Source of the DNA: Candidatus Latescibacterota bacterium
GTDB lineage: Bacteria > Krumholzibacteriota > Krumholzibacteriia > WVZY01 > JAKEHA01
Direction: 5' to 3'
Assembly (NCBI GenBank): GCA_963707635.1
Contig: OY970173.1
Coordinates: 1,312,001 to 1,376,000 of the forward strand
Length of the DNA stretch: 64,000 nt
Within the stretch, counting starts at the first letter, position 1; each line of letters opens with the position of its first letter. A program made the translations under genes and the position numbers. A model generated the notes under the pieces. The model was not told the origin of the DNA. It searched no databases and worked only from the letters and a program-made list of their open reading frames with translations. This document shows, in pieces, positions 1 through 64,000 of the stretch.

Positions 1-1
1 C

Positions 2-1453
2 GCGACCGACTTCAGCGACCGCATCGGCCAGGCACTCTTCATCGCACGCAAGCTGGACCGACAGGACGCGCTCAAGGTGATTCGCGACGAGGCGGTCGCG
101 AAATACGAAGGCAACTACCCCGAGAAGGGCGCGTACGTCTCGCTGGTGCTCGAAGAGATCGAGAAGAAGCTGATGCGCGCGATGATTCTAGATCGCGGTG
201 TACGCCTCGACGGTCGTGGCACCACCGATATCCGCCCGATCACGTGCGAGGTGGGCGTGCTGCCGCGAGCACACGGCTCGGCACTGTTCACCCGCGGCGA
301 GACGCAGAGCCTCGTCACCACGACGCTGGGCACCAGCGATGACGAGCAGATGCTCGACACCATCGAGGGCGAGAGCTGGAAGCGCTATATGCTGCACTAT
401 AATTTTCCGTCGTTCTCGGTCGGCGAGGTGGGCCGCTTCGGCGGACCCGGCCGGCGTGAGATCGGCCACGGCGCGCTGGCCGAGCGCGCGATCCGACCCA
501 TGATCCCGGAGAAGGATGCGTTCCCGTACACGATCCGCATCGTCTCGGAGATTCTCGAATCCAACGGGTCCAGCTCGATGGCGTCGGTATGCGGCGGAAG
601 CCTGGCGCTGATGGACGGCGGCGTGCCGGTGCCGAAGGCGGTCGCGGGCATCGCGATGGGCCTGGTCATCGAAGGAAACCGCGTGGCGGTCTTGAGCGAC
701 ATCCTGGGCGCGGAAGATCATCTCGGCGACATGGACTTCAAGGTGACGGGGACCGCCGAAGGCATCACGGCGTTCCAGCTCGACACCAAGATCGCCGGGA
801 TCTCGGACGAGATCATGATGAAGGCGCTCGACCAGGCCCACGTCGGTCGCCTCCACATCCTGGAAGTCATGAACCGGACCATCGCCGGTCCGCGCGCCGA
901 CATCTCTCCGTTCGCGCCAAAGATCACCACCATCCAGATTCCGGTCGATAAGATCCGTGAGGTCATCGGCCCGGGCGGCAAGGTGGTCAAGCGAATCCAG
1001 GAGGAGTCGGGAGCGAAGATCGAGATCGAGGACAGCGGGACGGTGCGGGTGATCGCGGTCAACGCCGAAAGCTCGGAGATCGCGGTGGCGCGCATCAAGG
1101 AGATCACGGCGGAGCCGGAAATCGGGAAGGTCTACGAAGGGGAAGTGCGCAGCATCCTCGCCTTCGGCGCCTTCGTCCAGATTCTCCCCGGCAAGGACGG
1201 GCTCCTGCACATCTCGGAGATCGCGCACCGGCGCCTCGAACGTGTGGAGGAAGAGCTCAAGATCGGCGACATCGTCAAGGTCAAGGTGCTCGAGGTCAGC
1301 CCGGAAGGCAAGATTCGCTTGAGCCGCAAGGCGCTGATCGAGAAGCCGGAGGGGTACCAGGAGGAAAGCCACGGCGACCGGCCGCCTCGCGAACACCGCG
1401 AGCACGGCCGCGGCGGCGGCGGTGGACGGCCCCGCGAGCGCTCGCGTCGGTAA
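2..1453 (+). CDS. pnp: Polyribonucleotide nucleotidyltransferase (PNPase), 5'-truncated by window edge
   Basis: Frame open from position 2. RNase PH motifs (RRE IGHG, SNGSSSMASVC, DHLGDMDFKV), KH domain (VIGPGG) and S1 domain (FGAFV..GKDGLLHISEI). Confidence 0.97.
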   Translation, partial: ATDFSDRIGQALFIARKLDRQDALKVIRDEAVAKYEGNYPEKGAYVSLVLEEIEKKLMRAMILDRGVRLDGRGTTDIRPITCEVGVLPRAHGSALFTRGETQSLVTTTLGTSDDEQMLDTIEGESWKRYMLHYNFPSFSVGEVGRFGGPGRREIGHGALAERAIRPMIPEKDAFPYTIRIVSEILESNGSSSMASVCGGSLALMDGGVPVPKAVAGIAMGLVIEGNRVAVLSDILGAEDHLGDMDFKVTGTAEGITAFQLDTKIAGISDEIMMKALDQAHVGRLHILEVMNRTIAGPRADISPFAPKITTIQIPVDKIREVIGPGGKVVKRIQEESGAKIEIEDSGTVRVIAVNAESSEIAVARIKEITAEPEIGKVYEGEVRSILAFGAFVQILPGKDGLLHISEIAHRRLERVEEELKIGDIVKVKVLEVSPEGKIRLSRKALIEKPEGYQEESHGDRPPREHREHGRGGGGGRPRERSRR

Positions 1454-1480
1454 TTGACCCCACATCGGGGCCGAACAGCG

Positions 1481-1523
1481 GCCCGCCCGCGAGCAGAGCT
1501 TGTGGGCGGGCGCAGTTGTTTTT
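1481..1523 (+). terminator. Possible intrinsic terminator or attenuator hairpin after pnp
   Basis: 14-bp GC-rich stem GCCCGCCCGCGAGC / GCTTGTGGGCGGGC (two G-U pairs), 3-nt loop, then a T-rich stretch a few nt later. Confidence 0.45.
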
Positions 1524-1532
1524 GAGGTGCAT

Positions 1533-2780
1533 ATGAAAGCAGCACGCGTTGCCAGAAAGATCGTCCTCCCGGGCGGGCTCACGATTCTCCACGAGAAGAA
1601 CCCGGTCTCGAAGGCGTTCTGCGTGGGGGTGTGGACGCGCACCGGCGCGCGCGACGAGCGCGCAGAAGATGCCGGTTTGTGCCATTTCCTCGAGCACATG
1701 CTTTTCAAGGGCACGGCCCGGCGCACCGCCAAGCAGATCTCGCAGGAGATCGAGCGGGTCGGCGGCTCGCTCGACGCCTTTACCACCAAGGACACTATGT
1801 GCGTCTACGCGCAGGTGCTCGAGAGCCAGCGCGCGGTCGCCTTCGACCTGATCGCCGACATGCTAAACGAGTCGCGCTTTGCCGATGACCAGGTGGCGCT
1901 GGAGCGCGGGGTCGTGCTCGAGGAGATCGGCGATGTCGACGACGCGCCCGACGACCTGATCCACGAACTCTTCGCCGCCTCCCTGTATCCGCGGCACCCG
2001 CTCGGCCGGCCCATCCTGGGCCTCAAGAGCACAGTGTCGCGCTTCGGGCGCACGGACCTGGTGCGTTACTCGCGGCGCGTGTTCCGCGCCTCGAATCTCG
2101 TCGTCGCCGTGTATGGCAACATCGACGAGAAGGAACTGCTCGAGGTCTGCCGGGAGCGCTTCCAGTTTCCGCGCGGCACGCTGGCGCGGGTGCCCGCGCG
2201 GCTTCCGGCGGCGCCTCCGAAGCGCCGCCACGTGCGCCGCAAGCTCCACCAGCAGCACATCGTACTCGGACGCCGGACGTTTTCGTTCCTCGACGAGCGC
2301 CGCTACGCGCTGATGGTGCTCAACGCCATGATCGGCGGCGGGATGAGCTCGCGCCTGTTCCAGAAGATCCGCGAGGAGATGGGGCTCGCGTACAGCGTGT
2401 TTACCTACGTGGACCATTCGCGGGACACGGGGATGTTTGCCGCGTGCATGGCGGTGCGTCCCGGCAACGCGGGGCGCGCCATCACGGCCGTGCGCAAGGA
2501 GCTCGAATCGGCCCGCAACGGCGGCCTCACGCGCCGCGAGCTCAAGGACACGAAGGAGCACATCAAGGGGAGAATCCTGCTCGGGCTGGAGACGTCGGCG
2601 TCGCGCATGATGCGGCTGGCCCGCAACGAGATCACCTTCGGCCGTCAGGTACCGGAGCGCGAGCTGATTCGCTGCATCGAAGCGGTGAAAATGGGCGACG
2701 TCACCGGCGTGGCGCGCGAGGTCCTGGACACGGGCGCGCACACGATCGTGAGCCTGGGGCCGTCGGCGGCAGGGCTCTGA
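1533..2780 (+). CDS. M16 family (pitrilysin-like) zinc peptidase
   Basis: Inverted zinc motif HFLEHMLFKGT and GGGMSSRLFQKIRE. ATG at 1533 follows a GAGGT RBS. Position after pnp is a common gene order. Confidence 0.93.
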   Translation: MKAARVARKIVLPGGLTILHEKNPVSKAFCVGVWTRTGARDERAEDAGLCHFLEHMLFKGTARRTAKQISQEIERVGGSLDAFTTKDTMCVYAQVLESQRAVAFDLIADMLNESRFADDQVALERGVVLEEIGDVDDAPDDLIHELFAASLYPRHPLGRPILGLKSTVSRFGRTDLVRYSRRVFRASNLVVAVYGNIDEKELLEVCRERFQFPRGTLARVPARLPAAPPKRRHVRRKLHQQHIVLGRRTFSFLDERRYALMVLNAMIGGGMSSRLFQKIREEMGLAYSVFTYVDHSRDTGMFAACMAVRPGNAGRAITAVRKELESARNGGLTRRELKDTKEHIKGRILLGLETSASRMMRLARNEITFGRQVPERELIRCIEAVKMGDVTGVAREVLDTGAHTIVSLGPSAAGL

Positions 2781-2789
2781 CGCGGCCGG

Positions 2790-3974
2790 CTAGTCGAACT
2801 TGAACCCGCTGGCGCGGACTTTTTCGAGCAGGCGCTCGATCTGCTCTTCGTCGACCACCATCGAGATGCGCATGAAGTCTTTGCAGTGCGTGCCGAACGC
2901 CGAACCTGGCGACACGATCACGCCCGTCTTCTGGAAGAACTCCTTCGCGAAGTCTCCCGCGTCCGCGTAGCGCTTCGGCACCCGGTCCCAGATGTACATC
3001 GCGGCGCGCGGCGGGGTGAGTTTCCAGCCGAGCTTGCCGAAGCCCTCGATGAAGAGGTCGCGCCGGCGGCGGTAGAGCTTGCGCTGCGCCTCGGCGAAGT
3101 CGGTCTTGCTCTCCAGGATTTCCGCGCCCGTGCGCTGGATCGCCATGAAGGCGCTGAAGTCCATGTTCGCCTTGATCTTCACCAGGTTGGCGATGATTTC
3201 GCGGTTGCCGACCACCCAGCCCAGCCGCCAGCCGGCCATGTTGTAGCTCTTCGAAAACGAGTGGAACTCGACCGCGAGGTCCTTCGCGTTCGGGAGCTCC
3301 ATGATGCTGGGGGTGGGGCAGCCGGGCTCCAGCGCGAGTTCCGAGTAGGCCAGATCGCTCACCACCACGAAGTCGAACTTCTCCGCCAGCGCGAGCGCCT
3401 GCTTGTAGACCGGGAGGTCCGCGGTGGCGCCGATGGGATTGTTGGGATAGTTGAGGAACAGGAGCTTGGCCGCGCTCCACACCGAATGTGGGACCGCGTC
3501 GTAGTCGGGCAGGTAGTCGTTCTCCGGCCGCAGCGGCAGCTCCACCACCTTCGCCTCGACGATCTTCGCCGCGCCGAGGTAGGCCGGGTAGCACGGGGTG
3601 GCGATCACGATGGTGTCGCCCGGGTCGACGTAGGCGAGCATCAGCTTCGCGATGCCTTCCTTGGAGCCGATCAGCGGGAGTGCCTCGCCGTTGGGATCTA
3701 CCGGCACGCCGAAGCGCCGCTTGTACCAGTTCGCCACCGCGTTTCGAAACTCGGGCGCCCCGTCGAACGGCGAATAGCGGTGGTTCTGGTGCGTGGTCGA
3801 ACGGACCTGGCGGTTGAGCATGTCGAAGATGGCCGGGTCGGGCGGCTGGTCGGGGCTGCCCACACCCAGGTCGAAGATGTCGGCCGCCGGCCGCGGATCG
3901 GCGCGTTTCATCTGCGCGATCTCTTCGAAGATGTAGCGGGTCGACTTCTGAATGCGATGGGCCGGCGTGATCAT
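2790..3974 (-). CDS. PLP-dependent class I/II aminotransferase (LL-diaminopimelate aminotransferase/AlaC-like)
   Basis: Motifs LIGSKEG, LNYPNNPIG, SDLAY, SFSKSYNMAGWRLG (PLP lysine). Confidence 0.9.
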   Translation of the reverse strand: MITPAHRIQKSTRYIFEEIAQMKRADPRPAADIFDLGVGSPDQPPDPAIFDMLNRQVRSTTHQNHRYSPFDGAPEFRNAVANWYKRRFGVPVDPNGEALPLIGSKEGIAKLMLAYVDPGDTIVIATPCYPAYLGAAKIVEAKVVELPLRPENDYLPDYDAVPHSVWSAAKLLFLNYPNNPIGATADLPVYKQALALAEKFDFVVVSDLAYSELALEPGCPTPSIMELPNAKDLAVEFHSFSKSYNMAGWRLGWVVGNREIIANLVKIKANMDFSAFMAIQRTGAEILESKTDFAEAQRKLYRRRRDLFIEGFGKLGWKLTPPRAAMYIWDRVPKRYADAGDFAKEFFQKTGVIVSPGSAFGTHCKDFMRISMVVDEEQIERLLEKVRASGFKFD

Positions 3975-4068
3975 GGAATCGGGTACCTCCGTGCGGCGTG
4001 TCGTGGTGATCGATCCACCAGATTATCAGGTTTGCGCGCGGGCGTCAAAGTCGCTACCGTGAGTGCCC

Positions 4069-4956
4069 ATGAACGTTGCCGCCATTGCGGTCGCTGCAGG
4101 AATCCCAACCGCGCTGCACCTGATGTGGCGCTCGCGTTTCGGCTATCCGCCCGAAGACATTCCCCGCGTGCTGTGCTTTCACAAACTCTCGCGACACTTC
4201 TGCTGGGAAGGCACCTGGACCACGCCCGCGCGCTTCGCGGCCTACCTCGACCGGCTGCGCGCGCGCGGCTACACCTTCATCGACGAGTCGCAGTACCTGG
4301 CTGCACTGGACACCCGGCATGCCGGTGCCTCCCGGCAGCTGCTCCTGACCTTCGACGACGGCTACGACGATCTCTACGACCTCGCCTGGCCCATCCTGGC
4401 GGAGCGGCGGATTCCATTCCACGTGTTCGTGGTGTCGGACTACGCGGGCAGGACGAACGACTGGGATCTCTCGCTCGGGCGCCGGCCGTTTCGACATATG
4501 GACTGGAGTCGTGTGCGCGAGATGGCGGCGCGCGGCGTGACCTTCGGCTCCCACACGGCGTCGCATCGCGACGTCACCCGCATGGCGCCGGCGGAGCTGC
4601 ACGAGGATCTCGCGCGCTCGAAACGCGCCATCGAGGACGCAATCGGGGAGCCCGCGCGAACCCTTTCGTACCCGTTCGGCCGGTACCACGACGCGGCGGC
4701 GCGCGCCGTGCGTGAGGCGGGGTTCGCGGCCGCGTTCTCTCTGTACCCGTCGGGGCGCAACGCGGCCATCGACGGCTACGCACTGCGCCGCGAGGGTGTC
4801 TACATCATCGATCCGGTTTCGATGATCGAACGGAAGCTGGAAAAGAACTGGCTCTACGGGCTCGAAGAGATGAAGTGCCGCGCGATCAATGCGGTGGCGG
4901 TGCTGACGCCGCTGCTGAAACACCACCGCGGTGGCGGTGGCGGCGGCGGCGGCTAG
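4069..4956 (+). CDS. Polysaccharide deacetylase (NodB/CE4 family)
   Basis: LTFDDGY, GSHTASH and LSYPFG motifs. Short hydrophobic N-terminus. Ends in a 7-Gly run. Confidence 0.88.
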   Translation: MNVAAIAVAAGIPTALHLMWRSRFGYPPEDIPRVLCFHKLSRHFCWEGTWTTPARFAAYLDRLRARGYTFIDESQYLAALDTRHAGASRQLLLTFDDGYDDLYDLAWPILAERRIPFHVFVVSDYAGRTNDWDLSLGRRPFRHMDWSRVREMAARGVTFGSHTASHRDVTRMAPAELHEDLARSKRAIEDAIGEPARTLSYPFGRYHDAAARAVREAGFAAAFSLYPSGRNAAIDGYALRREGVYIIDPVSMIERKLEKNWLYGLEEMKCRAINAVAVLTPLLKHHRGGGGGGGG

Positions 4957-5915
4957 AACGGATAGCGGAGCTCGAAACGCCCGCGATAGTAGAAGCGCGC
5001 GGCCACCACGATCGGCACCACCAGCGCCAGCAACCAGGGATCCTTCCACGCCGCCATGGCCGCGACCATCGCCGTGGTCGCCCGCACCGCCAGCGCGCTG
5101 GCGGTGGTGCGCTCGAGCATGCGCACGGCCAGCTCGCGCCGTTCGGCGCGCTCGATGAATGCCGCCGCCGCCACGAACACGACCAGCGCGGCGGTCATCG
5201 CCAGCGCGGGACCGAGCGGTTTCCCGCGCAGGAACAGGAGCACCGCCGCGCCCAGCGCCGCTGCCGAGAGCAGCGCCGCCAGCCGCGCGGAACCGGTGAC
5301 GCCGATCGCCACCGACGTCGTGCGCTTGCCCGCCGCCGCGTCTCCGGCCACATCGAGGATGGTCGTGTGCAGGAAGGTGGCACCCACCAAAAAGATCCAG
5401 GGCAGCGCGGCCATCCACGCGCCCAGTGCGTCGCGGGAGATCGCCGAGGCGCCGAGCACGAACGCGAGCCCGCCGTAACCGAGCGCGTTGGCGGCGAGGT
5501 CGAACCACGGCCGCGCGCACAGGCGCAGTGGCGGGAGCGAGTAGGTGAGCGAAAGCAGCAGCGTTGCGATCAGCGGCCCGGTCTGCACCGGCGCCGCGCG
5601 GGAATAAAGGAGCGAGGCGCCCAGGAACGCAACCAGCGCCACCAGCACCATCGTTCGGGCCCGCAGGAGCCCGCGCGTGAGGTGGAGTCCCTTGTCGTTG
5701 AGGCGGTCGCTTTCCACGTCGATAATCTGATTGAGCACGTACGCGCAGGCCAGGACCGCCGTCATGCACCAGAAGCCGGGCTGGACGAGGGCGGTCGCCA
5801 CCGTGCGCCGCGACGCAGGCGTGTGCGCGCCGAGGACGTAGAGGCTCCACGCCGGAATCATGATCAGCGGGCGAAGGACGAAGAAGAAATCGGCGACGCG
5901 CAGTAGGATGGCCAT
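4953..5915 (-). CDS. UbiA family prenyltransferase
   Basis: Multi-TM protein with Asp-rich motifs NQIIDVESD and TILDVAGD, plus YSLPPLRL. Likely start MAILLRVAD at 5915; the longer ORF call extends into the neighbouring gene. Confidence 0.85.
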   Translation of the reverse strand: MAILLRVADFFFVLRPLIMIPAWSLYVLGAHTPASRRTVATALVQPGFWCMTAVLACAYVLNQIIDVESDRLNDKGLHLTRGLLRARTMVLVALVAFLGASLLYSRAAPVQTGPLIATLLLSLTYSLPPLRLCARPWFDLAANALGYGGLAFVLGASAISRDALGAWMAALPWIFLVGATFLHTTILDVAGDAAAGKRTTSVAIGVTGSARLAALLSAAALGAAVLLFLRGKPLGPALAMTAALVVFVAAAAFIERAERRELAVRMLERTTASALAVRATTAMVAAMAAWKDPWLLALVVPIVVAARFYYRGRFELRYPF

Positions 5916-5965
5916 GCGCCGGACCGGGAGGGCGGTGGGTTTGAGAGCAACTGTCGGGTCGATAG

Positions 5966-7054
5966 CTAGAGCAGCGTAAAGGCGGTCCCGTCGCGCGTCA
6001 ACTTGTATCTCAAGTCCTGGTCGGCGGCGCGAGCCAGCAGGTCGCGACTCGCGAGACCGCTGCTCAAGAGCGCGTCGAGCGAAGCGGGGTAGACGCCGTT
6101 CTCCGCGCGGTACGCTTCGACGAGCCAGCGCACGCGATACTCGATTCGCGCCTTGGCGGCCGAGTCGGTGGCGACCAGACCGTCGCTGACGACGCTCAAC
6201 GCCGTGTCGGTGTGGCGGTACGCGCCGCCCAGGAGACAGGCGGTAAAGACGAACCACGCGGCCACGAACGTCAGCGGGTTGCCGCGCTGACGGCGTCGCT
6301 TTTGCGCGGTTGCCGAAGCCTCGGCGTCGTGGAGGAACTGGGCGTCCTGCTCGACGACGATGCAGTTCTTCTCCTTGAGGAGCTTGAGCGCTTCGTAGGT
6401 ATCGAAGGCGGGGAGCTTCGCGCGCGCGATGATGTCGCGAACCGCGCGCGCCTGCTTGACGATCGCGAGCACGTCGCGCTCGCTCTGCATCATCTCGACT
6501 TCCGGCCCGGGCTCGCGGCCGATGGCGGCGATCTTGATCCCCTGCGCGGGGAACGCCTCCAGCAGCATCGGGAACTCGTCGATGCGCCGCATGCATTCCA
6601 TCAGCAGCGGCTCCACCATGTGATCGCCGATCGACTTGACCCCGGCGACCACCTCTTCACCTGCGACGAACTTGTACGTGCACTGGTCCCAGGTGAGGAC
6701 GTCGTGGAGGGTCTCCTGGATGTGGTTGCGCCAGTGCCGCGGCAGCAGCTTCTCGTCGATGAGCTTTTCGGAGGCGAGCACGTCGAGCAGATCGAGCTTC
6801 GACTGCGACGTCATCTGGGTGATGCGCACCAGCTCCTCGCGCCCGAGCACGCCGTAGCGGGTCAGGTAGTCGCGGAAGGGGTCGCGCGTGCGGCTGCGGC
6901 GATCGCGCGTGGAGATGATCTTGCCGTCACGGAAATACAGAACCGTGGACTTGTCGGTCGCGTTGACCGATAGCATGCCCGTCTTCTGCTGGACGGCGAT
7001 GAGCTGGAGGATTTCCTCCAGCCCGAATGAACCCAGATTGCCTTCAAGCGCCAT
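5966..7054 (-). CDS. DUF4388 (PATAN-like) domain membrane protein
   Basis: N-terminus MALEGNLGSFGLEEILQLI..QKTGML is typical of DUF4388. Single TM near the C-terminus, followed by YRAENGVYPASL. Confidence 0.8.
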   Translation of the reverse strand: MALEGNLGSFGLEEILQLIAVQQKTGMLSVNATDKSTVLYFRDGKIISTRDRRSRTRDPFRDYLTRYGVLGREELVRITQMTSQSKLDLLDVLASEKLIDEKLLPRHWRNHIQETLHDVLTWDQCTYKFVAGEEVVAGVKSIGDHMVEPLLMECMRRIDEFPMLLEAFPAQGIKIAAIGREPGPEVEMMQSERDVLAIVKQARAVRDIIARAKLPAFDTYEALKLLKEKNCIVVEQDAQFLHDAEASATAQKRRRQRGNPLTFVAAWFVFTACLLGGAYRHTDTALSVVSDGLVATDSAAKARIEYRVRWLVEAYRAENGVYPASLDALLSSGLASRDLLARAADQDLRYKLTRDGTAFTLL

Positions 7055-7069
7055 GGTGGTTCCTCGTCG

Positions 7070-8959
7070 TTACGCCGACTGCGACGTCGAGTCCTCGTTC
7101 ACGCTCTCGCTGCTGCGCACCCGGGTGGTGCCCGTTCGCGTCGTGCGCGTCTCGAACAGCTGCCGCGACATGATGGCGATCGCGTAGGATACCGCGATGC
7201 CGAGCGACGGTAGAATCCACTTCCACAGCGGGGTGGCGCTCGAGAGCGTCGTCCAGTGCGGGAGCGGGTACCCGCGCATCCACAGGGTCAGGAGCGAGAA
7301 CGAGAACAGTGAGGCGAGCGCGAAGCCGCTTGCGAAGCGCCCGTAGAAGATGTGCCGCACGCCCGGCAGCCACGCGGTCAGCCAGCGCATCGATTTCCGC
7401 CGGCGCACGATCACGCTCTGGCGCCGCTGCCGCAAGAGCGCGTCGAGCACCTTGTCGGAGGTGACCCCGCCAACCGCCTGCGCGCACGCCTGGCAGACGA
7501 ACGAGCCGCGGTCTCCGCTGCAGCACCCGTCGCAGGTGATCTCGCCGCAGTTGCCGCACTGGAACGCGATCCCGTGGCGCTTCACGAAGCGCAGGCTGGC
7601 GAGCGCCGCCGCCAGGCCGGCGAGCGCGATCCAGAAGCTCACCCGCGGCGACTGCCACATCGCGCTCTCGAGCGCGTGCGCGAGCACGCCGGGGTTCTTG
7701 TTGCAACCCTCGGCGAGCGCCATGCCCCAGAGGTCGCCGCGGTCGTAGATGCGCGGGTAGACCGCCCAGGTGGCGCGGGAGGCCACGGCGAATTCTTCGC
7801 TCTCGCGGGTAAAGCCGATCTTGGAGGCGCGTTCGAGAGCGTGCGACGACTCGCTCATCAGGAGCGTCTTGATGTAGGCCTGCGCGAGATTGTACTGGCC
7901 GATCGCGTCGGTCGAGTCCACCTGCTCCGCCTTGCGGTAGCCTTCCAGCGCCTTGTTGTACTGCGCGTTGACGTAGTAGACGTTGCCGACGTTCACGTAC
8001 GCGATCGCCTTGTAGGGCTTGAGCGAGATCGCGGCGATGAAATGCTCCACCGCCCGCTCGTCGTCGTGCCCGCGCATGGCGAGCATCCCCAGCGCCGTCT
8101 CACGCTCGGCGCCGAGCCCCGGCACGTCGACCGCTTCGATTCTCCCGGCCAGTTCGGGATTGGCCGCGGATTCGTTGGCACGCGCGATCAGCGAGACCAG
8201 CGACGTCGGGTCGGCGACGGTGCTGAATCGATCCAGCCACGGGGCGAACCACATGAGCGCCGCGAACACGCCGGTGAGGATGAAGGTGAACACGCGTTCG
8301 CGCTGGCGCATGAACGAGAAGGTGGCGACCAGAACCAGCGCCATCGCCGTCGCGTAGCCCGGCATCAGCGCCAGCGGGGCGAGCAGCAGCAGGAACGCGC
8401 ACACCCGCGGGGCCGCCGCGTTGAACTTGTTCTTGAGCGTCTCGCCGATGCGGTGCGCGAGAAACGGCAGGTAGCGCATGGCGAGCGAGATCCACACGAT
8501 CGCCAGCGCGAGCAAGAACACCAGCGAGATCATGACCCCAGCGTTCACCGCGAACGCGCTCTGGGCGTCGAAATTCGAGAGCGTTACCAACACGCCCTGG
8601 GTGAAATGATAGACCGCGTCCGGGCTGAAGCGCGCCGCGTAGAGACGGGCCAGCGTGAAGTGGGCATCCGGGTAGCTGGGCAGGAGCGCGAGGGCGTTCT
8701 CCAGGTGCTTTTCGGCCGCTTCCGGCTCGCCGCGCTTGAGCGCTTGGACGCCGTAGCGGTACTCGAGCTGGGCCGGGAGGGTGAGGGTCACGGCCCCGCC
8801 GCGGACCTGCGCGTTCGTGTACCGGGTAAGATTTTCCGAGTCGGCGAATCCCGCGTCCGCATGCCCCGCGAGGACAACCACGCCCGTGCAGAATGCGAGC
8901 GCGAGGCGACGGCAAACGTCGCCCCGGCGAAGGGTCCTGCGGCTGGCGATCGGGTTCAT
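7070..8959 (-). CDS. Membrane protein with TPR repeats and Cys-rich zinc-finger-like segment
   Basis: Signal-like N-terminus. TPR motifs (AHFTLARLY, AYVNVGNVYY, GQYNLAQAY), several TM helices, and CGNC..CDGCC..CQAC. Confidence 0.8.
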   Translation of the reverse strand: MNPIASRRTLRRGDVCRRLALAFCTGVVVLAGHADAGFADSENLTRYTNAQVRGGAVTLTLPAQLEYRYGVQALKRGEPEAAEKHLENALALLPSYPDAHFTLARLYAARFSPDAVYHFTQGVLVTLSNFDAQSAFAVNAGVMISLVFLLALAIVWISLAMRYLPFLAHRIGETLKNKFNAAAPRVCAFLLLLAPLALMPGYATAMALVLVATFSFMRQRERVFTFILTGVFAALMWFAPWLDRFSTVADPTSLVSLIARANESAANPELAGRIEAVDVPGLGAERETALGMLAMRGHDDERAVEHFIAAISLKPYKAIAYVNVGNVYYVNAQYNKALEGYRKAEQVDSTDAIGQYNLAQAYIKTLLMSESSHALERASKIGFTRESEEFAVASRATWAVYPRIYDRGDLWGMALAEGCNKNPGVLAHALESAMWQSPRVSFWIALAGLAAALASLRFVKRHGIAFQCGNCGEITCDGCCSGDRGSFVCQACAQAVGGVTSDKVLDALLRQRRQSVIVRRRKSMRWLTAWLPGVRHIFYGRFASGFALASLFSFSLLTLWMRGYPLPHWTTLSSATPLWKWILPSLGIAVSYAIAIMSRQLFETRTTRTGTTRVRSSESVNEDSTSQSA

Positions 8960-9098
8960 TCTGTGGGTCCTGGCCTTCGTTCGGTCATGGCGCGAAGCGC
9001 CGATAACTCATTAGCTACGAAGGGCGTTCGGCAAGAAGCGTGCCGGGTGGAGGGCGGGAAAAGCAGCGCCGCAGGGCGCGAGGCGGGTGGACTGGAAA

Positions 9099-9509
9099 CT
9101 AGAAGTTGAGCTTCAGGGTCAGGCGCGGTTCGAGGGCTCCGTCCGTGCGCTTAAGGCCGGGCACGAGCTTCAGTTGATGGGTTCCCAGCTGCTCGCTCTT
9201 GCTTTCACGGGTGAGAAGGATGCTGTAGAGGCCCAATCCCATCGCGATCCCACCCGTGCTGGTGAGCCATTCCCCGTCTTCGGTCGTCAAGCCGACGGCC
9301 ATCGACAGCGCCCCCACACCCACGCCAATCCAGCCCATCGCGGGGCCGCGATCGCCGCCAAACGCCGTGCTGGTGTTCGCCGCGACGGAGACCGCGTCCG
9401 CAAGCAACAACGGTACTTTCGCGGAACCGAGGCTATCCGTGCCTGCCGACGCCTGCGGGGCGGCGAGTCCAACCAGAATGACGACGAGGAGCCAGAGGCG
9501 GGTTTTCAT
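9099..9509 (-). CDS. Hypothetical exported protein
   Basis: Signal peptide MKTRLWLLVVILVGLAAPQASA after a GGAG RBS. Gly-rich hydrophobic segments. C-terminal alternating LTLKLNF. Confidence 0.65.
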   Translation of the reverse strand: MKTRLWLLVVILVGLAAPQASAGTDSLGSAKVPLLLADAVSVAANTSTAFGGDRGPAMGWIGVGVGALSMAVGLTTEDGEWLTSTGGIAMGLGLYSILLTRESKSEQLGTHQLKLVPGLKRTDGALEPRLTLKLNF

Positions 9510-9630
9510 TATCTCCCACAACCTAGTCACGTTTCCCGTAACTGTCAATTCCCCGCGGTCACCACCCCCCCCGGCGTGCCGGGCTACCCCGGGCTGGCCG
9601 GCCCCTCGTCCGGCGTGGTATAAGTAAGCC

Positions 9631-10935
9631 ATGTCTACACTTCCGATCGTTTACATTTCCGACCTTCGCATCCATGCCGGCAAGCCCGTCGAGCTGCGGG
9701 GGTGGGTATACAACAGCCGTTCCGGCGGGAAGGTCCGCTTCCTCATCCTGCGCGACGGGACCGGCTACCTCCAGTGCGTCGCCAGCGCGGCCGACGTGAG
9801 CCCCGAGGACTTCGAGACCCTCGGGCATCTCACCCAGGAATCCAGCGTAATCGTCACCGGTGTCCCGCGCGAAGACAAGCGCGCGCCCGGCGGGATGGAG
9901 CTGACCTTGAAGAGCGTGCGGCTCATCGCGCGTGCCGACGATTTTCCCATCACGCCCAAGGAGCACTCGTCGTCGTTCCTTCTCGACCACCGGCACCTGT
10001 GGCTGCGCAGCAAGAAGCAGCACGTTGTGCTCAAGGTGCGCCATCACACCGTGAAGGCGATCCGCGACTATCTCAACAGCCACGGTTTCACCAACCTCGA
10101 CACGCCCATCTTCACGCCCAACGCGTGCGAAGGGACCAGCACCCTCTTCGAGACCGACTATTTCGGCGACAAGGCGTACTTGTCTCAAAGCGGGCAACTA
10201 TATAACGAGGCCACCGCGGCCGCGTTCGGGAAGGTGTACTGCTTCGGGCCCACGTTTCGGGCGGAGAAGTCCAAGACGCGGCGCCATCTCACCGAGTTCT
10301 GGATGGTCGAGCCCGAGGTTGCGTACATGGAGCTGCCCGAGCTGATCGAGCTGTGCGAGGACTTCTTCTGCTATGTCGTGGCGCGCGTGATGGAGACCTG
10401 CGGCGGAGAGATTCGCGAGACTCTGGAGCGAGACACGACCAAACTCGCGGCCGTGAAGAAACCGTTCCCGCGTATCCACTACAAGGACGCCGCCGCGTTC
10501 CTGCTGAAAAAGGGACTCCCGTTCGAAGTCGGCGGAGACTTCGGCGCGCCCGATGAGACCGCGCTCACCGAAGACCATGCGACTCCGGTCTTCGTCCATC
10601 ATTTCCCGACCGCCATCAAGGCGTTCTACATGGCGCCCGATCTGAAGGAGCCGGAGTATTGCCTGTCCGTCGACATGCTCGCGCCGGAGGGGTACGGGGA
10701 AGTCATCGGCGGGGGACAGCGCACCGCCGATCTCGACCTGCTGGAGAAGCGAATCAAGGAGCACAACCTCCCGCGCGCGGCGTTCGAGTGGTACCTGGAT
10801 CTTCGCAAGTACGGCTCGGTGCCGCACTCCGGCTTCGGGATGGGAGTGGAGCGAACGGTGGCATATCTGTGCGGGCTGCAGCACCTCCGCGAGGCGATTC
10901 CATTCCCGCGGATGTTGAATCGGTTGACTCCGTAG
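9631..10935 (+). CDS. asnS: Asparagine--tRNA ligase
   Basis: OB-fold ([14 protein letters not shown]), YLSQSGQLY, motif 2 [37 protein letters not shown]. Confidence 0.96.
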
Positions 10936-10942
10936 GGATGCC

Positions 10943-11398
10943 GTGACAGAGGGGAACCTGGAGAGACTTCTCTCTCGGCGCTGGCCCTACGCCGAAGCCG
11001 ACCCCGCTGCCGTGACAGAGCTGGGCCGTCGCGTGGCCGAAGTGGGGCGCCGACAGGGCCTGATTCACTATTCAGACCTCGTGAGTGGTCTCGTCCTGCG
11101 CATGCCTAATGTTGACTCTGGGTCTCCGTTCGAGCTGGGCGTGCCCGAATGGCGAGACCTCGATCGCAACATTCTCGGCGACCTACTGGGGCGGTTGTCC
11201 CTGGAGAGCTACGCCAGGGGCGGATTTCTCGCTACGGCCCTCGTCACATCGAAGGAAACGCGGGAGCCGAGCGAGGGGTTCTGGAACCTGGTCACGGAAC
11301 TGGGACTGTTGAAATCCAGCAGTCAGAACCGCCGGCTGGTATTCTGGAGCGCGCAGGTTCGTTTTGCCTATGACTGGTATGCCGGCAATTCATGGTAG
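10943..11398 (+). CDS. Hypothetical protein
   Basis: 151-aa ORF (GTG start) tightly packed between asnS and the MerB-like gene. Protein-like composition, no motif recognised. Confidence 0.65.
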   Translation: MTEGNLERLLSRRWPYAEADPAAVTELGRRVAEVGRRQGLIHYSDLVSGLVLRMPNVDSGSPFELGVPEWRDLDRNILGDLLGRLSLESYARGGFLATALVTSKETREPSEGFWNLVTELGLLKSSSQNRRLVFWSAQVRFAYDWYAGNSW

Positions 11399-11410
11399 GG
11401 CGTGGAGCCC

Positions 11411-12091
11411 ATGCCCCTCCTGATCTCTGTCAAGCTCGCCATCTACGACACCCTGGCGACGACCACCCACGCTCCAACCGTCTTTGACATCGCGCAGAAA
11501 CTCAACGCCCCGATCGAAGACGTCCAATCTGCCTTCGACGAGCTACACAAGAAACGCCTCCTCGTTCCCGAGCCTGGCGACCCCACTCGCATCCGGATGG
11601 CTCCGCCGTTCTCGGGTGTCGAGACGCCGTTTCGCGTGACCATCGGCGACAAGGTCTACTACGCCCCTTGCGCGTGGGACTCGCTGGGCATTCCGGTCGC
11701 CCTTCATGCGGATGGTGTAATCGAGACAACAGACGGGCACACGGGAAAGCCGATTACTCTCATGGTCCAAAACGGCGCGCCGGTGCCGGAGCCGTGCGTC
11801 ATCCACATCGCCGTGCCCGCCGCGCACTGGTGGGACGACATCATCTACACATGAGCGACGATGCTGCTCTTCCGGTCGGAAGAGACGGTGGGTGCGTGGT
11901 GCAACGCGCGGAGACTTCCGAAGCGGCCGTTCGTGAGCCTGGACCAGGTGTGGGTGCTGGCGCGCGAGTGGTACGAGAACCGCCTCACGGTCGACTCGCG
12001 CCGGCCGGGGCCGGACGAAATGGTCGAGATCTTGTCAAGGATCGACCTGACGGGCCCGTTCTGGGACCCGAAGTCGGATCGATGGGGATAG
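11411..12091 (+). CDS. MerB-like alkylmercury/organometallic lyase, probable selenoprotein (UGA at 11852-11854 read as Sec)
   Basis: ORFs 11402..11854 and 11861..12091 are in the same frame, separated only by TGA-GCG-ACG. N-terminal winged-helix-like region, YYAPCAWDSL (MerB Cys96/Asp99-type motif) and WWDDIIYT-[TGA]-ATMLLFRSEE at the expected second catalytic Cys. Read-through gives 226 aa, close to MerB size. Confidence 0.8.
11863..11889 (+). promoter_or_regulatory. Candidate bacterial SECIS element
   Basis: Perfect stem CTCTTCC (11867-73) / GGAAGAG (11878-84) with a GGTC loop, extendable by GCTG/CGGT with a bulged A. Loop G-T lies 21-22 nt after the UGA. Confidence 0.72.
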
Positions 12092-12156
12092 AAGTGTGTG
12101 GTAGATGACAGGTGCACTCGGATATCCTTGTCGATGCTTTGAAAGAGGAGGTTCCA

Positions 12157-12660
12157 ATGAAGCGCTATTTCGTATTGTCGATGGTTCTGATGGCTGCGTT
12201 GTCCGGTTGCGCCAAGAAGGCGGACATCGAGGCGGAACGCACCGCACTTCGGCAGGCCGATGCGGACTGGGCGAAGACGGTGGCCGAGAAGAACGCGGAC
12301 GCATTCACGGGCTACTTCACGGCAGACGGCGTCGTCATGGCTCCGAACCTGCCGGCCGTCAGCGGGACGGACGCGATTCATGCGTGGGTCTCCGCGAACA
12401 TGGCGTTGCCGGGATTCGCGGTGACGTGGGAGGCCACATCGGCGGAAGTCGCGGCATCGGGAGATATCGGCTACACGCTGGGCAACTTCACGTTCCAGAT
12501 GTCGATGCCGGACGGGTCTCCGCTCAATGATCACGGCAAGTACGCGACCATCTGGAAGAAGCAGGCCGACGGGACCTGGAAGATCGCCGCCGACATCTTC
12601 AACTCGGAGATCCCGATGACGGCGATGCCGAGTGACACGACGGCGGTCCAGGGGCAGTAG
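12157..12660 (+). CDS. SnoaL-like/DUF4440 (NTF2-like) lipoprotein
   Basis: GAGGAGG RBS, lipobox LSGC, and SGDIGYTLG...GKYATIWKKQADGTWKI motif. Confidence 0.85.
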   Translation: MKRYFVLSMVLMAALSGCAKKADIEAERTALRQADADWAKTVAEKNADAFTGYFTADGVVMAPNLPAVSGTDAIHAWVSANMALPGFAVTWEATSAEVAASGDIGYTLGNFTFQMSMPDGSPLNDHGKYATIWKKQADGTWKIAADIFNSEIPMTAMPSDTTAVQGQ

Positions 12661-12820
12661 TTTGTCCTGGCTGAAAGACCCGGCGAAATAGAAGACGACG
12701 GCGATTCTTCGCCAAACGCCGTCATGCGGCGGCGTAAGACAAGAGCTTTGGGGCTTGTGCCGCCGAGTCGCCCGGGTATACGCTTCTCACTGCGCCAGAA
12801 GTCAACGGGCGTCGGTGGCC

Positions 12821-15800
12821 ATGCTGACACAATCCCGGAGCAAGCCGCCTCCCAGGCTCCTGCGGTTGTTCCTCCTCGGCCTGGGAGCAGCGGCCATTCA
12901 AGTCGGATCCGCACCGGTTCCGGCTCTCGCCCAGGGCGCGAGCATCGGGATCTACAGCGACCAATCGGGTAACATCTGCAGTTTCTCCGGGAACAGCCCC
13001 GGGACATTCACCGCGTACATCGTCTGTCGTCCGAACGTGAACGGAGTCACGGCCGTCGAGTTTGCGGCCCCGCCGCCGTCGTGCCTCGGGGCCGTGATCG
13101 AGGAAGAGATTCTCCCGATCGGGGCGCTGGCGATTGGCTCGGTGGAGACGGGCATTTCGATCGTCCTCCCGCAATGCTCGATGCTCCCGACCACGGTGCT
13201 CAAGGTCATCTACTCGCGCACCGGCTCGACGACGCCGTGCTGCGAGTATCCGATCGTGGCCGATTTGGTGCCCGGTGTTTTGTCCACCGTGGATTGTGCG
13301 GGAGTCGAGGTATCGACTTCCGGCGTGGTGAGCCATTTCAACGCCGACGCTTCCTGCCCTTGTGCCGGCAATAGCCAGCCGTCCATGCCGGACAATCCGA
13401 TGCCGAACGACTTGGCCGTCGGGCTAAGCGTGATGTCGAGCATGAGCTGGACCGGGTCGGACATCGATGGCAACCTCGCGGAATTTGATCTCTACCTGGG
13501 GACGAGTTCCTCTCCGCCGCTCGTCGCGGCCGGCCTCACGCAGCCCGGCTACACTCCACCTTCTCCGCTCGAGCCGCTGACGCGCTATTACTGGCGCGTG
13601 GTCGCGCGCGACGCGCTCGGGCTCGAGACGTCGGGTTTCATATGGACCTTCACCACGCGGCTGGTCAACTCGCCACCGGGCTCTCCACGGCCCCTGGACC
13701 CATTGAACGGGGCGCAGGCAGTGCCGCTGGACGTCATTGTCAGGTGGATGGCTGCAGACATCGATGACGACCCGCTCGTGTTCGACCTGTATTTCGGGAC
13801 GTCGCCGACACCTCCCCTCGTTGCCACGGACTTCGCCTTGACCGAGTATTCGCCCGGCCAGCTGAGCTACGAAACCACGTATTACTGGCGCGTGGTCGCC
13901 CGCGATCCGCTGGGTCAGGAGACGTCAGGCCCGGTGTGGAGCTTTGTCACGCGACCTGTCAACTTTCCGCCGGACCCACCGGAGAACGTGTCGCCATACA
14001 GCGGGGCGAACAATCAGCCGGTGACGGTCACCCTGACGTGGTCGGCGACCGATGCGGATAACGATACGCTGGTGTTCGACGTTTATCTTGGAACGGTCGT
14101 TCCACCGCCACTCGCAGCGACCGGCGTCAACACCAAGTACTATTCCCCCGGCGTTCTCGCCTTCGGAACGAAGTACTACTGGCGGATCGTGGCGCGCGAT
14201 GGTCACGGCGGTGCTACCTCCGGCACTACCACGTCGTTCACCACGCGACCGGAGAATTATCCGCCGACGGCGCCGTCGAATCCGGTGCCCGCCAATGGAG
14301 CGACGAATCAGCTGGTGACGACCACGCTCGCGTGGCAGTCCAGCGATCCCGACGGCCACGCGATCACCTACGACGTGTACTTCGGAACGACGTCACCACC
14401 GCCGCTGATCGCGAGCAACGTCACCACGAAGACGTACGCGCCGGGGCTGCTCGCGTTTGCGACGACGTACCGCTGGAAGATCGTGGCGCGGGATGAGCTT
14501 GGCGCCACGACCTCGGGCTCGATCTGGAGCTTCAGCACGAGAGTGGCGAACTATCCGCCGAGCGCACCGTCGAGTCCTTCGCCTGCCAACAACGCGACGA
14601 ACAGGCCGGTGACGACCACGCTGGGGTGGCAGTGCAGCGACTCGGACGGCGACGCGATCACCTACGACGTGTACTTCGGCACGGCGTCACCCCCGCCGCT
14701 GGTGGCGAGCAACGTCGCGACGAAGGCGTACGCGCCGGGGCCGCTCGCGTTCGCGACGACGTACCGGTGGAAGATTGTCGCGCGGGATGCGCCTGGCGCC
14801 GAGACCTCGGGCCCGATCTGGAGCTTCACCACCAAAGCCAATTCCGCACCGACTGCGCCGTCGAACCCGAACCCGCCGAACAACAGCGCGTCGCTGCTTT
14901 CGCCGACGCTCTCATGGACGTCGACGGATGTCGACGGACAGCCGCTGACACACAGCGTCTACTTTGGCACAACCTCGGCTCCGCCGATGGTTGCATCGGG
15001 ACTCACGGCGCCCAGCTACACGCCCGGCACCCTGGAGGCCACCGTGCAGTATTTCTGGCGGGTAGTGGTTTCCGACGGCGTACTGTCGACGAGCGGCCCG
15101 ACGTGGAAGTTCACCGCCTTTCGACCGGGAGACGTCGATGCGGACGGCGTGATTACCCTCGCCGACGCCTCGTGCGCTCTAAAGCTCTTCGTCGGGACCG
15201 GCGATTGCGCCGCCGGGGGCGGTGCGGTCGCCGCCGATATCAACTGCAGTGGGTTCGTCACCCCGCGCGACGCGCGATGCATCCACAAACACGTCCTAAA
15301 CGGGTCCTGCACGTTCTGCGGAGAATCCGGAGAGGAGCCTGCCTCCGCTGCATCGACCCCGCTGGTCACTGCCGGTCCGGTGTGGGAGAGCGATGACACC
15401 CTGAATGTGAGCCTGTTCGTGGCGGGCGTTCCCTCACTGGAGTCATTCGGTTTCAATCTGATCCACGATCCTACGGCGCGGCTGGTGGGGCTCGTTCGGC
15501 GAAGTGTCACCACCGCCTTCGAGGCGATGGAGGTGGGCGTGGAGGTCGCGTGGGAACCCATCTGGATAGGTGGTTATACGCTCGGGGGCGTGCCGGCTGT
15601 TTCCACAGTCGAACTCGTTCGACTGCGCTTCGTGATCGACTCCGGTAATGGCGGCAGTGTGCTCGTCAGAGACTTCGTCGACGACCTGGAGGGCGCGAAT
15701 CCGTTGTTTGTTGTGTTGGGAGGTGGCGGGTCAGTTCCCGTGTTGTTTACGCGCTTCGACGCCGTGCTCGAGGATGGCGGCGTCGACGTGCGCTGGGAGC

Positions 15801-16306
15801 TGACGAACGACGAAGCGATGGAGAGCTTCGCTCTTTATCGCCGCGAAGGTGCCGCTCCACTCGCAGACGTGATTGCGCAGGGGCCGGTCAATACCGGCGC
15901 GGGGTCGTACCTCGATCGTTCGGCCGGGGCCGGAAAGACGTATCGCTACGAGATGCTGGTCCAAACGCAGGATGGGGACGCGTTCCGCTCACCGGTTGCC
16001 ACGGTGACGACGCCGGCGAGCTCGCTCGTGCTCGGGCAGAACCATCCCAACCCGTTCAATCCCCAGACAACGATTCCTTACGAGCTGCCGAGCACGGCGC
16101 AGGCGGTGCATGCACGGCTCGTGATCCTGGATACCGCCGGCCGGGTCGTGCGAACGCTGGTCGATGAGGACCAGGCAGGTGGTTCGCGCGAGGCGGTGTG
16201 GAACGGCCGGAACGATGCCGGCGGCACCGTCTCGAGCGGCGTCTATTTCTATGTGCTGGACGCGGGCGGGGAGCGTAGAACGCGGAAGCTCGTCCTGCTA
16301 AAGTAA
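12821..16306 (+). CDS. Large secreted protein: six FN3/Ig-like repeats, dockerin-like pair, cohesin-like domain, C-terminal FlgD-Ig (T9SS-type) sorting domain
   Basis: Signal peptide. Six ~97-aa repeats (NxPP..P..W...D.DG..YDVYFGT...YYWRVVARD..SG..WSFTT). GDVDADGVITLAD...ADINCSGFVTPRD. C-terminal QNHPNPFNPQT...SSGVYFY...KLVLLK. Confidence 0.85.
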   Translation: MLTQSRSKPPPRLLRLFLLGLGAAAIQVGSAPVPALAQGASIGIYSDQSGNICSFSGNSPGTFTAYIVCRPNVNGVTAVEFAAPPPSCLGAVIEEEILPIGALAIGSVETGISIVLPQCSMLPTTVLKVIYSRTGSTTPCCEYPIVADLVPGVLSTVDCAGVEVSTSGVVSHFNADASCPCAGNSQPSMPDNPMPNDLAVGLSVMSSMSWTGSDIDGNLAEFDLYLGTSSSPPLVAAGLTQPGYTPPSPLEPLTRYYWRVVARDALGLETSGFIWTFTTRLVNSPPGSPRPLDPLNGAQAVPLDVIVRWMAADIDDDPLVFDLYFGTSPTPPLVATDFALTEYSPGQLSYETTYYWRVVARDPLGQETSGPVWSFVTRPVNFPPDPPENVSPYSGANNQPVTVTLTWSATDADNDTLVFDVYLGTVVPPPLAATGVNTKYYSPGVLAFGTKYYWRIVARDGHGGATSGTTTSFTTRPENYPPTAPSNPVPANGATNQLVTTTLAWQSSDPDGHAITYDVYFGTTSPPPLIASNVTTKTYAPGLLAFATTYRWKIVARDELGATTSGSIWSFSTRVANYPPSAPSSPSPANNATNRPVTTTLGWQCSDSDGDAITYDVYFGTASPPPLVASNVATKAYAPGPLAFATTYRWKIVARDAPGAETSGPIWSFTTKANSAPTAPSNPNPPNNSASLLSPTLSWTSTDVDGQPLTHSVYFGTTSAPPMVASGLTAPSYTPGTLEATVQYFWRVVVSDGVLSTSGPTWKFTAFRPGDVDADGVITLADASCALKLFVGTGDCAAGGGAVAADINCSGFVTPRDARCIHKHVLNGSCTFCGESGEEPASAASTPLVTAGPVWESDDTLNVSLFVAGVPSLESFGFNLIHDPTARLVGLVRRSVTTAFEAMEVGVEVAWEPIWIGGYTLGGVPAVSTVELVRLRFVIDSGNGGSVLVRDFVDDLEGANPLFVVLGGGGSVPVLFTRFDAVLEDGGVDVRWELTNDEAMESFALYRREGAAPLADVIAQGPVNTGAGSYLDRSAGAGKTYRYEMLVQTQDGDAFRSPVATVTTPASSLVLGQNHPNPFNPQTTIPYELPSTAQAVHARLVILDTAGRVVRTLVDEDQAGGSREAVWNGRNDAGGTVSSGVYFYVLDAGGERRTRKLVLLK
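13370..15118 (+). repeat. Coding tandem repeats (6 x ~290 bp, FN3-like)
   Basis: Repeats 4 and 5 are highly similar at DNA level (e.g. gcgatcacctacgacgtgtacttcgg). Confidence 0.85.
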
Positions 16307-16373
16307 CAGCGCCTTTCTCTCGCCCGCCGCGCGTGCGGCACACCCAATCTGAACGGCTTTGAAGGGAGACACC

Positions 16374-17012
16374 ATGAAGATCGGAATCCTCGGGTCCGGT
16401 GACGTCGCGAGAGCCCTCGCGATCGGATTCCTCAAGTACAGGCACGAGGTGTTGCTGGGCACGCGCAGCGCCGGGAAGCTTGCGGAATTCGTGAAGCAGC
16501 ACCCGGGTGTCCGTGTCGGCACGGTCGCGGATGCGGCCGAGTTTGGCGAAGCGCTCGTGCTTGCTGTCCGGGGGGCGCCGGCGGCGGACGTCCTGCGCGC
16601 GGCGGGCAAGGCCAACCTCACCGGCAAGGTCGTGATCGACGCCACCAATCCGATTCTGGATGGGCCGCCGGTGAACGGCGTGCTCAAGTACTTCACGACC
16701 TACGACGAGTCGCTGATGGAACGGCTTCAGCGAGAGTTTCCGGACGCGCGCTTCGTGAAGGCGTTCAACTCGGTGGGGAGCGCGTTCATGGTGGATCCGA
16801 AGTTCAAAGGCGGCAAGCCCACCATGTTCATCTGCGGCAACGACGACGCGGCGCGCAAGACCGTGACCGGGATCCTGGAGCAGTTCGGCTGGGAGGCGTC
16901 CGACATGGGCAAGGCGGAGGCGGCCCGCGCCATCGAGCCGCTGGCCATTCTGTGGTGCATCCCGGGCTTTCTGCGCGACGACTGGACGCACGCATTCAAG
17001 GTCTTGAGCTAG
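16374..17012 (+). CDS. NADPH-dependent F420 reductase-like dinucleotide-binding oxidoreductase
   Basis: MKIGILGSGDV Rossmann motif, VIDATNP, FVKAFNSV, MFICGND. GGAG RBS. Confidence 0.88.
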   Translation: MKIGILGSGDVARALAIGFLKYRHEVLLGTRSAGKLAEFVKQHPGVRVGTVADAAEFGEALVLAVRGAPAADVLRAAGKANLTGKVVIDATNPILDGPPVNGVLKYFTTYDESLMERLQREFPDARFVKAFNSVGSAFMVDPKFKGGKPTMFICGNDDAARKTVTGILEQFGWEASDMGKAEAARAIEPLAILWCIPGFLRDDWTHAFKVLS

Positions 17013-17109
17013 AACGGCCCCGCGAGGGCGCTACGCGGCGCCGGAGTCCGTAGAATCCGGGCTCGCGCAAACGGCACCAGGATTGCTCGTCGGGGAACGG
17101 TGGTCCCCG

Positions 17110-17433
17110 ATGAGCGATTTCGAGCTTGCCCAGGAGTTTCGCAGACGCCGCCGCGTGACACGCTGGTGCGTGTTTGCCAGCGCGGTCGTGCTGCTCCTGG
17201 CCTGGCGGCTCGACCCATACGGCCGGTTCATCGCGAGCACCCTCGGTGCCTCGCTGTTTGTGACTGCGGTTCTGCTCTATTTCAGGTGGTGCAACCGGTG
17301 CCCCCGCTGCGGCGCGTCGCTCTCCAGGGCTCCCGAATACGCCAGCGATGAGACCGGCGGCCTGCCGTTGCTCAATTCGATTGCCTCCTGTCCGTTCTGC
17401 AAACAGGATCTGAAGGGAAGAACCTACCGCTAG
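17110..17433 (+). CDS. Small membrane protein with CxxC-CxxC zinc ribbon
   Basis: Two hydrophobic helices followed by CPRC and CPFC. Confidence 0.6.
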   Translation: MSDFELAQEFRRRRRVTRWCVFASAVVLLLAWRLDPYGRFIASTLGASLFVTAVLLYFRWCNRCPRCGASLSRAPEYASDETGGLPLLNSIASCPFCKQDLKGRTYR

Positions 17434-19346
17434 AGGTGGGGCCTCACAGCCGCCGGCTCTGTGGCGGAGTGCGATTCCGTTCTGCGCTGGAAACGACTCA
17501 TCTCGTCCATGGCCATGCGGGCCAGATCCCCGCGCATGGCGCCCGCCTTCGCGCCGATGTCCCAGAGCTTGTACTTCTGCATGTACATCGGGTAGACCAC
17601 GTATACGTCGTCGCCCATCACGACGGCGTGGTTCACATAACTGGTCATGACGATCGGGCGCTCTCCGCCCAGCGGAGCGAAGAGGTTGCGTCCGTTGCTG
17701 TAGTCGCCGATGTCCTGCCCGCAGCCGAGTCCTTCGACCATGAGCGTGGGCGGGATGTCGACGTGCGCCGTCACCTCGGTGACGCGGCGCGGCTTCTCCC
17801 ACGGCACGTAGACGATCAGAGGCACACGGGTCTGGTAACCTGTGAAATTGCTGGTGTGTCCCCAGTAGTTGGCGTGATTGTCGTTGAACTCCTCGGCGTG
17901 GTCCGAGGTGATCACGACGATCGTGTGCTCAAGGATACCGGACGCGTCGAGCGAGTCGATGAGTTCGCCCACCAGGCCGTCCACGTAGCTGACGGAGTTT
18001 CGATAGTCGTTCATCACCGGCGCCGGGTCGCGCTCGCGCGAGGCGAGCGCGGGGTTGAGCTTGTGCGCCGGGTGGAAGCGCGCCGAGTCTTTCGGGTAGT
18101 AGTAGCTAAAGTGCGTCGACTTGTAGAACGCGAATCCGAAGAACGGCTTTCCCGCACGGTCCTGTTCGCTGGCAAATGCGATCAGCCGGTTGGTGAGATC
18201 CCGGTCCTTGGCGTCCGCGCTCGAGCCCGCGAACGACTCCTGGACCTCGATCCCCCGAAACACGGTGTCCTTGATCTTGTGGCGCTGAAAGTGCGAGTCG
18301 GCGAAAATTCCGAACGCGTAGCCGTTGGCCTCCAGCGCGTCGATCAGGACCGGGTTGTCGATGGCGGAGCTGTTCGCCTTGACCGCGGTCCAGTAGGTGG
18401 GATGAATGCCGTAGAAGATCCCGAAGATGCCGCTCGGCGTGGAGTTCCCGGAGCTGAAGTGGTTCAGGAACACCGACGACCGGCGCGAGAACGCCTCCAT
18501 GCGCGGTGAGACGACCTCGTCCATCGTATCGAAGCGCCAGCTCTCGAGGACGATCATGAGGATATTCGGGAGCCGTCTTCCCACCGGTGCAACCATCGGC
18601 ACCTCACGAAGCGGATACGCGAGGGACAGCGACGAGCCCGAGTCCGACGACGTTCCCGTGTCGGCGATCATGGGCAGGAGGCTCGCGTATTTCACCGCGT
18701 CGCGGTGGGACGTGATCGGATAATAGAAGGGCAGCCGCGGCGTGATGTCGGTGAAGCGGGTGTCGTTCTTCTCGTACGCCACGATGTGGAGCGCCTGGCT
18801 GGCCGCGAAGGCCGCGACGGCGACGATGGTGGCGCCGATCACGAAGCGCCGGCGGTTGGGCAACCGCTTGGCGAGCCGAAACAGGAGCCACTCGAGGCCC
18901 ACGACGCACGCCAGCACGACGACGGCGGTGGCCACCAGGCGCCCGGAGATGCCGATGCCGCTGAAGGACGTAAACGCGAATTCCAGCCAGAACGCGTTCA
19001 GGTGGAACCGGTAGACCGGGTACACGAAGCTGTCGAGAACGAAGAAGTACAACGCGACGGCGAGGAATGTCCCGCAGAGCGCCACGGCGACCCGCGTCGA
19101 GAACGCCGTCACGGCGAACACGAGTGTTACGAGGACGAGGAGAACGAGCACGTAGTAGCCAACCAGCACGAGGCCCGCGTAGACACCCGCCAGGCTGGTG
19201 AGGTCCACGCCCACGAGGTGGCGCATCAGGGCCAGCACGAGGAACGGCGTGGTCAGGCACAGCGCGGCGACGACGCGCGAGTACTCCGAGGCTCGTTTCG
19301 AGAGCCACGCGTGCAGGGGAGAAGTGCTGCCGGGCGTTTCAGACAT
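17430..19346 (-). CDS. YejM/PbgA-like membrane-anchored sulfatase-fold protein (DUF3413 + sulfatase)
   Basis: About five N-terminal TMs, then NILMIVLESWR, NHFSSGNSTPSGIFGIFYGI and TSDHAEEFND..YWGH, which resemble YejM-family motifs. Start could be 19358. Confidence 0.8.
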   Translation of the reverse strand: MSETPGSTSPLHAWLSKRASEYSRVVAALCLTTPFLVLALMRHLVGVDLTSLAGVYAGLVLVGYYVLVLLVLVTLVFAVTAFSTRVAVALCGTFLAVALYFFVLDSFVYPVYRFHLNAFWLEFAFTSFSGIGISGRLVATAVVVLACVVGLEWLLFRLAKRLPNRRRFVIGATIVAVAAFAASQALHIVAYEKNDTRFTDITPRLPFYYPITSHRDAVKYASLLPMIADTGTSSDSGSSLSLAYPLREVPMVAPVGRRLPNILMIVLESWRFDTMDEVVSPRMEAFSRRSSVFLNHFSSGNSTPSGIFGIFYGIHPTYWTAVKANSSAIDNPVLIDALEANGYAFGIFADSHFQRHKIKDTVFRGIEVQESFAGSSADAKDRDLTNRLIAFASEQDRAGKPFFGFAFYKSTHFSYYYPKDSARFHPAHKLNPALASRERDPAPVMNDYRNSVSYVDGLVGELIDSLDASGILEHTIVVITSDHAEEFNDNHANYWGHTSNFTGYQTRVPLIVYVPWEKPRRVTEVTAHVDIPPTLMVEGLGCGQDIGDYSNGRNLFAPLGGERPIVMTSYVNHAVVMGDDVYVVYPMYMQKYKLWDIGAKAGAMRGDLARMAMDEMSRFQRRTESHSATEPAAVRPHL

Positions 19347-19544
19347 CGGTCGATCCACACGAAACCGGATCGGTGACGAGCGGGACGCTCGTACTCGACA
19401 GCATTATATAGGCCGACGCGAGGTCAAAATCAAGGGGTGCATTGCCGGGGGACCGTCGGGCCGGCCTGAATTTCCGTTGCGGCGCCTGGATCGTGTACAA
19501 TGTCAACTCGGATTCATGCCGGCCGCGCCAGTCGAGGGTTGACC

Positions 19545-20745
19545 ATGCCCGTCCGTCCCGCCCTGAAGGCAGTAATAGCTGCGCTATCGGTGTTCGCCGT
19601 CGCATGCGCGGGTACCGCCGTTCCGATCGAGTACGACTCCATTTCGGCTCTCGAAAGCCGACTTCGCGACCTCGCCCACCAGGAGGACATCCCCGCTCTC
19701 ACCGTGCTGGCGGTCCGCGGTGAAGCGGATCGCGTGGGCATACTCCACCGGAGCCGCGGACCTGCGGCGACACATCGATGCGGATACGAGCACCGTCTAC
19801 TGGTGGTATTCGCTCACCAAGATCGTGACCGCGACCGCCATCATGCAACTCGCCGAGAAGGGACTCGTTGATCTCGACGCGCCCGTTCGGCGCTATGTTC
19901 CGTACTTCACACCGGAGCCTCACGCACGAACGGATCGGGAAGCAATGGTGCGACACCTGTTGACCCACAGCAGCGGACTGGGCGACCGGGAGTGGCAGGC
20001 CGCGCGATGGTATCGTCTCGAGTCGCAGCCGAGCCCCGATCCGGAAGCGCAACTCAAAGACCTGCTGTCGAAGTACCACAAACTCAAGTCCAACCCCGGC
20101 GAGAAGCGCCGCTATTCCAATGTGGGCTACGCGCTTCTGGGAGAGATCGTTGCGCGTGCGTCCGGGATGCCGTACCGAGAGTACGTGGAGCAGAACATCC
20201 TCGCGCCGCTCGGCATGTCGCGCACCGGATTCACCGTCGATGACGCGATGGGGTTCGACGTGGCCGTGGGGTACGAAAAACCATGGAGCATGATGGGCGT
20301 TGTACTCCGCATCGTCTCGGGAGGCGGCGCCATCGAGGAAAACGACAACGGCTTGCTCGCGTTGAAACGCCTCCATCCGCGCGCGTCGTCGTACGCGGGA
20401 CTGATCGGACCCGCCAACGATCTCGCGCGGTTCGTAATCGCCCACACCAACGACGGCGCCTGTCTCGGGCGACGCATTCTCTCCGCCGCGTCCACGCACG
20501 CCATGCAGGAACCGCAGCTGAACAGCAAGGGCGAGTATCTGCGGGCACTCGGCTGGTACCGCGTCGGAGACGGGGCCGCCGTCTTCGTCGGTCACCGGGG
20601 CGGGGGACCCGGGTTCCGCTGCGAGGTTCGCATCTATCCGGAGAAACACCTGGCCGTCGTCGTGCTCGGCAACCGGACGTTTGACTCCTGGCCCGTGGCC
20701 GATCTGGTGGCGGCCAACGAACGCCTGTTCACTGTGTTAGAATGA
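19545..20745 (+). pseudogene. Serine hydrolase (beta-lactamase/AmpC-like) lipoprotein with apparent +1 frameshift near 19722-19725
   Basis: Lipoprotein signal MPVRPALK...FAVAC in one frame continues as RIAWAYSTGAADL in the next frame. SLTK, YSN and GHRG motifs follow. Span is 1201 nt = 3n+1. May be a sequencing error rather than a true pseudogene. Confidence 0.75.
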
Positions 20746-20771
20746 CCCGCAAGACCCAGGGAGGAAGCCGC

Positions 20772-21137
20772 ATGTTCCGCGGATTGCGAACCGTCATCTA
20801 TCACGTCGATAATCTGGACAAGGGGAAGGCCTGGTACGCCGGCGTGCTCGATCGCGCGCCCTACTTCGACCAGCCCTACTATGTCGGCTTCCAGGTGGGT
20901 GGCTTCGAGCTGGGGCTGGTGCCGGACGGGAAGTCGGGTCCGGGCGGAACGGTGGCCTACTGGGGGGTTGCCGACGCCGCCAAGACGCTCGCCCGGCTGG
21001 AGTCTCACGGCGCCGCCGTGCGTGAAAAGTTGCAGGACGTCGGCGAAGGCATCAAAGTCGCCGCGGTGGCGGACCCCTTCGGCAATACCATCGGGATCAT
21101 CGAGAATCCCAATTTCGATACCAAGAAGGTCGGTTGA
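20772..21137 (+). CDS. VOC/glyoxalase family protein
   Basis: VIYHVDNLDKGKAWY...DPFGNTIGIIE. GGAGG RBS. Confidence 0.88.
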   Translation: MFRGLRTVIYHVDNLDKGKAWYAGVLDRAPYFDQPYYVGFQVGGFELGLVPDGKSGPGGTVAYWGVADAAKTLARLESHGAAVREKLQDVGEGIKVAAVADPFGNTIGIIENPNFDTKKVG

Positions 21138-21140
21138 CTC

Positions 21141-21527
21141 ATGGGCGTCTCATATACCATCGATAAGAATCTTCTCAGGCTGAACATGGAGGGCGAATAC
21201 GCGACCGAAGACATCGTCCGGCAATTCCTGGTCGCGATCGACGACCCGAAGTGCCCGAAGCCGGTGGCGCTGCTCGTGGACGTCAGTCGCTCCGCGTCGC
21301 TCGCGACACGCCCGGTCGAACAGATCCGCCTGATCGCCGAGCGACTCGGCGAATACTCCGAACGGATCGGCGGACGCTGTGCCGTGCTGGCCTCATCGGA
21401 CGTGAATTTCGGGTTGAGCCGGCTGGGGTCGGTGTACAGCGAAGGCGTCGGGGTGAGCACGAGTGTGTTCCGGGACCTGCCGGAGGCGCTGGCATGGCTC
21501 GGTGTCACACCCCCGAAGTCCCCGTGA
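21141..21527 (+). CDS. Hypothetical protein (possibly STAS/SpoIIAA-like fold)
   Basis: LLVDVS...CAVLA...VFRDLPEALAWL pattern. Tightly coupled to neighbouring genes. Confidence 0.65.
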   Translation: MGVSYTIDKNLLRLNMEGEYATEDIVRQFLVAIDDPKCPKPVALLVDVSRSASLATRPVEQIRLIAERLGEYSERIGGRCAVLASSDVNFGLSRLGSVYSEGVGVSTSVFRDLPEALAWLGVTPPKSP

Positions 21528-22825
21528 TGCACGCGCGAACCGATTCTGTGACGCGCGCGGCGTGGAACCTGCGCGCTGCCGTCGTGCTGGCTGCGCTCGC
21601 CCTGGCCGCGCCGGCGGTCCGTGCCGCGGACATCGCGGAGCAGATCGACGCCTACGTCAAGCCGTTCGCGGACGCCGGACAATTTTCCGGTTGTATCCTG
21701 GCCGTGCGCGGGGGAAAGGTGGTCTATCAGCGCGCGTTCGGCATGGCGGACGCCGAGCACCGCGTCCCGAACACCCTCGACACGCGCTTTTGCATCGCGT
21801 CGGTCACCAAGAACATGACGCGCGCGCTGGCGATCCGGCTGATCGAGGAGAAGAAACTCTCGCCGGCGGACTCCATCGCGAAATGGATCCCCGACTTTCC
21901 ACGCGGCAACGAGATCACGGTCGAGATGCTGATGCGGCATCAGTCCGGGATTCCGCACCGCGTGACCACCGACGAAGAAGAGACCCGGCGCACCACCTCG
22001 GCGGCAATGGTGGAAAAGGCGAAGCGCGCCCCGCTTTCGTTCTCGCCGGGCGAGAAGCGACTCTACAGCTCCACCGGGTACACGGTGCTCGCCCGCGTGC
22101 TCGAGCTCGCCACCGGCAAGTCGTTCTCCTCGCTGCTGGAGAAGTACATCTTCGAGCCGGCGCACATGACCGGAACGGTCGACTTCGACGGCAAGCGCAA
22201 GATCCCGAGCCGCGCTCACGAGTATCTGCTCCAGGAGACGGGCGCGGTGCCCGCGCCTCCCAAGGACTACTCGTTTCTGGTCGGCGCGGGATCGCTCTTC
22301 AGCACGGTGGGCGACGTGCGCCGCTTCTGCGACGCGGTGCTCGACAGCGTGTACGGCAACGGCGTGCGTTTCTCGCTTTCGCAGAATGGACAGACGGGCG
22401 CCAACGGCGCCGTGAACGGCTACCGCTGCTTTGCCGCGTTCGATCGAGGGCAAGGGTACGGCCTCGTGGTTGCCGCCAACCTGGAATCGGGGGCCAACGA
22501 CCTCCTGCAGCGCGACCTGCCGCAGATCCTTTCGGGGAAGAAAGTGCCCGTCCCGATGGTCCCGAAGGTGGCGCCGGTGGCGATCGACGCCGCGCGCCTG
22601 ACGGAGTACGTCGGGACCTACGACATGTCGGGATCCACCTTCGAAATACTCGTCGAGGGTGACCACCTCTACGCGGGACGGTTCCGCCTCATGCCGATCG
22701 GGAACGACCGCTTCTATTCCTGCGGGGGCTACGCCGAGATCGCGTTCTTCCGCGAAGGCGCCAGCGTGACGGGCCTGTCGTGGGCCGGGCCCGCCGGAAC
22801 CTCGGAGTGGCGCCGGCTGCCATGA
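21527..22825 (+). CDS. Secreted serine hydrolase (beta-lactamase family)
   Basis: Signal peptide, FCIASVTK (SxxK), LMRHQSGI, YSS. ATG overlaps the upstream stop (TGATG). Confidence 0.87.
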   Translation: MHARTDSVTRAAWNLRAAVVLAALALAAPAVRAADIAEQIDAYVKPFADAGQFSGCILAVRGGKVVYQRAFGMADAEHRVPNTLDTRFCIASVTKNMTRALAIRLIEEKKLSPADSIAKWIPDFPRGNEITVEMLMRHQSGIPHRVTTDEEETRRTTSAAMVEKAKRAPLSFSPGEKRLYSSTGYTVLARVLELATGKSFSSLLEKYIFEPAHMTGTVDFDGKRKIPSRAHEYLLQETGAVPAPPKDYSFLVGAGSLFSTVGDVRRFCDAVLDSVYGNGVRFSLSQNGQTGANGAVNGYRCFAAFDRGQGYGLVVAANLESGANDLLQRDLPQILSGKKVPVPMVPKVAPVAIDAARLTEYVGTYDMSGSTFEILVEGDHLYAGRFRLMPIGNDRFYSCGGYAEIAFFREGASVTGLSWAGPAGTSEWRRLP

Positions 22826-25452
22826 TCGGCGAGACGATTTCCCATTACCGCATTCTCGAGAAGCTCGGGGAGGGCGGGATGGGGGTCGTCTACCGGGCCG
22901 AAGACACGCGGCTCGGACGCATGGTCGCGCTGAAGTTCCTCCCCGCCGACGTCAACCAGGACGAGAACGCCCGACACCGCTTCCTGCGCGAGGCCAGAGC
23001 CGCGTCCGCGCTCGACCATCCCAACATCTACACGATCCATGAAGTCGACGAGACGGCGGACGGCCGCGCGTTCATATGCATGGCGTATTACGACGGCGAG
23101 TCCCTGCAGTCGAAGCTTCGCGGCACGCCGCTCCCGGTGGATGAGGCGGTTGCCATCGCGGCCCAGGTGGCGGACGGCCTCTCCAGCGCGCACGCCGCCG
23201 GGATCGTGCACCGGGACATCAAACCCGAAAACGTCATGATCACCCGGGACGGTGTCGCGAAGATCGTGGACTTCGGACTGGTCAAGCGAGCGAGCGACGC
23301 CCGCCTCACCACCGACGGCGCGGCGCTGGGAACGGTGGCCTACATGTCGCCGGAGCAGGTGCGCGGCGAGGACGTCGACGCGCGCTCCGACCTGTTTTCG
23401 CTGGGGGCGGTGCTCTACGAGATGCTCACCGGCCGGCCCCCGTTTCGCGGCGACCACCCGGCCTCCGTTCTCTATTCGATAACCAACGACCCGGTCGACG
23501 CGCCGTCGCACACCAACCACCGGGTGCCGGCGGAGCTGGATCGGATCGTCGTCAAGGCGCTCGCGAAGGATCTGGGCTCGCGCTACGCGTCGGCGTCGCA
23601 GCTCTCCGCGGACCTCCGCGGGCTCGGCCTCGCGACAGTCGCCGCGACACCGGCGCGCGCCGGGCGGCGCCTGCTCTGGACGCTCGCGCTCGCGGCCATC
23701 GCCGTGGTGGTGGCCCTCGGCGTCATATGGACCCAGCGCCGGAGTGCGACGGATATCGCCCGCGTGACGCACGACACCCCCGCCGGTGCGCCCGCAAGCC
23801 GGCGCACCACCTCGCAGCTCACCTTCGGCTCGAGCCTGGAGGACTGGCCCGCGTGGTCGCCCGACGGCGCGCGACTGGCTTACAGCGCGGAGGCAGACGG
23901 ATTCAAGCACCTCTTCGTGTGGTCCCGGGATTCCGGTAACGCCGGGCAGGTGACGCGCGGCGACTTCGACGATATCCAGGCGGCGTGGTCACCCGACGGG
24001 AATGCGATCGCGTTTGTGCGCGCGAACACCGCCGCGGGCAAGCTCTCCCCGACCGACGTGCTCGGTTATTTCAACGAAAGCGCACATGTCTACGTGCTGG
24101 ATGTCGCCGCCGGCGCCACCCGGAAGCTGATCGACAACGCATTCAACCCGTCGTATTCGCCGGACGGATCCACAATTCTCGTCGACGCGGCGTGGGCGGG
24201 GGCTCGGCGCATCTGGACGACCGACGCGCGCGGACGCAACCCGAAGCAGCTCACCACCGACGCGTCCGAGGCCGTCGTCCACGTGTCGCCCGCGTGGTCC
24301 CCGGACGGCACGCGCGTGGTCTATTGCCGCGTCCAGAATACGCGCGCCGACATCGAGGTCTTCGATCTCGCGACGCAGACCACTGTCCGCCTCACGGACG
24401 ATTGGTTCAACGATCTCGACCCGGTGTGGTCGCCGAGTGGACGCTACGTCTACTTCTCGTCGAACCGTGGCGGCGGGCTCAACCTCTGGCGCGTGGCGGT
24501 GGATGGTTCCACCCCGCGTGCACCGGAGCAGGTCACGACCGGCGCGGGCGATGACCTCCAGCCGTCGATCTCGCCCGACGGGTCGCGCCTCGCGTTCGTC
24601 GCGCTGGGATTGAACTCGGATCTGTGGCGTCTGCCGCTCGACCCAAAATCCGGCAAGCCGACTCGCGCGGCAGACGCTCTGATCGCCACCACGCGCGAAG
24701 ACAGCCGCGCCGCGTGGTCTCCCGACGGGAGCACGATCGCGTTCAACTCCGACCGGCTGGGCGACATGAATCTGTGGCTTCATTCGCTTCTGGACGGGAG
24801 CGAGCGCCGGCTGACCACCGGCGCGGGCGGCGACTACCAGGCGAACTGGTCGCCGGACGGGCAGAGGATCGCGTTTTTCTCTTCGCGGTCGGGAAACCTG
24901 GACATCTGGACGGTGGGTCTCGCGGACAGCGCGATGCGACAACTCACGTCGGATCCCGGCCTCGACGTGAATCCGTTCTTCTCGCCCGACGGAACCATGA
25001 TCGCGTTTCAATCGGATCGCGGGGGGCGCTCGGAGTTGTGGGTCATGCAATCGGACGGCACGCTCCCGCGACCGGTCGCCAGTGTCGAAGCGAACGGCCA
25101 CTTCGTGTGCTGGCGTGATAGTCGCCGGATCATGTTCGCATCGGGATGGGGCGCGGATCGTGTGATCTACAACGTCGACGTGGAGAACGGGGCGCTCGAG
25201 ACCATGCCGAAGATTAAGAGTGGCGCCCACATGTCGTTCTCTCCGGACGGCACACTCGTTCTGGACGTCACGGGGCACAAAGCGCTCTGGATCAACCCGC
25301 TGAGCGGCGCGGAGCCCACGAAGATTTTCGAGTTCGACAGCCCCGACATCCGGATCGACTACCCGAGGTGGTCGCCCGACGGCCGCTGGGCCGTCTTCGA
25401 CCGCGTCGCCCCCCAGGGCGGAGACATCTGGTCGATCGAAGGGTTGGAATAA
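22822..25452 (+). CDS. Hanks-type Ser/Thr protein kinase with TM and C-terminal PD40/TolB-like beta-propeller repeats
   Basis: LGEGGMGVVY, VALK, HRDIKPEN, DFG, YMSPEQ. One TM helix, then many (W/F/Y)SPDG repeats. ATGA overlap with the upstream gene. Confidence 0.92.
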   Translation: MIGETISHYRILEKLGEGGMGVVYRAEDTRLGRMVALKFLPADVNQDENARHRFLREARAASALDHPNIYTIHEVDETADGRAFICMAYYDGESLQSKLRGTPLPVDEAVAIAAQVADGLSSAHAAGIVHRDIKPENVMITRDGVAKIVDFGLVKRASDARLTTDGAALGTVAYMSPEQVRGEDVDARSDLFSLGAVLYEMLTGRPPFRGDHPASVLYSITNDPVDAPSHTNHRVPAELDRIVVKALAKDLGSRYASASQLSADLRGLGLATVAATPARAGRRLLWTLALAAIAVVVALGVIWTQRRSATDIARVTHDTPAGAPASRRTTSQLTFGSSLEDWPAWSPDGARLAYSAEADGFKHLFVWSRDSGNAGQVTRGDFDDIQAAWSPDGNAIAFVRANTAAGKLSPTDVLGYFNESAHVYVLDVAAGATRKLIDNAFNPSYSPDGSTILVDAAWAGARRIWTTDARGRNPKQLTTDASEAVVHVSPAWSPDGTRVVYCRVQNTRADIEVFDLATQTTVRLTDDWFNDLDPVWSPSGRYVYFSSNRGGGLNLWRVAVDGSTPRAPEQVTTGAGDDLQPSISPDGSRLAFVALGLNSDLWRLPLDPKSGKPTRAADALIATTREDSRAAWSPDGSTIAFNSDRLGDMNLWLHSLLDGSERRLTTGAGGDYQANWSPDGQRIAFFSSRSGNLDIWTVGLADSAMRQLTSDPGLDVNPFFSPDGTMIAFQSDRGGRSELWVMQSDGTLPRPVASVEANGHFVCWRDSRRIMFASGWGADRVIYNVDVENGALETMPKIKSGAHMSFSPDGTLVLDVTGHKALWINPLSGAEPTKIFEFDSPDIRIDYPRWSPDGRWAVFDRVAPQGGDIWSIEGLE

Positions 25453-25494
25453 GCGGATGGGTGTACTATTCCTCTATCCAGGAGGTTCATTGCC

Positions 25495-26073
25495 ATGTCG
25501 AAGACGATTCTGCAACTCGTCGGCGACTTCGCCGAAGACTACGAAGTCATGGTCCCGTTCCAGGCGCTGCAGATGGTCGGGCACACCGTCCACGCCGTCT
25601 GTCCCGACAAGAAGGCGGGAGAGAAGATCCGAACTGCCATCCACGATTTCGAAGGAGATCAAACCTACAGCGAGAAGCGGGGGCACGACTTTGCGCTCAA
25701 CGCAACGTTTGCCACGGTCAAGCCCCAGGACTACGACGCGCTGGTCATCTCGGGCGGCCGCGCGCCGGAGTACATCCGTCTCAACCCGCGCGTGCTCGAG
25801 CTGGTGCGTCACTTTTTCGACGCCGGCAAGCCGGTGGCCGCCGTGTGCCACGGCGCGCAGGTGCTGACCGCCGCCGGCGTCGTCAAGGGACGCACCGTGT
25901 CGGCCTATCCGGCAGTGGGTCCGGAAGTCAAGGCCGCGGGCGGCGAATACGCCGACATTCCGATCAGCGATGCCGTGACGGACGGGAACCTGGTGACAGC
26001 TCCGGCATGGCCGGCCCACCCGGCGTGGCTGGCGCAGTTTCTCAAGGTGTTGGGGACGAAGATCACCGGCTGA
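25495..26073 (+). CDS. DJ-1/PfpI family protein
   Basis: [18 protein letters not shown] nucleophile, [18 protein letters not shown]. Confidence 0.92.
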
Positions 26074-26311
26074 ACTCCGGCCCGGGGCCTCGGTCGAAAC
26101 GTTAGGTAATTGCGGGCGCCCGCCCCGGCAGGTTATTCTCTCTGCAGCCGCATTCGCACCGCCTGCCCAAACCGGTCGGCGGCTCGTCGGGGAGTTGTGT
26201 CGTCGGCGAGTTCGTCGCGGCTCGTCAGAATTCGTAGTATAATTCCGGGCTCCTCGGACCGGTGGCGTTCCACCGCACGGGGTGTCCGCACCCCAGGGAG
26301 ACTCTCGTATC

Positions 26312-27436
26312 ATGTTGAAGCGCATTGGCATAGTGGTCGCGATCATCATCGTCATCGTCGGGGCGCTCGCGTTCGTGAAGTACCGCCAGATCAAGGCCGC
26401 CATGTCGGGCGGAGCCTGGTCACCGCCGCCGGAGGCGGTCACCACCGTGGTGGCGAAGGAAGACAGCTGGCAGGGAACCCAGCACGCCATCGGCAGCGCG
26501 ACCGCGGTGAGCGGAGTCACCGTGAGCGCGGACCTTCCCGGGATCGTGCAGGAAATCACCTTCGTCTCGGGCCACGCCGCGAACGCGGGTGACGTGCTCG
26601 TGCGCCTGGACACGACCCAGGAGCGCGCGCAGCTGGCCGCGTCCGAGGCCCAGCGGGACCTCGCCCACTTGAATCTCGATCGCGCGAAGGATCTCAAGGA
26701 GAAGGAAGTCATCTCGCAGGCCGAGTTCGACCGCGTCAACGCGGAGGCGAAGGGCGCGGACGCCAACGTGGAAGAGGTGCGCGCGGTCATCGAACGCAAG
26801 ACCATCCGCGCGCCGTTCCGGGGAATTCTCGGGATCCGGCGCGTGAATCTCGGCCAGTACCTCTCTGGCGGCGACCCGGTGGTGTCGCTGCAGGCGCTCG
26901 ACCCGATCTACGTGAACTTCGGCGTGCCGCAGCAGGCGACCGGCACGCTGCGCGTGGGCAACGAGGTGCAGGCCGTCGTCGAAGGCGTCGACGGCGTGGC
27001 GGCGACCGGGAAGATCACGGCGATCAACTCGGTGGTGGACGAGGCCACCCGCAACGTCGAGGTCCAGGCCACCTTCGCCAACCCGAAGGGTGTCCTGCGC
27101 CCCGGCATGTTCGTGGAGATCGACATGCTCCTGGATTCCAAGAGCGTGATGGTGGCGCTGCCGTCATCGGCGATCAACTTTGCGCCGTACGGCAACTCGG
27201 TGTTCATCGTGGAAGACGTAAAGGGCCCCACCGGCGCGACCTACCGCGGCGTGCGCCAGCAGTTCGTCAAGCTCGGCCCCGCGCGCGGTGATCAGGTGTC
27301 CGTCCTCTCCGGGGTCAAGCCCGGCGAGGAAGTGGTGAGCTCGGGCGTGTTCAAGCTCCGGCCCGGCGCCGCGGTCGAGGTCAACAATGAGATCCAGCCG
27401 TCCAACGATCCGGCGGCGAAGCCCGAGGACAGCTAG
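26312..27436 (+). CDS. RND efflux membrane fusion (periplasmic adaptor) subunit
   Basis: N-terminal TM, IRAPFRGILG, LRPGMFV, LSGVKPGEEVV. Directly upstream of the RND permease. Confidence 0.92.
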   Translation: MLKRIGIVVAIIIVIVGALAFVKYRQIKAAMSGGAWSPPPEAVTTVVAKEDSWQGTQHAIGSATAVSGVTVSADLPGIVQEITFVSGHAANAGDVLVRLDTTQERAQLAASEAQRDLAHLNLDRAKDLKEKEVISQAEFDRVNAEAKGADANVEEVRAVIERKTIRAPFRGILGIRRVNLGQYLSGGDPVVSLQALDPIYVNFGVPQQATGTLRVGNEVQAVVEGVDGVAATGKITAINSVVDEATRNVEVQATFANPKGVLRPGMFVEIDMLLDSKSVMVALPSSAINFAPYGNSVFIVEDVKGPTGATYRGVRQQFVKLGPARGDQVSVLSGVKPGEEVVSSGVFKLRPGAAVEVNNEIQPSNDPAAKPEDS

Positions 27437-30400
27437 ATGAAGATCACCGACGTCTTCATACGCCGGCCCGTCTTCGCGGTCGTCCTCAACCTGGTCATCC
27501 TGATCGCGGGCCTGCAGTCGATCCGCTCGCTCTCCGTGCGCCAGTACCCGCGCAGCGACATCGCCGTGATCTCCGTGACGACGGCGTACATCGGCGCGAA
27601 CGCCGACCTGGTGCGCGGTTTCATCACCACCCCGCTCGAGCGCGTGATTGCGAGCGCCGACGGCATCGACTTCATGGAGTCGTCGAGCGTGCAGGGGCTG
27701 AGCACCATCACGGTGCACCTGAAGCTCAACTTCGACACCAGCGCGGCGCTCACGCAGATCCAGTCCAAGGTGGCGCAGGTGCGAAACGACCTCCCGCCCG
27801 AGGCGGAGGCACCGATCATCCAGGTCAGCACCGCGGACGACGAATTCGCCGCGATGTACCTCGGGTTCTCCTCCGAGGACCTCGACCAGAACCAGATTAC
27901 GGACTATCTCACGCGCGTGGTGCAGCCGAAGCTTTCCGCTGTGAGCGGAGTGCAGCGCGCGGAGATTCTCGGCGCGCGGACCTTCGCGATGCGGGTGTGG
28001 CTCAAGCCGGAGAAGATGGCCGCGCTCGGCATCGCACCGTCGACGGTGCGCGACGTGCTCGCGGACAACAATTACCTCTCCGCGCTGGGCAGCACGAAGG
28101 GGTCGATGGTGTCGGTCAACCTGGTCGCCAACACCGACCTCAAGACCGCGGACGAGTTCCGCAAGATGGTCGTCAAGGAAGAGGGTGGGGCGGTGGTCCG
28201 GCTGGGCGACATCGCCGACGTCCAGCTCGGCGCGGAGAACTACGAGCAGGACGTCCGCTTCAATGGGCAGTCGGCCACCTTCATCGGCATCTGGGTGCTT
28301 CCCACCGCGAACTCGCTCGAGGTGGTGGGCCGGGTGCGCGAGCTCATGCCCGATATCCAGGCGCAGCTGCCCCGGGGCATGACCGCCGGCATCCCGTACG
28401 ATTCGACCGAGTACATCGAGCACGCCATCCGGGAAGTGTTGAAGACGCTCTCCGAGACCCTGCTTATCGTCATCGCGGTCATCTTCATGTTCCTGGGCTC
28501 GTTGCGCGCCATGATCATCCCCGTGGTGGCGATCCCGATTTCGCTGATCGGCACGGTGTTCCTGATGGCGTTGGCCGGCTTCACCATCAACCTGCTCACA
28601 CTGCTCGCGGTGGTGCTGTCGGTCGGACTGGTGGTCGACGACGCGATCGTCATGGTGGAGAACATCGAGCGGCACCTGCACATGGGGGAGAGGCCGCTGC
28701 GCGCGGCCACCAAGGCGGCGCGCGAGCTGGTGGGTCCGATCGTCGCGATGACCATCACGCTGGCCGCGGTGTACACGCCGGTGGCCATCCAGGGCGGTCT
28801 CACCGGCGCGCTCTTCCGCGAGTTCGCGTTCGCGCTCGCAGGAGCTGTGATCGTGTCCGGGGTGGTGGCGCTGACGCTCTCGCCGGTGATGGGGGCGAAG
28901 ATGCTCCGCTTCGGGGACACCGAGCGGGGCTTCGCGGGCTTCGTCAACCGGCGCTTCGAGAGCCACCGCCGTCTCTACGTGCGCATGCTCACCAACACGC
29001 TCAAGTACCGGCCCGCCGTGTTCATCGTGTGGGCCGTGGTGGTCGCGCTGATGGGCCCATTCTACATGTTCTCACAAAAAGAGCTCGCGCCCGCTGAGGA
29101 CCAGTCCATTGTCTTCGGGATCGTGCAGGCCGCCGCGAATTCGACCCTCGACCAGACGATGCTCTTTGCGAGCGAGGTCAACAAGGTCTACGCGGCGTTT
29201 CCGGAGACCAAGGCGACGTTCCAGATCACGTTTCCCACCTTCGGGTTCGGCGGCATGGTGACGAAGCCGTGGAGCGAGCGCAAGAAGAGCACCTCGCAGC
29301 TCCACATGGAATCGTCGGTGGCGCTAGCGAAGATTCCCGGTGTCCGCGTCATTCCGATGGTCCCGCCCGCGCTCCCGGGCGGCAGCGGTTTTCCGGTGGA
29401 TTTCGTGATCGCGTCGACGGCGGAGCCGCAGCAGCTGGTCGATTTCGCGAATCAGCTCGTGGGCAAGGCATACCAGAGCGGGATGTTCATGTACGCGGAC
29501 ACCGACCTCAAGTTCGACCAGCCTCAGGCCGAGGTGGTCTTCAACCGCGACAAGGTCCGCTCAGAAGGCATCGACATGAGTCTCGTCGGCCGCGACCTCT
29601 CCACGCTCTTGAGCGGGAACTACGTGAATCGCTTCAGCATTCAGGGGCGCAGCTACAAGGTCATCCCGCAGATCAAGCGCAGCGAACGCCTGACCCCGGA
29701 CCAACTCGCCGACATCTACGTCTCCGGACCGGAGGGCCGGCTGGTCCCGCTGTCGACGTTTGCGACTCTCGCGACCTCCACGGAGCCGCGCGAGCTCAAG
29801 CGCTTTCAGCAGCTCAACGCCGTGCGCGTGCAGGGGGTCATTCCGCCAGGGGTGTCGCTCGACAAGGCGCTGCGCTTCCTGGAGGACGAGTCGCGAAAGA
29901 TCCTGCCGCCGGGCTACTCGATCGACTACGCCGGCGAGTCGCGGCAGCTGCGCAAAGAGGGCAGCAAGTTCCTCGGCGTGTTTCTGCTGTCGGCGATTCT
30001 CATCTACCTCGTGCTCGCGGCGCAGTTCGAGAGCTTCCGCGACCCGTTCGTGATCCTGGCCGGCTCGGTCCCGCTGGCCCTTTCCGGCGCGCTCACGTTC
30101 TCGTTCCTCGGGTTCACGACGCTCAACATCTACAGCCAGGTGGGTTTGATCACGCTCGTCGGACTGGTGGCAAAGAACGGCATTCTGATCGTCCAGTTCG
30201 CGAACGAACTGCAGCTGGCGGGAAAAGCGAAACTCGCCGCGGTCATCGAGGCGGCGGGCACGCGCTTGCGTCCGATCTTGATGACCACCTCCGCGACGGT
30301 GGTTGGCCACTTGCCGCTGGTGTTCGCGAGCGGACCGGGTGCGGGAGCGCGCAACTCGATCGGCATCATGCTGGTGAGCGGGATGATCATCGGGTCGGCC

Positions 30401-30508
30401 TTCACGCTGTTCGTCGTGCCGTCGATCTACATGCTGATCGCCCGCACCCGCGGACCTGCGGTCGCGGACGCCGAGGAAATCGAGCTTGCGGCCGCGGAAG
30501 CCGTCTAG
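27437..30508 (+). CDS. RND efflux permease (AcrB family, MexI/MexW-like)
   Basis: 1023 aa. FIRRPV, GLVVDDAIVMVENI, QFESFRDP, GLVAKNGILIV, RLRPILMTT. Confidence 0.95.
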   Translation: MKITDVFIRRPVFAVVLNLVILIAGLQSIRSLSVRQYPRSDIAVISVTTAYIGANADLVRGFITTPLERVIASADGIDFMESSSVQGLSTITVHLKLNFDTSAALTQIQSKVAQVRNDLPPEAEAPIIQVSTADDEFAAMYLGFSSEDLDQNQITDYLTRVVQPKLSAVSGVQRAEILGARTFAMRVWLKPEKMAALGIAPSTVRDVLADNNYLSALGSTKGSMVSVNLVANTDLKTADEFRKMVVKEEGGAVVRLGDIADVQLGAENYEQDVRFNGQSATFIGIWVLPTANSLEVVGRVRELMPDIQAQLPRGMTAGIPYDSTEYIEHAIREVLKTLSETLLIVIAVIFMFLGSLRAMIIPVVAIPISLIGTVFLMALAGFTINLLTLLAVVLSVGLVVDDAIVMVENIERHLHMGERPLRAATKAARELVGPIVAMTITLAAVYTPVAIQGGLTGALFREFAFALAGAVIVSGVVALTLSPVMGAKMLRFGDTERGFAGFVNRRFESHRRLYVRMLTNTLKYRPAVFIVWAVVVALMGPFYMFSQKELAPAEDQSIVFGIVQAAANSTLDQTMLFASEVNKVYAAFPETKATFQITFPTFGFGGMVTKPWSERKKSTSQLHMESSVALAKIPGVRVIPMVPPALPGGSGFPVDFVIASTAEPQQLVDFANQLVGKAYQSGMFMYADTDLKFDQPQAEVVFNRDKVRSEGIDMSLVGRDLSTLLSGNYVNRFSIQGRSYKVIPQIKRSERLTPDQLADIYVSGPEGRLVPLSTFATLATSTEPRELKRFQQLNAVRVQGVIPPGVSLDKALRFLEDESRKILPPGYSIDYAGESRQLRKEGSKFLGVFLLSAILIYLVLAAQFESFRDPFVILAGSVPLALSGALTFSFLGFTTLNIYSQVGLITLVGLVAKNGILIVQFANELQLAGKAKLAAVIEAAGTRLRPILMTTSATVVGHLPLVFASGPGAGARNSIGIMLVSGMIIGSAFTLFVVPSIYMLIARTRGPAVADAEEIELAAAEAV

Positions 30509-30546
30509 GGAGCGATCGCGGCGTCGCCCGGCGCGAAATCCTCTAG

Positions 30547-30575
30547 TTGACGTCCGCCGGGCCCGGAGCTAGCCT
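30547..30575 (+). promoter_or_regulatory. Putative sigma70 promoter
   Basis: TTGACG-N17-TAGCCT upstream of the Cys-rich ORF and the ferritin-like gene. Confidence 0.45.
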
Positions 30576-30653
30576 CCCCCCGACGGTCCAGAATTCGCTG
30601 CATCCTCCTGTCAGACCGCATCTGAGCAGTGCGTAACCGGCGAGGGGGCGGGT

Positions 30654-30920
30654 GTGGGACAGCCATACGAGTGCGCCGACTGCAAGCATGCCTTCGCAGT
30701 CGACTTTTCCGACGAGGAAGCTTCTTCGTCCATCCACGAAGGGCGTCTGGACGAGTGTCCCCAGTGCGGACAGCGAGTGGGCCACGGTCGCGTCGAGTGC
30801 GGGCGATGCACGCACCCGTTCGTGGTGCACCTGCCCCACTGGCATCGACACTGCGACCTGGCGAGTGCCAAGTGTCCGATGTGCAGCGAGGCCTTCGTCG
30901 GATTCTGTTCCTGCTCGTGA
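30654..30920 (+). CDS. Small Cys/His-rich putative metal-binding protein
   Basis: 88 aa with 11 Cys: four CxxC, an HWHRHC segment and terminal CSC. GTG start after GAGGGGG. Confidence 0.6.
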   Translation: MGQPYECADCKHAFAVDFSDEEASSSIHEGRLDECPQCGQRVGHGRVECGRCTHPFVVHLPHWHRHCDLASAKCPMCSEAFVGFCSCS

Positions 30921-30971
30921 AATCGGTTTGAGCGCTTGTGACCCGGCCGCGGAATCGCAGGGAACTCCGTC

Positions 30972-31397
30972 ATGGATAAGCGAACCCTCGTCGACCACCT
31001 GAACCAGGATCTCGCCGGCGAGCTCGGAGCCATCATTCAATACCTCACGTACGCCGCCAAGACGACCGGGCCTTACCGCCCGCAACTTTCGCAGTTCTTT
31101 CTCACCGAAGTGGCCGACGAACAGTTGCACGCGCAGTACCTGGCCAACAAGATCGTCGCGCTGGGAGGCGAGCCGACCACCCAGCCGCGGCCGGTCCCGG
31201 CCGCGCGCACCAATCGCGAGATGCTGGAAGCGGTGCTTGCCGCCGAACGACAGGCCACCCAGGACTACTCCGAACGCGCGCGCGAAGCGGACGCCGTCGG
31301 CGACAAGGGCCTCGCGGTCCAGCTCGAAGACATGGTGCGGGATGAGAGCGGGCACGCGGACGAGACGGAGCGGATCTTGCGCGACTGGCCGCTGTAG
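30972..31397 (+). CDS. Ferritin-like/bacterioferritin-family protein
   Basis: GELGAIIQY, DEQLHA, AERQATQDY, DESGHA di-iron ligand pattern. Confidence 0.87.
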   Translation: MDKRTLVDHLNQDLAGELGAIIQYLTYAAKTTGPYRPQLSQFFLTEVADEQLHAQYLANKIVALGGEPTTQPRPVPAARTNREMLEAVLAAERQATQDYSERAREADAVGDKGLAVQLEDMVRDESGHADETERILRDWPL

Positions 31398-31548
31398 GTC
31401 GTGGGTGCGGCGCCGGCGGGCGCGCCGCGAACGAAACATCCGCGATCGCCCGACCGTACATACTGCTGTTTCCAACCGACGCGCGCGTTAGTCCCGGCGC
31501 GAGCCGCCGAGGCGGCGCGAGCGTACCCCGATTTGCCAGGAGGTCCCC

Positions 31549-32473
31549 GTGTTAAGCACCCGTGGTCTTACCAAGATCTATCCCGGTCCCGTCACCGCCC
31601 TCAATGGCATCGACCTCGACGTTCCGGCCGGCATGTTCGGGCTCCTCGGGCCCAACGGCGCGGGGAAGTCCACCTTCATGAAAATTCTGGCGGGACTCTT
31701 GGAACCGACGTCGGGCAGCGTGACCCTCGACGGGGTGGATATCCTCAACGATCCCGAGTCGCTGTGGCCGCGTCTCGGCTATCTCCCGCAGGAATTCGGC
31801 TTCTATCCGCACCTTTCGGGGGAGGCAATGCTGTCGCATCTGCTCGCCCTCAAGGGCGTCGACGCGCCGCAGGGACGCAAGCAGCTGGTGAAGGAACTGC
31901 TCGAGCGCGTGAACCTCACCTTTGCGGCCAAGCGTGCGCTGAAGGGTTACTCCGGCGGCATGCGCCAGCGACTGGGCATCGCGCAGGCGATCGCCGGGGA
32001 CCCGCGCCTCATTATAGTGGACGAACCCACCGCCGGCCTGGACCCGGAGGAGCGGTTGCGGTTCTATCAACTGCTCTCCGAGCTGGCGGTGAACCGCATC
32101 GTGCTGCTCTCCACGCACATCGTCGAGGACGTCGCCGTGTTGTGCCCGCGCTTCGCGATCATTCGCGAAGGGCGCCTGCTGGCCGTCACGACACCGGGAG
32201 AGGCGCGCGCCGCGATCAGTGGTCACGTCTATGAAGGCGTCGTCGATGTGGCCGACCTCGCGCGCCTGCGCGCCGAGCGCACCGTGACCCAGGCGCTGCT
32301 GGTGGAGGGGCGCAACCGGGCGCGCATCTACGAGCCCGACGGGCGCGCCGCCCGCCGGGTTCTCCGCCGCGCCGGTGACGCTCGAAGACGCGTACCTGGT
32401 GCTCATGCGTCTGGGGGCGTTACCGGGCCACGAGGCGGTTGGCGCCGGCGCGCGCACGGATGGGTTGCGATGA
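31549..32473 (+). CDS. ABC transporter ATP-binding protein, apparent +1 frameshift near 32341
   Basis: [34 protein letters not shown]. The typical C-terminus VTLEDAYLVLM lies in the +1 frame and ends in a TGA overlapping the next ATG (ATGA, 32470-73). Confidence 0.85.
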
Positions 32474-35400
32474 GCATCGGACGGCTGCGGGCCTCGTTCG
32501 GGATCGAGTTCTGGTACTCCTTCCGGCGGCCGCTGTTCATCGCGTTGGCGTTGATGCTGGCGCTCACCGCCTTCGGGCTTTCCAGCGGCAAGATGACGAT
32601 CTCGTCCGGCGACAGCGAGGTCGGCGGCACCAAGGCGTGGATCACCTCCGAGTTCGCGCAGACGCAGACGATGGCGTACTTCGTACTGCTCTACTACGCG
32701 TTCTTCGTGGCGGCGGCGGCGGGGCTTTCGCTCCTGCGCGACCGCGAAGTGAAAGTGGACGTGCTCCTGCATTCCACCCCGATGACGCCCGCCGAGTACG
32801 TGTGGGGGCGATTCCTCGCCGTGGTCGGCGGCTTCGTCGTGCTGATGCTGTGGCAGGCCGTGGCCACCACGTTTTTCAACCACGTCTTCCAGCGGGCGAG
32901 TCTCCAGGAAATACGGGGCCCCTTCGCCCCGGCGAGCTACCTCATGCCGGTCCTGACGATGGGGCTCCCGTTCGTCATCTTTTACACCGGCGTGTCCATG
33001 TATGCCGGGGAACGCACGCGAAGCCCAGTGATGGTGTTCGTGCTGCCGGTCGCGATGCTGCTCGTGTGCGCGTTCTTTCTGTGGACGTGGTCTCCCTCGT
33101 GGCTCGATCTGCGGATCAACAAACTGCTGCAGGTGCTCGACCCGTCGGGATTCCGATGGCTCAACGAGACCCATCTGAAAGTCGACCGCGGGGTCGAGTT
33201 CTACAACCGGCACGCGGTCCCGTACGACGGACTCTTCTGGCTCAATCGGGCGTGGCTGGTACTGCTCGGCGTCGCGGGCGCGCTGGCGACGCAGCGCTCG
33301 GTGGCGTCCTCCGCGCGTGGGGCGGCGACGGCGCGCGTCTCGAAACGCAAGGCGAAGGCCGTGACCGCGACGCAGGCGCCCGCGTGGGGCGAAGCCCCCG
33401 CGGCCACCGCGCTGAAGGCGCTGGGCATGACGAGCGGAGTGCCGTCGTTCCTCACCAGCCTGCGCTGGGTGGTGGTGTCGGAGCTGCGCGAGCTCCTGCG
33501 CCAGGCAGGGCTTTACATCTTCGTTCCGATGATTCTGCTCCAGTGTCTCGGTAATGTCATGGTCGCGGTGGGGGCGTTCGACACGCCGCTGCTGCTGACA
33601 CCCGGTCTTACCGCCGTGGTGGTGGCGAACCAGACCTCGGTGTTCGTCTGCTTTCTGCTGATGTTCTACATGGTGGAGTCGCTGGAGCGCGAGCGTGCCA
33701 CCGGATTCGCCCCGATTCTCTACGCCACGCCGCTGCGAACCACCGCGCTCCTGGTCGGCAAGGCGCTCGCCAACGGCGTCGTGGTGCTCGCGGTGCTGGG
33801 GGCGTCACTGGTCGCGTGCGCTGATCGGGCTCCTCATCCAGCACACGATTTCGTTCTCCCTCACGCCCTACCTGCTGATATGGGGGCTGTTGCTCATTCC
33901 CACCTTCCTGGCGTGGACCGCCTTCGTGACCGCGACCTACGCGGCGACGGGCAATCGCTACGGCGCGTACTCGCTTTCGTTCGCCCTGCTCGCGTTCACC
34001 GGGTACCGCGCGCTCACCGGTGGAATCACCTGGGCAGGCAACTGGGCGCTGTGGGGTGCGATCCGCTGGAGCGACCTCGGCTTCTTCGAGATCGATCGCC
34101 GGGCGCTGGTTCTCAACCGGATCATGGTGCTCGGCTTCGCGGTGCTGTTCACGGTGATCGCGGTGCGACTCTTCGGGCGGCGCGGCACCGACGCGGTGCG
34201 CGCCATGCACCGGATGGCGCCGCGGCGGCTGTGGTCGTCGGGCCTGAAGCTCGCGCCGTACGCGGCCGTCCCGCTCATCGCGGTCGTGATGTTGTTGCTG
34301 CTGGTGAGCCACGGCCTGGAGGGGGGCGCGGCGAAGAAGGCCAACAAGGACTACTGGGCGAAGAATCTCAAGACCTGGTTCGAGGCGCCGGTCCCGGACA
34401 TCGCCCGCTTCGACGTCGACGTGAAGGTGGATCCCGCGCGGCACTGGCTCTCCAGCGATGGGGCCTTCACGCTCGTCAACGGCCTGGACTCGGTGCTCAC
34501 GCGCATTCCGCTCACCGGCGGGCTGCACTGGAAGCAGGTCGCGTGGACCATGAACGGGGCCGAATACACGCCCGACGACAGCCAGCACCTCTATCTGTTC
34601 ACGCCGCCGCATCCGCTCGCGAAAGGGGACAGCGTGGTGATCGGCTGGAAGTTCGAAGGACGCTTTCCGGGCGGCGTCACCCGCAACGGTGGCAACACCG
34701 AGGAATTCATCCTCCCGTCGGGGGTGGTGCTGACCGGATTCACGCCCAGCTTCGCGCCCGTGATCGGTTTCATGGAGAAGGTCGGCGAGACCAAGGACAA
34801 CACCACCGAACCGCGGAAGTACCCGCGCGACTACTACCGGGGCATCACGCGCGCGAGCTACGGCGCCACCGCCTGGTTTCCGGCGCGCGTGACCGTCACC
34901 GGCCCCGAGGCGTACACGCTCAACTCGGTCGGCGTCTGCACGAGCAACACCGTGAAGGATGGATGGCGCACCCAGGTGTGGGAGACCGATCACCCGGTCA
35001 AGATTCTCAACATCGTCTGCGGGCGCTGGAGCGTCAAGCAGGGCGACGGCACCACCATCTTCTACCACCCGTCCCACGCGTACAACGTCGACGAGATGTC
35101 CGCCACCCTCGACGCCGCGCGGCGCTGGTACTCCGAGTGGTTCCTGCCGTATCCGTGGCACGAACTGAAGCTCTCGGAGTTTCCCGGACTCGCCGGGTAC
35201 GCCCAGGGCTTCGGCACCAACATCACCTTCAGCGAGAACATCGGGTTCCTGACCAAGAACGACGCCAAGGCGAGCGCCGCTTTCCTCGTCACCGCCCACG
35301 AAGCAGCGCACCAGTGGTGGGGCAACATCCTGACCCCGGCCAGCGGCCCGGGCGGCGATTTCCTGAGCGAGGGAACCTCGCACTTCTCCACCATGCTGCT

Positions 35401-36082
35401 CTTCGAACAGATCAAGGGGCCTCGCGCGCGCATGGAATTCGCCAAGGGCCTCGAGGCGCGCTACGGCAACAACCGGCGCGCGGACGACGAACGCCCCATG
35501 TACGACGTGGACGGCAAGCGGCGCGACGACGCTACCGTGATCTACGATCGCGGCGGGTGGGTATTCTGGATGGTGTACGACTATCTCGGTCACGAGCGCG
35601 CGCGGGCCGCGTACCGGGATTTCTTCCAGACCTGGAGCGTGAGCCGGGACCACCCGGCGCTGCAGGATTTCGTCGCGGCGATGCGCAAGTACGCGCAGGA
35701 TCCGGTGGCGTACGACGCGTTCGCCAGGCAGTGGTTCGAGGACAAGGTGGTTCCGGAGTACCGGGTCGCCGACGCGAGCAAGCAGGCGAGCGGAGACGGC
35801 TACGACGTGACGGTGACCGTGACCAACGCCGGAACCGGGGTCATGCCGGTGGTAGTGGCGGCCACGTCGGGGGAGCGCTGGAAAAAGCCGGAGGCGGCGG
35901 ATTCGATGGCGTCGTACACGCAGAACCCCGACTACACGGACGCCCGCGAGACCGTGACCCTCGGCGCCGGCGAAACCAGGACGCTCACGATCCACTGCGC
36001 CTTCGAACCGCACGCGGTGGTCGTGGACCCCGACGTGCGTGTGCTGCAGTTGAAACGCAAGCAGGCGACTGCTAACCTGTGA
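32470..36082 (+). CDS. ABC-2 type permease fused to M1-family aminopeptidase domain, apparent +1 frameshift near 33820
   Basis: Two permease halves (LLHSTP, ILYATP). TM text switches frame at LVAC|LIGLLIQ. C-terminal HEAAHQWWG-x-E gluzincin motif and IYDRG. Confidence 0.82.
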
Positions 36083-36116
36083 GGTCCAAATCATCACTCT
36101 ACATGGAGGTGCCGCA

Positions 36117-36785
36117 ATGGCTCTGCAAATTGGTGACATCGCCCCCGACTTCGAGGCCCAGACCACTGAAGGCCGCATCCAGTTCCACGACTGGGTCGGC
36201 GACTCGTGGTGCGTGCTGTTCTCGCACCCGAAGGATTTCACGCCGGTGTGCACAACCGAGCTGGGGTACATGGCGAAGATCAAGCACGAGTTCGACAAGC
36301 GCAACGTGAAGATCGTGGGCATTTCGGTCGACTCCGTCGAGGACCACCAGCGCTGGAAGGGTGATATCAAGGAAGCGACGGGCGCGGCGGTGAGCTACCC
36401 GATGATCGGAGACTCCGAGCTGACGGTGGCGAAACTGTATGGGATGATCCATCCCAACGCGACGGGCGCGGCGTCGACGCGCACCGCCGCCGACAACCAG
36501 ACCGTGCGCACCGTGTTCGTCGTCGGCCCGGATAAGAAGATCAAACTGATGCTCACGTACCCGATGAGCACCGGGCGTAATTTTGACGAAGTGCTGCGCG
36601 TGATCGACTCGATGCAGCTGACCGCCCGGCATTCCGTGGCCACGCCGGTGAACTGGAAGCAGGGCGACGACGTGATCATCCTGGCGTCGGTGTCGGACGA
36701 AGACGCGAAGAAGAAGTTTCCGGAAGGGTGGAAGGCTCCGAAGCCGTATCTGCGTTTCGTGAAGCACCCGGCCGAGAAGCGCTAG
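36117..36785 (+). CDS. 1-Cys peroxiredoxin (Prx6 family)
   Basis: FSHPKDFTPVCTTELG, TGRNFDEVLRVIDS, ATPVNWKQG. GGAGGT RBS. Confidence 0.95.
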   Translation: MALQIGDIAPDFEAQTTEGRIQFHDWVGDSWCVLFSHPKDFTPVCTTELGYMAKIKHEFDKRNVKIVGISVDSVEDHQRWKGDIKEATGAAVSYPMIGDSELTVAKLYGMIHPNATGAASTRTAADNQTVRTVFVVGPDKKIKLMLTYPMSTGRNFDEVLRVIDSMQLTARHSVATPVNWKQGDDVIILASVSDEDAKKKFPEGWKAPKPYLRFVKHPAEKR

Positions 36786-36989
36786 GTCGCCGTGAGGATG
36801 CCCGCGTCGCCGTCCGAAGCGCGCCACGGAGGCCCTTCGCGCAGGAGCGAGCGAGGATCACCCGCCGGCCCTGACCACACACGTACCCGTCACTCCGTGC
36901 CAGGCGGGAAGCCGAGCGAAGCGGGCGCAGGGCCGACGTGTGCGCGTCGGACGGCTCCGCCCGGAACTCTCCCGCGTGCCCCGATCGCG

Positions 36990-38051
36990 ATGGCGCTGGC
37001 GCTGAGCGCCCTGATCGCGTGCGGTGATGATGCCACCGACCCCGGCGAACCGCCAGCGTTCGCGCCGACCGCACCGGCGCTGCTTTCGACCAGCAGCCCG
37101 ACCAAGGACGAGGACCCGTCGGTCATTCGCGCCCGCGACGGCTCGATGGTGGTGGCGTGGTTCTCGGACCGCGGCGCCAACGCCGGAGACATCTACATCA
37201 CGCGAACGACGAATGGTGCCAACTGGGCGCCCGCCGTTCGCGTCACCACCAGCGTCGACGGCGACTTCTACCCGCAGCTCTTCCAGGACGACGCGGGGAC
37301 GTTTCATCTGGTGTGGTTCCGATGGTACGCATTCGAACGCGGCCACATCATGCACAACGCCTCGGCGTCCGCGCTCGCCTGGGATCCCGCCGACGAGGAC
37401 ACGGTGACCACCGCGGCCGATGTCGACGACTGGGTGCCGTGCATTACGGGCACCGCCGACAGCCTGCTCGTCCTCTTCGTGAGCAACGTACGCGACGCGA
37501 TCGACACCACCAACGAGATCTACATGACCTCGCGTTCACCAGGGGGGACGTCGTGGAGCACGCCGGTCAAGGTCCCGGGGGTGAACAGCTCGACCGAGCA
37601 CGACCACCTGCCGTTCGCGGCGTGGACCGGGAGCGAGTTCACGCTGGTGTGGGTCCGCCACGACACGTCGCAGCCATCGCCGTGGCTCAACCCGCCGCCC
37701 AACTCGCAGCTCTATATCGCAACCTCTCCCACCGGCGCGTTGTGGTCGGCGCCCGCGCCGATCACCAACGACGCGGCGCCGATCATCAACGTGTTTCCGC
37801 AGCTCTACCCGGGACAGGACGGTGCGTGGCGAATCGTGTGGCTATCGACCCGCGCGGGCGCGCCCGCGGTCTTCGAACTCCCGCTCGTGAACGCAAGCGT
37901 GTACCCGACAGGAGTGGTCGAGGACACGTTCCTGCCGCCTGGCTATTCGCACCGGATCGCACCCACCCCGACTCCCGGGGTCTATCTTGGCGCGTGGGTT
38001 CAGGGCCCCGAGGGGGCGCAGGACGTCTACTATCGCTTCTTCGACCGCTAG
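36990..38051 (+). CDS. Putative lipoprotein with sialidase/BNR-like beta-propeller (start uncertain, may be up to 36792)
   Basis: LIAC lipobox-like sequence followed by repeated D..P.....G...VW.S and S..G..WS.P units. Confidence 0.65.
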   Translation: MALALSALIACGDDATDPGEPPAFAPTAPALLSTSSPTKDEDPSVIRARDGSMVVAWFSDRGANAGDIYITRTTNGANWAPAVRVTTSVDGDFYPQLFQDDAGTFHLVWFRWYAFERGHIMHNASASALAWDPADEDTVTTAADVDDWVPCITGTADSLLVLFVSNVRDAIDTTNEIYMTSRSPGGTSWSTPVKVPGVNSSTEHDHLPFAAWTGSEFTLVWVRHDTSQPSPWLNPPPNSQLYIATSPTGALWSAPAPITNDAAPIINVFPQLYPGQDGAWRIVWLSTRAGAPAVFELPLVNASVYPTGVVEDTFLPPGYSHRIAPTPTPGVYLGAWVQGPEGAQDVYYRFFDR

Positions 38052-38069
38052 GCTTTGCCAAGTCCGAAG

Positions 38070-38100
38070 TTGTCACCGCGTGCTGCGATCGCGTACACTT
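38070..38100 (+). promoter_or_regulatory. Putative promoter TTGTCA-N18-TACACT
   Basis: Direct reading. Similar motif found at 12755 and 41807. Confidence 0.5.
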
Positions 38101-38194
38101 ATTGTGCCCACTAAGTTGGCTGACCGGGGGAACTCCTTGGCGGAGGTCCCGGCTTCCTCTGCAGTGCACTAGTCAACCCTCGGAGAGACTACCC

Positions 38195-38587
38195 ATGAAT
38201 CGGAAGTGGATTCTCCTTTCGGTAATTACGGCATTTGTACTCCTCGGGTTCGCGTTCGAGGCGCAACGCCCCGTGACTGTCGCGACGACGTCGACTGTGT
38301 CGTCCCACGAGGCGGGAATGATCCTCAACGTGGATCCGGCTACAGGTCAGATTGTCGACCATCCCGTTCCGGGATCGGTCTCGCTCGTGCTCGACCAGGA
38401 TCTCGCGAACGATGTCAGCACGTCGAGCGAGGGCCTGCAGGCTGTCCATACCGGCCATGGCACGATGGTCGATTTGCAGGGTCGCTTCAACAACATGTCG
38501 GTGGCAACCATCGACGCGAACGGCAAGCTCGTCGCTCCGTGCGTAAGTAGCACCAACCCCGCCGCCGATCCGGCGAGCCAGAAGTAG
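38195..38587 (+). CDS. Small exported protein resembling the 'post-PEP-CTERM-1' domain family
   Basis: Signal peptide, then GMILNVDPATG...STSSEGL...VDLQGRF...IDANG...C. Family assignment is from memory of the motif. Confidence 0.65.
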   Translation: MNRKWILLSVITAFVLLGFAFEAQRPVTVATTSTVSSHEAGMILNVDPATGQIVDHPVPGSVSLVLDQDLANDVSTSSEGLQAVHTGHGTMVDLQGRFNNMSVATIDANGKLVAPCVSSTNPAADPASQK

Positions 38588-38598
38588 GAGGATCGATC

Positions 38599-40131
38599 AT
38601 GAAACATTTGCGAATGATCCTGTCACTTCTCGCGCTGGTGCTGGTGGTTGGATTTGCGGCCGTGGACGCTGGCGCTGCCACCATCGTCATCAACAATCTC
38701 GACGGAGTCGGCGAGGGATTCAACGACATGACGCCGGTGGCTCCGGTTGGCGGTAACCCGGGGGTCACGCTGGGTCAGCAGCGCCTGAACGCGTTCACGT
38801 ACGCGGCAGAGCTGGCGGGCTTCTGCCTGGTGAGCATCCCGCCGATCGTCGTCGATGCCCGGATGGATCCCCTGTCCTGCAACGCCACCTCGGCGGTGCT
38901 CGGTTCGGCGGGTGCGATCCTGGTCTGGTCGGACTTCCCGGGCGCTCCGCTGCCGGCTACCTGGTATTGCGGCGCGCTGGCCAACGCCAAGGCCGGCGTG
39001 GACCTTGACGGTGGGCTCTACAGCGAGATCAATGCTCGCTTCAACAGCTCCATCAACGGCAATGCCAACTGCCTGGCCGGCTACTACTGGTACTACGGAT
39101 ACGACGGCATCCTCCCGGGGGCCAACTACATCGACTTCATCTCCGTGGTGGAGCACGAGATCCTGCACGGGCTGGGCTTCCAGTCGTTCATTAATGTTTC
39201 GACCGGCGCCGAGCTCAACGGGCCGCCCCAGCAAAAGGACGTGTTTGAGACGATGACGGAGCATCACGGGGTCGGGCTCTTCCCGGCCTTGACCGCTGCC
39301 CAGCGCGCCGCCGGGGTCAAGGCGGATCCGAACCTCCACTTCGTCGGCCCCAACGTCACGGCGGGTGGCGTGGCTCTGGTCGGCGGAGTGAGCGACGGCC
39401 ACGTGCGCCTGTATGGACCGGCGACGCTCGCGCCCGGCTCGACGCTGTCTCACTGGAGCACGGCGTTGACACCGAACGAGCTGATGGAGCCGATCTACAC
39501 CGGCCCGAACCACAGCCGCGGCCTCGCGGAGGCGCTGCTGATGGATATCGGCTGGACGATTCAGTGCCCGGTTACGGTGGCGATCTCCTCGTTCGACGCG
39601 CGGGCCGTGGCCGGCGGCGTTCGTCTCGACGCGGTGTTCGCGTCGACGTTCGACGCGGTCTGGGTCCACGTGTATCGCGCCGAGGGCTCGGGGCAGTTCC
39701 GGGCGATCGCGACCGAGGCCCAGAACGGGAAGGCCAGCTTCTCGTATGTCGACCAGAGCGCCGCGCCTGGCACCGAGTACAGCTACCAGATCGGCGTGGT
39801 CGATCAGGACGGCGAGTTCATGTCGCCGGTCCAGAAGGTGACCCTGTCCGCGACGGCGGCATCGCTCGCCCAGAACGAGCCGAACCCGTTCAACCCGACA
39901 ACCTCGATCCGGTTCACCCTCGCGTCGAAGGAGCAAGTGACGCTCTCGATTTACGACGTGAGCGGACGCCTGGTACGCAGCCTCGTTAACGAGGAGCGCG
40001 GAATCGGTTCGCACAGTGTCGCGTGGGACGGCCGCGACGCCGCCGGCAACCCGGCGGGCTCCGGCCTCTACTTCTATCGGCTGAACGCTGGAAAGTTCAG
40101 CGACACGAAGAAGATGGTATTGCTGAAGTAG
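38599..40131 (+). CDS. Secreted zinc metalloprotease-like protein with C-terminal FlgD-Ig sorting domain
   Basis: AGGAGG RBS, signal peptide, HEILHGLGF, LSHW, LMEP, C-terminal QNEPNPFNPTT...SGLYFYRL...KMVLLK. Confidence 0.85.
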   Translation: MKHLRMILSLLALVLVVGFAAVDAGAATIVINNLDGVGEGFNDMTPVAPVGGNPGVTLGQQRLNAFTYAAELAGFCLVSIPPIVVDARMDPLSCNATSAVLGSAGAILVWSDFPGAPLPATWYCGALANAKAGVDLDGGLYSEINARFNSSINGNANCLAGYYWYYGYDGILPGANYIDFISVVEHEILHGLGFQSFINVSTGAELNGPPQQKDVFETMTEHHGVGLFPALTAAQRAAGVKADPNLHFVGPNVTAGGVALVGGVSDGHVRLYGPATLAPGSTLSHWSTALTPNELMEPIYTGPNHSRGLAEALLMDIGWTIQCPVTVAISSFDARAVAGGVRLDAVFASTFDAVWVHVYRAEGSGQFRAIATEAQNGKASFSYVDQSAAPGTEYSYQIGVVDQDGEFMSPVQKVTLSATAASLAQNEPNPFNPTTSIRFTLASKEQVTLSIYDVSGRLVRSLVNEERGIGSHSVAWDGRDAAGNPAGSGLYFYRLNAGKFSDTKKMVLLK

Positions 40132-40157
40132 CTCTGACTTCGCTGGATGGGCAACGA

Positions 40158-40198
40158 AGGCGCCCCGGGGGTAGCTCTCCCGGGGCGCCTGCTTTTTT
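40158..40198 (+). terminator. Intrinsic terminator
   Basis: Perfect 12-bp stem AGGCGCCCCGGG/CCCGGGGCGCCT followed by GC-TTTTTT. Confidence 0.85.
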
Positions 40199-40332
40199 GC
40201 CCGGCCCGCCGGGACTCTGCGCTCGCGCGGCGGGACATTTGCTACCGCTACTTCGCGAACTAGGATACCGTGCCACAGGTGTCTTGCGGGTCCGTGGGCG
40301 CATGCGACACCCGGGTGGCGGTGGTTGCCCGG

Positions 40333-40388
40333 CCCCGACGTGCGCGTGTTGCAGTTGCGCCCGCAAGCAGGCGATTGTCACCCTATGA
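40333..40388 (+). repeat. Degenerate copy of the last ~18 codons of the ABC/M1 gene (36028-36082)
   Basis: 45/56 identical by hand alignment. PDVRVLQLR-RKQAIVTL* versus PDVRVLQLKRKQATANL*. Confidence 0.8.
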
Positions 40389-41164
40389 ATTTGCGGATTA
40401 ACATCGCCCGCGGCCGGGAGCGCGGCGGTCGTCTCGCTCCACGCCCGGCCGCGCTGTGCAGTCTGGTGGTCCTGCTCGCGGCATGCAGCGCGGCGCCACC
40501 ACCCTCACCGCCGCCGGAACTCGAGCCGCGGTTCGCGGCGCAACAGCGCGTCGTCGAGTCGTTCTTCGGCGCGACGATGCCGAAGCCGTACGCGGTTCAC
40601 GTCGTGCCGACACGCGCGGCGATGATCGCCTTCGCCGCGAAGCGCTGGAAGCTCCCCGAACTGCCGTGTTGGGCGGTCGCGATGGGGACCGGCACCACGC
40701 TGCTCCTGCTCGACCCGCCCGCGTGGAAGACCGAGGCGTGCGATCACGCGAACGACGGCCCCGCCGAGGTCGACAGGGTCATCGCCCACGAGCTCGTGCA
40801 TGTCTATCACGGCCAGCATCGCCCCGACGACATCGAGTTCGATAAGGCAGAGGCCATCGACTGGTTCGTCGAGGGGCTCGCGATCTACGCCGCGGGCCAG
40901 CTCGACGACGAGCGCCTCGCCCAGGTTGCCGAGCTCGTCGGAAGCGGCAACGAACCGAAGCGCCTCGCCGACGCGTGGTCGGGCAACGCGCGCTACGCCG
41001 TCTCCGGAACGCTCGTGCGGCTGATCGATCGGCGAATCGGCCGCCCGCGCCTCTGCACGCTGTTGCCGCTCTCGAAGCCCGCCGATCTGCTCGCAGCGAT
41101 AGGCATGACCGAGTCCGAGCTCCTCGAGGCCTGGCGCCAATCCGTCAGCGATCCCGCGCACTAA
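40385..41164 (+). CDS. Lipoprotein with HEXXH...E metallopeptidase (MA-like) motif
   Basis: Lipobox LAAC, IAHELVHVYH, WFVEGLAIY. Confidence 0.75.
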   Translation: MNLRINIARGRERGGRLAPRPAALCSLVVLLAACSAAPPPSPPPELEPRFAAQQRVVESFFGATMPKPYAVHVVPTRAAMIAFAAKRWKLPELPCWAVAMGTGTTLLLLDPPAWKTEACDHANDGPAEVDRVIAHELVHVYHGQHRPDDIEFDKAEAIDWFVEGLAIYAAGQLDDERLAQVAELVGSGNEPKRLADAWSGNARYAVSGTLVRLIDRRIGRPRLCTLLPLSKPADLLAAIGMTESELLEAWRQSVSDPAH

Positions 41165-41754
41165 GCACGATCCGTGCTTCCAGGCGATCCTTTCAGCCAC
41201 GACTCGGCCTGCGCCCGGCACGATGCGAGCGGGACGGGTGCGTGCGGTGTTCCCGGCTCCGAACCTAGCTGGAGCTGCCACCACCCGACGTCGCGCCATT
41301 CCCCGTTCTTGAAACCGATGCGCTTCAAGTGCGCGATCCGTTCGAACCCGAGCGACTCGTGCAGCGCGATGCTCGCCGGGTTGGGGAGCGCAATGACGCC
41401 CACCGCATTCACGAAGCCCTGGCCGCGGAGCACGCGAAAGAGCGCCTGGTAGAGCGCGCGGCCGACGCCCGTGCGGCGCGCGCCCGCCACGACGTACACG
41501 GCGACTTCGACGCTCCACTGGTAGGCGGCGCGGTCCTTCACCGGGGAGGCGTACGCGTAGCCCGCGACACACCCCTCGTCGATCGCGACCACCCACGGGC
41601 GCTGCGCGAGGGTCGACTCGATGCGGCGCGCGAACTCGTCGCGCGAGGGCACTTCGGTCTCGAAGGTGACGTGTGAGGTCTCGACGAAGGGTCGGTAGAT
41701 GTCGAGGCAGCCGGCGGCGTCGGCGGGTGTGGCGAGTCGAATGCGATGGGGCAT
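41161..41754 (-). CDS. GNAT N-acetyltransferase (phosphinothricin acetyltransferase/ArsN-like)
   Basis: TFETEVP, GYAYAS, RAAYQWSVE, GVGRALY, PNPASIALHESLGF, GFKNGEWRDV. Confidence 0.9.
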   Translation of the reverse strand: MPHRIRLATPADAAGCLDIYRPFVETSHVTFETEVPSRDEFARRIESTLAQRPWVVAIDEGCVAGYAYASPVKDRAAYQWSVEVAVYVVAGARRTGVGRALYQALFRVLRGQGFVNAVGVIALPNPASIALHESLGFERIAHLKRIGFKNGEWRDVGWWQLQLGSEPGTPHAPVPLASCRAQAESWLKGSPGSTDRA

Positions 41755-41806
41755 GCGCGATCATACGTCCGCGCCGGGCGCGAAATCAACCATCCAGGCA
41801 TGCGGG

Positions 41807-41837
41807 TTGTAATCTAACCCGCGTGTCGTTTACACTT
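41807..41837 (+). promoter_or_regulatory. Putative promoter TTGTAA-N18-TACACT
   Basis: Direct reading. Shares TACACTTAT with the 38094 site. Confidence 0.5.
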
Positions 41838-41921
41838 ATCAACTTCAAACCGCAGACTGCCGAGCTGTCCCCGCCTTCGGGCCGAATCGGCCGCATTGCA
41901 CGTCCCTCGAGGAGCCCCCTC

Positions 41922-44900
41922 ATGAAACAACGGACCCGGCTGGCCGCCCTGGCGTGTGCTTGCATGCTTGCGCTTTCCACCGGCGTGGCTCGCGCCATCA
42001 CCCATCAATTCACTGAGAGCTTTACGACCACGACATACAAGGACGCGGTCAACACCACTGCGGACTGGAATACGGCCGTGGGGCAGCTGAAGCTGTTTCC
42101 GTTCGTGCCGTCTCTCACCGGCACCTACGACACGCCGGGGGGCAGTTTTGGTGTCGCCGTGGCCGGTGATCTCGCCTTCGTAGCGGACGACTTGTCCGGC
42201 CTCCTGATCTTCGACATCATCAACCCGGCGAGCCCGACGCTCGTCGGCACCTACAACACCCCGGGGGATGCCGTCGACGTCGCCGTGGCGGGCGACCTCG
42301 CCTTCGTGGCGGACTACGCAACCGGTCTCGTGATCATCAACATCACCAACCCGGCGAGTCCGACGCTCGTCGGTACCTACAACACTCCGGGAAGTGCCTA
42401 CGGTGTGGCCGTGGCGGGCGACCTCGCCTTCGTGGCGGATCAGGCATCCGGTCTGCAGATCATCAGCATCACCAACCCCGCGCTCCCGACGCTCACCGGC
42501 ACCTATGACACAGCGGGGACTGCCTACAGCGTGGCGGTGGCAGGCGACCTCGCCTTCGTGGCGGACTACACATCCGGTCTCCAGATCATCAACATCGCCA
42601 ATCCAGCGAGTCCGACACTCATCGGCACCTACAACACTCCGGGGCTTGCCTTCGGCGTGGCGGTGGCGGGCGACCTCGCCTTCGTTGCGGACAACACGTT
42701 CGGTCTCCAAATTATCAATATCGCCAATCCGGCGAGCCCGACGCTCACCGGCACGTACAACACCCCCGGGAATGCCTGGGACCTGGAGGTAACAGGCGAC
42801 CTCGCTTTCGTGGCGGACGGCTCATCCGGTCTCGAGATCATCAACATCACCAACCCGGCGAGCCCGACGCTCACCGACTCGTATGACACCCCGGGGACTG
42901 CCTACGGCGTCGTGGTGGCGGGCGACCTCGCCTTCGTGGGAGATGGCAATTCCGGTCTCCAGATCATCAGGGTTGGCCATCCTGTGTCGATTCCGACGCT
43001 GGCCGGCACCTACGACACGCCGGGGGTTGCGAATGACGTCGCGGTGGCGGGCGACCTCGCGTTTGTGGCGGACGGGTCCGCTCTCCAGATCGTCAACATC
43101 ACGACTCCGGCGAGCCCGACGCCCGTTGCCATCTTCGGCACTCCGGGGAGCGCCCAGGGCGTCGCGGTGGCGGGCGATTTGGCCTTTGTGGCGAGCTATG
43201 ATTTCGGCCTCCGGCTCATCAACATCGCCACTCCGGCGAGCCCGACGCTTGCGGGCTCTTATAACACCCCGGGGTTTGCCTACGGTGTTGCGGTGGCAGG
43301 CGACCTCGCCTTCGTGGCGGACGAGGCCTCTGGTCTCCAGATCATCAACATCACCAACCCCGCGCTCCCGACGCTCACCGGCACCTACAACACGCCGGGG
43401 GATGCCCTCGACGTCGTGGTGGCGGGCGATCTCGCCTTCGTGGCGGACGACGCTTCGGGTCTCCAGATCATCAATATCGTCAATCCGGCGAGTCCGACGG
43501 TTACCGGCACATACGACACGCCGGGGAGTGCCACGAGCGTTGCGGTGGCGGGCGACCTCGCCTTCGTGGCGGATTACACATCCGGTCTCCAGATCATCAG
43601 TATTGCCAATCCGGCGAGTCCGACACTGGTCGGCACCTACAACACCCCGGGGAGTGCCTACGGCGTCGCGTTGGCGGGCGACCTGGTCCTCGTGGCGGAC
43701 TTGGCGTCTGGTCTCCAGGTCATCAATATTTCGAACCCCGCGCTCCCGACGCTCACCGGCACCTACAACACGCCGGGGAATGCCTTCGACGTCGTGGTGG
43801 CGGGCGACCTCGCCTTCGTCGCGGACTACCTTTCCGGTCTCCAGGCGATCCAGGTGTTTCAGCACGAGGTGAATGCGAGCCCGAACATCGGCCGATCCCT
43901 CTCGGTTGGGGGCAACGATACGATCCGCCGCGCGCGGCTCTCGACCACGCAGACCGCGGGTGTGAGCTGGGAGGTCAGCGCCAACGCGGGAACGAACTGG
44001 CAGACGATCATCCCCGACAACGCCTGGAACGCGATGACGATTGCGGGCAGCAATCTCCTGTGGCGTTCGACGCACGCGTGGGCCGGTGGCAATCCTGCCG
44101 TGTCGGATCTGCACCTCGAATGGCTGTACGACTACGCAGCGATCGATGCCATCACCGACATCCCCAACGATCAGGGTCGCCAGGTGCGCGTCGAGTGGAC
44201 GCGAAGCGGTCACGATTTCGTCGGGGACGCCACGCAGATCGTCGAGTACGCGGTGTATCGAAAAATCGACCCCGACCTGGGTGCCGTGACGCCGGTGGCA
44301 GCGTCGACGTTCGAGCATCTCAGTCCCGCGGCGAGAGACAACGCGCTCATGATGCTGGCGGCCGGTTGGGACTTCGTTACCACGGTGCCGGTGTTAACAG
44401 AGGACAGCTATGCGGTGGTGGTTCCCACTCTCAAAGACAGCACGATTGTGGCGGGCCCGTACCCGACGACGTTTCGTATTACGGCTCTGACCGCGGCGCC
44501 GGGTGTGTTCTTTCACTCACCGACCGACAGCGGCTACTCGCTGGACAATCTCGCTCCCTCGGTGCCGGCGAACTTCGCGATCGCGTTCAACCCCGGCGGG
44601 GGCAGCGCGCTGGCGTGGGACGAGTCTCCCAACGCGGACTTCCGGTACTTCCGCGTGTATCGTTCCAGCAATCCCAACTTCACGCCGTCGGCAGGAACGC
44701 TGGTGCATTCGACTACCACGAACGGCTGGGTGGACCCGGACAATAACCCCGGGGTGGCCTATTACAAGGTGACGGCCACGGACTTCTCGGGTAACGAAAG
44801 CGGTCCGGCGAACGCTGGCACGATCACTGCAATTGACGGACCGGGCGTGCCGCGGACGTTTGCGCTCTATCCCAATGTTCCCAACCCGTTCAACCCGACC

Positions 44901-45134
44901 ACGCAAATTCGTTACGACGTCCCGGAGAGCGGCGGTGACGTGTCGCTTCGGATCTACGACGTGAGCGGACGCGTGGTGAAAACGCTGGTTTCCGGCGCAC
45001 AGACAGCCGGTTCAAGGTCGCTCGTGTGGGACGGCCGCGACGACGCAGGAGTGCCGGCGGCTTCGGGCGTGTACTTCTACCGGCTCACGGCGCCGGGCTA
45101 CACGAAGACGCACAAGATGGTGTTGATGAAGTAA
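41922..45134 (+). CDS. Secreted LVIVD-repeat protein with FN3-like and C-terminal FlgD-Ig sorting domain
   Basis: GAGGAG RBS, signal peptide, 14 ~42-aa repeats GTYNTPG.A..VAVAGDLAFVAD...GLQIINI.NPASPTL, C-terminal PNVPNPFNPTT...SGVYFYRL...KMVLMK. Confidence 0.9.
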   Translation: MKQRTRLAALACACMLALSTGVARAITHQFTESFTTTTYKDAVNTTADWNTAVGQLKLFPFVPSLTGTYDTPGGSFGVAVAGDLAFVADDLSGLLIFDIINPASPTLVGTYNTPGDAVDVAVAGDLAFVADYATGLVIINITNPASPTLVGTYNTPGSAYGVAVAGDLAFVADQASGLQIISITNPALPTLTGTYDTAGTAYSVAVAGDLAFVADYTSGLQIINIANPASPTLIGTYNTPGLAFGVAVAGDLAFVADNTFGLQIINIANPASPTLTGTYNTPGNAWDLEVTGDLAFVADGSSGLEIINITNPASPTLTDSYDTPGTAYGVVVAGDLAFVGDGNSGLQIIRVGHPVSIPTLAGTYDTPGVANDVAVAGDLAFVADGSALQIVNITTPASPTPVAIFGTPGSAQGVAVAGDLAFVASYDFGLRLINIATPASPTLAGSYNTPGFAYGVAVAGDLAFVADEASGLQIINITNPALPTLTGTYNTPGDALDVVVAGDLAFVADDASGLQIINIVNPASPTVTGTYDTPGSATSVAVAGDLAFVADYTSGLQIISIANPASPTLVGTYNTPGSAYGVALAGDLVLVADLASGLQVINISNPALPTLTGTYNTPGNAFDVVVAGDLAFVADYLSGLQAIQVFQHEVNASPNIGRSLSVGGNDTIRRARLSTTQTAGVSWEVSANAGTNWQTIIPDNAWNAMTIAGSNLLWRSTHAWAGGNPAVSDLHLEWLYDYAAIDAITDIPNDQGRQVRVEWTRSGHDFVGDATQIVEYAVYRKIDPDLGAVTPVAASTFEHLSPAARDNALMMLAAGWDFVTTVPVLTEDSYAVVVPTLKDSTIVAGPYPTTFRITALTAAPGVFFHSPTDSGYSLDNLAPSVPANFAIAFNPGGGSALAWDESPNADFRYFRVYRSSNPNFTPSAGTLVHSTTTNGWVDPDNNPGVAYYKVTATDFSGNESGPANAGTITAIDGPGVPRTFALYPNVPNPFNPTTQIRYDVPESGGDVSLRIYDVSGRVVKTLVSGAQTAGSRSLVWDGRDDAGVPAASGVYFYRLTAPGYTKTHKMVLMK
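42120..43860 (+). repeat. 14 coding tandem repeats of ~126 bp (LVIVD)
   Basis: Recurrent DNA core gtggcgggcgacctcgccttcgtggcgga at ~126-bp spacing. Confidence 0.92.
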
Positions 45135-45215
45135 GGCGATTTCTTTTCCCGAATTCCGGCGGTTGCCCCTCGTCCGGCTTTTTGCTACCTTGGTGTTTTG
45201 CCGTTCGCGCAGCCA

Positions 45216-48071
<2,856 letters not shown>

Positions 48072-49149
48072 CGCCCACGTCGCGGCCGGCGCCAAGCTGG
48101 TGCCGTTCGCCGGCTTCGAGATGCCGGTGAGCTACGCCGGCGTGATCGAGGAGCACACCACCGTGCGCGAGCGCGTGGGGCTCTTCGACGTGAGCCACAT
48201 GGGCGAGTTCGTGGTGAGCGGCCCGGACACGTGGAGCTACCTCGACCGTGTCGTCACCAACGACTGTTCGAAGCTCGCCGAGGACGGGGTGCTCTACACG
48301 GTGATGTGCCGCGAGAACGGCACCGTCGTGGACGACCTGCTGGTAACCCGGATGGCCGCGGACCGCGCGCTGATCGTGGTCAACGCGTCCAACATCGAGA
48401 AAGACTTCGCGCACATGAAGCGGCTGGTCGCCGGCCGCGTCGAACTGGAGAACGCCAGCGACGAGTGGGCGCTGATCGCCGTCCAGGGGCCGCGCGCGCA
48501 CGAGCTGGTGAAGACGACGCCGATGCTCGCTGCGGTGCGCGACGAAGTCGACGCGGTCGGGTATTACCGCTGGCGCGCGTTCATGTCCGACGGCGATCGC
48601 TTCATCCTCTCGCGCACCGGATACACCGGCGAGCGCGGTTTCGAGATCTTCGCGCCGCCCGCGCGCGCGCGCGAGTTGTGGGATCAGCTGATGGTGACCG
48701 GCGCCACCATGGGCGTCGCCCCGGCCGGGCTGGGGGCCCGTGACACGCTTCGCTTCGAAGCGTCGTTGTGTCTCTACGGGCACGAGCTGGACGACGAGAC
48801 GACGCCGCTCGAGGCGGGCCTGCACTGGCTGGTCAAGCTCGGCAAGCCGGCGTTCGTGGGTCGCGACGCGCTCCTCGGCGAGAAAGGGCGCGGCTCCCGC
48901 AAGCAGCTGCTCGGTTTCGAGCTGGAAGGTCGCACCATCGCGCGCCAGGGCTACGCCGTCATGCGCGGCGAGTCGATGGTGGGCAAGGTAACGAGCGGGA
49001 CGTGGTCGCCGACCTTGAAGAAGAGCCTGTGCATGGCGTACGTCGACGCGGACAGCGTCGACGCGGAGCTCGCCGTCCAGGTGCGCACGAACGCCGTCGC
49101 CGCGAAACGAGTGCCGATTCCGTTTTATCCGAGCAGAGCTCGAGCATGA

Positions 49150-49252
49150 GACGGGCGGGATCGATGTCGCTTCGACGCGATTTCCCGAGGCGCGCTTTCA
49201 ACTGTCGCGCGCGAAGGGCATGAGCGGAGAAGCGAGCATCGATACCGCCCTC
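49150..49252. repeat. Structured intergenic element, copy 1
   Basis: 59-nt core (49172-49230) shared with 52527-52585, enclosed by an imperfect ~19-bp inverted repeat. Confidence 0.85.
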
Positions 49253-49280
49253 GACTAGCGGAAACGATAAGGAAGCATAC

Positions 49281-49664
49281 ATGGATTTCAAGAACGTACG
49301 GTTCACCAAGGATCACGAATGGGTTCGCTTCGCCGACGGCGGCGACGAGGTCACCATCGGCATCACCGACTTCGCCGCCAGCGAGCTCGGCGACATCGTG
49401 TACGTGGAGCTGCCGAAAGTCGGCGGGGAAGTCCGCGCGGCCGCGTCGATGGGCACCATCGAGGCAGTGAAAACCGTCGCTGATCTGTTCGCGCCGGTAA
49501 GCGGCGTCGTCTCCGCCGTCAACGGTGCTCTCGAGCAGGGTCCCGACCTCGTCAACAAGGACCCCTACGGCGACGGCTGGTTCGTGCGCCTGAAAATGTC
49601 CAGCCGCAAGGAACTCGACGGGCTGATGGACCACGCGGCGTACCAGAAGATGATCGGAAAGTAG
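49281..49664 (+). CDS. gcvH: Glycine cleavage system H protein
   Basis: FTKDHEW, IGITDFA, lipoyl-lysine IEAVKTV, VNKDPYGDGW. Confidence 0.97.
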   Translation: MDFKNVRFTKDHEWVRFADGGDEVTIGITDFAASELGDIVYVELPKVGGEVRAAASMGTIEAVKTVADLFAPVSGVVSAVNGALEQGPDLVNKDPYGDGWFVRLKMSSRKELDGLMDHAAYQKMIGK

Positions 49665-51026
49665 ATGCCGTACACCTACCACACCGACGACGAACGGGAC
49701 GCGATGCTGCGGACCCTCGGGGTCAAGTCCGAGGACGAGCTGATCGACGTCATTCCCGAGAAGTACCACCTGCGCTCGCTCCTGCCCATCGAGAAGGGGC
49801 GCACCGAGCCCGAGACGCTGCGCGTGATGAGCCTGCTCTCGCGCGCCAACCGGCCGGCCGGCCACCTCGTGAGTTTTCTGGGCGGCGGCATCTACGACCA
49901 CACCGTGCCCTCGGTCGTGAAGAACCTGACCAGCCGGCCCGAATTCGCCACCGCGTACACGCCCTACCAGCCCGAGGCGAGCCAGGGGACGCTGCAGGTG
50001 ATCTTCGAGTTTCAGACCCACATCTCGCGGCTCACGCGGCTGCCGGTGGCGAACGCATCCATGTACGACGGCGCCACCGCGCTCGCGGAAGCGTGCCTGA
50101 TGGCGGCCAAGATCACGGGGCGCGACGTGGTGCTGGTACCGCGCGCGCTCAACCCGCGCTACCTGCGGGTGGTGAAGTCGTACGTGTCGGGCCAGCGGGT
50201 CGAGATTCGCACGATCCCGTCCACCGCGGCGGGCGACATCGACGCCACCACGCTCAAGCGCGAGCTGGGCGAGAAGGTGGCCGCGCTGGTGGTCCAGACT
50301 CCGAACTACTTCGGCGTGCTGGAGCGCGGGTGGGAGTTGGAGCGGGACGTCCACGCGGCGGGCGCGCTGGTGGTCGCCAGCGTCGACCCGGTGTCGCTCT
50401 CGCTCCTGCGGCCGCCCGGCGAATGGGGCGCGGACATCGCGGTGGGCGAGTGCCAGCCGCTGGGCAACGAAATGAGCTTCGGCGGCCCGCTGGTCGGCTT
50501 CATGGCGTGCAGGCAGGAGTTCATCCGCCAGATGCCGGGGCGGATCGTAAGCGCCACGCGCGACGTCGACGGGCGCGACGCCTTCGTGCTCGTGCTGCAG
50601 ACCCGCGAGCAGCACATCCGGCGGGAGAAGGCGACGTCCAACATCTGCACCAACCAGGGACTGCTCGCGACGCGCACGTGCATCTATTTGAGCCTCCTTG
50701 GCGAGCACGGGTTCGCCGAGCTGGGCCGCGTGTGCCACGCGCGCGCGCGCAAACTCGCCGACATGATGGCCGCCTGTGACGGTTACGCGCTCGCGTATCC
50801 CGGGCCGTTCTTCCGCGAATTTGTGGTGGCGTGTCCGACCGACGCCGAAACGGTCGTCGCGGCGGCGCGCAAGGAAAACGTCCTCGCCGGCATTCCGCTT
50901 TCGCGTTACTTCGGCCCGCCGGCGCGCCAGCACCTGCTCGTCGCCGTTACCGAGAAGCATCAGGACGAGGACTTCGACAAGCTGTGCGCGGTCTTGAAGC
51001 GGGCCGCGTTGGTGAAGGTGGGCTGA
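49665..51026 (+). CDS. gcvPA: Glycine dehydrogenase subunit 1
   Basis: FLGGGIY, TAYTPYQPEASQG, NASMYDGATA, TREQHIRREKATSNICTNQ. Confidence 0.96.
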   Translation: MPYTYHTDDERDAMLRTLGVKSEDELIDVIPEKYHLRSLLPIEKGRTEPETLRVMSLLSRANRPAGHLVSFLGGGIYDHTVPSVVKNLTSRPEFATAYTPYQPEASQGTLQVIFEFQTHISRLTRLPVANASMYDGATALAEACLMAAKITGRDVVLVPRALNPRYLRVVKSYVSGQRVEIRTIPSTAAGDIDATTLKRELGEKVAALVVQTPNYFGVLERGWELERDVHAAGALVVASVDPVSLSLLRPPGEWGADIAVGECQPLGNEMSFGGPLVGFMACRQEFIRQMPGRIVSATRDVDGRDAFVLVLQTREQHIRREKATSNICTNQGLLATRTCIYLSLLGEHGFAELGRVCHARARKLADMMAACDGYALAYPGPFFREFVVACPTDAETVVAAARKENVLAGIPLSRYFGPPARQHLLVAVTEKHQDEDFDKLCAVLKRAALVKVG

Positions 51027-51028
51027 CC

Positions 51029-52486
51029 GTGCAAGCGACACCGCCCAGTTTCGGACAGACCATCTACGGCAAGAGCCGGCGTGGCCGCCACGGCTACCAC
51101 ATCTCGTCGCGGCCCACGGACGCGCCGCGCGACATTCCACGCGAGTACCTGCGCGACGGCGCGATCGGACTCCCCGAGGTGAGCGAACCCCAGGTGATGC
51201 GGCACTACGTCGAGCTCTCGACCAAGAACCACCACATCGACAAGGATCTCTTCCCGCTGGGCAGCTGTACGATGAAGTACAACCCGAAGGTGAACGACGA
51301 CGTCGCCGCCATGACCGGGTTCGCGGGCCTGCACCCGGAACAGGGCGACGCGGACGCCCAGGGCGCGCTCGAGGTGATGTACCGCCTCGAACGACTCCTC
51401 GCGGCGGTCTCCGGCATGGACGCGGTGAGCGTCCAGCCCGCCGCCGGCGCGCAGGGGGAGATGCTGGGCCTGCTCCTCGCGCGCGCGTACTTCGCGGACC
51501 GAGGCGCCTCGCGCCACAAAGTGCTGGTCCCGGATTCGGCGCACGGGACCAACCCGGCGACGGCGACCATCGTGGGATTCCAGGCCCAGACCATCCAGTC
51601 GGGCCGGGACGGCCGCATCGACCTCGACGTGCTGCGCCGCGCCCTCGACGACGACGTCGCCGTGCTGATGCTCACGGTGCCGAACACGCTCGGGCTGTTC
51701 GAGAAAAACATCGGCGACATCGTCGAGCTGGTCCACAAGCACGGCGGGCTCTGCTACATGGACGGCGCGAACATGAACGCGCTCATGGGGCAGGCGCGGC
51801 CGGGCGACTTCGGCTTCGACATGATGCACTACAACCTGCACAAGACGTTTTCGACCCCGCACGGCGGGGGCGGCCCCGGCTCCGGGCCGGTGGCGGTCAA
51901 GTCGTTCCTGGAGCCGTTTCTGCCCACGCCGCGCGTGGTGGAGAAGGACGGGGGCTTCAGCCTCGACTACCAGCGGCCCAAGTCGGTGGGCGCGCTGCAC
52001 TCGTTCTTCGGGAATTTCGGCATCTACCTGCGCGCGTACACCTACATCACCCGCCTCGGCTCCGACGGCATCCGCCGCGCCAGCTCGACCGCGATCTTGA
52101 ACGCCAACTACCTGGCCAAGCGGATTGCGTCGCGCTTTCCGATCCCGTACGGCGAACGCTGCATGCACGAGTTTGTCGCCACCGGCGAGCCCCTGAAGAA
52201 GTACGGCGTCAGGACGCTCGACGTCGCGAAGCGGCTGCTCGACTTCGGATTCTACGCGCCGACGGTGTATTTCCCGCTCACGGTGCCGGAGGCTCTCATG
52301 GTGGAGCCTACGGAAACCGAGAGCAAGGAGACGCTCGACCGCTTCGCGGAGGCGCTGCTCCAGATCGCGCGCGAAGCGGAGGAATCGCCGGAGGTGCTCA
52401 CTTCGGCGCCGACGAAAACGCCGGTGCGCCGCCTCGACGAGACGAGCGCGAATCGCCACCCGGTGGTGACGGTGCCGATGGAGTGA
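51029..52486 (+). CDS. gcvPB: Glycine dehydrogenase subunit 2
   Basis: GTG start. PLGSCTMKYNP, SAHGTNPAT, NLHKTFSTPHGGGGPG, EPTETESK. Confidence 0.96.
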   Translation: MQATPPSFGQTIYGKSRRGRHGYHISSRPTDAPRDIPREYLRDGAIGLPEVSEPQVMRHYVELSTKNHHIDKDLFPLGSCTMKYNPKVNDDVAAMTGFAGLHPEQGDADAQGALEVMYRLERLLAAVSGMDAVSVQPAAGAQGEMLGLLLARAYFADRGASRHKVLVPDSAHGTNPATATIVGFQAQTIQSGRDGRIDLDVLRRALDDDVAVLMLTVPNTLGLFEKNIGDIVELVHKHGGLCYMDGANMNALMGQARPGDFGFDMMHYNLHKTFSTPHGGGGPGSGPVAVKSFLEPFLPTPRVVEKDGGFSLDYQRPKSVGALHSFFGNFGIYLRAYTYITRLGSDGIRRASSTAILNANYLAKRIASRFPIPYGERCMHEFVATGEPLKKYGVRTLDVAKRLLDFGFYAPTVYFPLTVPEALMVEPTETESKETLDRFAEALLQIAREAEESPEVLTSAPTKTPVRRLDETSANRHPVVTVPME

Positions 52487-52509
52487 TGCTGCGGCGGGCA
52501 CAGAAGTAG

Positions 52510-52602
52510 GGAGGGGCCAACGGTCGTCGACGCGATTTCACGAGGCGCGCTTTCAACCATCGCGCGCGAAGTGCATGAGCGGAGAGGACCGTTGGCCCCT
52601 CC
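52510..52602. repeat. Structured intergenic element, copy 2
   Basis: Perfect 16-bp inverted repeat GGAGGGGCCAACGGTC/GACCGTTGGCCCCTCC around the shared 59-nt core. Confidence 0.85.
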
Positions 52603-52635
52603 AGAAAAATTGACCGGTCCAGGCGTGCGGTGACC

Positions 52636-53622
52636 ATGGTTCAATTCCTCGCCCGTCGCGCGTTCCATGCCCTCATCCTCGTCGCGATCACGCTGACGAT
52701 CACCTTCGTCGTCCTCCACCTCGCGCCCGGCGATCCGGTCGCGCGCTACGTCCAGCCCGACGTCGATCCGGCCGACCTCGCGCATATCCGTCACTCGCTC
52801 GGCCTCGACGACCCGATCCACGTGCAGTATTTCCACTGGGCGAAGAGTTTCCTCTCCGGCGACTTCGGGATGAGCTTCGCGCACCACCGGCCGGTCCGGG
52901 ATCTCCTCGCCGAGACCATTCCCCGCACGCTGCTCCTGACCACGCTGGCGCTCGGCGTCCAGATGCTGCTCGGGGTATGGATCGGCGGGATCGCCGCGCG
53001 CCATCGCCAGCGGGCTGCCGATCACGCGCTCTCGGGTGTGGTGGTCGCCCTGTACGCCTTGCCGCCGTTCTACCTCGCGTACCTGCTCATCACCTGGTTT
53101 GCCATCGACCGCGCGTGGCTCCCGACGGCGGGGATGGCGACACCGGGACTGGACGCGCACGGCTGGGCGTATCTCGCGGATCGCGCACGCCACCTGGTCC
53201 TCCCCGTCTGCGTGCTCGGGGTGGGCAGCGCGGCCGGGTTCGCGCGTTTCACGCGCGGGAGTCTGGTGGACGCGCTCGCGGACGACTACGCGCGCACCGC
53301 GCGCGCGAAAGGTGTCCCCGAGGGACGGGTGGTGTGGCGCCATGCGTTTCGCAACGCGCTGCCGCCGCTCTTCACCGTCGCGGGCTTGAGCGCGCCGTTC
53401 CTGCTCGGCGGTGCCGTGGTCATCGAGACCGTGTTCGCGTGGCCGGGGATGGGATCGCTGATGGTCGACTCGATCGGCTCGCGCGACTACCCGGTGGTGC
53501 TGGCCGTCAATTTCATCGCGGCGTGCCTGGTCATCGCCGGCAATTTTCTGGCGGACGCGGCGAGTGCGTGGGCGGATCCACGCGGCCGGCCCTCCGCCTC
53601 ATCCACACGGTGGGAGCGATGA
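52636..53622 (+). CDS. Oligopeptide/dipeptide-type ABC permease (OppB/DppB-like)
   Basis: APGDP, GDFGMS, EAA-like DYARTARAKG, GAVVIETVFAWPGMG, RDYPVV. Confidence 0.92.
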   Translation: MVQFLARRAFHALILVAITLTITFVVLHLAPGDPVARYVQPDVDPADLAHIRHSLGLDDPIHVQYFHWAKSFLSGDFGMSFAHHRPVRDLLAETIPRTLLLTTLALGVQMLLGVWIGGIAARHRQRAADHALSGVVVALYALPPFYLAYLLITWFAIDRAWLPTAGMATPGLDAHGWAYLADRARHLVLPVCVLGVGSAAGFARFTRGSLVDALADDYARTARAKGVPEGRVVWRHAFRNALPPLFTVAGLSAPFLLGGAVVIETVFAWPGMGSLMVDSIGSRDYPVVLAVNFIAACLVIAGNFLADAASAWADPRGRPSASSTRWER

Positions 53623-54704
53623 CGCCCGCCCCGAATGCGGCGCCGCCCGCGTGGCGCGCCTGGATCCCGTTCGCCACCGCGGACGGGCGCCGCGGCGCCG
53701 GCGCCGTGTTCGCGGGCGCCGCGGTGCTCTACGCCGCGGTCGCCGTCGCGCGTGCCGGCCACTGGTCCGACCTCTCGCGAGCCGACGCCACCACGGCGGT
53801 CGCGTTCGGCCTGCTCCTGATCGCCGGGTCCGCCGCCACCGTGCGCATCACGCGCTGGGACATGAGGCGGGTGCGGCGCCGTCTGGGCGCGAACCGCGCC
53901 GCCATCGCCGGCCTCGCGATTCTGATCGCGATGGCGAGCCTCGCGGTGCTGGCACCGCTGGTCAGCGGCGACCCGTCGCAGATGGGATCGCCGTCGCGCG
54001 ATCGTTACCAGGCGCCCGGTGGCGACCACGTGCTGGGGACGGATCGCTTCGGCCGCGACGTGTGGTCGCGCGTCGCGCACGGCGCGCGCGCGTCGCTGGC
54101 GCTCAGCGCGTTGTCGGTGACGCTCGCGGTGGCGTTCGGCACATGGGTCGGGGCGCTGGCCGGGATCGCACCGGCGCGGACGGACGACGTGATCATGCGC
54201 GGGGTGGACGGGATGCTTTCGTTTCCGCGCCTCCTGTTGCTCTTGACGGTGGTGGCGCTTGCGCCGCCCGGACTCATGACGCTCGGGCTCGCCGTCGCAG
54301 CGACGGGATGGATGGGGGTCTCGCGCATCGTGCGCGGAGAAGTACGCCGGATGCGCTCGCGCGAATTCGTCGACGCGGCCATCGCCACCGGCGTGGGACG
54401 CGCGCGCCTGGTCGCCCGGCATCTCCTGCCGAACGCGGTCGGGCACGTGATCGTGGCGGCGACGCTCAACGCCGGCACGGTGATCCTGCTCGAGTCCTCG
54501 CTATCGTTCCTGGGACTCGGGGTGCAGCCGCCGACGCCGAGCTGGGGATCGATGATCTTCGAGGGGCGGGAAGCGCTTGCGACGGCGTGGTGGGTGAGCG
54601 CATTCCCCGCCCTCGCCGTGACGGTGTCCGTTCTCGGGTTGAACCTGCTCGGCGACGGGCTGCGCGATTCTCTGGACGCGCGCGTGTCCGTTCCGGCGCG
54701 CTAG
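53619..54704 (+). CDS. Oligopeptide/dipeptide-type ABC permease (OppC/DppC-like)
   Basis: LGTDRFGRDV, EFVDAA, HLLPN, ESSLSFLGLG, PSWG, LLGDGLRD. ATGA overlap with the upstream gene. Confidence 0.92.
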   Translation: MTPAPNAAPPAWRAWIPFATADGRRGAGAVFAGAAVLYAAVAVARAGHWSDLSRADATTAVAFGLLLIAGSAATVRITRWDMRRVRRRLGANRAAIAGLAILIAMASLAVLAPLVSGDPSQMGSPSRDRYQAPGGDHVLGTDRFGRDVWSRVAHGARASLALSALSVTLAVAFGTWVGALAGIAPARTDDVIMRGVDGMLSFPRLLLLLTVVALAPPGLMTLGLAVAATGWMGVSRIVRGEVRRMRSREFVDAAIATGVGRARLVARHLLPNAVGHVIVAATLNAGTVILLESSLSFLGLGVQPPTPSWGSMIFEGREALATAWWVSAFPALAVTVSVLGLNLLGDGLRDSLDARVSVPAR

Positions 54705-54883
54705 CGTTCGAAACGGATGGGGCGCCGGTTCGACACCCAACGTAACTTCCTGCTTGGGAACAATATCGGCGGCTCATTCCGGGGTTGGGTTGGCGTCCTT
54801 CTTGCTCGTTTCCCGGGTTCGTTCTCCCAACGACCAGGAAGGGTTTGCCGGCTGCAATGGTTCGGACGTACGATTCCCAGATC

Positions 54884-55915
54884 ATGAATCCGCGTGAACA
54901 GGCGCAATCCGACGAGGAACTGCCGCGCTTGCGGACGTCCACGGATCCGCTGCTCGACGTCCACGACTTGAGCGTCAGCTTCGACACGCCGGAAGGCCGG
55001 GCGCGCGCCGTCGACTCGGTCAGCTTTTCGATACAGCCCGGGGAGACCCTGGGCCTGGTCGGCGAGAGCGGTTGCGGCAAGACCGTGAGCGCGCTGGCAC
55101 TCATGCGGTTGATCCAGACGCCGCCCGGCCGCATCGACGGAGGCCAGATACTTTTCAAGGGCTGCGACCTCCTCAAACTTCCCGAGCGCGAGATGCGCCG
55201 GATCCGCGGCAACGAGATCTCCATGGTGTTCCAGGAGCCGATGACCAGCTTGAACCCGGTCTTCACCTGCGGGTATCAGGTCGAGGAAGCGGTGCTCCTG
55301 CACCAGAAAGTGGGGAAGCGCGAAGCGAGCGAGCGCACCATCGAGATGCTCGCGCTGGTGAAGATCCCGGATCCCAGGCGCGTGGCGAAGTCGTACCCGC
55401 ACCAGCTTTCCGGCGGGATGCGCCAGCGGGTGATGATCGCGATGGCGCTCTCGTGCAACCCGAGTCTCCTGATCGCCGACGAGCCGACCACGGCGCTCGA
55501 CGTCACGATTCAGGCCCAGATCATCGACCTGCTGCTGTCGCTGCAGGAACAGTTCGGCATGGCGATCCTCATGATCACGCACGACCTCGGGGTGATCGCG
55601 GAGACGTGCCGTCGCGTGGTCGTGATGTATGCGGGGAAGGTGATGGAAGTGGCGAGCGTCAACGACCTGTTCAAGAACGCCCGTCACCCGTACACCATGG
55701 GATTGCGCGAGTCGATTCCGCGTTTCGCCGTCAAGGGCGAGCGCCTGCGCGTGATTCCCGGCAAGGTTCCGGACCCGCTCGACTTCCCCCGCGGGTGCCG
55801 ATTCTCCGACCGCTGCAAGTACGCGGAGTATCGGTGCGACAACGAGGACGTCGAGATCCGGGAGGTGGCGCCGGGCCACACGATCCGCTGCTGGAAGAAC
55901 GTGCACCATGACTAG
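54884..55915 (+). CDS. Oligopeptide ABC ATP-binding protein (OppD-like); start approximate
   Basis: [35 protein letters not shown]-terminal Cys cluster. Confidence 0.92.
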
Positions 55916-56927
55916 CACCCAGGCGGAAACCGTCAAGGAGCGCGAGACGCCGGCGCGGGGCGACGCGCTGTTGCGCGTGGAGAATCTTGCCAAACACTTT
56001 CCCATCCGGCGGGGCGTGCTTTCTCGAATCGTGGGCTGGGTTCGTGCGGTCGACGGGGTGAGCTTCGAAGTCCGCCGCGGAGAAACCCTCGGGCTGGTCG
56101 GAGAGAGCGGTTGCGGCAAGACCACGCTCGCGCGGGTGATCCTGCGCCTCGCCGAGGCGACCTCCGGTCAGGTGTTCTTCGACAGCATCTCGGTCCTCGA
56201 TCTCGACGCCAACGAGATGCGCAAGCTTCGCAAGCGCATGCAGATCATCTTTCAGGACCCGTACGGCTCGCTCAATCCGCGCCTGACGGTCGGAAGCATG
56301 ATCGCGGAAGCCATCAAGATTCATCGTCTGGCGGTCGGCGAGGCCCTGCGCGCGCGTGTGGCCGAGCTGCTCGATCGCGTGGGCATCCCCGCGGAGTACA
56401 TGAACCGCTACCCGCACGAGTTCTCGGGCGGTCAACGGCAGCGCATCGGCATCGCGCGCGCCCTGGCCGTCAACCCGGACCTCGTCATTGCGGACGAACC
56501 GGTGAGCGCGCTCGACGTTTCGATCCAGGCGCAGATCATCAACCTGTTGAAGGATCTGCAGGACGCGCTGGGGCTGACGTATCTTTTCATCGCTCACGAT
56601 CTCGGCGTGGTCGAGTACATCAGCGATCGCGTGGCGGTCATGTACCTGGGGCGCATCGTCGAGCTGGCGGACACGCCCGACCTCTACCGCCACCCGCTCC
56701 ACCCGTACACCCAGGCGCTCCTGAGCGCGGTGCCCAGCCTCGACCCGGGAGTTCGGCGATCCCGAATCCTCCTCCCGGGAGACGTCCCCAGCCCGGCGGA
56801 TGTTCCACGCGGCTGTGCGTTCCACACCCGTTGTCCCCACGCGATGGCCATCTGTCGCGAGCAGACCCCGGAGTTCAAGGAAGTGGAACCCGGACATCGG
56901 ACCGCCTGCTGGCTCTATGAAAAATAG
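55908..56927 (+). CDS. Oligopeptide ABC ATP-binding protein (OppF-like)
   Basis: [42 protein letters not shown]...C...C. Confidence 0.93.
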
Positions 56928-57055
56928 CGGCGGCACTCTTTCGAGTGGTGGGGTTGACGGAAACGAACCTCCTGAACATACTGATCCTTGCTTCCACTGC
57001 TGGAGCACCCTCCCCCAAGTTTCCCACGGGCCGCGCACACGGTCAGTGTGGTACC

Positions 57056-57084
57056 AGAGCCCTGGGCCTTCCCCGGGCTCTTTT
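57056..57084 (+). terminator. Possible intrinsic terminator
   Basis: AGAGCCC-T-GGG loop CCC-C-GGGCTCT followed by TTT. Confidence 0.55.
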
Positions 57085-57214
57085 CGCGGGCTCTGCCTGA
57101 CGGCGAGCCGCTAGCGCCCGTCGGCCGGCTTCTCTAAGCGGTTTTTTGACAATCCCTTAATCTCGTCCCCCGGTGCGAGCCCCGGCGGTAAGGGATTGTC
57201 GCTATTGAGTGCCA

Positions 57215-57243
57215 TTGACACGCCGCCGGTCCGGGGCTATATT
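57215..57243 (+). promoter_or_regulatory. Sigma70 promoter upstream of TonB-dependent receptor cluster
   Basis: TTGACA-N17-TATATT, near consensus. Confidence 0.7.
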
Positions 57244-57426
57244 GACGCCGAAGTCTGTTATATTGCTGGCATTGCAGAAATTGCTTGTGCTAGATTAACC
57301 CCACCTTGATCGAAGCCTTGCGGCGGACTAGGCCGCCGCAGAGGTTGTCCCCACCACAACAGATTAACGCCGGAATTGACACGGGACCCGTGGTTCGCGT
57401 GTCGGTGACTCGAAAGGGGTTCGCGA

Positions 57427-60400
57427 ATGTTCCCACGTGACTGCCGGGGGGCGATCATCCTCACATTCGCTTTATTGCTCCTGGGTCTTTTCGCCTCGAT
57501 CGCCGCCGCTCAAACGGGGACCATCACGGGAACCATCACCGCGGACGACGGCAAACCGCTCGCCTACGCCAACGTCGTCATCGTGGGAAGCACCATGGGT
57601 GCGATGAGTCTCTCCGATGGCAAGTTCACCATCGTCGGCGTGCCGGCGGGAACGCACACGGTTCGCGCCATGATGATGGGTTACAAGAAGACCGAGAAGA
57701 CGGGCGTGGTGGTCAACGCCGGGCAAGAGACCGTCGTGTCCTTCAAGATGGAAACCCAGGTCGTCCTCAAGACGCAGGAAATCACGGTGGTCGGCGAGAA
57801 GGCGATGGTCGAGGTCACGGAGTCGAAGACGGCCGCGAACGTATCCGAGAAGCAGCTGCAGGAAATGCCGGTGGACGACGTCCTGGAAGCGGTCGGCTTG
57901 AAAGCGGGCATCGTGAAAACGGGCGACGACATGCACGTTCGCGGCGGCCGCGGCGGTGAGGTGCAGATCCAGATCGACGGGGTGCCGGTGTCGGATCCGC
58001 TGGGCGGTTCATCGGTGGACGTGGGAATGCTGGGCACGTCGGGCTCGGAAATAGTCTCGGGCGGCATGGACGCAGAGTACGGCGACGCGCAGTCAGCGGT
58101 CATCAACATCGCCACCAAGGAGGGCGGGCGTCGATTCGCGGGCGAGTTCCGGTATTTCACCGACGATTTTGGACGACAGGACAAGACCTACACGAACTTC
58201 GACCGCATGAGCCTCGGGTTCGGCGGGCCGACGTGGTGGAAGAATCTTCGCTACTACGTGTCCGGCGAGGCGACGTGGAGCGACACCGAGAACGCGACCA
58301 TCGAGCCGCGCCCGGAGCACAAGATCACGGATTTCCTGAAGTTCCGCCAGCGCCAGACCGCGTCGTACAACGCGCAGGGGAAGCTGACGTACAACATGAC
58401 GCGCATGAAGGTGGACGGAGAAGCGATCTACTCGACGGCGCGGTCGGACGCGTACTACAACAACTGGAATATCGAAGGCTACGTGGGGAAGGTGTGGTAC
58501 TTCCAGGGCCTGTCGTACGCGGTCGCGCCGGAGCCGGGCCAGCCGGAGATAATGGAATTCAGCCGGCTACTCGTGTTCAACAACGGGCCGTGGGCGGAGA
58601 TCACGGACCCGGCCCAGCAGCAGCGGCAGCTGAACATTCGGCCGATCATTGTCCAGGACCTGGTGACGAACGAGGACGGGACCCAGAGCGTGGTGACCTA
58701 CGAGAACTTCCGGGCGGCGGACTTGCGCGACGGCAACGCGGTGTCGACGGTGTTGTGGGACGAGGCGATCAAGTCGAGCGACGGGTCGATCCTGTACTAC
58801 AAGCCGTGGGCGTTGTTCGAGGGCTTCCAGCGCCAGTTCAGCGACTTCAAGCCGTTCCTCGACGATCCCAACGGCGCCGACTCGTCATTCGTGGCGTTCA
58901 ACTCGGCGATGAACACGCCGGAGGCGCAGACCAACAACCTGCAGTTGAAGTTCGGGTTCAACCATCAGATAAACACCAAGCTGTTGTATTCGATCAAACT
59001 CTCGCGGCTGGATCTGCGCACCAAGACCTCGGTGCTGGACGCCGAGGGCAACCAGAAGGACCCGGCGGCCTTCTCGTCGGCGGGCTTGCCGGTGACGCTG
59101 CCGGACGGGACCTACCTGTCGGGCGGGGTGACGACGGCATCGTGGTACACGGACGACGTGTACCCCTATTTCGTGACGGCCTACGACTACCCGTTCTACT
59201 CCAACCAGCAGTCGCTGCAGTACCTGATCAAGGGAGACCTGACGTCCGAGCAGGTCCGGGGGCATCGCATCAAGACCGGGGTGCAGCTTCTCTATAATGA
59301 CTTGTCCGACGACGAGCGCGTGTTCCCGGCGCAGCAGCGCACCAACCCCGAGACGGGCATCGTCCAGCAGGGGCTGAACGTGAACAACTACACCAACTTC
59401 AACGCGGAGGGGGCGGTGTACGTTCAGGACAAGTGGGAGTACCAGGGGATGGTGCTCAACGCGGGGATGCGTTACGAGTGGTTCACGGTGGGCAACAACG
59501 ACGAGATCCTGATATCGAACTCGGAGATCGATTCCACGGTGGATGAGTTCAAGTGGAACATGTCGCCGCGACTCGGGGTCGCGTTTCCGATCACCGACCG
59601 CGACAAGTTCTTCTTCCACTACGGGCGATTCACACAGTGGCCCAGCCGCACTTACCTCTTCAAGACGCAGGACCCGGTCGGGTCGCTGGGGACGCTGGGC
59701 AATCCGAACCTGGAGCCGGAACTGACGGTGAGCTACCAGGCCGGCATTTCGCACCAATTCACCGACGACATCGCGGGCAACTTCGTGGTCTTCAACAAGG
59801 ACATCTACGGACTGATCTCGTCTACGCAGGTGACGGACGACTCGACGGGTATTCAGGCCTACCGGTTCATCAACCGCACGTATGCGAGCTCGCGAGGCCT
59901 GGAGGTCTCGCTGGAGAAGCGGTTGACACGGCGGCTGGGCTTCGAGGTGTACTATACTTACTCGTTCGCGGACGGTGTGGCCAGCGACGCGGACTTCGGG
60001 CGTTCGGCGGAGGGGCTGACTCACCTGCCGACGGAAGAGCTCCCGCTCGACTGGGACCAGCGCCACACGTTCAACGTGACCCTGCGGTTGCAGGACCGCA
60101 ACAAGTGGGGCGTGACGGCGATCTACTCGTACGGATCGGGGCTGCCGTGGACGCCGGTGGATCGATTCGCGCGCCTGCAGGATCCCGAGGCGGAAAACTC
60201 GTTGCGCCTGGAGCCGACGCACAAGCTTTCGCTGCAGGGGCGCAAGCTCTTCAACGTATACGGGCGTGAGCTGACGCTGTTCTTCGAGGGGCGCAACCTC
60301 CTCGACGACGACATTCTGCTGCCGGGCGGAACGTCGCCGGGCGCGTTTCCGGCCATGGTGGCGGCGACGATGGACGGCGGCTCGTACCTGACCGAGACCG

Positions 60401-60528
60401 GCGAGTACGGCGGCGCGTACCTGCAGGACAACAACGACGATGGGCTGAACGAATTCAACCCGGTGTTCGATCCTACGATCTGGGAAACGCATCGTCTGTG
60501 GCGTCTCGGGCTCGGGTTCGAATTCTAA
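57427..60528 (+). CDS. TonB-dependent outer-membrane receptor with N-terminal carboxypeptidase-regulatory-like domain
   Basis: Signal peptide, GTITGTI..G.PLAYANV, plug HVRGGR...IDGVPV, SPRLGVAFPI, GNPNLEPE, terminal LGLGFEF. Confidence 0.92.
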   Translation: MFPRDCRGAIILTFALLLLGLFASIAAAQTGTITGTITADDGKPLAYANVVIVGSTMGAMSLSDGKFTIVGVPAGTHTVRAMMMGYKKTEKTGVVVNAGQETVVSFKMETQVVLKTQEITVVGEKAMVEVTESKTAANVSEKQLQEMPVDDVLEAVGLKAGIVKTGDDMHVRGGRGGEVQIQIDGVPVSDPLGGSSVDVGMLGTSGSEIVSGGMDAEYGDAQSAVINIATKEGGRRFAGEFRYFTDDFGRQDKTYTNFDRMSLGFGGPTWWKNLRYYVSGEATWSDTENATIEPRPEHKITDFLKFRQRQTASYNAQGKLTYNMTRMKVDGEAIYSTARSDAYYNNWNIEGYVGKVWYFQGLSYAVAPEPGQPEIMEFSRLLVFNNGPWAEITDPAQQQRQLNIRPIIVQDLVTNEDGTQSVVTYENFRAADLRDGNAVSTVLWDEAIKSSDGSILYYKPWALFEGFQRQFSDFKPFLDDPNGADSSFVAFNSAMNTPEAQTNNLQLKFGFNHQINTKLLYSIKLSRLDLRTKTSVLDAEGNQKDPAAFSSAGLPVTLPDGTYLSGGVTTASWYTDDVYPYFVTAYDYPFYSNQQSLQYLIKGDLTSEQVRGHRIKTGVQLLYNDLSDDERVFPAQQRTNPETGIVQQGLNVNNYTNFNAEGAVYVQDKWEYQGMVLNAGMRYEWFTVGNNDEILISNSEIDSTVDEFKWNMSPRLGVAFPITDRDKFFFHYGRFTQWPSRTYLFKTQDPVGSLGTLGNPNLEPELTVSYQAGISHQFTDDIAGNFVVFNKDIYGLISSTQVTDDSTGIQAYRFINRTYASSRGLEVSLEKRLTRRLGFEVYYTYSFADGVASDADFGRSAEGLTHLPTEELPLDWDQRHTFNVTLRLQDRNKWGVTAIYSYGSGLPWTPVDRFARLQDPEAENSLRLEPTHKLSLQGRKLFNVYGRELTLFFEGRNLLDDDILLPGGTSPGAFPAMVAATMDGGSYLTETGEYGGAYLQDNNDDGLNEFNPVFDPTIWETHRLWRLGLGFEF

Positions 60529-60567
60529 ATGCACCGGCGCGCTGGAATCTTTCTGGAGGTTCGAAAC

Positions 60568-61515
60568 GTGAAATCTCAATTCTTGAAGGGCATCGTGGCG
60601 GCATCGCTCGTGGCGGTGATACCGGCGCAGGTGTACGCGACCGAGCCTTTCGCGAAGGTGGGAACGTACGCAATGCAGTTCCTCAAGATCGGCGTATCCG
60701 CGCGCGCGTCCGGCATGGGAAGCGCGTTTACGGCGATCGCCAACGACGCTACCGCCACCTACTGGAACCCGGGCGGACTCGTGGACGTGACCCGCACCGA
60801 CATTTCGCTTTCCTACACGTGGTGGCCGGCGGACATCGCGCTGAACTACGCGGCGGGCGCGTTTACGCTGCCGTTCATCCCGGGCACGTGGGGCGTGAGC
60901 GCGCGGGCGTTGACGATGGATCCGCAGGTGGTCCGCACCATCTTCCTCCCGGACGGGACGGGCGAAACCTTCGATTCGGGCGACATGTCCTTCGGCCTTT
61001 CGTACGCGAAATTCTTCACCGACAAGTTCTCGTCCGGCGCCACCGTCCAATTCGTGCACTCGGGGCTGGCAGACAAGAGCGTGAACGCCTTCGCCATGGA
61101 TTTCGGCCTGGTGTACCGGATCGGTCTCTGGGGCATGCGCCTGGGGATGCTGATCCAGAGCCTCGGCTCCACGGTCAATTACGACGACCGCGAGTCCAAG
61201 ATGCCGATGGTATTCAAGGTCGCGATGGCGGCCACGCCCTACTCGCAGGGAGTCAACAGCGTGCAGGGCGTGTTCGAATTCACGCACCCGTCCGACAACC
61301 AGGAGCGGATCAACCTGGGCGCGGAGTACGGGTTCAACCAGTTCTTCTTCCTGCGCGGCGGGTATGATCTCAACGCCGACTCCGAAGGCCTCGCGGCCGG
61401 CATGGGGTTGCGCATCGACACCAGCCAGACATCGGACCTGACGTTCGATTACGCGTGGTCGGATTTGGGCTTCATGGGCGAAGTGCACCGCATTACACTC
61501 GGGTTCAGTTACTAG
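60568..61515 (+). CDS. PorV/PorQ family outer-membrane beta-barrel protein
   Basis: GGAGG RBS and GTG start. QFLKIGVSARASGMGSAF...DATATYWNPGGL signature, terminal LGFSY. Confidence 0.85.
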   Translation: MKSQFLKGIVAASLVAVIPAQVYATEPFAKVGTYAMQFLKIGVSARASGMGSAFTAIANDATATYWNPGGLVDVTRTDISLSYTWWPADIALNYAAGAFTLPFIPGTWGVSARALTMDPQVVRTIFLPDGTGETFDSGDMSFGLSYAKFFTDKFSSGATVQFVHSGLADKSVNAFAMDFGLVYRIGLWGMRLGMLIQSLGSTVNYDDRESKMPMVFKVAMAATPYSQGVNSVQGVFEFTHPSDNQERINLGAEYGFNQFFFLRGGYDLNADSEGLAAGMGLRIDTSQTSDLTFDYAWSDLGFMGEVHRITLGFSY

Positions 61516-61535
61516 CGCTCACGCGGCGTGTGAAA

Positions 61536-63095
61536 ATGAACAATCCGCGGGTTACCGCTGCGATAGGCGCCCAACGGGGCGCCTATCGTTTCTTCGGCAC
61601 CCTCCTCGTGCTGTGCGCCCTGGCGACGGGGGCGCCGGCCGCCACCCAGGTTGGACGCGGCGACTTCGATTTCTACCTGGATTCGGCGTCGTTTCGCGGG
61701 CGCGACGGGAAGGCGCTGGTCTCCATCCCCATCCGCATCTCCAATTCCGTGCTCAAGCTGAACCAGAAGGGCGCGGTCTGGGAGGGCAACCTCAAGCTCA
61801 ACATCCTCATCGTCGACGACGCCGGCCACGAGCTGGTGAAGAAGACCGAGCGAACCACGTTCACCGAGTCGGACCTGTCGCGGGTGGATAGTCCGGTGGC
61901 GTTTCAACTGCTGATTCGCCAATTCCTGCTCCCGCCGGGTGGGTACTGGCTGTCCTACGTGGTCGAGGACCTGAACGCGCCCAAGATCAGCGTGATCGCG
62001 CTGGCCCGCAAGCAGAACAAGTCGTCGACCGTGCGCACCGCGCGCCTGAACGTGCCGGAGATCCCGGAAGACGAAGCCTCCTTCAGCGACGCCTGGTTTG
62101 TGTGGGACGTGGATCCGCGCGCCGAGGGCGTTCGCAAGTACCGTCCGAACCCGGCCCGCATGTACGGGCTCTACCGCGACACCCTGACGGTCTACCTGGA
62201 GTTGTACCTCCCCGACGAGGTGGCCCGCGCGCACGAGTTCGATTTTCGCACCGAGATCGTCACCCCGATGGGAGAATCCGTGCGCACGACCGAACGTACG
62301 CTGGTGGTGCCTCCACCCGGAGAGGGGAGGACCGCGGTCTACCCGGTGGTGATCCGCGAGGACGTCACCGCGCTGGAGGCGGGGGCGTACACGCTCTACT
62401 TCTCCTTCGGGCTAGAGGGGAATACGCGGGCGCGCGTGCGGGCGGGAGACTTTTCCGTGGCGTGGGACATGCGCACCTGGGAGATCCCGAGGCGCGAGTT
62501 CCTCGCCGAAGCGCGCTTCCTGCTGGGGGACAAGGAATTCAAGACCTTCCAGAGCAAGAGCCCCGGCGAGCAGGAGAGCATGCTCGACGAGCTGTGGAAG
62601 AGATTCGACCCCGTGCCCGAGACCGGGAACAACGAGGCCTACGACGAATTCCTCGTGCGGCTCGCGTTCATCGAGGCTCACTACGCCGAAGGTGGCGTCG
62701 CCATCTACTCCCGGCGTGGGGAGATATACCTTCGCTACGGTCCGCCGGACGAGACCGTGCAGGACGTCATTCCTGTCAACTACGATACGCTCGAGGAGGC
62801 CGAGCAGGTGGTTGAGAATCCATATCACCCGCTCAACATGAGTTCGAGCAGTGCCAAGCTCTACGCTACACCGAAGACCCGGAACTCCATCAGCGCGAGC
62901 GCCAACGCCCGCTACCGATCGGAGGACAATACCGCCGTGCCCTACGAACTGTGGATCTACCAGGCCGGGGGAGCGCCGATCCTGAAGCGGGACGAGGTCC
63001 AGGAGGTCGACATCGGCATGCGCTTCCTCTTTGTTGACAGGGACGGGCACGGACAGTACAAACTCGAACGCAGCTCATCGATCTCGGAAAAGTAG
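61536..63095 (+). CDS. GWxTD domain-containing protein (degenerate motif)
   Basis: Signal peptide. WKRFDPVPETGNNE...RGEIYLRYGPPD...YELWIY...FLFVDRDGHGQY. Confidence 0.8.
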   Translation: MNNPRVTAAIGAQRGAYRFFGTLLVLCALATGAPAATQVGRGDFDFYLDSASFRGRDGKALVSIPIRISNSVLKLNQKGAVWEGNLKLNILIVDDAGHELVKKTERTTFTESDLSRVDSPVAFQLLIRQFLLPPGGYWLSYVVEDLNAPKISVIALARKQNKSSTVRTARLNVPEIPEDEASFSDAWFVWDVDPRAEGVRKYRPNPARMYGLYRDTLTVYLELYLPDEVARAHEFDFRTEIVTPMGESVRTTERTLVVPPPGEGRTAVYPVVIREDVTALEAGAYTLYFSFGLEGNTRARVRAGDFSVAWDMRTWEIPRREFLAEARFLLGDKEFKTFQSKSPGEQESMLDELWKRFDPVPETGNNEAYDEFLVRLAFIEAHYAEGGVAIYSRRGEIYLRYGPPDETVQDVIPVNYDTLEEAEQVVENPYHPLNMSSSSAKLYATPKTRNSISASANARYRSEDNTAVPYELWIYQAGGAPILKRDEVQEVDIGMRFLFVDRDGHGQYKLERSSSISEK

Positions 63096-63169
63096 ATCGG
63101 GCGGGAGCGGCGTTCTCCACGAATCCCCCCGCAACCCTACCACCACTGGCCGGCAAGGAGCGTCTTGCG

Positions 63170-64000
63170 ATGCCCGAACTGCTGGGAATGAAACCGGGCC
63201 GGTTCCTCATCGCGCTCGCGGGACTATCGATGATCGCCGCGGTCACGGCCGTGGCGATGGCGCAGGACGGCGCTGCCCGCAACGACACCGCCTATGCCTC
63301 GGCGCCGTCGGATTCGTTCCGGGCGGGCGACTCCGGGGATGCGCCGGCGGCGACGGACACCGGCGGGGGAGGGATGGGGCTGGGGGCGCGCCTGCGGAGC
63401 AGCGGGCTCGGGCAGTTGTATATCAAAGGCGGGGTGTTCATGCACCCGCTGCTGCTGTGCGCGCTCATCGGGCTGGTGCTGAGCATCGAGCGCGCGTGGA
63501 CGCTGTCGCGCGCGCGCTCCAACACCAAGAAACTCATGATCGACGTGGTGCGCGCGCTGCGCGAGGAGGGGCCGGACGCCGCCCTCGCCGTCTGCCAGCG
63601 GACGCGCGGGCCGATCGCGGCGGTGCTGCACTCGGGCCTCTTGCGGGCGCACCGGGGAGCGGAAGCGGTCGAGAAGGCGATCTCGACCTCCGGTGCCATC
63701 GAGATGGCGTTCCTCGAGCGGGGACTGACTCTCCTCGCCTCGGTGTCCAACGTCGCCCCGCTGCTGGGATTCCTCGGCACCGTGTCCGGCATGATCTCCG
63801 CGTTTGCCGCGATCGCGGCCGCGGAGCAGGTGAGTGCGAAGCTCGTCGCCAAGGGCATCGAAGAGGCGCTGATCACGACCGCGGCCGGCCTGATGATCGC
63901 CGTCCCCGTGACCGTGTTTTACAGCTTCTTCGTCATGTCGATCGACCGCTTCATCATCGAAATGGAAGAGGCGAGCACCGAACTCGTGGACGAGCTGCTC
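63170..64000 (+). CDS. MotA/TolQ/ExbB proton channel family protein, 3'-truncated by window edge (absent from ORF track)
   Basis: Hand translation from ATG 63170 (AAGGAG RBS): GGVFMHPLLLC...APLLGFLGTVSGMISAF...GIEEALITTAAGLMIAVP. No stop before 64000. Confidence 0.92.
   Translation, partial: MPELLGMKPGRFLIALAGLSMIAAVTAVAMAQDGAARNDTAYASAPSDSFRAGDSGDAPAATDTGGGGMGLGARLRSSGLGQLYIKGGVFMHPLLLCALIGLVLSIERAWTLSRARSNTKKLMIDVVRALREEGPDAALAVCQRTRGPIAAVLHSGLLRAHRGAEAVEKAISTSGAIEMAFLERGLTLLASVSNVAPLLGFLGTVSGMISAFAAIAAAEQVSAKLVAKGIEEALITTAAGLMIAVPVTVFYSFFVMSIDRFIIEMEEASTELVDELL

Follow-up and report, generated by a model that had tools for sequence, protein, structure and literature searches.

The organomercurial lyase MerB (EC 4.99.1.2) depends on Cys96, Asp99 and Cys159, all three of which are essential according to the available text of PMC10114901. 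SaoL (Haft and Gwadz, bioRxiv 10.1101/2022.07.06.499078) is already described as carrying a selenocysteine (Sec) at the Cys159 column; in the available part of that preprint, it is reported for 45 of the 52 SAO loci that 15,511 genomes yielded, all of them from anaerobes, and the authors knew of no selenoprotein in mercury resistance. Reviews of 2022 and 2026 each hold, in their available parts, a single MerB-like entry with the same example accession, labelled SaoL in 2026, and no MerB-like selenoprotein other than SaoL stands in the available 2026 table. Likewise, MerB was not found in the available text of deep-Sep, BSepDB, the GOS paper or Peng 2016, and the available BSepDB text and supplement (~4 million characters of supplement) yielded no MerB or SaoL entry; BSepDB uses SaoL-type queries, and members of the family described below may be filed there under the SaoL name. 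Finally, the published merB inventory screens for Cys159 and leaves two questions open, namely why MerB occurs in the absence of MerA and what selective pressure acts on it (available text of PMC8261052).

The gene described here, which databases truncate, very likely encodes one selenium-containing relative of MerB. As judged from sequence comparison, it belongs to a widespread, stand-alone family of Sec-containing MerB-like proteins (referred to as the one-Sec family) that is distinct from SaoL and represents a variant of a known Sec position. No description of this family was found in the full-text literature searched, an existing database entry being possible, and the protein passed no model in NCBIfam 20.0.

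An in-frame TGA codon and its downstream hairpin

The gene is situated in the window, i.e., the whole stretch of 64,000 nucleotides that was analyzed. From the ATG at 11411, its frame meets a TGA at 11852–11854 and then stays open until the TAG at 12089–12091, the TGA thereby joining the upstream ORF to a second one in the same frame (11861–12091). With the TGA read as U, a protein of 226 aa results in which U148 lies in WWDDIIYT-U-ATMLLFRSEE; the product given in databases is 147 aa long and ends at the UGA. The gene has a GC content of 0.64 and a GC3 of 0.82, similar to the adjoining asnS and DUF4440 gene, and a scan for promoters and terminators found none; no RNA record was found either, which speaks neither for nor against expression.

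Table 1. Features of the MerB-like gene (positions in the window).
Feature	Position	Strand	Basis or remark
Full read-through CDS, 226-aa MerB-fold protein with predicted Sec148	11411..12091	+	PF03243; structure model pLDDT 94.7
Winged-helix-like N-terminal domain, residues about 1–65	11411..11605	+	Structural alignment
C87-A-W-D90, MerB Cys96 and Asp99 equivalents	11669..11680	+	Profile alignment
In-frame TGA, predicted Sec148, at the MerB Cys159 / SaoL Sec column	11852..11854	+	Profile alignment; TGA in 107/108 loci
SECIS-like hairpin, 7-bp stem and GGUC loop, beginning after 12 nt 3′ of the UGA	11867..11884	+
C-terminal part past the Pfam MerB match, residues 189–226	11975..12088	+	Conserved in one-Sec and double-Sec families

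A TGA occupies the Sec148 column in 107 of the 108 loci that reach it (host gene included), the remaining one carrying TGT. This set comprises 21 loci from a GTDB scan, 7 from the host genome and its relatives, and 80 from metagenomes, and thus favors close relatives; L042, which duplicates L026, was removed, and the fragments L044–L046 were left out. Because of this recurrence, and because a 121-nt public contig (run X4, with a source sample that is possibly the same) is identical to 11770–11890 with the TGA included, a sequencing error as the origin of the TGA was ruled out.

The stem downstream of the TGA is perfect over its 7 bp, with GGTC in the loop. As in the SECIS element of E. coli fdhF, the hairpin is located just 3′ of the UGA and carries an apical GGUC, which occupies nt 20–23 after the TGA here, as opposed to nt 19–22 in fdhF. 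However, the predicted fold of the fdhF element is bulged, and the bulged U of SECIS matters for E. coli SelB. When all 69,478 TGA triplets in the host genome were scanned for a perfect 7-bp stem with a GGTC loop starting 8–16 nt downstream, only the one at 11852–11854 matched, and a looser pattern (a loop beginning with G) gave 50 matches.

The folding energy of the hairpin is modest (z of –1.95, with 8 of 200 shuffles folding equally well), and the case therefore rests on conservation. Among the 107 TGA loci, the five hairpin codons (L153–E157) show a modal-codon share of 0.96–1.0, whereas at 116 other conserved columns this share has its median at 0.50 and never exceeds 0.86. Moreover, 95.3% of the stem cells pair across 73 rows, with changes on both sides (i.e., compensatory) at 4 of its 7 pairs, a level of pairing and covariation that was reached by 0 of 500 shuffles, and structures slid along the alignment pair 47–62%; the 73 rows were hand-picked for variety from 135 distinct 42-nt rows, and relatedness can inflate such counts. 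The hairpin sequence is missing from those Cys forms that were examined. Taken as alignment evidence, these patterns indicate that the hairpin is under selection as RNA.

The same alignments bear on the possibility that the TGA is a true stop, leaving either a split gene that restarts at the ATG at 11861 or a pseudogene. Such a reading, which we regard as highly improbable, would agree with the 147-aa database product and with the presence of an ATG three codons past the TGA in 106 of 107 close loci. Nevertheless, the codons between TGA and ATG are kept as protein (Thr in 97 of 107 loci, via four synonymous codons), and ATC or ATA replaces the ATG in 9 of 73 more diverse TGA rows. A split would also lose the Cys159 equivalent, and a nonsense mutation would not keep codon and hairpin together at 38–86% identity across phyla, as found here; the 21 GTDB records span eight named phyla.

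The host genome (3.2 Mb, 96% complete) carries selA, selB and selD above cut-offs, selD with an in-frame TGA of its own, and a tRNA-Sec (tca). An alternative code, in which TGA would be read as Trp or Gly, might be read from the W or G present at this column in a few database records (P0018, P0036, P0126 and P0134), which are probably code choices of gene callers. This alternative is scarcely credible, since TGA is the stop of 375 of 876 long coding-like ORFs in the host genome, and tRNA-SeC is the only one of its 46 tRNAs with a tca anticodon. Reading of the TGA at 11852–11854 as selenocysteine is thus favored as a prediction that we hold to be almost certain.

The preliminary description of this DNA had already proposed the joined frame with its U-containing motif, the GGTC hairpin 12 nt after the TGA and the placement of its GU relative to that of fdhF, all of which agree with the sequence; it had further looked to selABCD in the genome and to hairpin conservation among TGA-bearing homologues, and selA, selB, selD and the tRNA-Sec were all found, as was a conserved and covarying hairpin. 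None of the refuting outcomes it had named was encountered in the checks that were run.

A heuristic selenoprotein scan of the host genome, the list of which is incomplete as it missed SelD, also pointed to a BCP-type peroxiredoxin with TPG-U-T and a hairpin (G000:C1:717992; L163) and to an OS_HP2-family protein with PG-U-GC (G000:C1:1152806; L164) as likely selenoproteins. Formate dehydrogenase, considered as the main host selenoprotein, had no match above cut-off in the host genome.

Fold, active site and place among MerB-like proteins

The Pfam MerB profile (PF03243) matched residues 67–189 across the TGA, over all 126 profile positions and with an E-value of 1.9e-28; the score of 99.4 bits, against a gathering cut-off of 27, places the protein in the MerB superfamily. 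Its AlphaFold model, with Cys in place of Sec, most closely resembled MerB2 (5c17; Foldseek E 1.5e-11; VIA Z 19.4, rmsd 3.1 over 187) and MerB (3f2g; Foldseek E 5.7e-11; VIA Z 14.9, rmsd 4.3 over 183), at 18–22% identity to solved MerBs. The next VIA entry had a Z of 9.3 over 62 residues, and later matches covered the N-terminal winged helix only. Residues 1–63 match the winged helices of LexA and IdeR (Z 8–9), and the structural alignments with MerB and MerB2 also take in the N-terminal region, that with MerB2 running over residues 1–193. At the other end, MerB structures align only to about residue 195, and the last ~30 residues are conserved in the one-Sec family.

In a profile alignment built from 26 relatives (with chain numbering counted from the aligned chain), C87 falls on C96, D90 on D99 and U148 on C159 of R831-type MerB, the assignment that had been proposed from the CAWD motif and U148. 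C87, W89 and D90 are invariant in all 107 TGA loci. The Cys117 equivalent is Asp108, in a column with Asp in 71 and Cys in 36 of these 107 loci.

The protein thus shares with MerB (R831b; PDB 3F0O, 3F2F and 3F2G) the fold, the N-terminal winged helix, counterparts of Cys96 and Asp99, and a chalcogen as the ligand at position 159, where Sec replaces Cys. In contrast to MerB, it has no Cys160 and carries Asp at the Cys117 position, and it is set apart by an identity of ~20%, a conserved C-terminal extension and the lack of a mer operon. Its scores of 35.4 bits vs. 200 (NF033555) and 45.8 bits vs. 193 (NF009710) are below the canonical MerB cut-offs, and instead of the Cys159 plus Cys117 signature used for surveying (available text of PMC8261052), it has Sec/TGA and Asp108. 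With merA in only 3 of 62 carrier genomes and no mer gene among 102 neighboring ORFs, the protein is not a mer-operon MerB. MerB2 of Bacillus, its best structural match, is similar in having Thr-Cys at the equivalent site, but it has a Ser at position 99 and low activity (available text of PMC10114901), whereas the Asp is retained here.

With SaoL (NF040728), as described in the available sources, the protein has in common the PF03243 MerB fold, the Cys...Asp pair with Sec at the Cys159 column, database truncation at the UGA, and the absence of a mer-operon link. However, it scores 39.2 bits on the SaoL model, against a cut-off of 140 and 148–175 bits for three SaoL loci, and is 27% identical to one SaoL over 127 aa. 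SaoL also sits in a nine-gene SAO neighborhood, in contrast to the present gene beside asnS, a 151-aa ORF and a DUF4440 gene; a search for the SAO marker SaoC gave 0 matches in the host genome, and likewise 0 in control genomes. While the SaoL motif is CU, that of the one-Sec family is TU, the residue preceding the TGA being Thr in 106 of 107 loci, a feature that is weak alone since L171, which is above the SaoL cut-off, also has TU. In terms of prevalence, the one-Sec family occurs in ~6–7% of the sampled Chloroflexota and Acidobacteriota genomes, compared to the 45 SAO loci reported for SaoL in the available account of those 15,511 genomes. On the basis of these sequence differences, the protein is not SaoL.

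A tree of 55 rows, unrooted and with the one-Sec rows not resolved as one clade, contains a starred branch (100/99) that parts SaoL and all characterized MerBs from the group of the one-Sec family. Bacillus MerB1, MerB2 and MerB3 as well as MerBA fall on the SaoL/MerB side, and the other side holds the one-Sec family, its Cys relatives and a double-Sec family. An AU test disfavored joining SaoL to the group on this latter side (p 0.021), which is only suggestive because the group was chosen once the tree had been seen and long branches occur in it.

The double-Sec family became apparent in 351 genomes of Thermodesulfobacteriota (the phylum of G053), where 58 of 77 PF03243 matches hold two TGAs, and Sec in MerB-fold proteins would therefore be much commoner than SaoL alone suggests. 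Of 30 fetched loci, 15 were double-TGA, and in all 15 each of the two Cys positions is occupied by a TGA. In 14 of these, the Asp99 equivalent is Glu, and these 14 also have the second hairpin motif in common with the one-Sec family, to which the double-Sec family is related with a profile probability of 99.8. Its members (L181, L182, L184, L186–L189, L191–L193 and L196–L199, and L156 from Chloroflexota) carry the motif WF[G/A]Q-U-xxES ... U-STMNFFRSEE, with a hairpin after each TGA, and the three that were scanned passed no NCBIfam model.

Further TGA-bearing relatives were seen elsewhere in the superfamily. A separate double-TGA MerB-like protein (L194:1459-2175, – strand; IYAA-U-AID ... DSF-U-RQSVFF) is placed on a long branch in the part of the tree that contains SaoL and MerB. 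L170, L173 and L175 have further MerB-like proteins, each with a single TGA and near to sequences of the canonical MerB type (AAGSL-U-RTMVF; LRAYT-U-PLINFF), and this distribution of motifs suggests that Sec may occur at the Cys159 column in several branches. The N-terminal domain of a "merB" on a Streptomyces plasmid (L165:3605-4576) scored 68 bits on the DF-family (seleno)protein model NF049942, slightly below its cut-off of 70.

Distribution of TGA and Cys forms

In phylum-wide samples, the TGA form was present in 19 of 301 Chloroflexota genomes (the phylum of G046) and in 22 of 301 Acidobacteriota genomes (the phylum of G045). Among the 19 in Chloroflexota are one with two TGAs and three whose copies are frameshifted or partial, and seven weaker or second matches in that scan were considered only where another locus covered them. 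Closer to the host, 7 of 16 same-genus genomes gave a match, one of which is a fragment. The preliminary description had placed the possible novelty in the lineage and the stand-alone context; instead of a single lineage, there is a large multi-phylum family separate from SaoL.

Among the best 120 of 1,914 database matches, 116 end at the residue before the UGA; since the published inventory also needs Cys159, such surveys would drop the family. The 150 cluster representatives comprise 59 that end just before the column, 71 with Cys, 8 with another residue and 12 that were unassigned, and 57 of the 59 truncated ones retain the C and the D. As read from these records, the truncated and Cys representatives form the usual signature of a Sec/Cys pair, in keeping with the expectation that homologues would carry either Cys or TGA at this column. 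In 38 of the 71 Cys representatives, the Asp99 equivalent is replaced by a further Cys, and some members of the wider group may therefore lack protonolysis of the MerB type.

A subgroup of the Cys relatives (L043, L143, L218 and L168:2989-3666) has GNCAWC, with Cys for Asp99, and the protein in the named record L168 is annotated as hypothetical. In L017, L027, L153, L154 and L223/L226, the TGA and hairpin are kept in a gene that is frameshifted or cut elsewhere, by decay or assembly error.

SelA was detected in 19 of the 21 GTDB-scan genomes and in all 22 Acidobacteriota TGA carriers. For Chloroflexota, it was detected in 17 of 19 TGA carriers but in none of the 7 genomes that carry close Cys forms (Fisher p 5e-5), six of these seven belonging to one clade; relative to the background of 227 of 301 genomes in this sample, 17 of 19 is not significant (p 0.18). 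Four other genomes with Cys forms have SelA (G020, G940, G127 and G329). Three of the genomes used (G059, G322 and G732) are unpublished and contribute one row each to these SelA counts and to the merA count, and the conclusions are independent of them.

Genomic context and putative activity

The MerB-like gene is preceded by asnS and the 151-aa ORF and followed by the DUF4440 gene. A search of the flanking ORFs in the window gave no mer gene, in line with the earlier statement that merA, merR and Hg transporters are missing nearby, and a Pfam scan of the 102 nearest ORFs from 58 genome loci revealed no mer or ars gene. Furthermore, no conserved operon emerged among the 108 loci, recurring neighbors being lineage-specific and shared by at most 11 of them (shadow frames of the MerB-like gene itself were set aside in this count).

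MerA was above cut-off in 3 of 62 carrier genomes (1/26 plus 2/36) and not in the host genome; the searches scored part of the first-pass candidates in many genomes, by which misses are possible. In G058, merA is located 24 kb away on the same contig with unrelated ORFs in between, and in the other two merA carriers it is on a different contig. The missing merA argues against classical mercury resistance. The best MerA-like match in the host genome adjoins a pyruvate-dehydrogenase-E1-like ORF and was, from its sequence, taken to be a lipoamide dehydrogenase and rejected; the second match is L048.

On balance, the gene very likely encodes a stand-alone 226-aa selenoprotein with a predicted MerB fold that probably cleaves metal–carbon bonds, with Sec taking the place of the second catalytic Cys. 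In the proposed sequence of events, SelB with Sec-tRNA would bind the GGUC-loop hairpin and the UGA would, with near certainty, be read as Sec. Subsequently, the Cys87 thiolate and the Sec148 selenolate would bind an alkyl- or aryl-metal cation and Asp90 would give the proton for release of R-H, as in the MerB mechanism, two steps that we jointly deem reasonably likely. In almost all carriers, which are without MerA, the metal product would then go to cellular thiols or stay bound. Selenolates are ionized at neutral pH and bind Hg tighter than thiolates do, and this tighter binding would be an advantage where the substrate is present at trace levels. Our best single guess for the natural substrate, offered tentatively, is an organomercurial, for example methylmercury, the alternative being another organometal(loid). 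Low identity, a position in the tree opposite to that of the characterized MerBs, and the rarity of merA speak against a lyase.

A rival reading is a selenoprotein in which Cys87 and Sec148 would serve redox or thiol/selenol-transfer chemistry on a MerB scaffold, for instance in the cleavage or reduction of S–C, Se–C or As–C compounds, a reading that we find rather unlikely. It would fit the lack of a link to merA or metal transporters, the scattered single gene with unrelated neighbors, the CxxC instead of CxxD of those 38 Cys relatives, and the host's other candidate selenoproteins, i.e., SelD, the BCP-type peroxiredoxin and the OS_HP2-family protein. However, Asp90 is invariant throughout the TGA loci (107/107), as fits the proton donor of MerB, and around half of the canonical merB genomes (906 of 1795; available text of PMC8261052) are without merA, so that a missing merA is compatible with lyase chemistry.

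The N-terminal domain raises a further alternative, i.e., a soft-metal binder or sensor without turnover, in which the Cys/Asp/Sec site would trap Hg, Cu or Ag and the winged helix may bind DNA. Residues 1–65 indeed resemble winged-helix regulators, several JGI records call the truncated product a MocR-family regulator, the D99S variant of MerB binds Cu (available text of PMC10114901), and an Hg–Se product could be hard to release without MerA. Yet the alignments with MerB and MerB2 also extend over these N-terminal residues, so that the winged-helix domain would be part of the enzyme scaffold, and no common neighboring gene was found as a possible regulated target; we consider this alternative unlikely.

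Returning to the lyase, nature offers a series in which a common scaffold bears a Cys/Cys, a Cys/Sec or a Sec/Sec active site, and with it a simple assay could address the questions of MerB lacking MerA and of the selection behind MerB. A more far-reaching and doubtful proposal is that an uncatalogued Sec-containing MerB branch demethylates methylmercury without a mer operon in common soil and sediment bacteria, with selenium lifting the affinity far enough for trace concentrations; the one-Sec form would do so in Acidobacteriota, Chloroflexota, Krumholzibacteriota and others, and the sister double-Sec form in Desulfobacterota. If true, merB inventories have missed a real environmental sink for methylmercury, as the UGA stops gene callers and surveys require Cys159, and selenium supply would control this sink.

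The surroundings of the gene show some further particularities. The 151-aa ORF (10943-11398, + strand) ends 12 nt before the MerB-like start, is without Pfam or NCBIfam match, has a lower GC3 (0.72) and resembles unnamed atlas clusters (score 0.96); of 5 same-genus genomes, 3 carry a copy of 64% identity at another site, and no copy was found in the remaining 2. The region 3′ of asnS looks like a variable slot (9631-16306 in the window, and loci L037–L041). The MerB-like gene was not found in G002, which has the closest asnS, and the distance from asnS to the MerB-like gene is 0.6 kb in G001 and 4.7 kb in G012.

Follow-up and report, generated by a model that had tools for sequence, protein, structure and literature searches.

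Dispersed hairpin repeats with conserved cores and locus-specific stems, inverted in place between related genomes

The 64,000-nt window, by which we mean the whole stretch of DNA analysed here, contains glycine cleavage (gcv) genes, among which two hairpin-forming elements are placed in sense orientation. Positions are those of the window.

48040–49149, + strand: gcvT, host gene, context (NCBIfam TIGR00528)
49153–49250, + strand: copy 1, whole element, 98 nt, subfamily A, delimited by its fold; one among 74 genome copies
49153–49173, + strand: copy 1, 5' arm of the outer stem, locus-specific
49174–49228, + strand: copy 1, core, 55 nt, with GA/GA, a 3-bp CGC/GCG, GA/GA and a pyrimidine loop, a CCC/GGG helix, a GAG/GAA loop and a GCGCGC stem
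49196–49206, + strand: copy 1, 11-nt apical loop
49229–49250, + strand: 3' arm of copy 1; a single-base bulge lies 7-8 bp below the core
49281–49664, + strand: gcvH, host gene, context (TIGR00527)
49665–51026, + strand: gcvPA, host gene, context (NF001696)
51029–52486, + strand: gcvPB, host gene, context (NF003346)
52506–52509, + strand: GTAG preceding copy 2; chance, no family tag
52510–52602, + strand: copy 2, whole element, 93 nt, subfamily A, delimited by its fold
52510–52528, + strand: copy 2, 5' arm (16 perfect pairs followed by a G·G mismatch and 2 more pairs)
52529–52583, + strand: copy 2, core, 55 nt
52584–52602, + strand: copy 2, 3' arm
52636–53622, + strand: OppB/DppB-like ABC permease gene 3' of copy 2, context; best matches are Opp-type permease models, all below curated cut-offs

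Much of what an earlier note on this DNA had described was borne out. The cores, compared over 49172–49230 and 52527–52585, are identical at 55 of 59 positions; two of the four differences make up the CCC/GGG versus CAC/GTG pair and two fall in the 11-nt apical loop. The folds given there were reproduced for both copies, as RNA and as DNA, and the predicted DNA folds have z-scores of -4.9 and -6.6, none of 200 shuffles being equally stable. Copy 1 indeed begins just after a stop codon (3 nt past that of gcvT), as does copy 2 (23 nt past that of gcvPB), and the closing stems are unrelated: their identity of 43% is close to the median of unrelated copies, and 56% of non-orthologous pairs reach an equally high value. 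The 59-nt stretch 52527–52585 of copy 2 is found with 100% identity at two other sites of the host genome (G000 409718 and 2926466), where the stems differ from that of copy 2. One-base bulges similar to that of copy 1 occur in many copies. In L232/L245, the ortholog of copy 1 has changed at 6 of 19 arm positions with pairing kept, and shares its rare CCC/GGG pair.

The host genome holds 74 intergenic copies of this repeat at 64 sites, in four subfamilies; 72 of them fall outside called genes, and the reversed genome, used as a control, gave just 3 weak matches. The element is about 95 nt long, within a narrow range of 81-100 nt. Among 208 genomes of the phylum, multi-copy matches are confined to the host's order; none of the pattern matches from other phyla folds into the element, and viral contigs gave no profile match among the 120 loci listed. 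Copies are oriented without regard to transcription (20 sense, 27 antisense, p=0.38) or replication (32/74 on the leading strand, p=0.30). Of the 69 copies with a neighbouring stop codon, 47 sit within 15 nt of it, copies are over-represented between convergent genes, and 10/64 sites carry inverted back-to-back hetero-doublets of two subfamilies. The rpsN-rpsH copy is retained in 11 of the 16 genus genomes read; in 12/14 genus relatives the gap between gcvT and gcvH is short and empty, and the gcvPB junction lacks the element in 14/15. An intrinsic terminator was rejected, as T is scarce after the stem (over +1 to +6 of the 74 copies it ranks last or nearly last among the bases) and copies lie inside operons. 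Membership of a known Rfam family, including the glycine riboswitch, was likewise rejected, since no covariance model matched: there were 0 matches at gathering score in the window, and the best had E = 6.2 at a looser threshold.

Stems track the locus, and cores track the genome. Orthologous pairs have stem and core identities of 0.61 and 0.69, pairs within one genome 0.47 and 0.78; within subfamily A, cores are 0.89 and stems 0.44 identical. In close relatives, whose flanks are 89-96% identical, arms agree at 199/266 positions (75%) and cores at 365/385 (95%). The outer stems comprise 18-21 bp, are specific to their locus and are altered by paired substitutions: among nine rpsN-rpsH orthologs, both-sided change affects 12 of 21 outer-stem pairs and 0 core pairs. 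The earlier structural claim stands, but covariation is seen chiefly in the outer stems of orthologous copies. As to where arms come from, copying from other genome DNA was rejected: for 30 A/B arms, the longest matches equal those of shuffled arms. Derivation from the end of the host gene is not the rule, with one clear case among 86 copies in relatives (L238, whose stem took in the final 7-8 nt of the gene) and a 1-nt overlap in one more. At G000 2665480 there is a stem without a core.

The two strands of the element are not equivalent. In 128 stems, mispairs on the structured strand are G·T in 73 cases versus A·C in 12; the excess extends to stem pair 18 and is gone beyond (15 versus 15). 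The core motif GA-CGC-GA / GA-GCG-GA, with its G·A tandems, is invariant in two families of the order, and the structured strand folds better as RNA in 69/74 copies. Antisense copies have the same bias (G·T 22, A·C 4), so their favoured strand is not the mRNA. Because the favoured strand is independent of the direction of transcription and of replication, its orientation points to single-stranded DNA rather than mRNA as the relevant form.

Comparison between relatives reveals turnover. Of 7 copies orthologous between close relatives and the host genome, 4 have opposite orientations at the same place; of 14 sites occupied in the relatives, 5 are empty in the host genome and 2 carry a different subfamily. 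The empty sites could represent losses rather than gains, as the comparison does not fix the direction of change. Copy 2 itself is inverted in place, at flank depth, in a near-identical population (run X4). In two flips, those of L236 and L230, asymmetric bulges moved together with the core; at rpoA-rplQ, read by eye, a bulge apparently lies on the same physical arm in two oppositely oriented copies, which is compatible with a flip of the core only and counts against flipping of the whole unit.

Known transposases usually require conserved ends or a target duplication. The 74 copies have no conserved terminal sequence and unconserved flanks, and direct repeats at their feet are no more frequent than in shuffled pairs. 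A 5' foot GTAG occurs in just 2/74 copies and CGTC in 1/74; the GTAG before copy 2, correctly spotted in the earlier note, is thus a chance occurrence and not the RAYT/REP tag it was taken to suggest. A stop triplet lies just beyond the far foot in 10/43 cases versus 99/823, a weak enrichment (p=0.03, uncorrected) on which we do not rely. Y1_Tnp (PF01797) was absent from 17 genus genomes, five of them at least 90% complete, and the RAYT model NF047646 from 5 genomes, positive controls being matched in both searches. In five genomes, reverse transcriptase gave 0 matches, IS110 was matched in one, and the Y2 transposase profile gave 0 matches with its positive control also silent. Tyrosine recombinases gave 2-5 matches per genome. 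None of the 30 best GIY-YIG loci of the order has an element within 1.5 kb; DUF222-HNH loci are flanked by one in 1/31 cases, the gene being present in 10/12 element-rich and 19/24 other genomes. No HUH motif turned up among proteins of 91-259 aa in a crude scan, and all-vs-all BLAST with inspection by eye showed no family recurring among the 126 neighbour proteins. A broken DUF559 gene does not adjoin any element. We reject an IS200/IS605-derived MITE, for which Y1 transposase and conserved end tetranucleotides are missing, and a classical MITE, because arms are unrelated between loci and target duplications do not exceed those of shuffled pairs. The view of the elements as non-autonomous REP/REPIN-like hairpins, offered in the earlier note, therefore holds for their behaviour and for the many dispersed copies, but not for the link to GTAG or to an accompanying RAYT/TnpA gene.

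How does this family relate to known hairpin repeats? It behaves like REP/REPIN sequences, but its architecture is inside-out. The REPINs of Pseudomonas fluorescens SBW25, which has a RAYT, combine conserved arms with a less conserved spacer (PMC3116915, in part). They share with our family an extragenic, multi-copy, long-hairpin nature, a similar size, decayed remnants and their standing as non-autonomous mobile DNA; here, in contrast, that pattern is reversed, with a conserved apical core, locus-specific arms and no RAYT found (compared with PMC3116915, in part). Other REP/REPIN features are present, namely a multi-copy extragenic palindrome in both orientations and strand-discriminating mismatches (the G·A tandems and the G·T excess). 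The E. coli TnpA-REP distinguishes one REP strand by conserved mismatches; group 2 REP/BIME sequences likewise have one mismatch-marked strand and many copies near stop codons, and our hetero-doublets resemble the inverted y-z1/z2 pairing of BIMEs (PMC8266576, in part). Unlike those REPs, the family lacks a GTAG foot, is about three times longer, has several purine-purine internal loops and is frequently inverted in place (same source, in part). Ssn nucleases are associated with SRM/NTS hairpin repeats of 20-50 nt flanking their own GIY-YIG gene; these too are dispersed and, for SRM, proposed to be read as single-stranded DNA by a small nuclease, whereas no element accompanies the 30 best GIY-YIG loci here (PMC11893778, in part). 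Template switching at inverted repeats homogenises arms and reversibly inverts the interior, by 2-5 bp in the yeast cases; it is a mutational process, whereas here an element with a conserved 55-nt core is inverted (PMC8604942, in part).

Integron attC sites are strand-specific hairpins of single-stranded DNA that are defined by their structure. Their stems vary and contain extrahelical bases, and they lie past stop codons; they carry conserved boxes (R boxes) at the hairpin foot and have a fixed orientation to the upstream ORF. Our family shares the strand-specific structure, the variable stem, the extrahelical bases and the post-stop placement, but its foot is unconserved, its orientation random and its neighbours are core operons. 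Membership was rejected for want of conserved foot boxes and a fixed orientation.

We consider it probable that this dispersed palindromic family, which is gained, lost and inverted in place, is a REP-like, non-autonomous DNA element, and that a putative enzyme recognises its folded single strand at the conserved tandem-G·A core. We envision that the locus becomes transiently single-stranded or extruded, whereupon a putative structure-specific nuclease or strand-transfer enzyme might dock on the core and cut the DNA at the foot of the stem or close to it. Repair would then invert the unit, rewrite one arm from the other, replace the core from another copy or seed a new copy past a stop codon, where this is tolerated. 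Stem sequence would be free because only pairing and length would matter. The failure to find a mobiliser, a terminal sequence or a target duplication counts against a dedicated enzyme.

Alternatively, no dedicated enzyme may be involved: long palindromes would stall replication, template switching would rewrite arms and flip the interior, and gene conversion would homogenise the 55-nt cores, so that the family is a self-maintaining by-product. Such a process would fit the empty mobiliser searches, the host-gene end captured by the L238 stem, the core-less stem and the known ability of template switching to homogenise arms and invert spacers (PMC8604942, in part). We nevertheless regard it as rather unlikely, as it leaves unexplained the invariant G·A motif across two families, the one-strand G·T bias over the whole stem, the narrow length and the presence or absence at 5/14 sites. 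An RNA hairpin selected by the host after stop codons, whether for processing, 3' stabilisation or braking of translation, that spread and was kept for tuning operon expression, seems improbable. The proximity to stop codons, within the 15 nt at which E. coli REPs lower translation (as cited in PMC12306157, in part), the widely retained rpsN-rpsH copy and the convergent-gene enrichment speak for it; however, in antisense copies the strand with the G·T pairs and G·A loops is not that of the mRNA, and the same site tolerates either orientation or emptiness. A generic effect on mRNA may be a side benefit. Spread in the manner of a bacterial SINE, with each copy transcribed by itself into a small structured RNA that acts as the intermediate, is very improbable: pairs of the G·U and G·A types and the better RNA fold of the structured strand would suit RNA too, and retro-copies would insert free of orientation, but reverse transcriptase was not found in five genomes, nor was any target duplication, and retro-copying would not yield an in-place inversion that leaves the stem unchanged. 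The idea of a cis-acting RNA regulator or ligand sensor for glycine cleavage, which two sense copies within one operon had suggested, is refuted by the 72 further copies beside ribosomal-protein and many unrelated genes, antisense as often as sense, by the empty gcv junctions of most relatives, the inverted copy 2 and the lack of an Rfam match; the observation in the earlier note was right, its glycine-cleavage link wrong.

It is conceivable, if on balance doubtful, that the family represents a class of mobile, invertible single-stranded DNA hairpins that need no terminal sequence, in which a putative enzyme docked on the tandem-G·A core reaches the stem foot, some two helical turns distant, to act there, and flips the whole hairpin, swaps cores between loci and rebuilds stems from local DNA. 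If true, hairpin repeats of bacteria would have a fourth route open to them, and the enzyme would transfer DNA strands in the manner of a ruler. What lets REP-type repeats spread and persist is an open question in the field. In the standard account, a RAYT reads a GTAG-tagged hairpin; our family spreads, is flipped and undergoes turnover in a lineage that yielded no RAYT-type enzyme. It also uncouples two features that tend to be confounded (here the core goes with the genome and the stem with the locus), which makes the question approachable with short oligonucleotides. A dedicated enzyme, should it exist, would be a new structure-guided tool for single-stranded DNA; without one, the family would be a clean natural record of palindrome self-repair. 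At a flank divergence of about 9%, roughly half of the orthologous copies are flipped, which is high for a 95-nt unit within ribosomal-protein and metabolic operons.

The two hairpins of the gcv operon (copies 1 and 2; window 49153-49250 and 52510-52602) belong to a family of palindromic repeats of about 95 nt, each with a conserved apical core and a locus-specific outer stem. All that the earlier note described of this pair holds: the cores are identical at 55/59 positions and differ by one compensatory pair and two changes in the loop, the fold is right for both and lies far beyond shuffled sequences (DNA z -4.9 and -6.6), and the closing stems, at an identity of 0.43, are no closer than those of unrelated copies. 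The host genes are gcvT, gcvH, gcvPA and gcvPB, and comparison of the hairpins with Rfam gave no match. Searching the source genome (G000) with profiles for dispersed copies returned 74. The proposed link to glycine cleavage did not survive, gcv junctions being mostly element-free in genus relatives. In 12/14 of them the gcvT-gcvH gap measures 20-42 nt and has no element, the other two showing one distant variant and one contig break; an additional record (L043) carries an inverted copy there. Downstream of gcvPB no element was found in 14/15 relatives, and the remaining one has a distant variant in antisense. The element is not tied to gcv. Elsewhere in the window, the large protein encoded at 41964-45134 is of secreted type and contains about 14 tandem repeats of 42 aa (126-nt period).

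In G000, a 3.2-Mb single contig of 96% completeness, iterated profiles recovered 72 copies at E ≤ 2e-5, with 3 weak matches in a reversed-genome control, and subfamily profiles added two, one of which scores inside the control range yet has a near-perfect stem. The 74 copies (81-100 nt) occupy 64 sites and fall into four subfamilies, A with 17 copies, B with 13, C with 21 and D with 23; there are back-to-back pairs, C with D or C with B, at 10/64 sites. Context counts are approximate, because genes came from a simple custom caller that missed the permease after copy 2: convergent-gene gaps are enriched (19/64 element sites versus 105/1106 gaps), divergent-gene gaps are depleted (5 of 64 versus 265 of 1106), and a stop codon lies within 15 nt of 47/69 copies. 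A core-deleted subfamily C stem stands at 2665480-2665516, the deletion apparently lying between short direct repeats, and a priA-like gene (named by eye; 324527-326782) is bracketed by elements, about 1.5 such cases being expected by chance. A 16-base pattern has at least three matches in 12/36 genomes of the order and at most two in each of the other 172 phylum genomes. In an all-species scan every folded element belonged to a record titled Ca. Krumholzibacteriia, Ca. Latescibacterota or uncultured bacterium, and none of that scan's matches to such patterns in other phyla folds into the element. The invariant part is a 3-bp helix flanked by two tandem G·A mismatches; the tip differs from lineage to lineage. 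One lineage-specific subfamily (G008) has an extra tandem G·A within the apical helix, replacing two C-G pairs.

The stem tracks the locus and the core tracks the genome. Across 93 copies from 14 genomes, identity was 0.61 (stem) and 0.69 (core) for orthologous pairs and 0.47 and 0.78 for same-genome pairs, the pairs being non-independent and one site giving about half of the 71 orthologous ones. At the rpsN-rpsH junction of 16 genus genomes, 11 have the element, one a divergent form and four none; among nine aligned orthologs both sides changed in 12/21 outer-stem pairs and in 0 core pairs, with a shuffle control that takes no account of relatedness. One relative (G005) carries an A core on a stem that groups in a clade of B-core copies, and two non-sisters (G001 and G015) each have an inverted copy adjoining a left-over arm or core-less hairpin. 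A clade without the main element at rpsN-rpsH and rplO-secY has a different, shorter palindromic repeat family there (L099, L100, L110 in G006, G010, G014).

Turnover is also seen between close relatives. From 25 metagenome loci, 14 distinct sites mapped to G000 by both flanks: both carry an A copy at 7, G000 has another subfamily at 2 and is empty at 5. Seven close comparisons at 6 sites (flanks 89-96% identical; one 76% pair excluded) gave identities of 199/266 in arms and 365/385 in cores, with inverted copies in 4/7. The copy 1 ortholog (L232, L245) retains the rare CCC/GGG pair on an altered, still paired stem; copy 2 is inverted in sequencing run X4, both junctions lying on contigs at flank depth (flanks 96-97% identical). 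Misassembly is unlikely to explain this, since two of the flips are each present in two samples and since, in L236 and L230, the core and an asymmetric bulge have moved together. The outermost 7 bp of the L238 stem are the end of a host gene and its inverted copy, clear in this 1/86 copies only; in L160, adjoining an HNH gene, the stem appears by eye re-extended against new flanking DNA.

How might such changes arise? The reading we prefer on balance is that of a non-autonomous DNA element. Binding would take place at the core of its structured strand and breakage close to the foot of the stem, after which repair would give rise to flips, corrected arms, replaced cores and new copies; that the strand is bound and cut, and that the substrate is DNA, is what we infer. 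Template switching without an enzyme, combined with gene conversion, is the main rival and a rather improbable one: it accounts for flips and paired changes, but leaves both the invariant one-strand motif and the fixed element size unexplained. The copies show no preferred orientation relative to transcription (20 sense, 27 antisense) or replication (32/74 on the leading strand). Read in core orientation, stem mismatches in 128 copies are G·T in 73 cases versus A·C in 12, with 22 versus 4 in antisense and 8 versus 2 in sense copies (p=0.11). The excess extends to stem pair 18, past which it is 15 versus 15, and thus marks the element's edge as well. One strand matters, and that strand is not the one of the mRNA; RNA-based readings, even taken together, seem less probable still than template switching. 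Strand-specific mutation could contribute to the G·T bias, which would likewise imply a single-stranded stage.

The REP/REPIN-like reading of the earlier note stands for the mode of working, in which the element resembles the systems of PMC3116915 and PMC8266576, but not for membership, which fails on GTAG, RAYT and architecture. Membership of Ssn-SRM (PMC11893778) likewise fails. No published description of the family was found in the mostly open-access literature searched. Integron attC sites offer a further comparison.

A mobiliser search covering Y1, RAYT, reverse transcriptase, IS110, GIY-YIG, DUF559 and DUF222-HNH identified none in G000 (96% complete) and relatives represented mostly by incomplete assemblies, and neither terminal tag nor target duplication was found at the ends of the 74 G000 copies. 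Y1 was found in 0/17 genomes, RAYT and reverse transcriptase in 0/5 each and IS110 in 1/5; the element accompanies 0/30 GIY-YIG loci and flanks 1/31 DUF222-HNH loci. An HNH protein of about 357 aa with a weak DUF222 match has counterparts in 29/36 genomes of the order, frequently in large numbers; its genes include:

L160 (locus record of G002), 1202-2275: HNH/DUF222-like protein gene
G000, 1260970-1262073: HNH/DUF222-like protein gene
G000, 227715-228814: HNH/DUF222-like protein gene

Many copies of this gene are preceded, as judged by eye, by a sequence resembling a promoter and by a short motif with complementarity to the ribosome-binding site, and one copy is bracketed by two elements on the same strand. 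A DUF559 gene split over two frames (L158; G000 3198817-3199127) has degenerate hairpins nearby.
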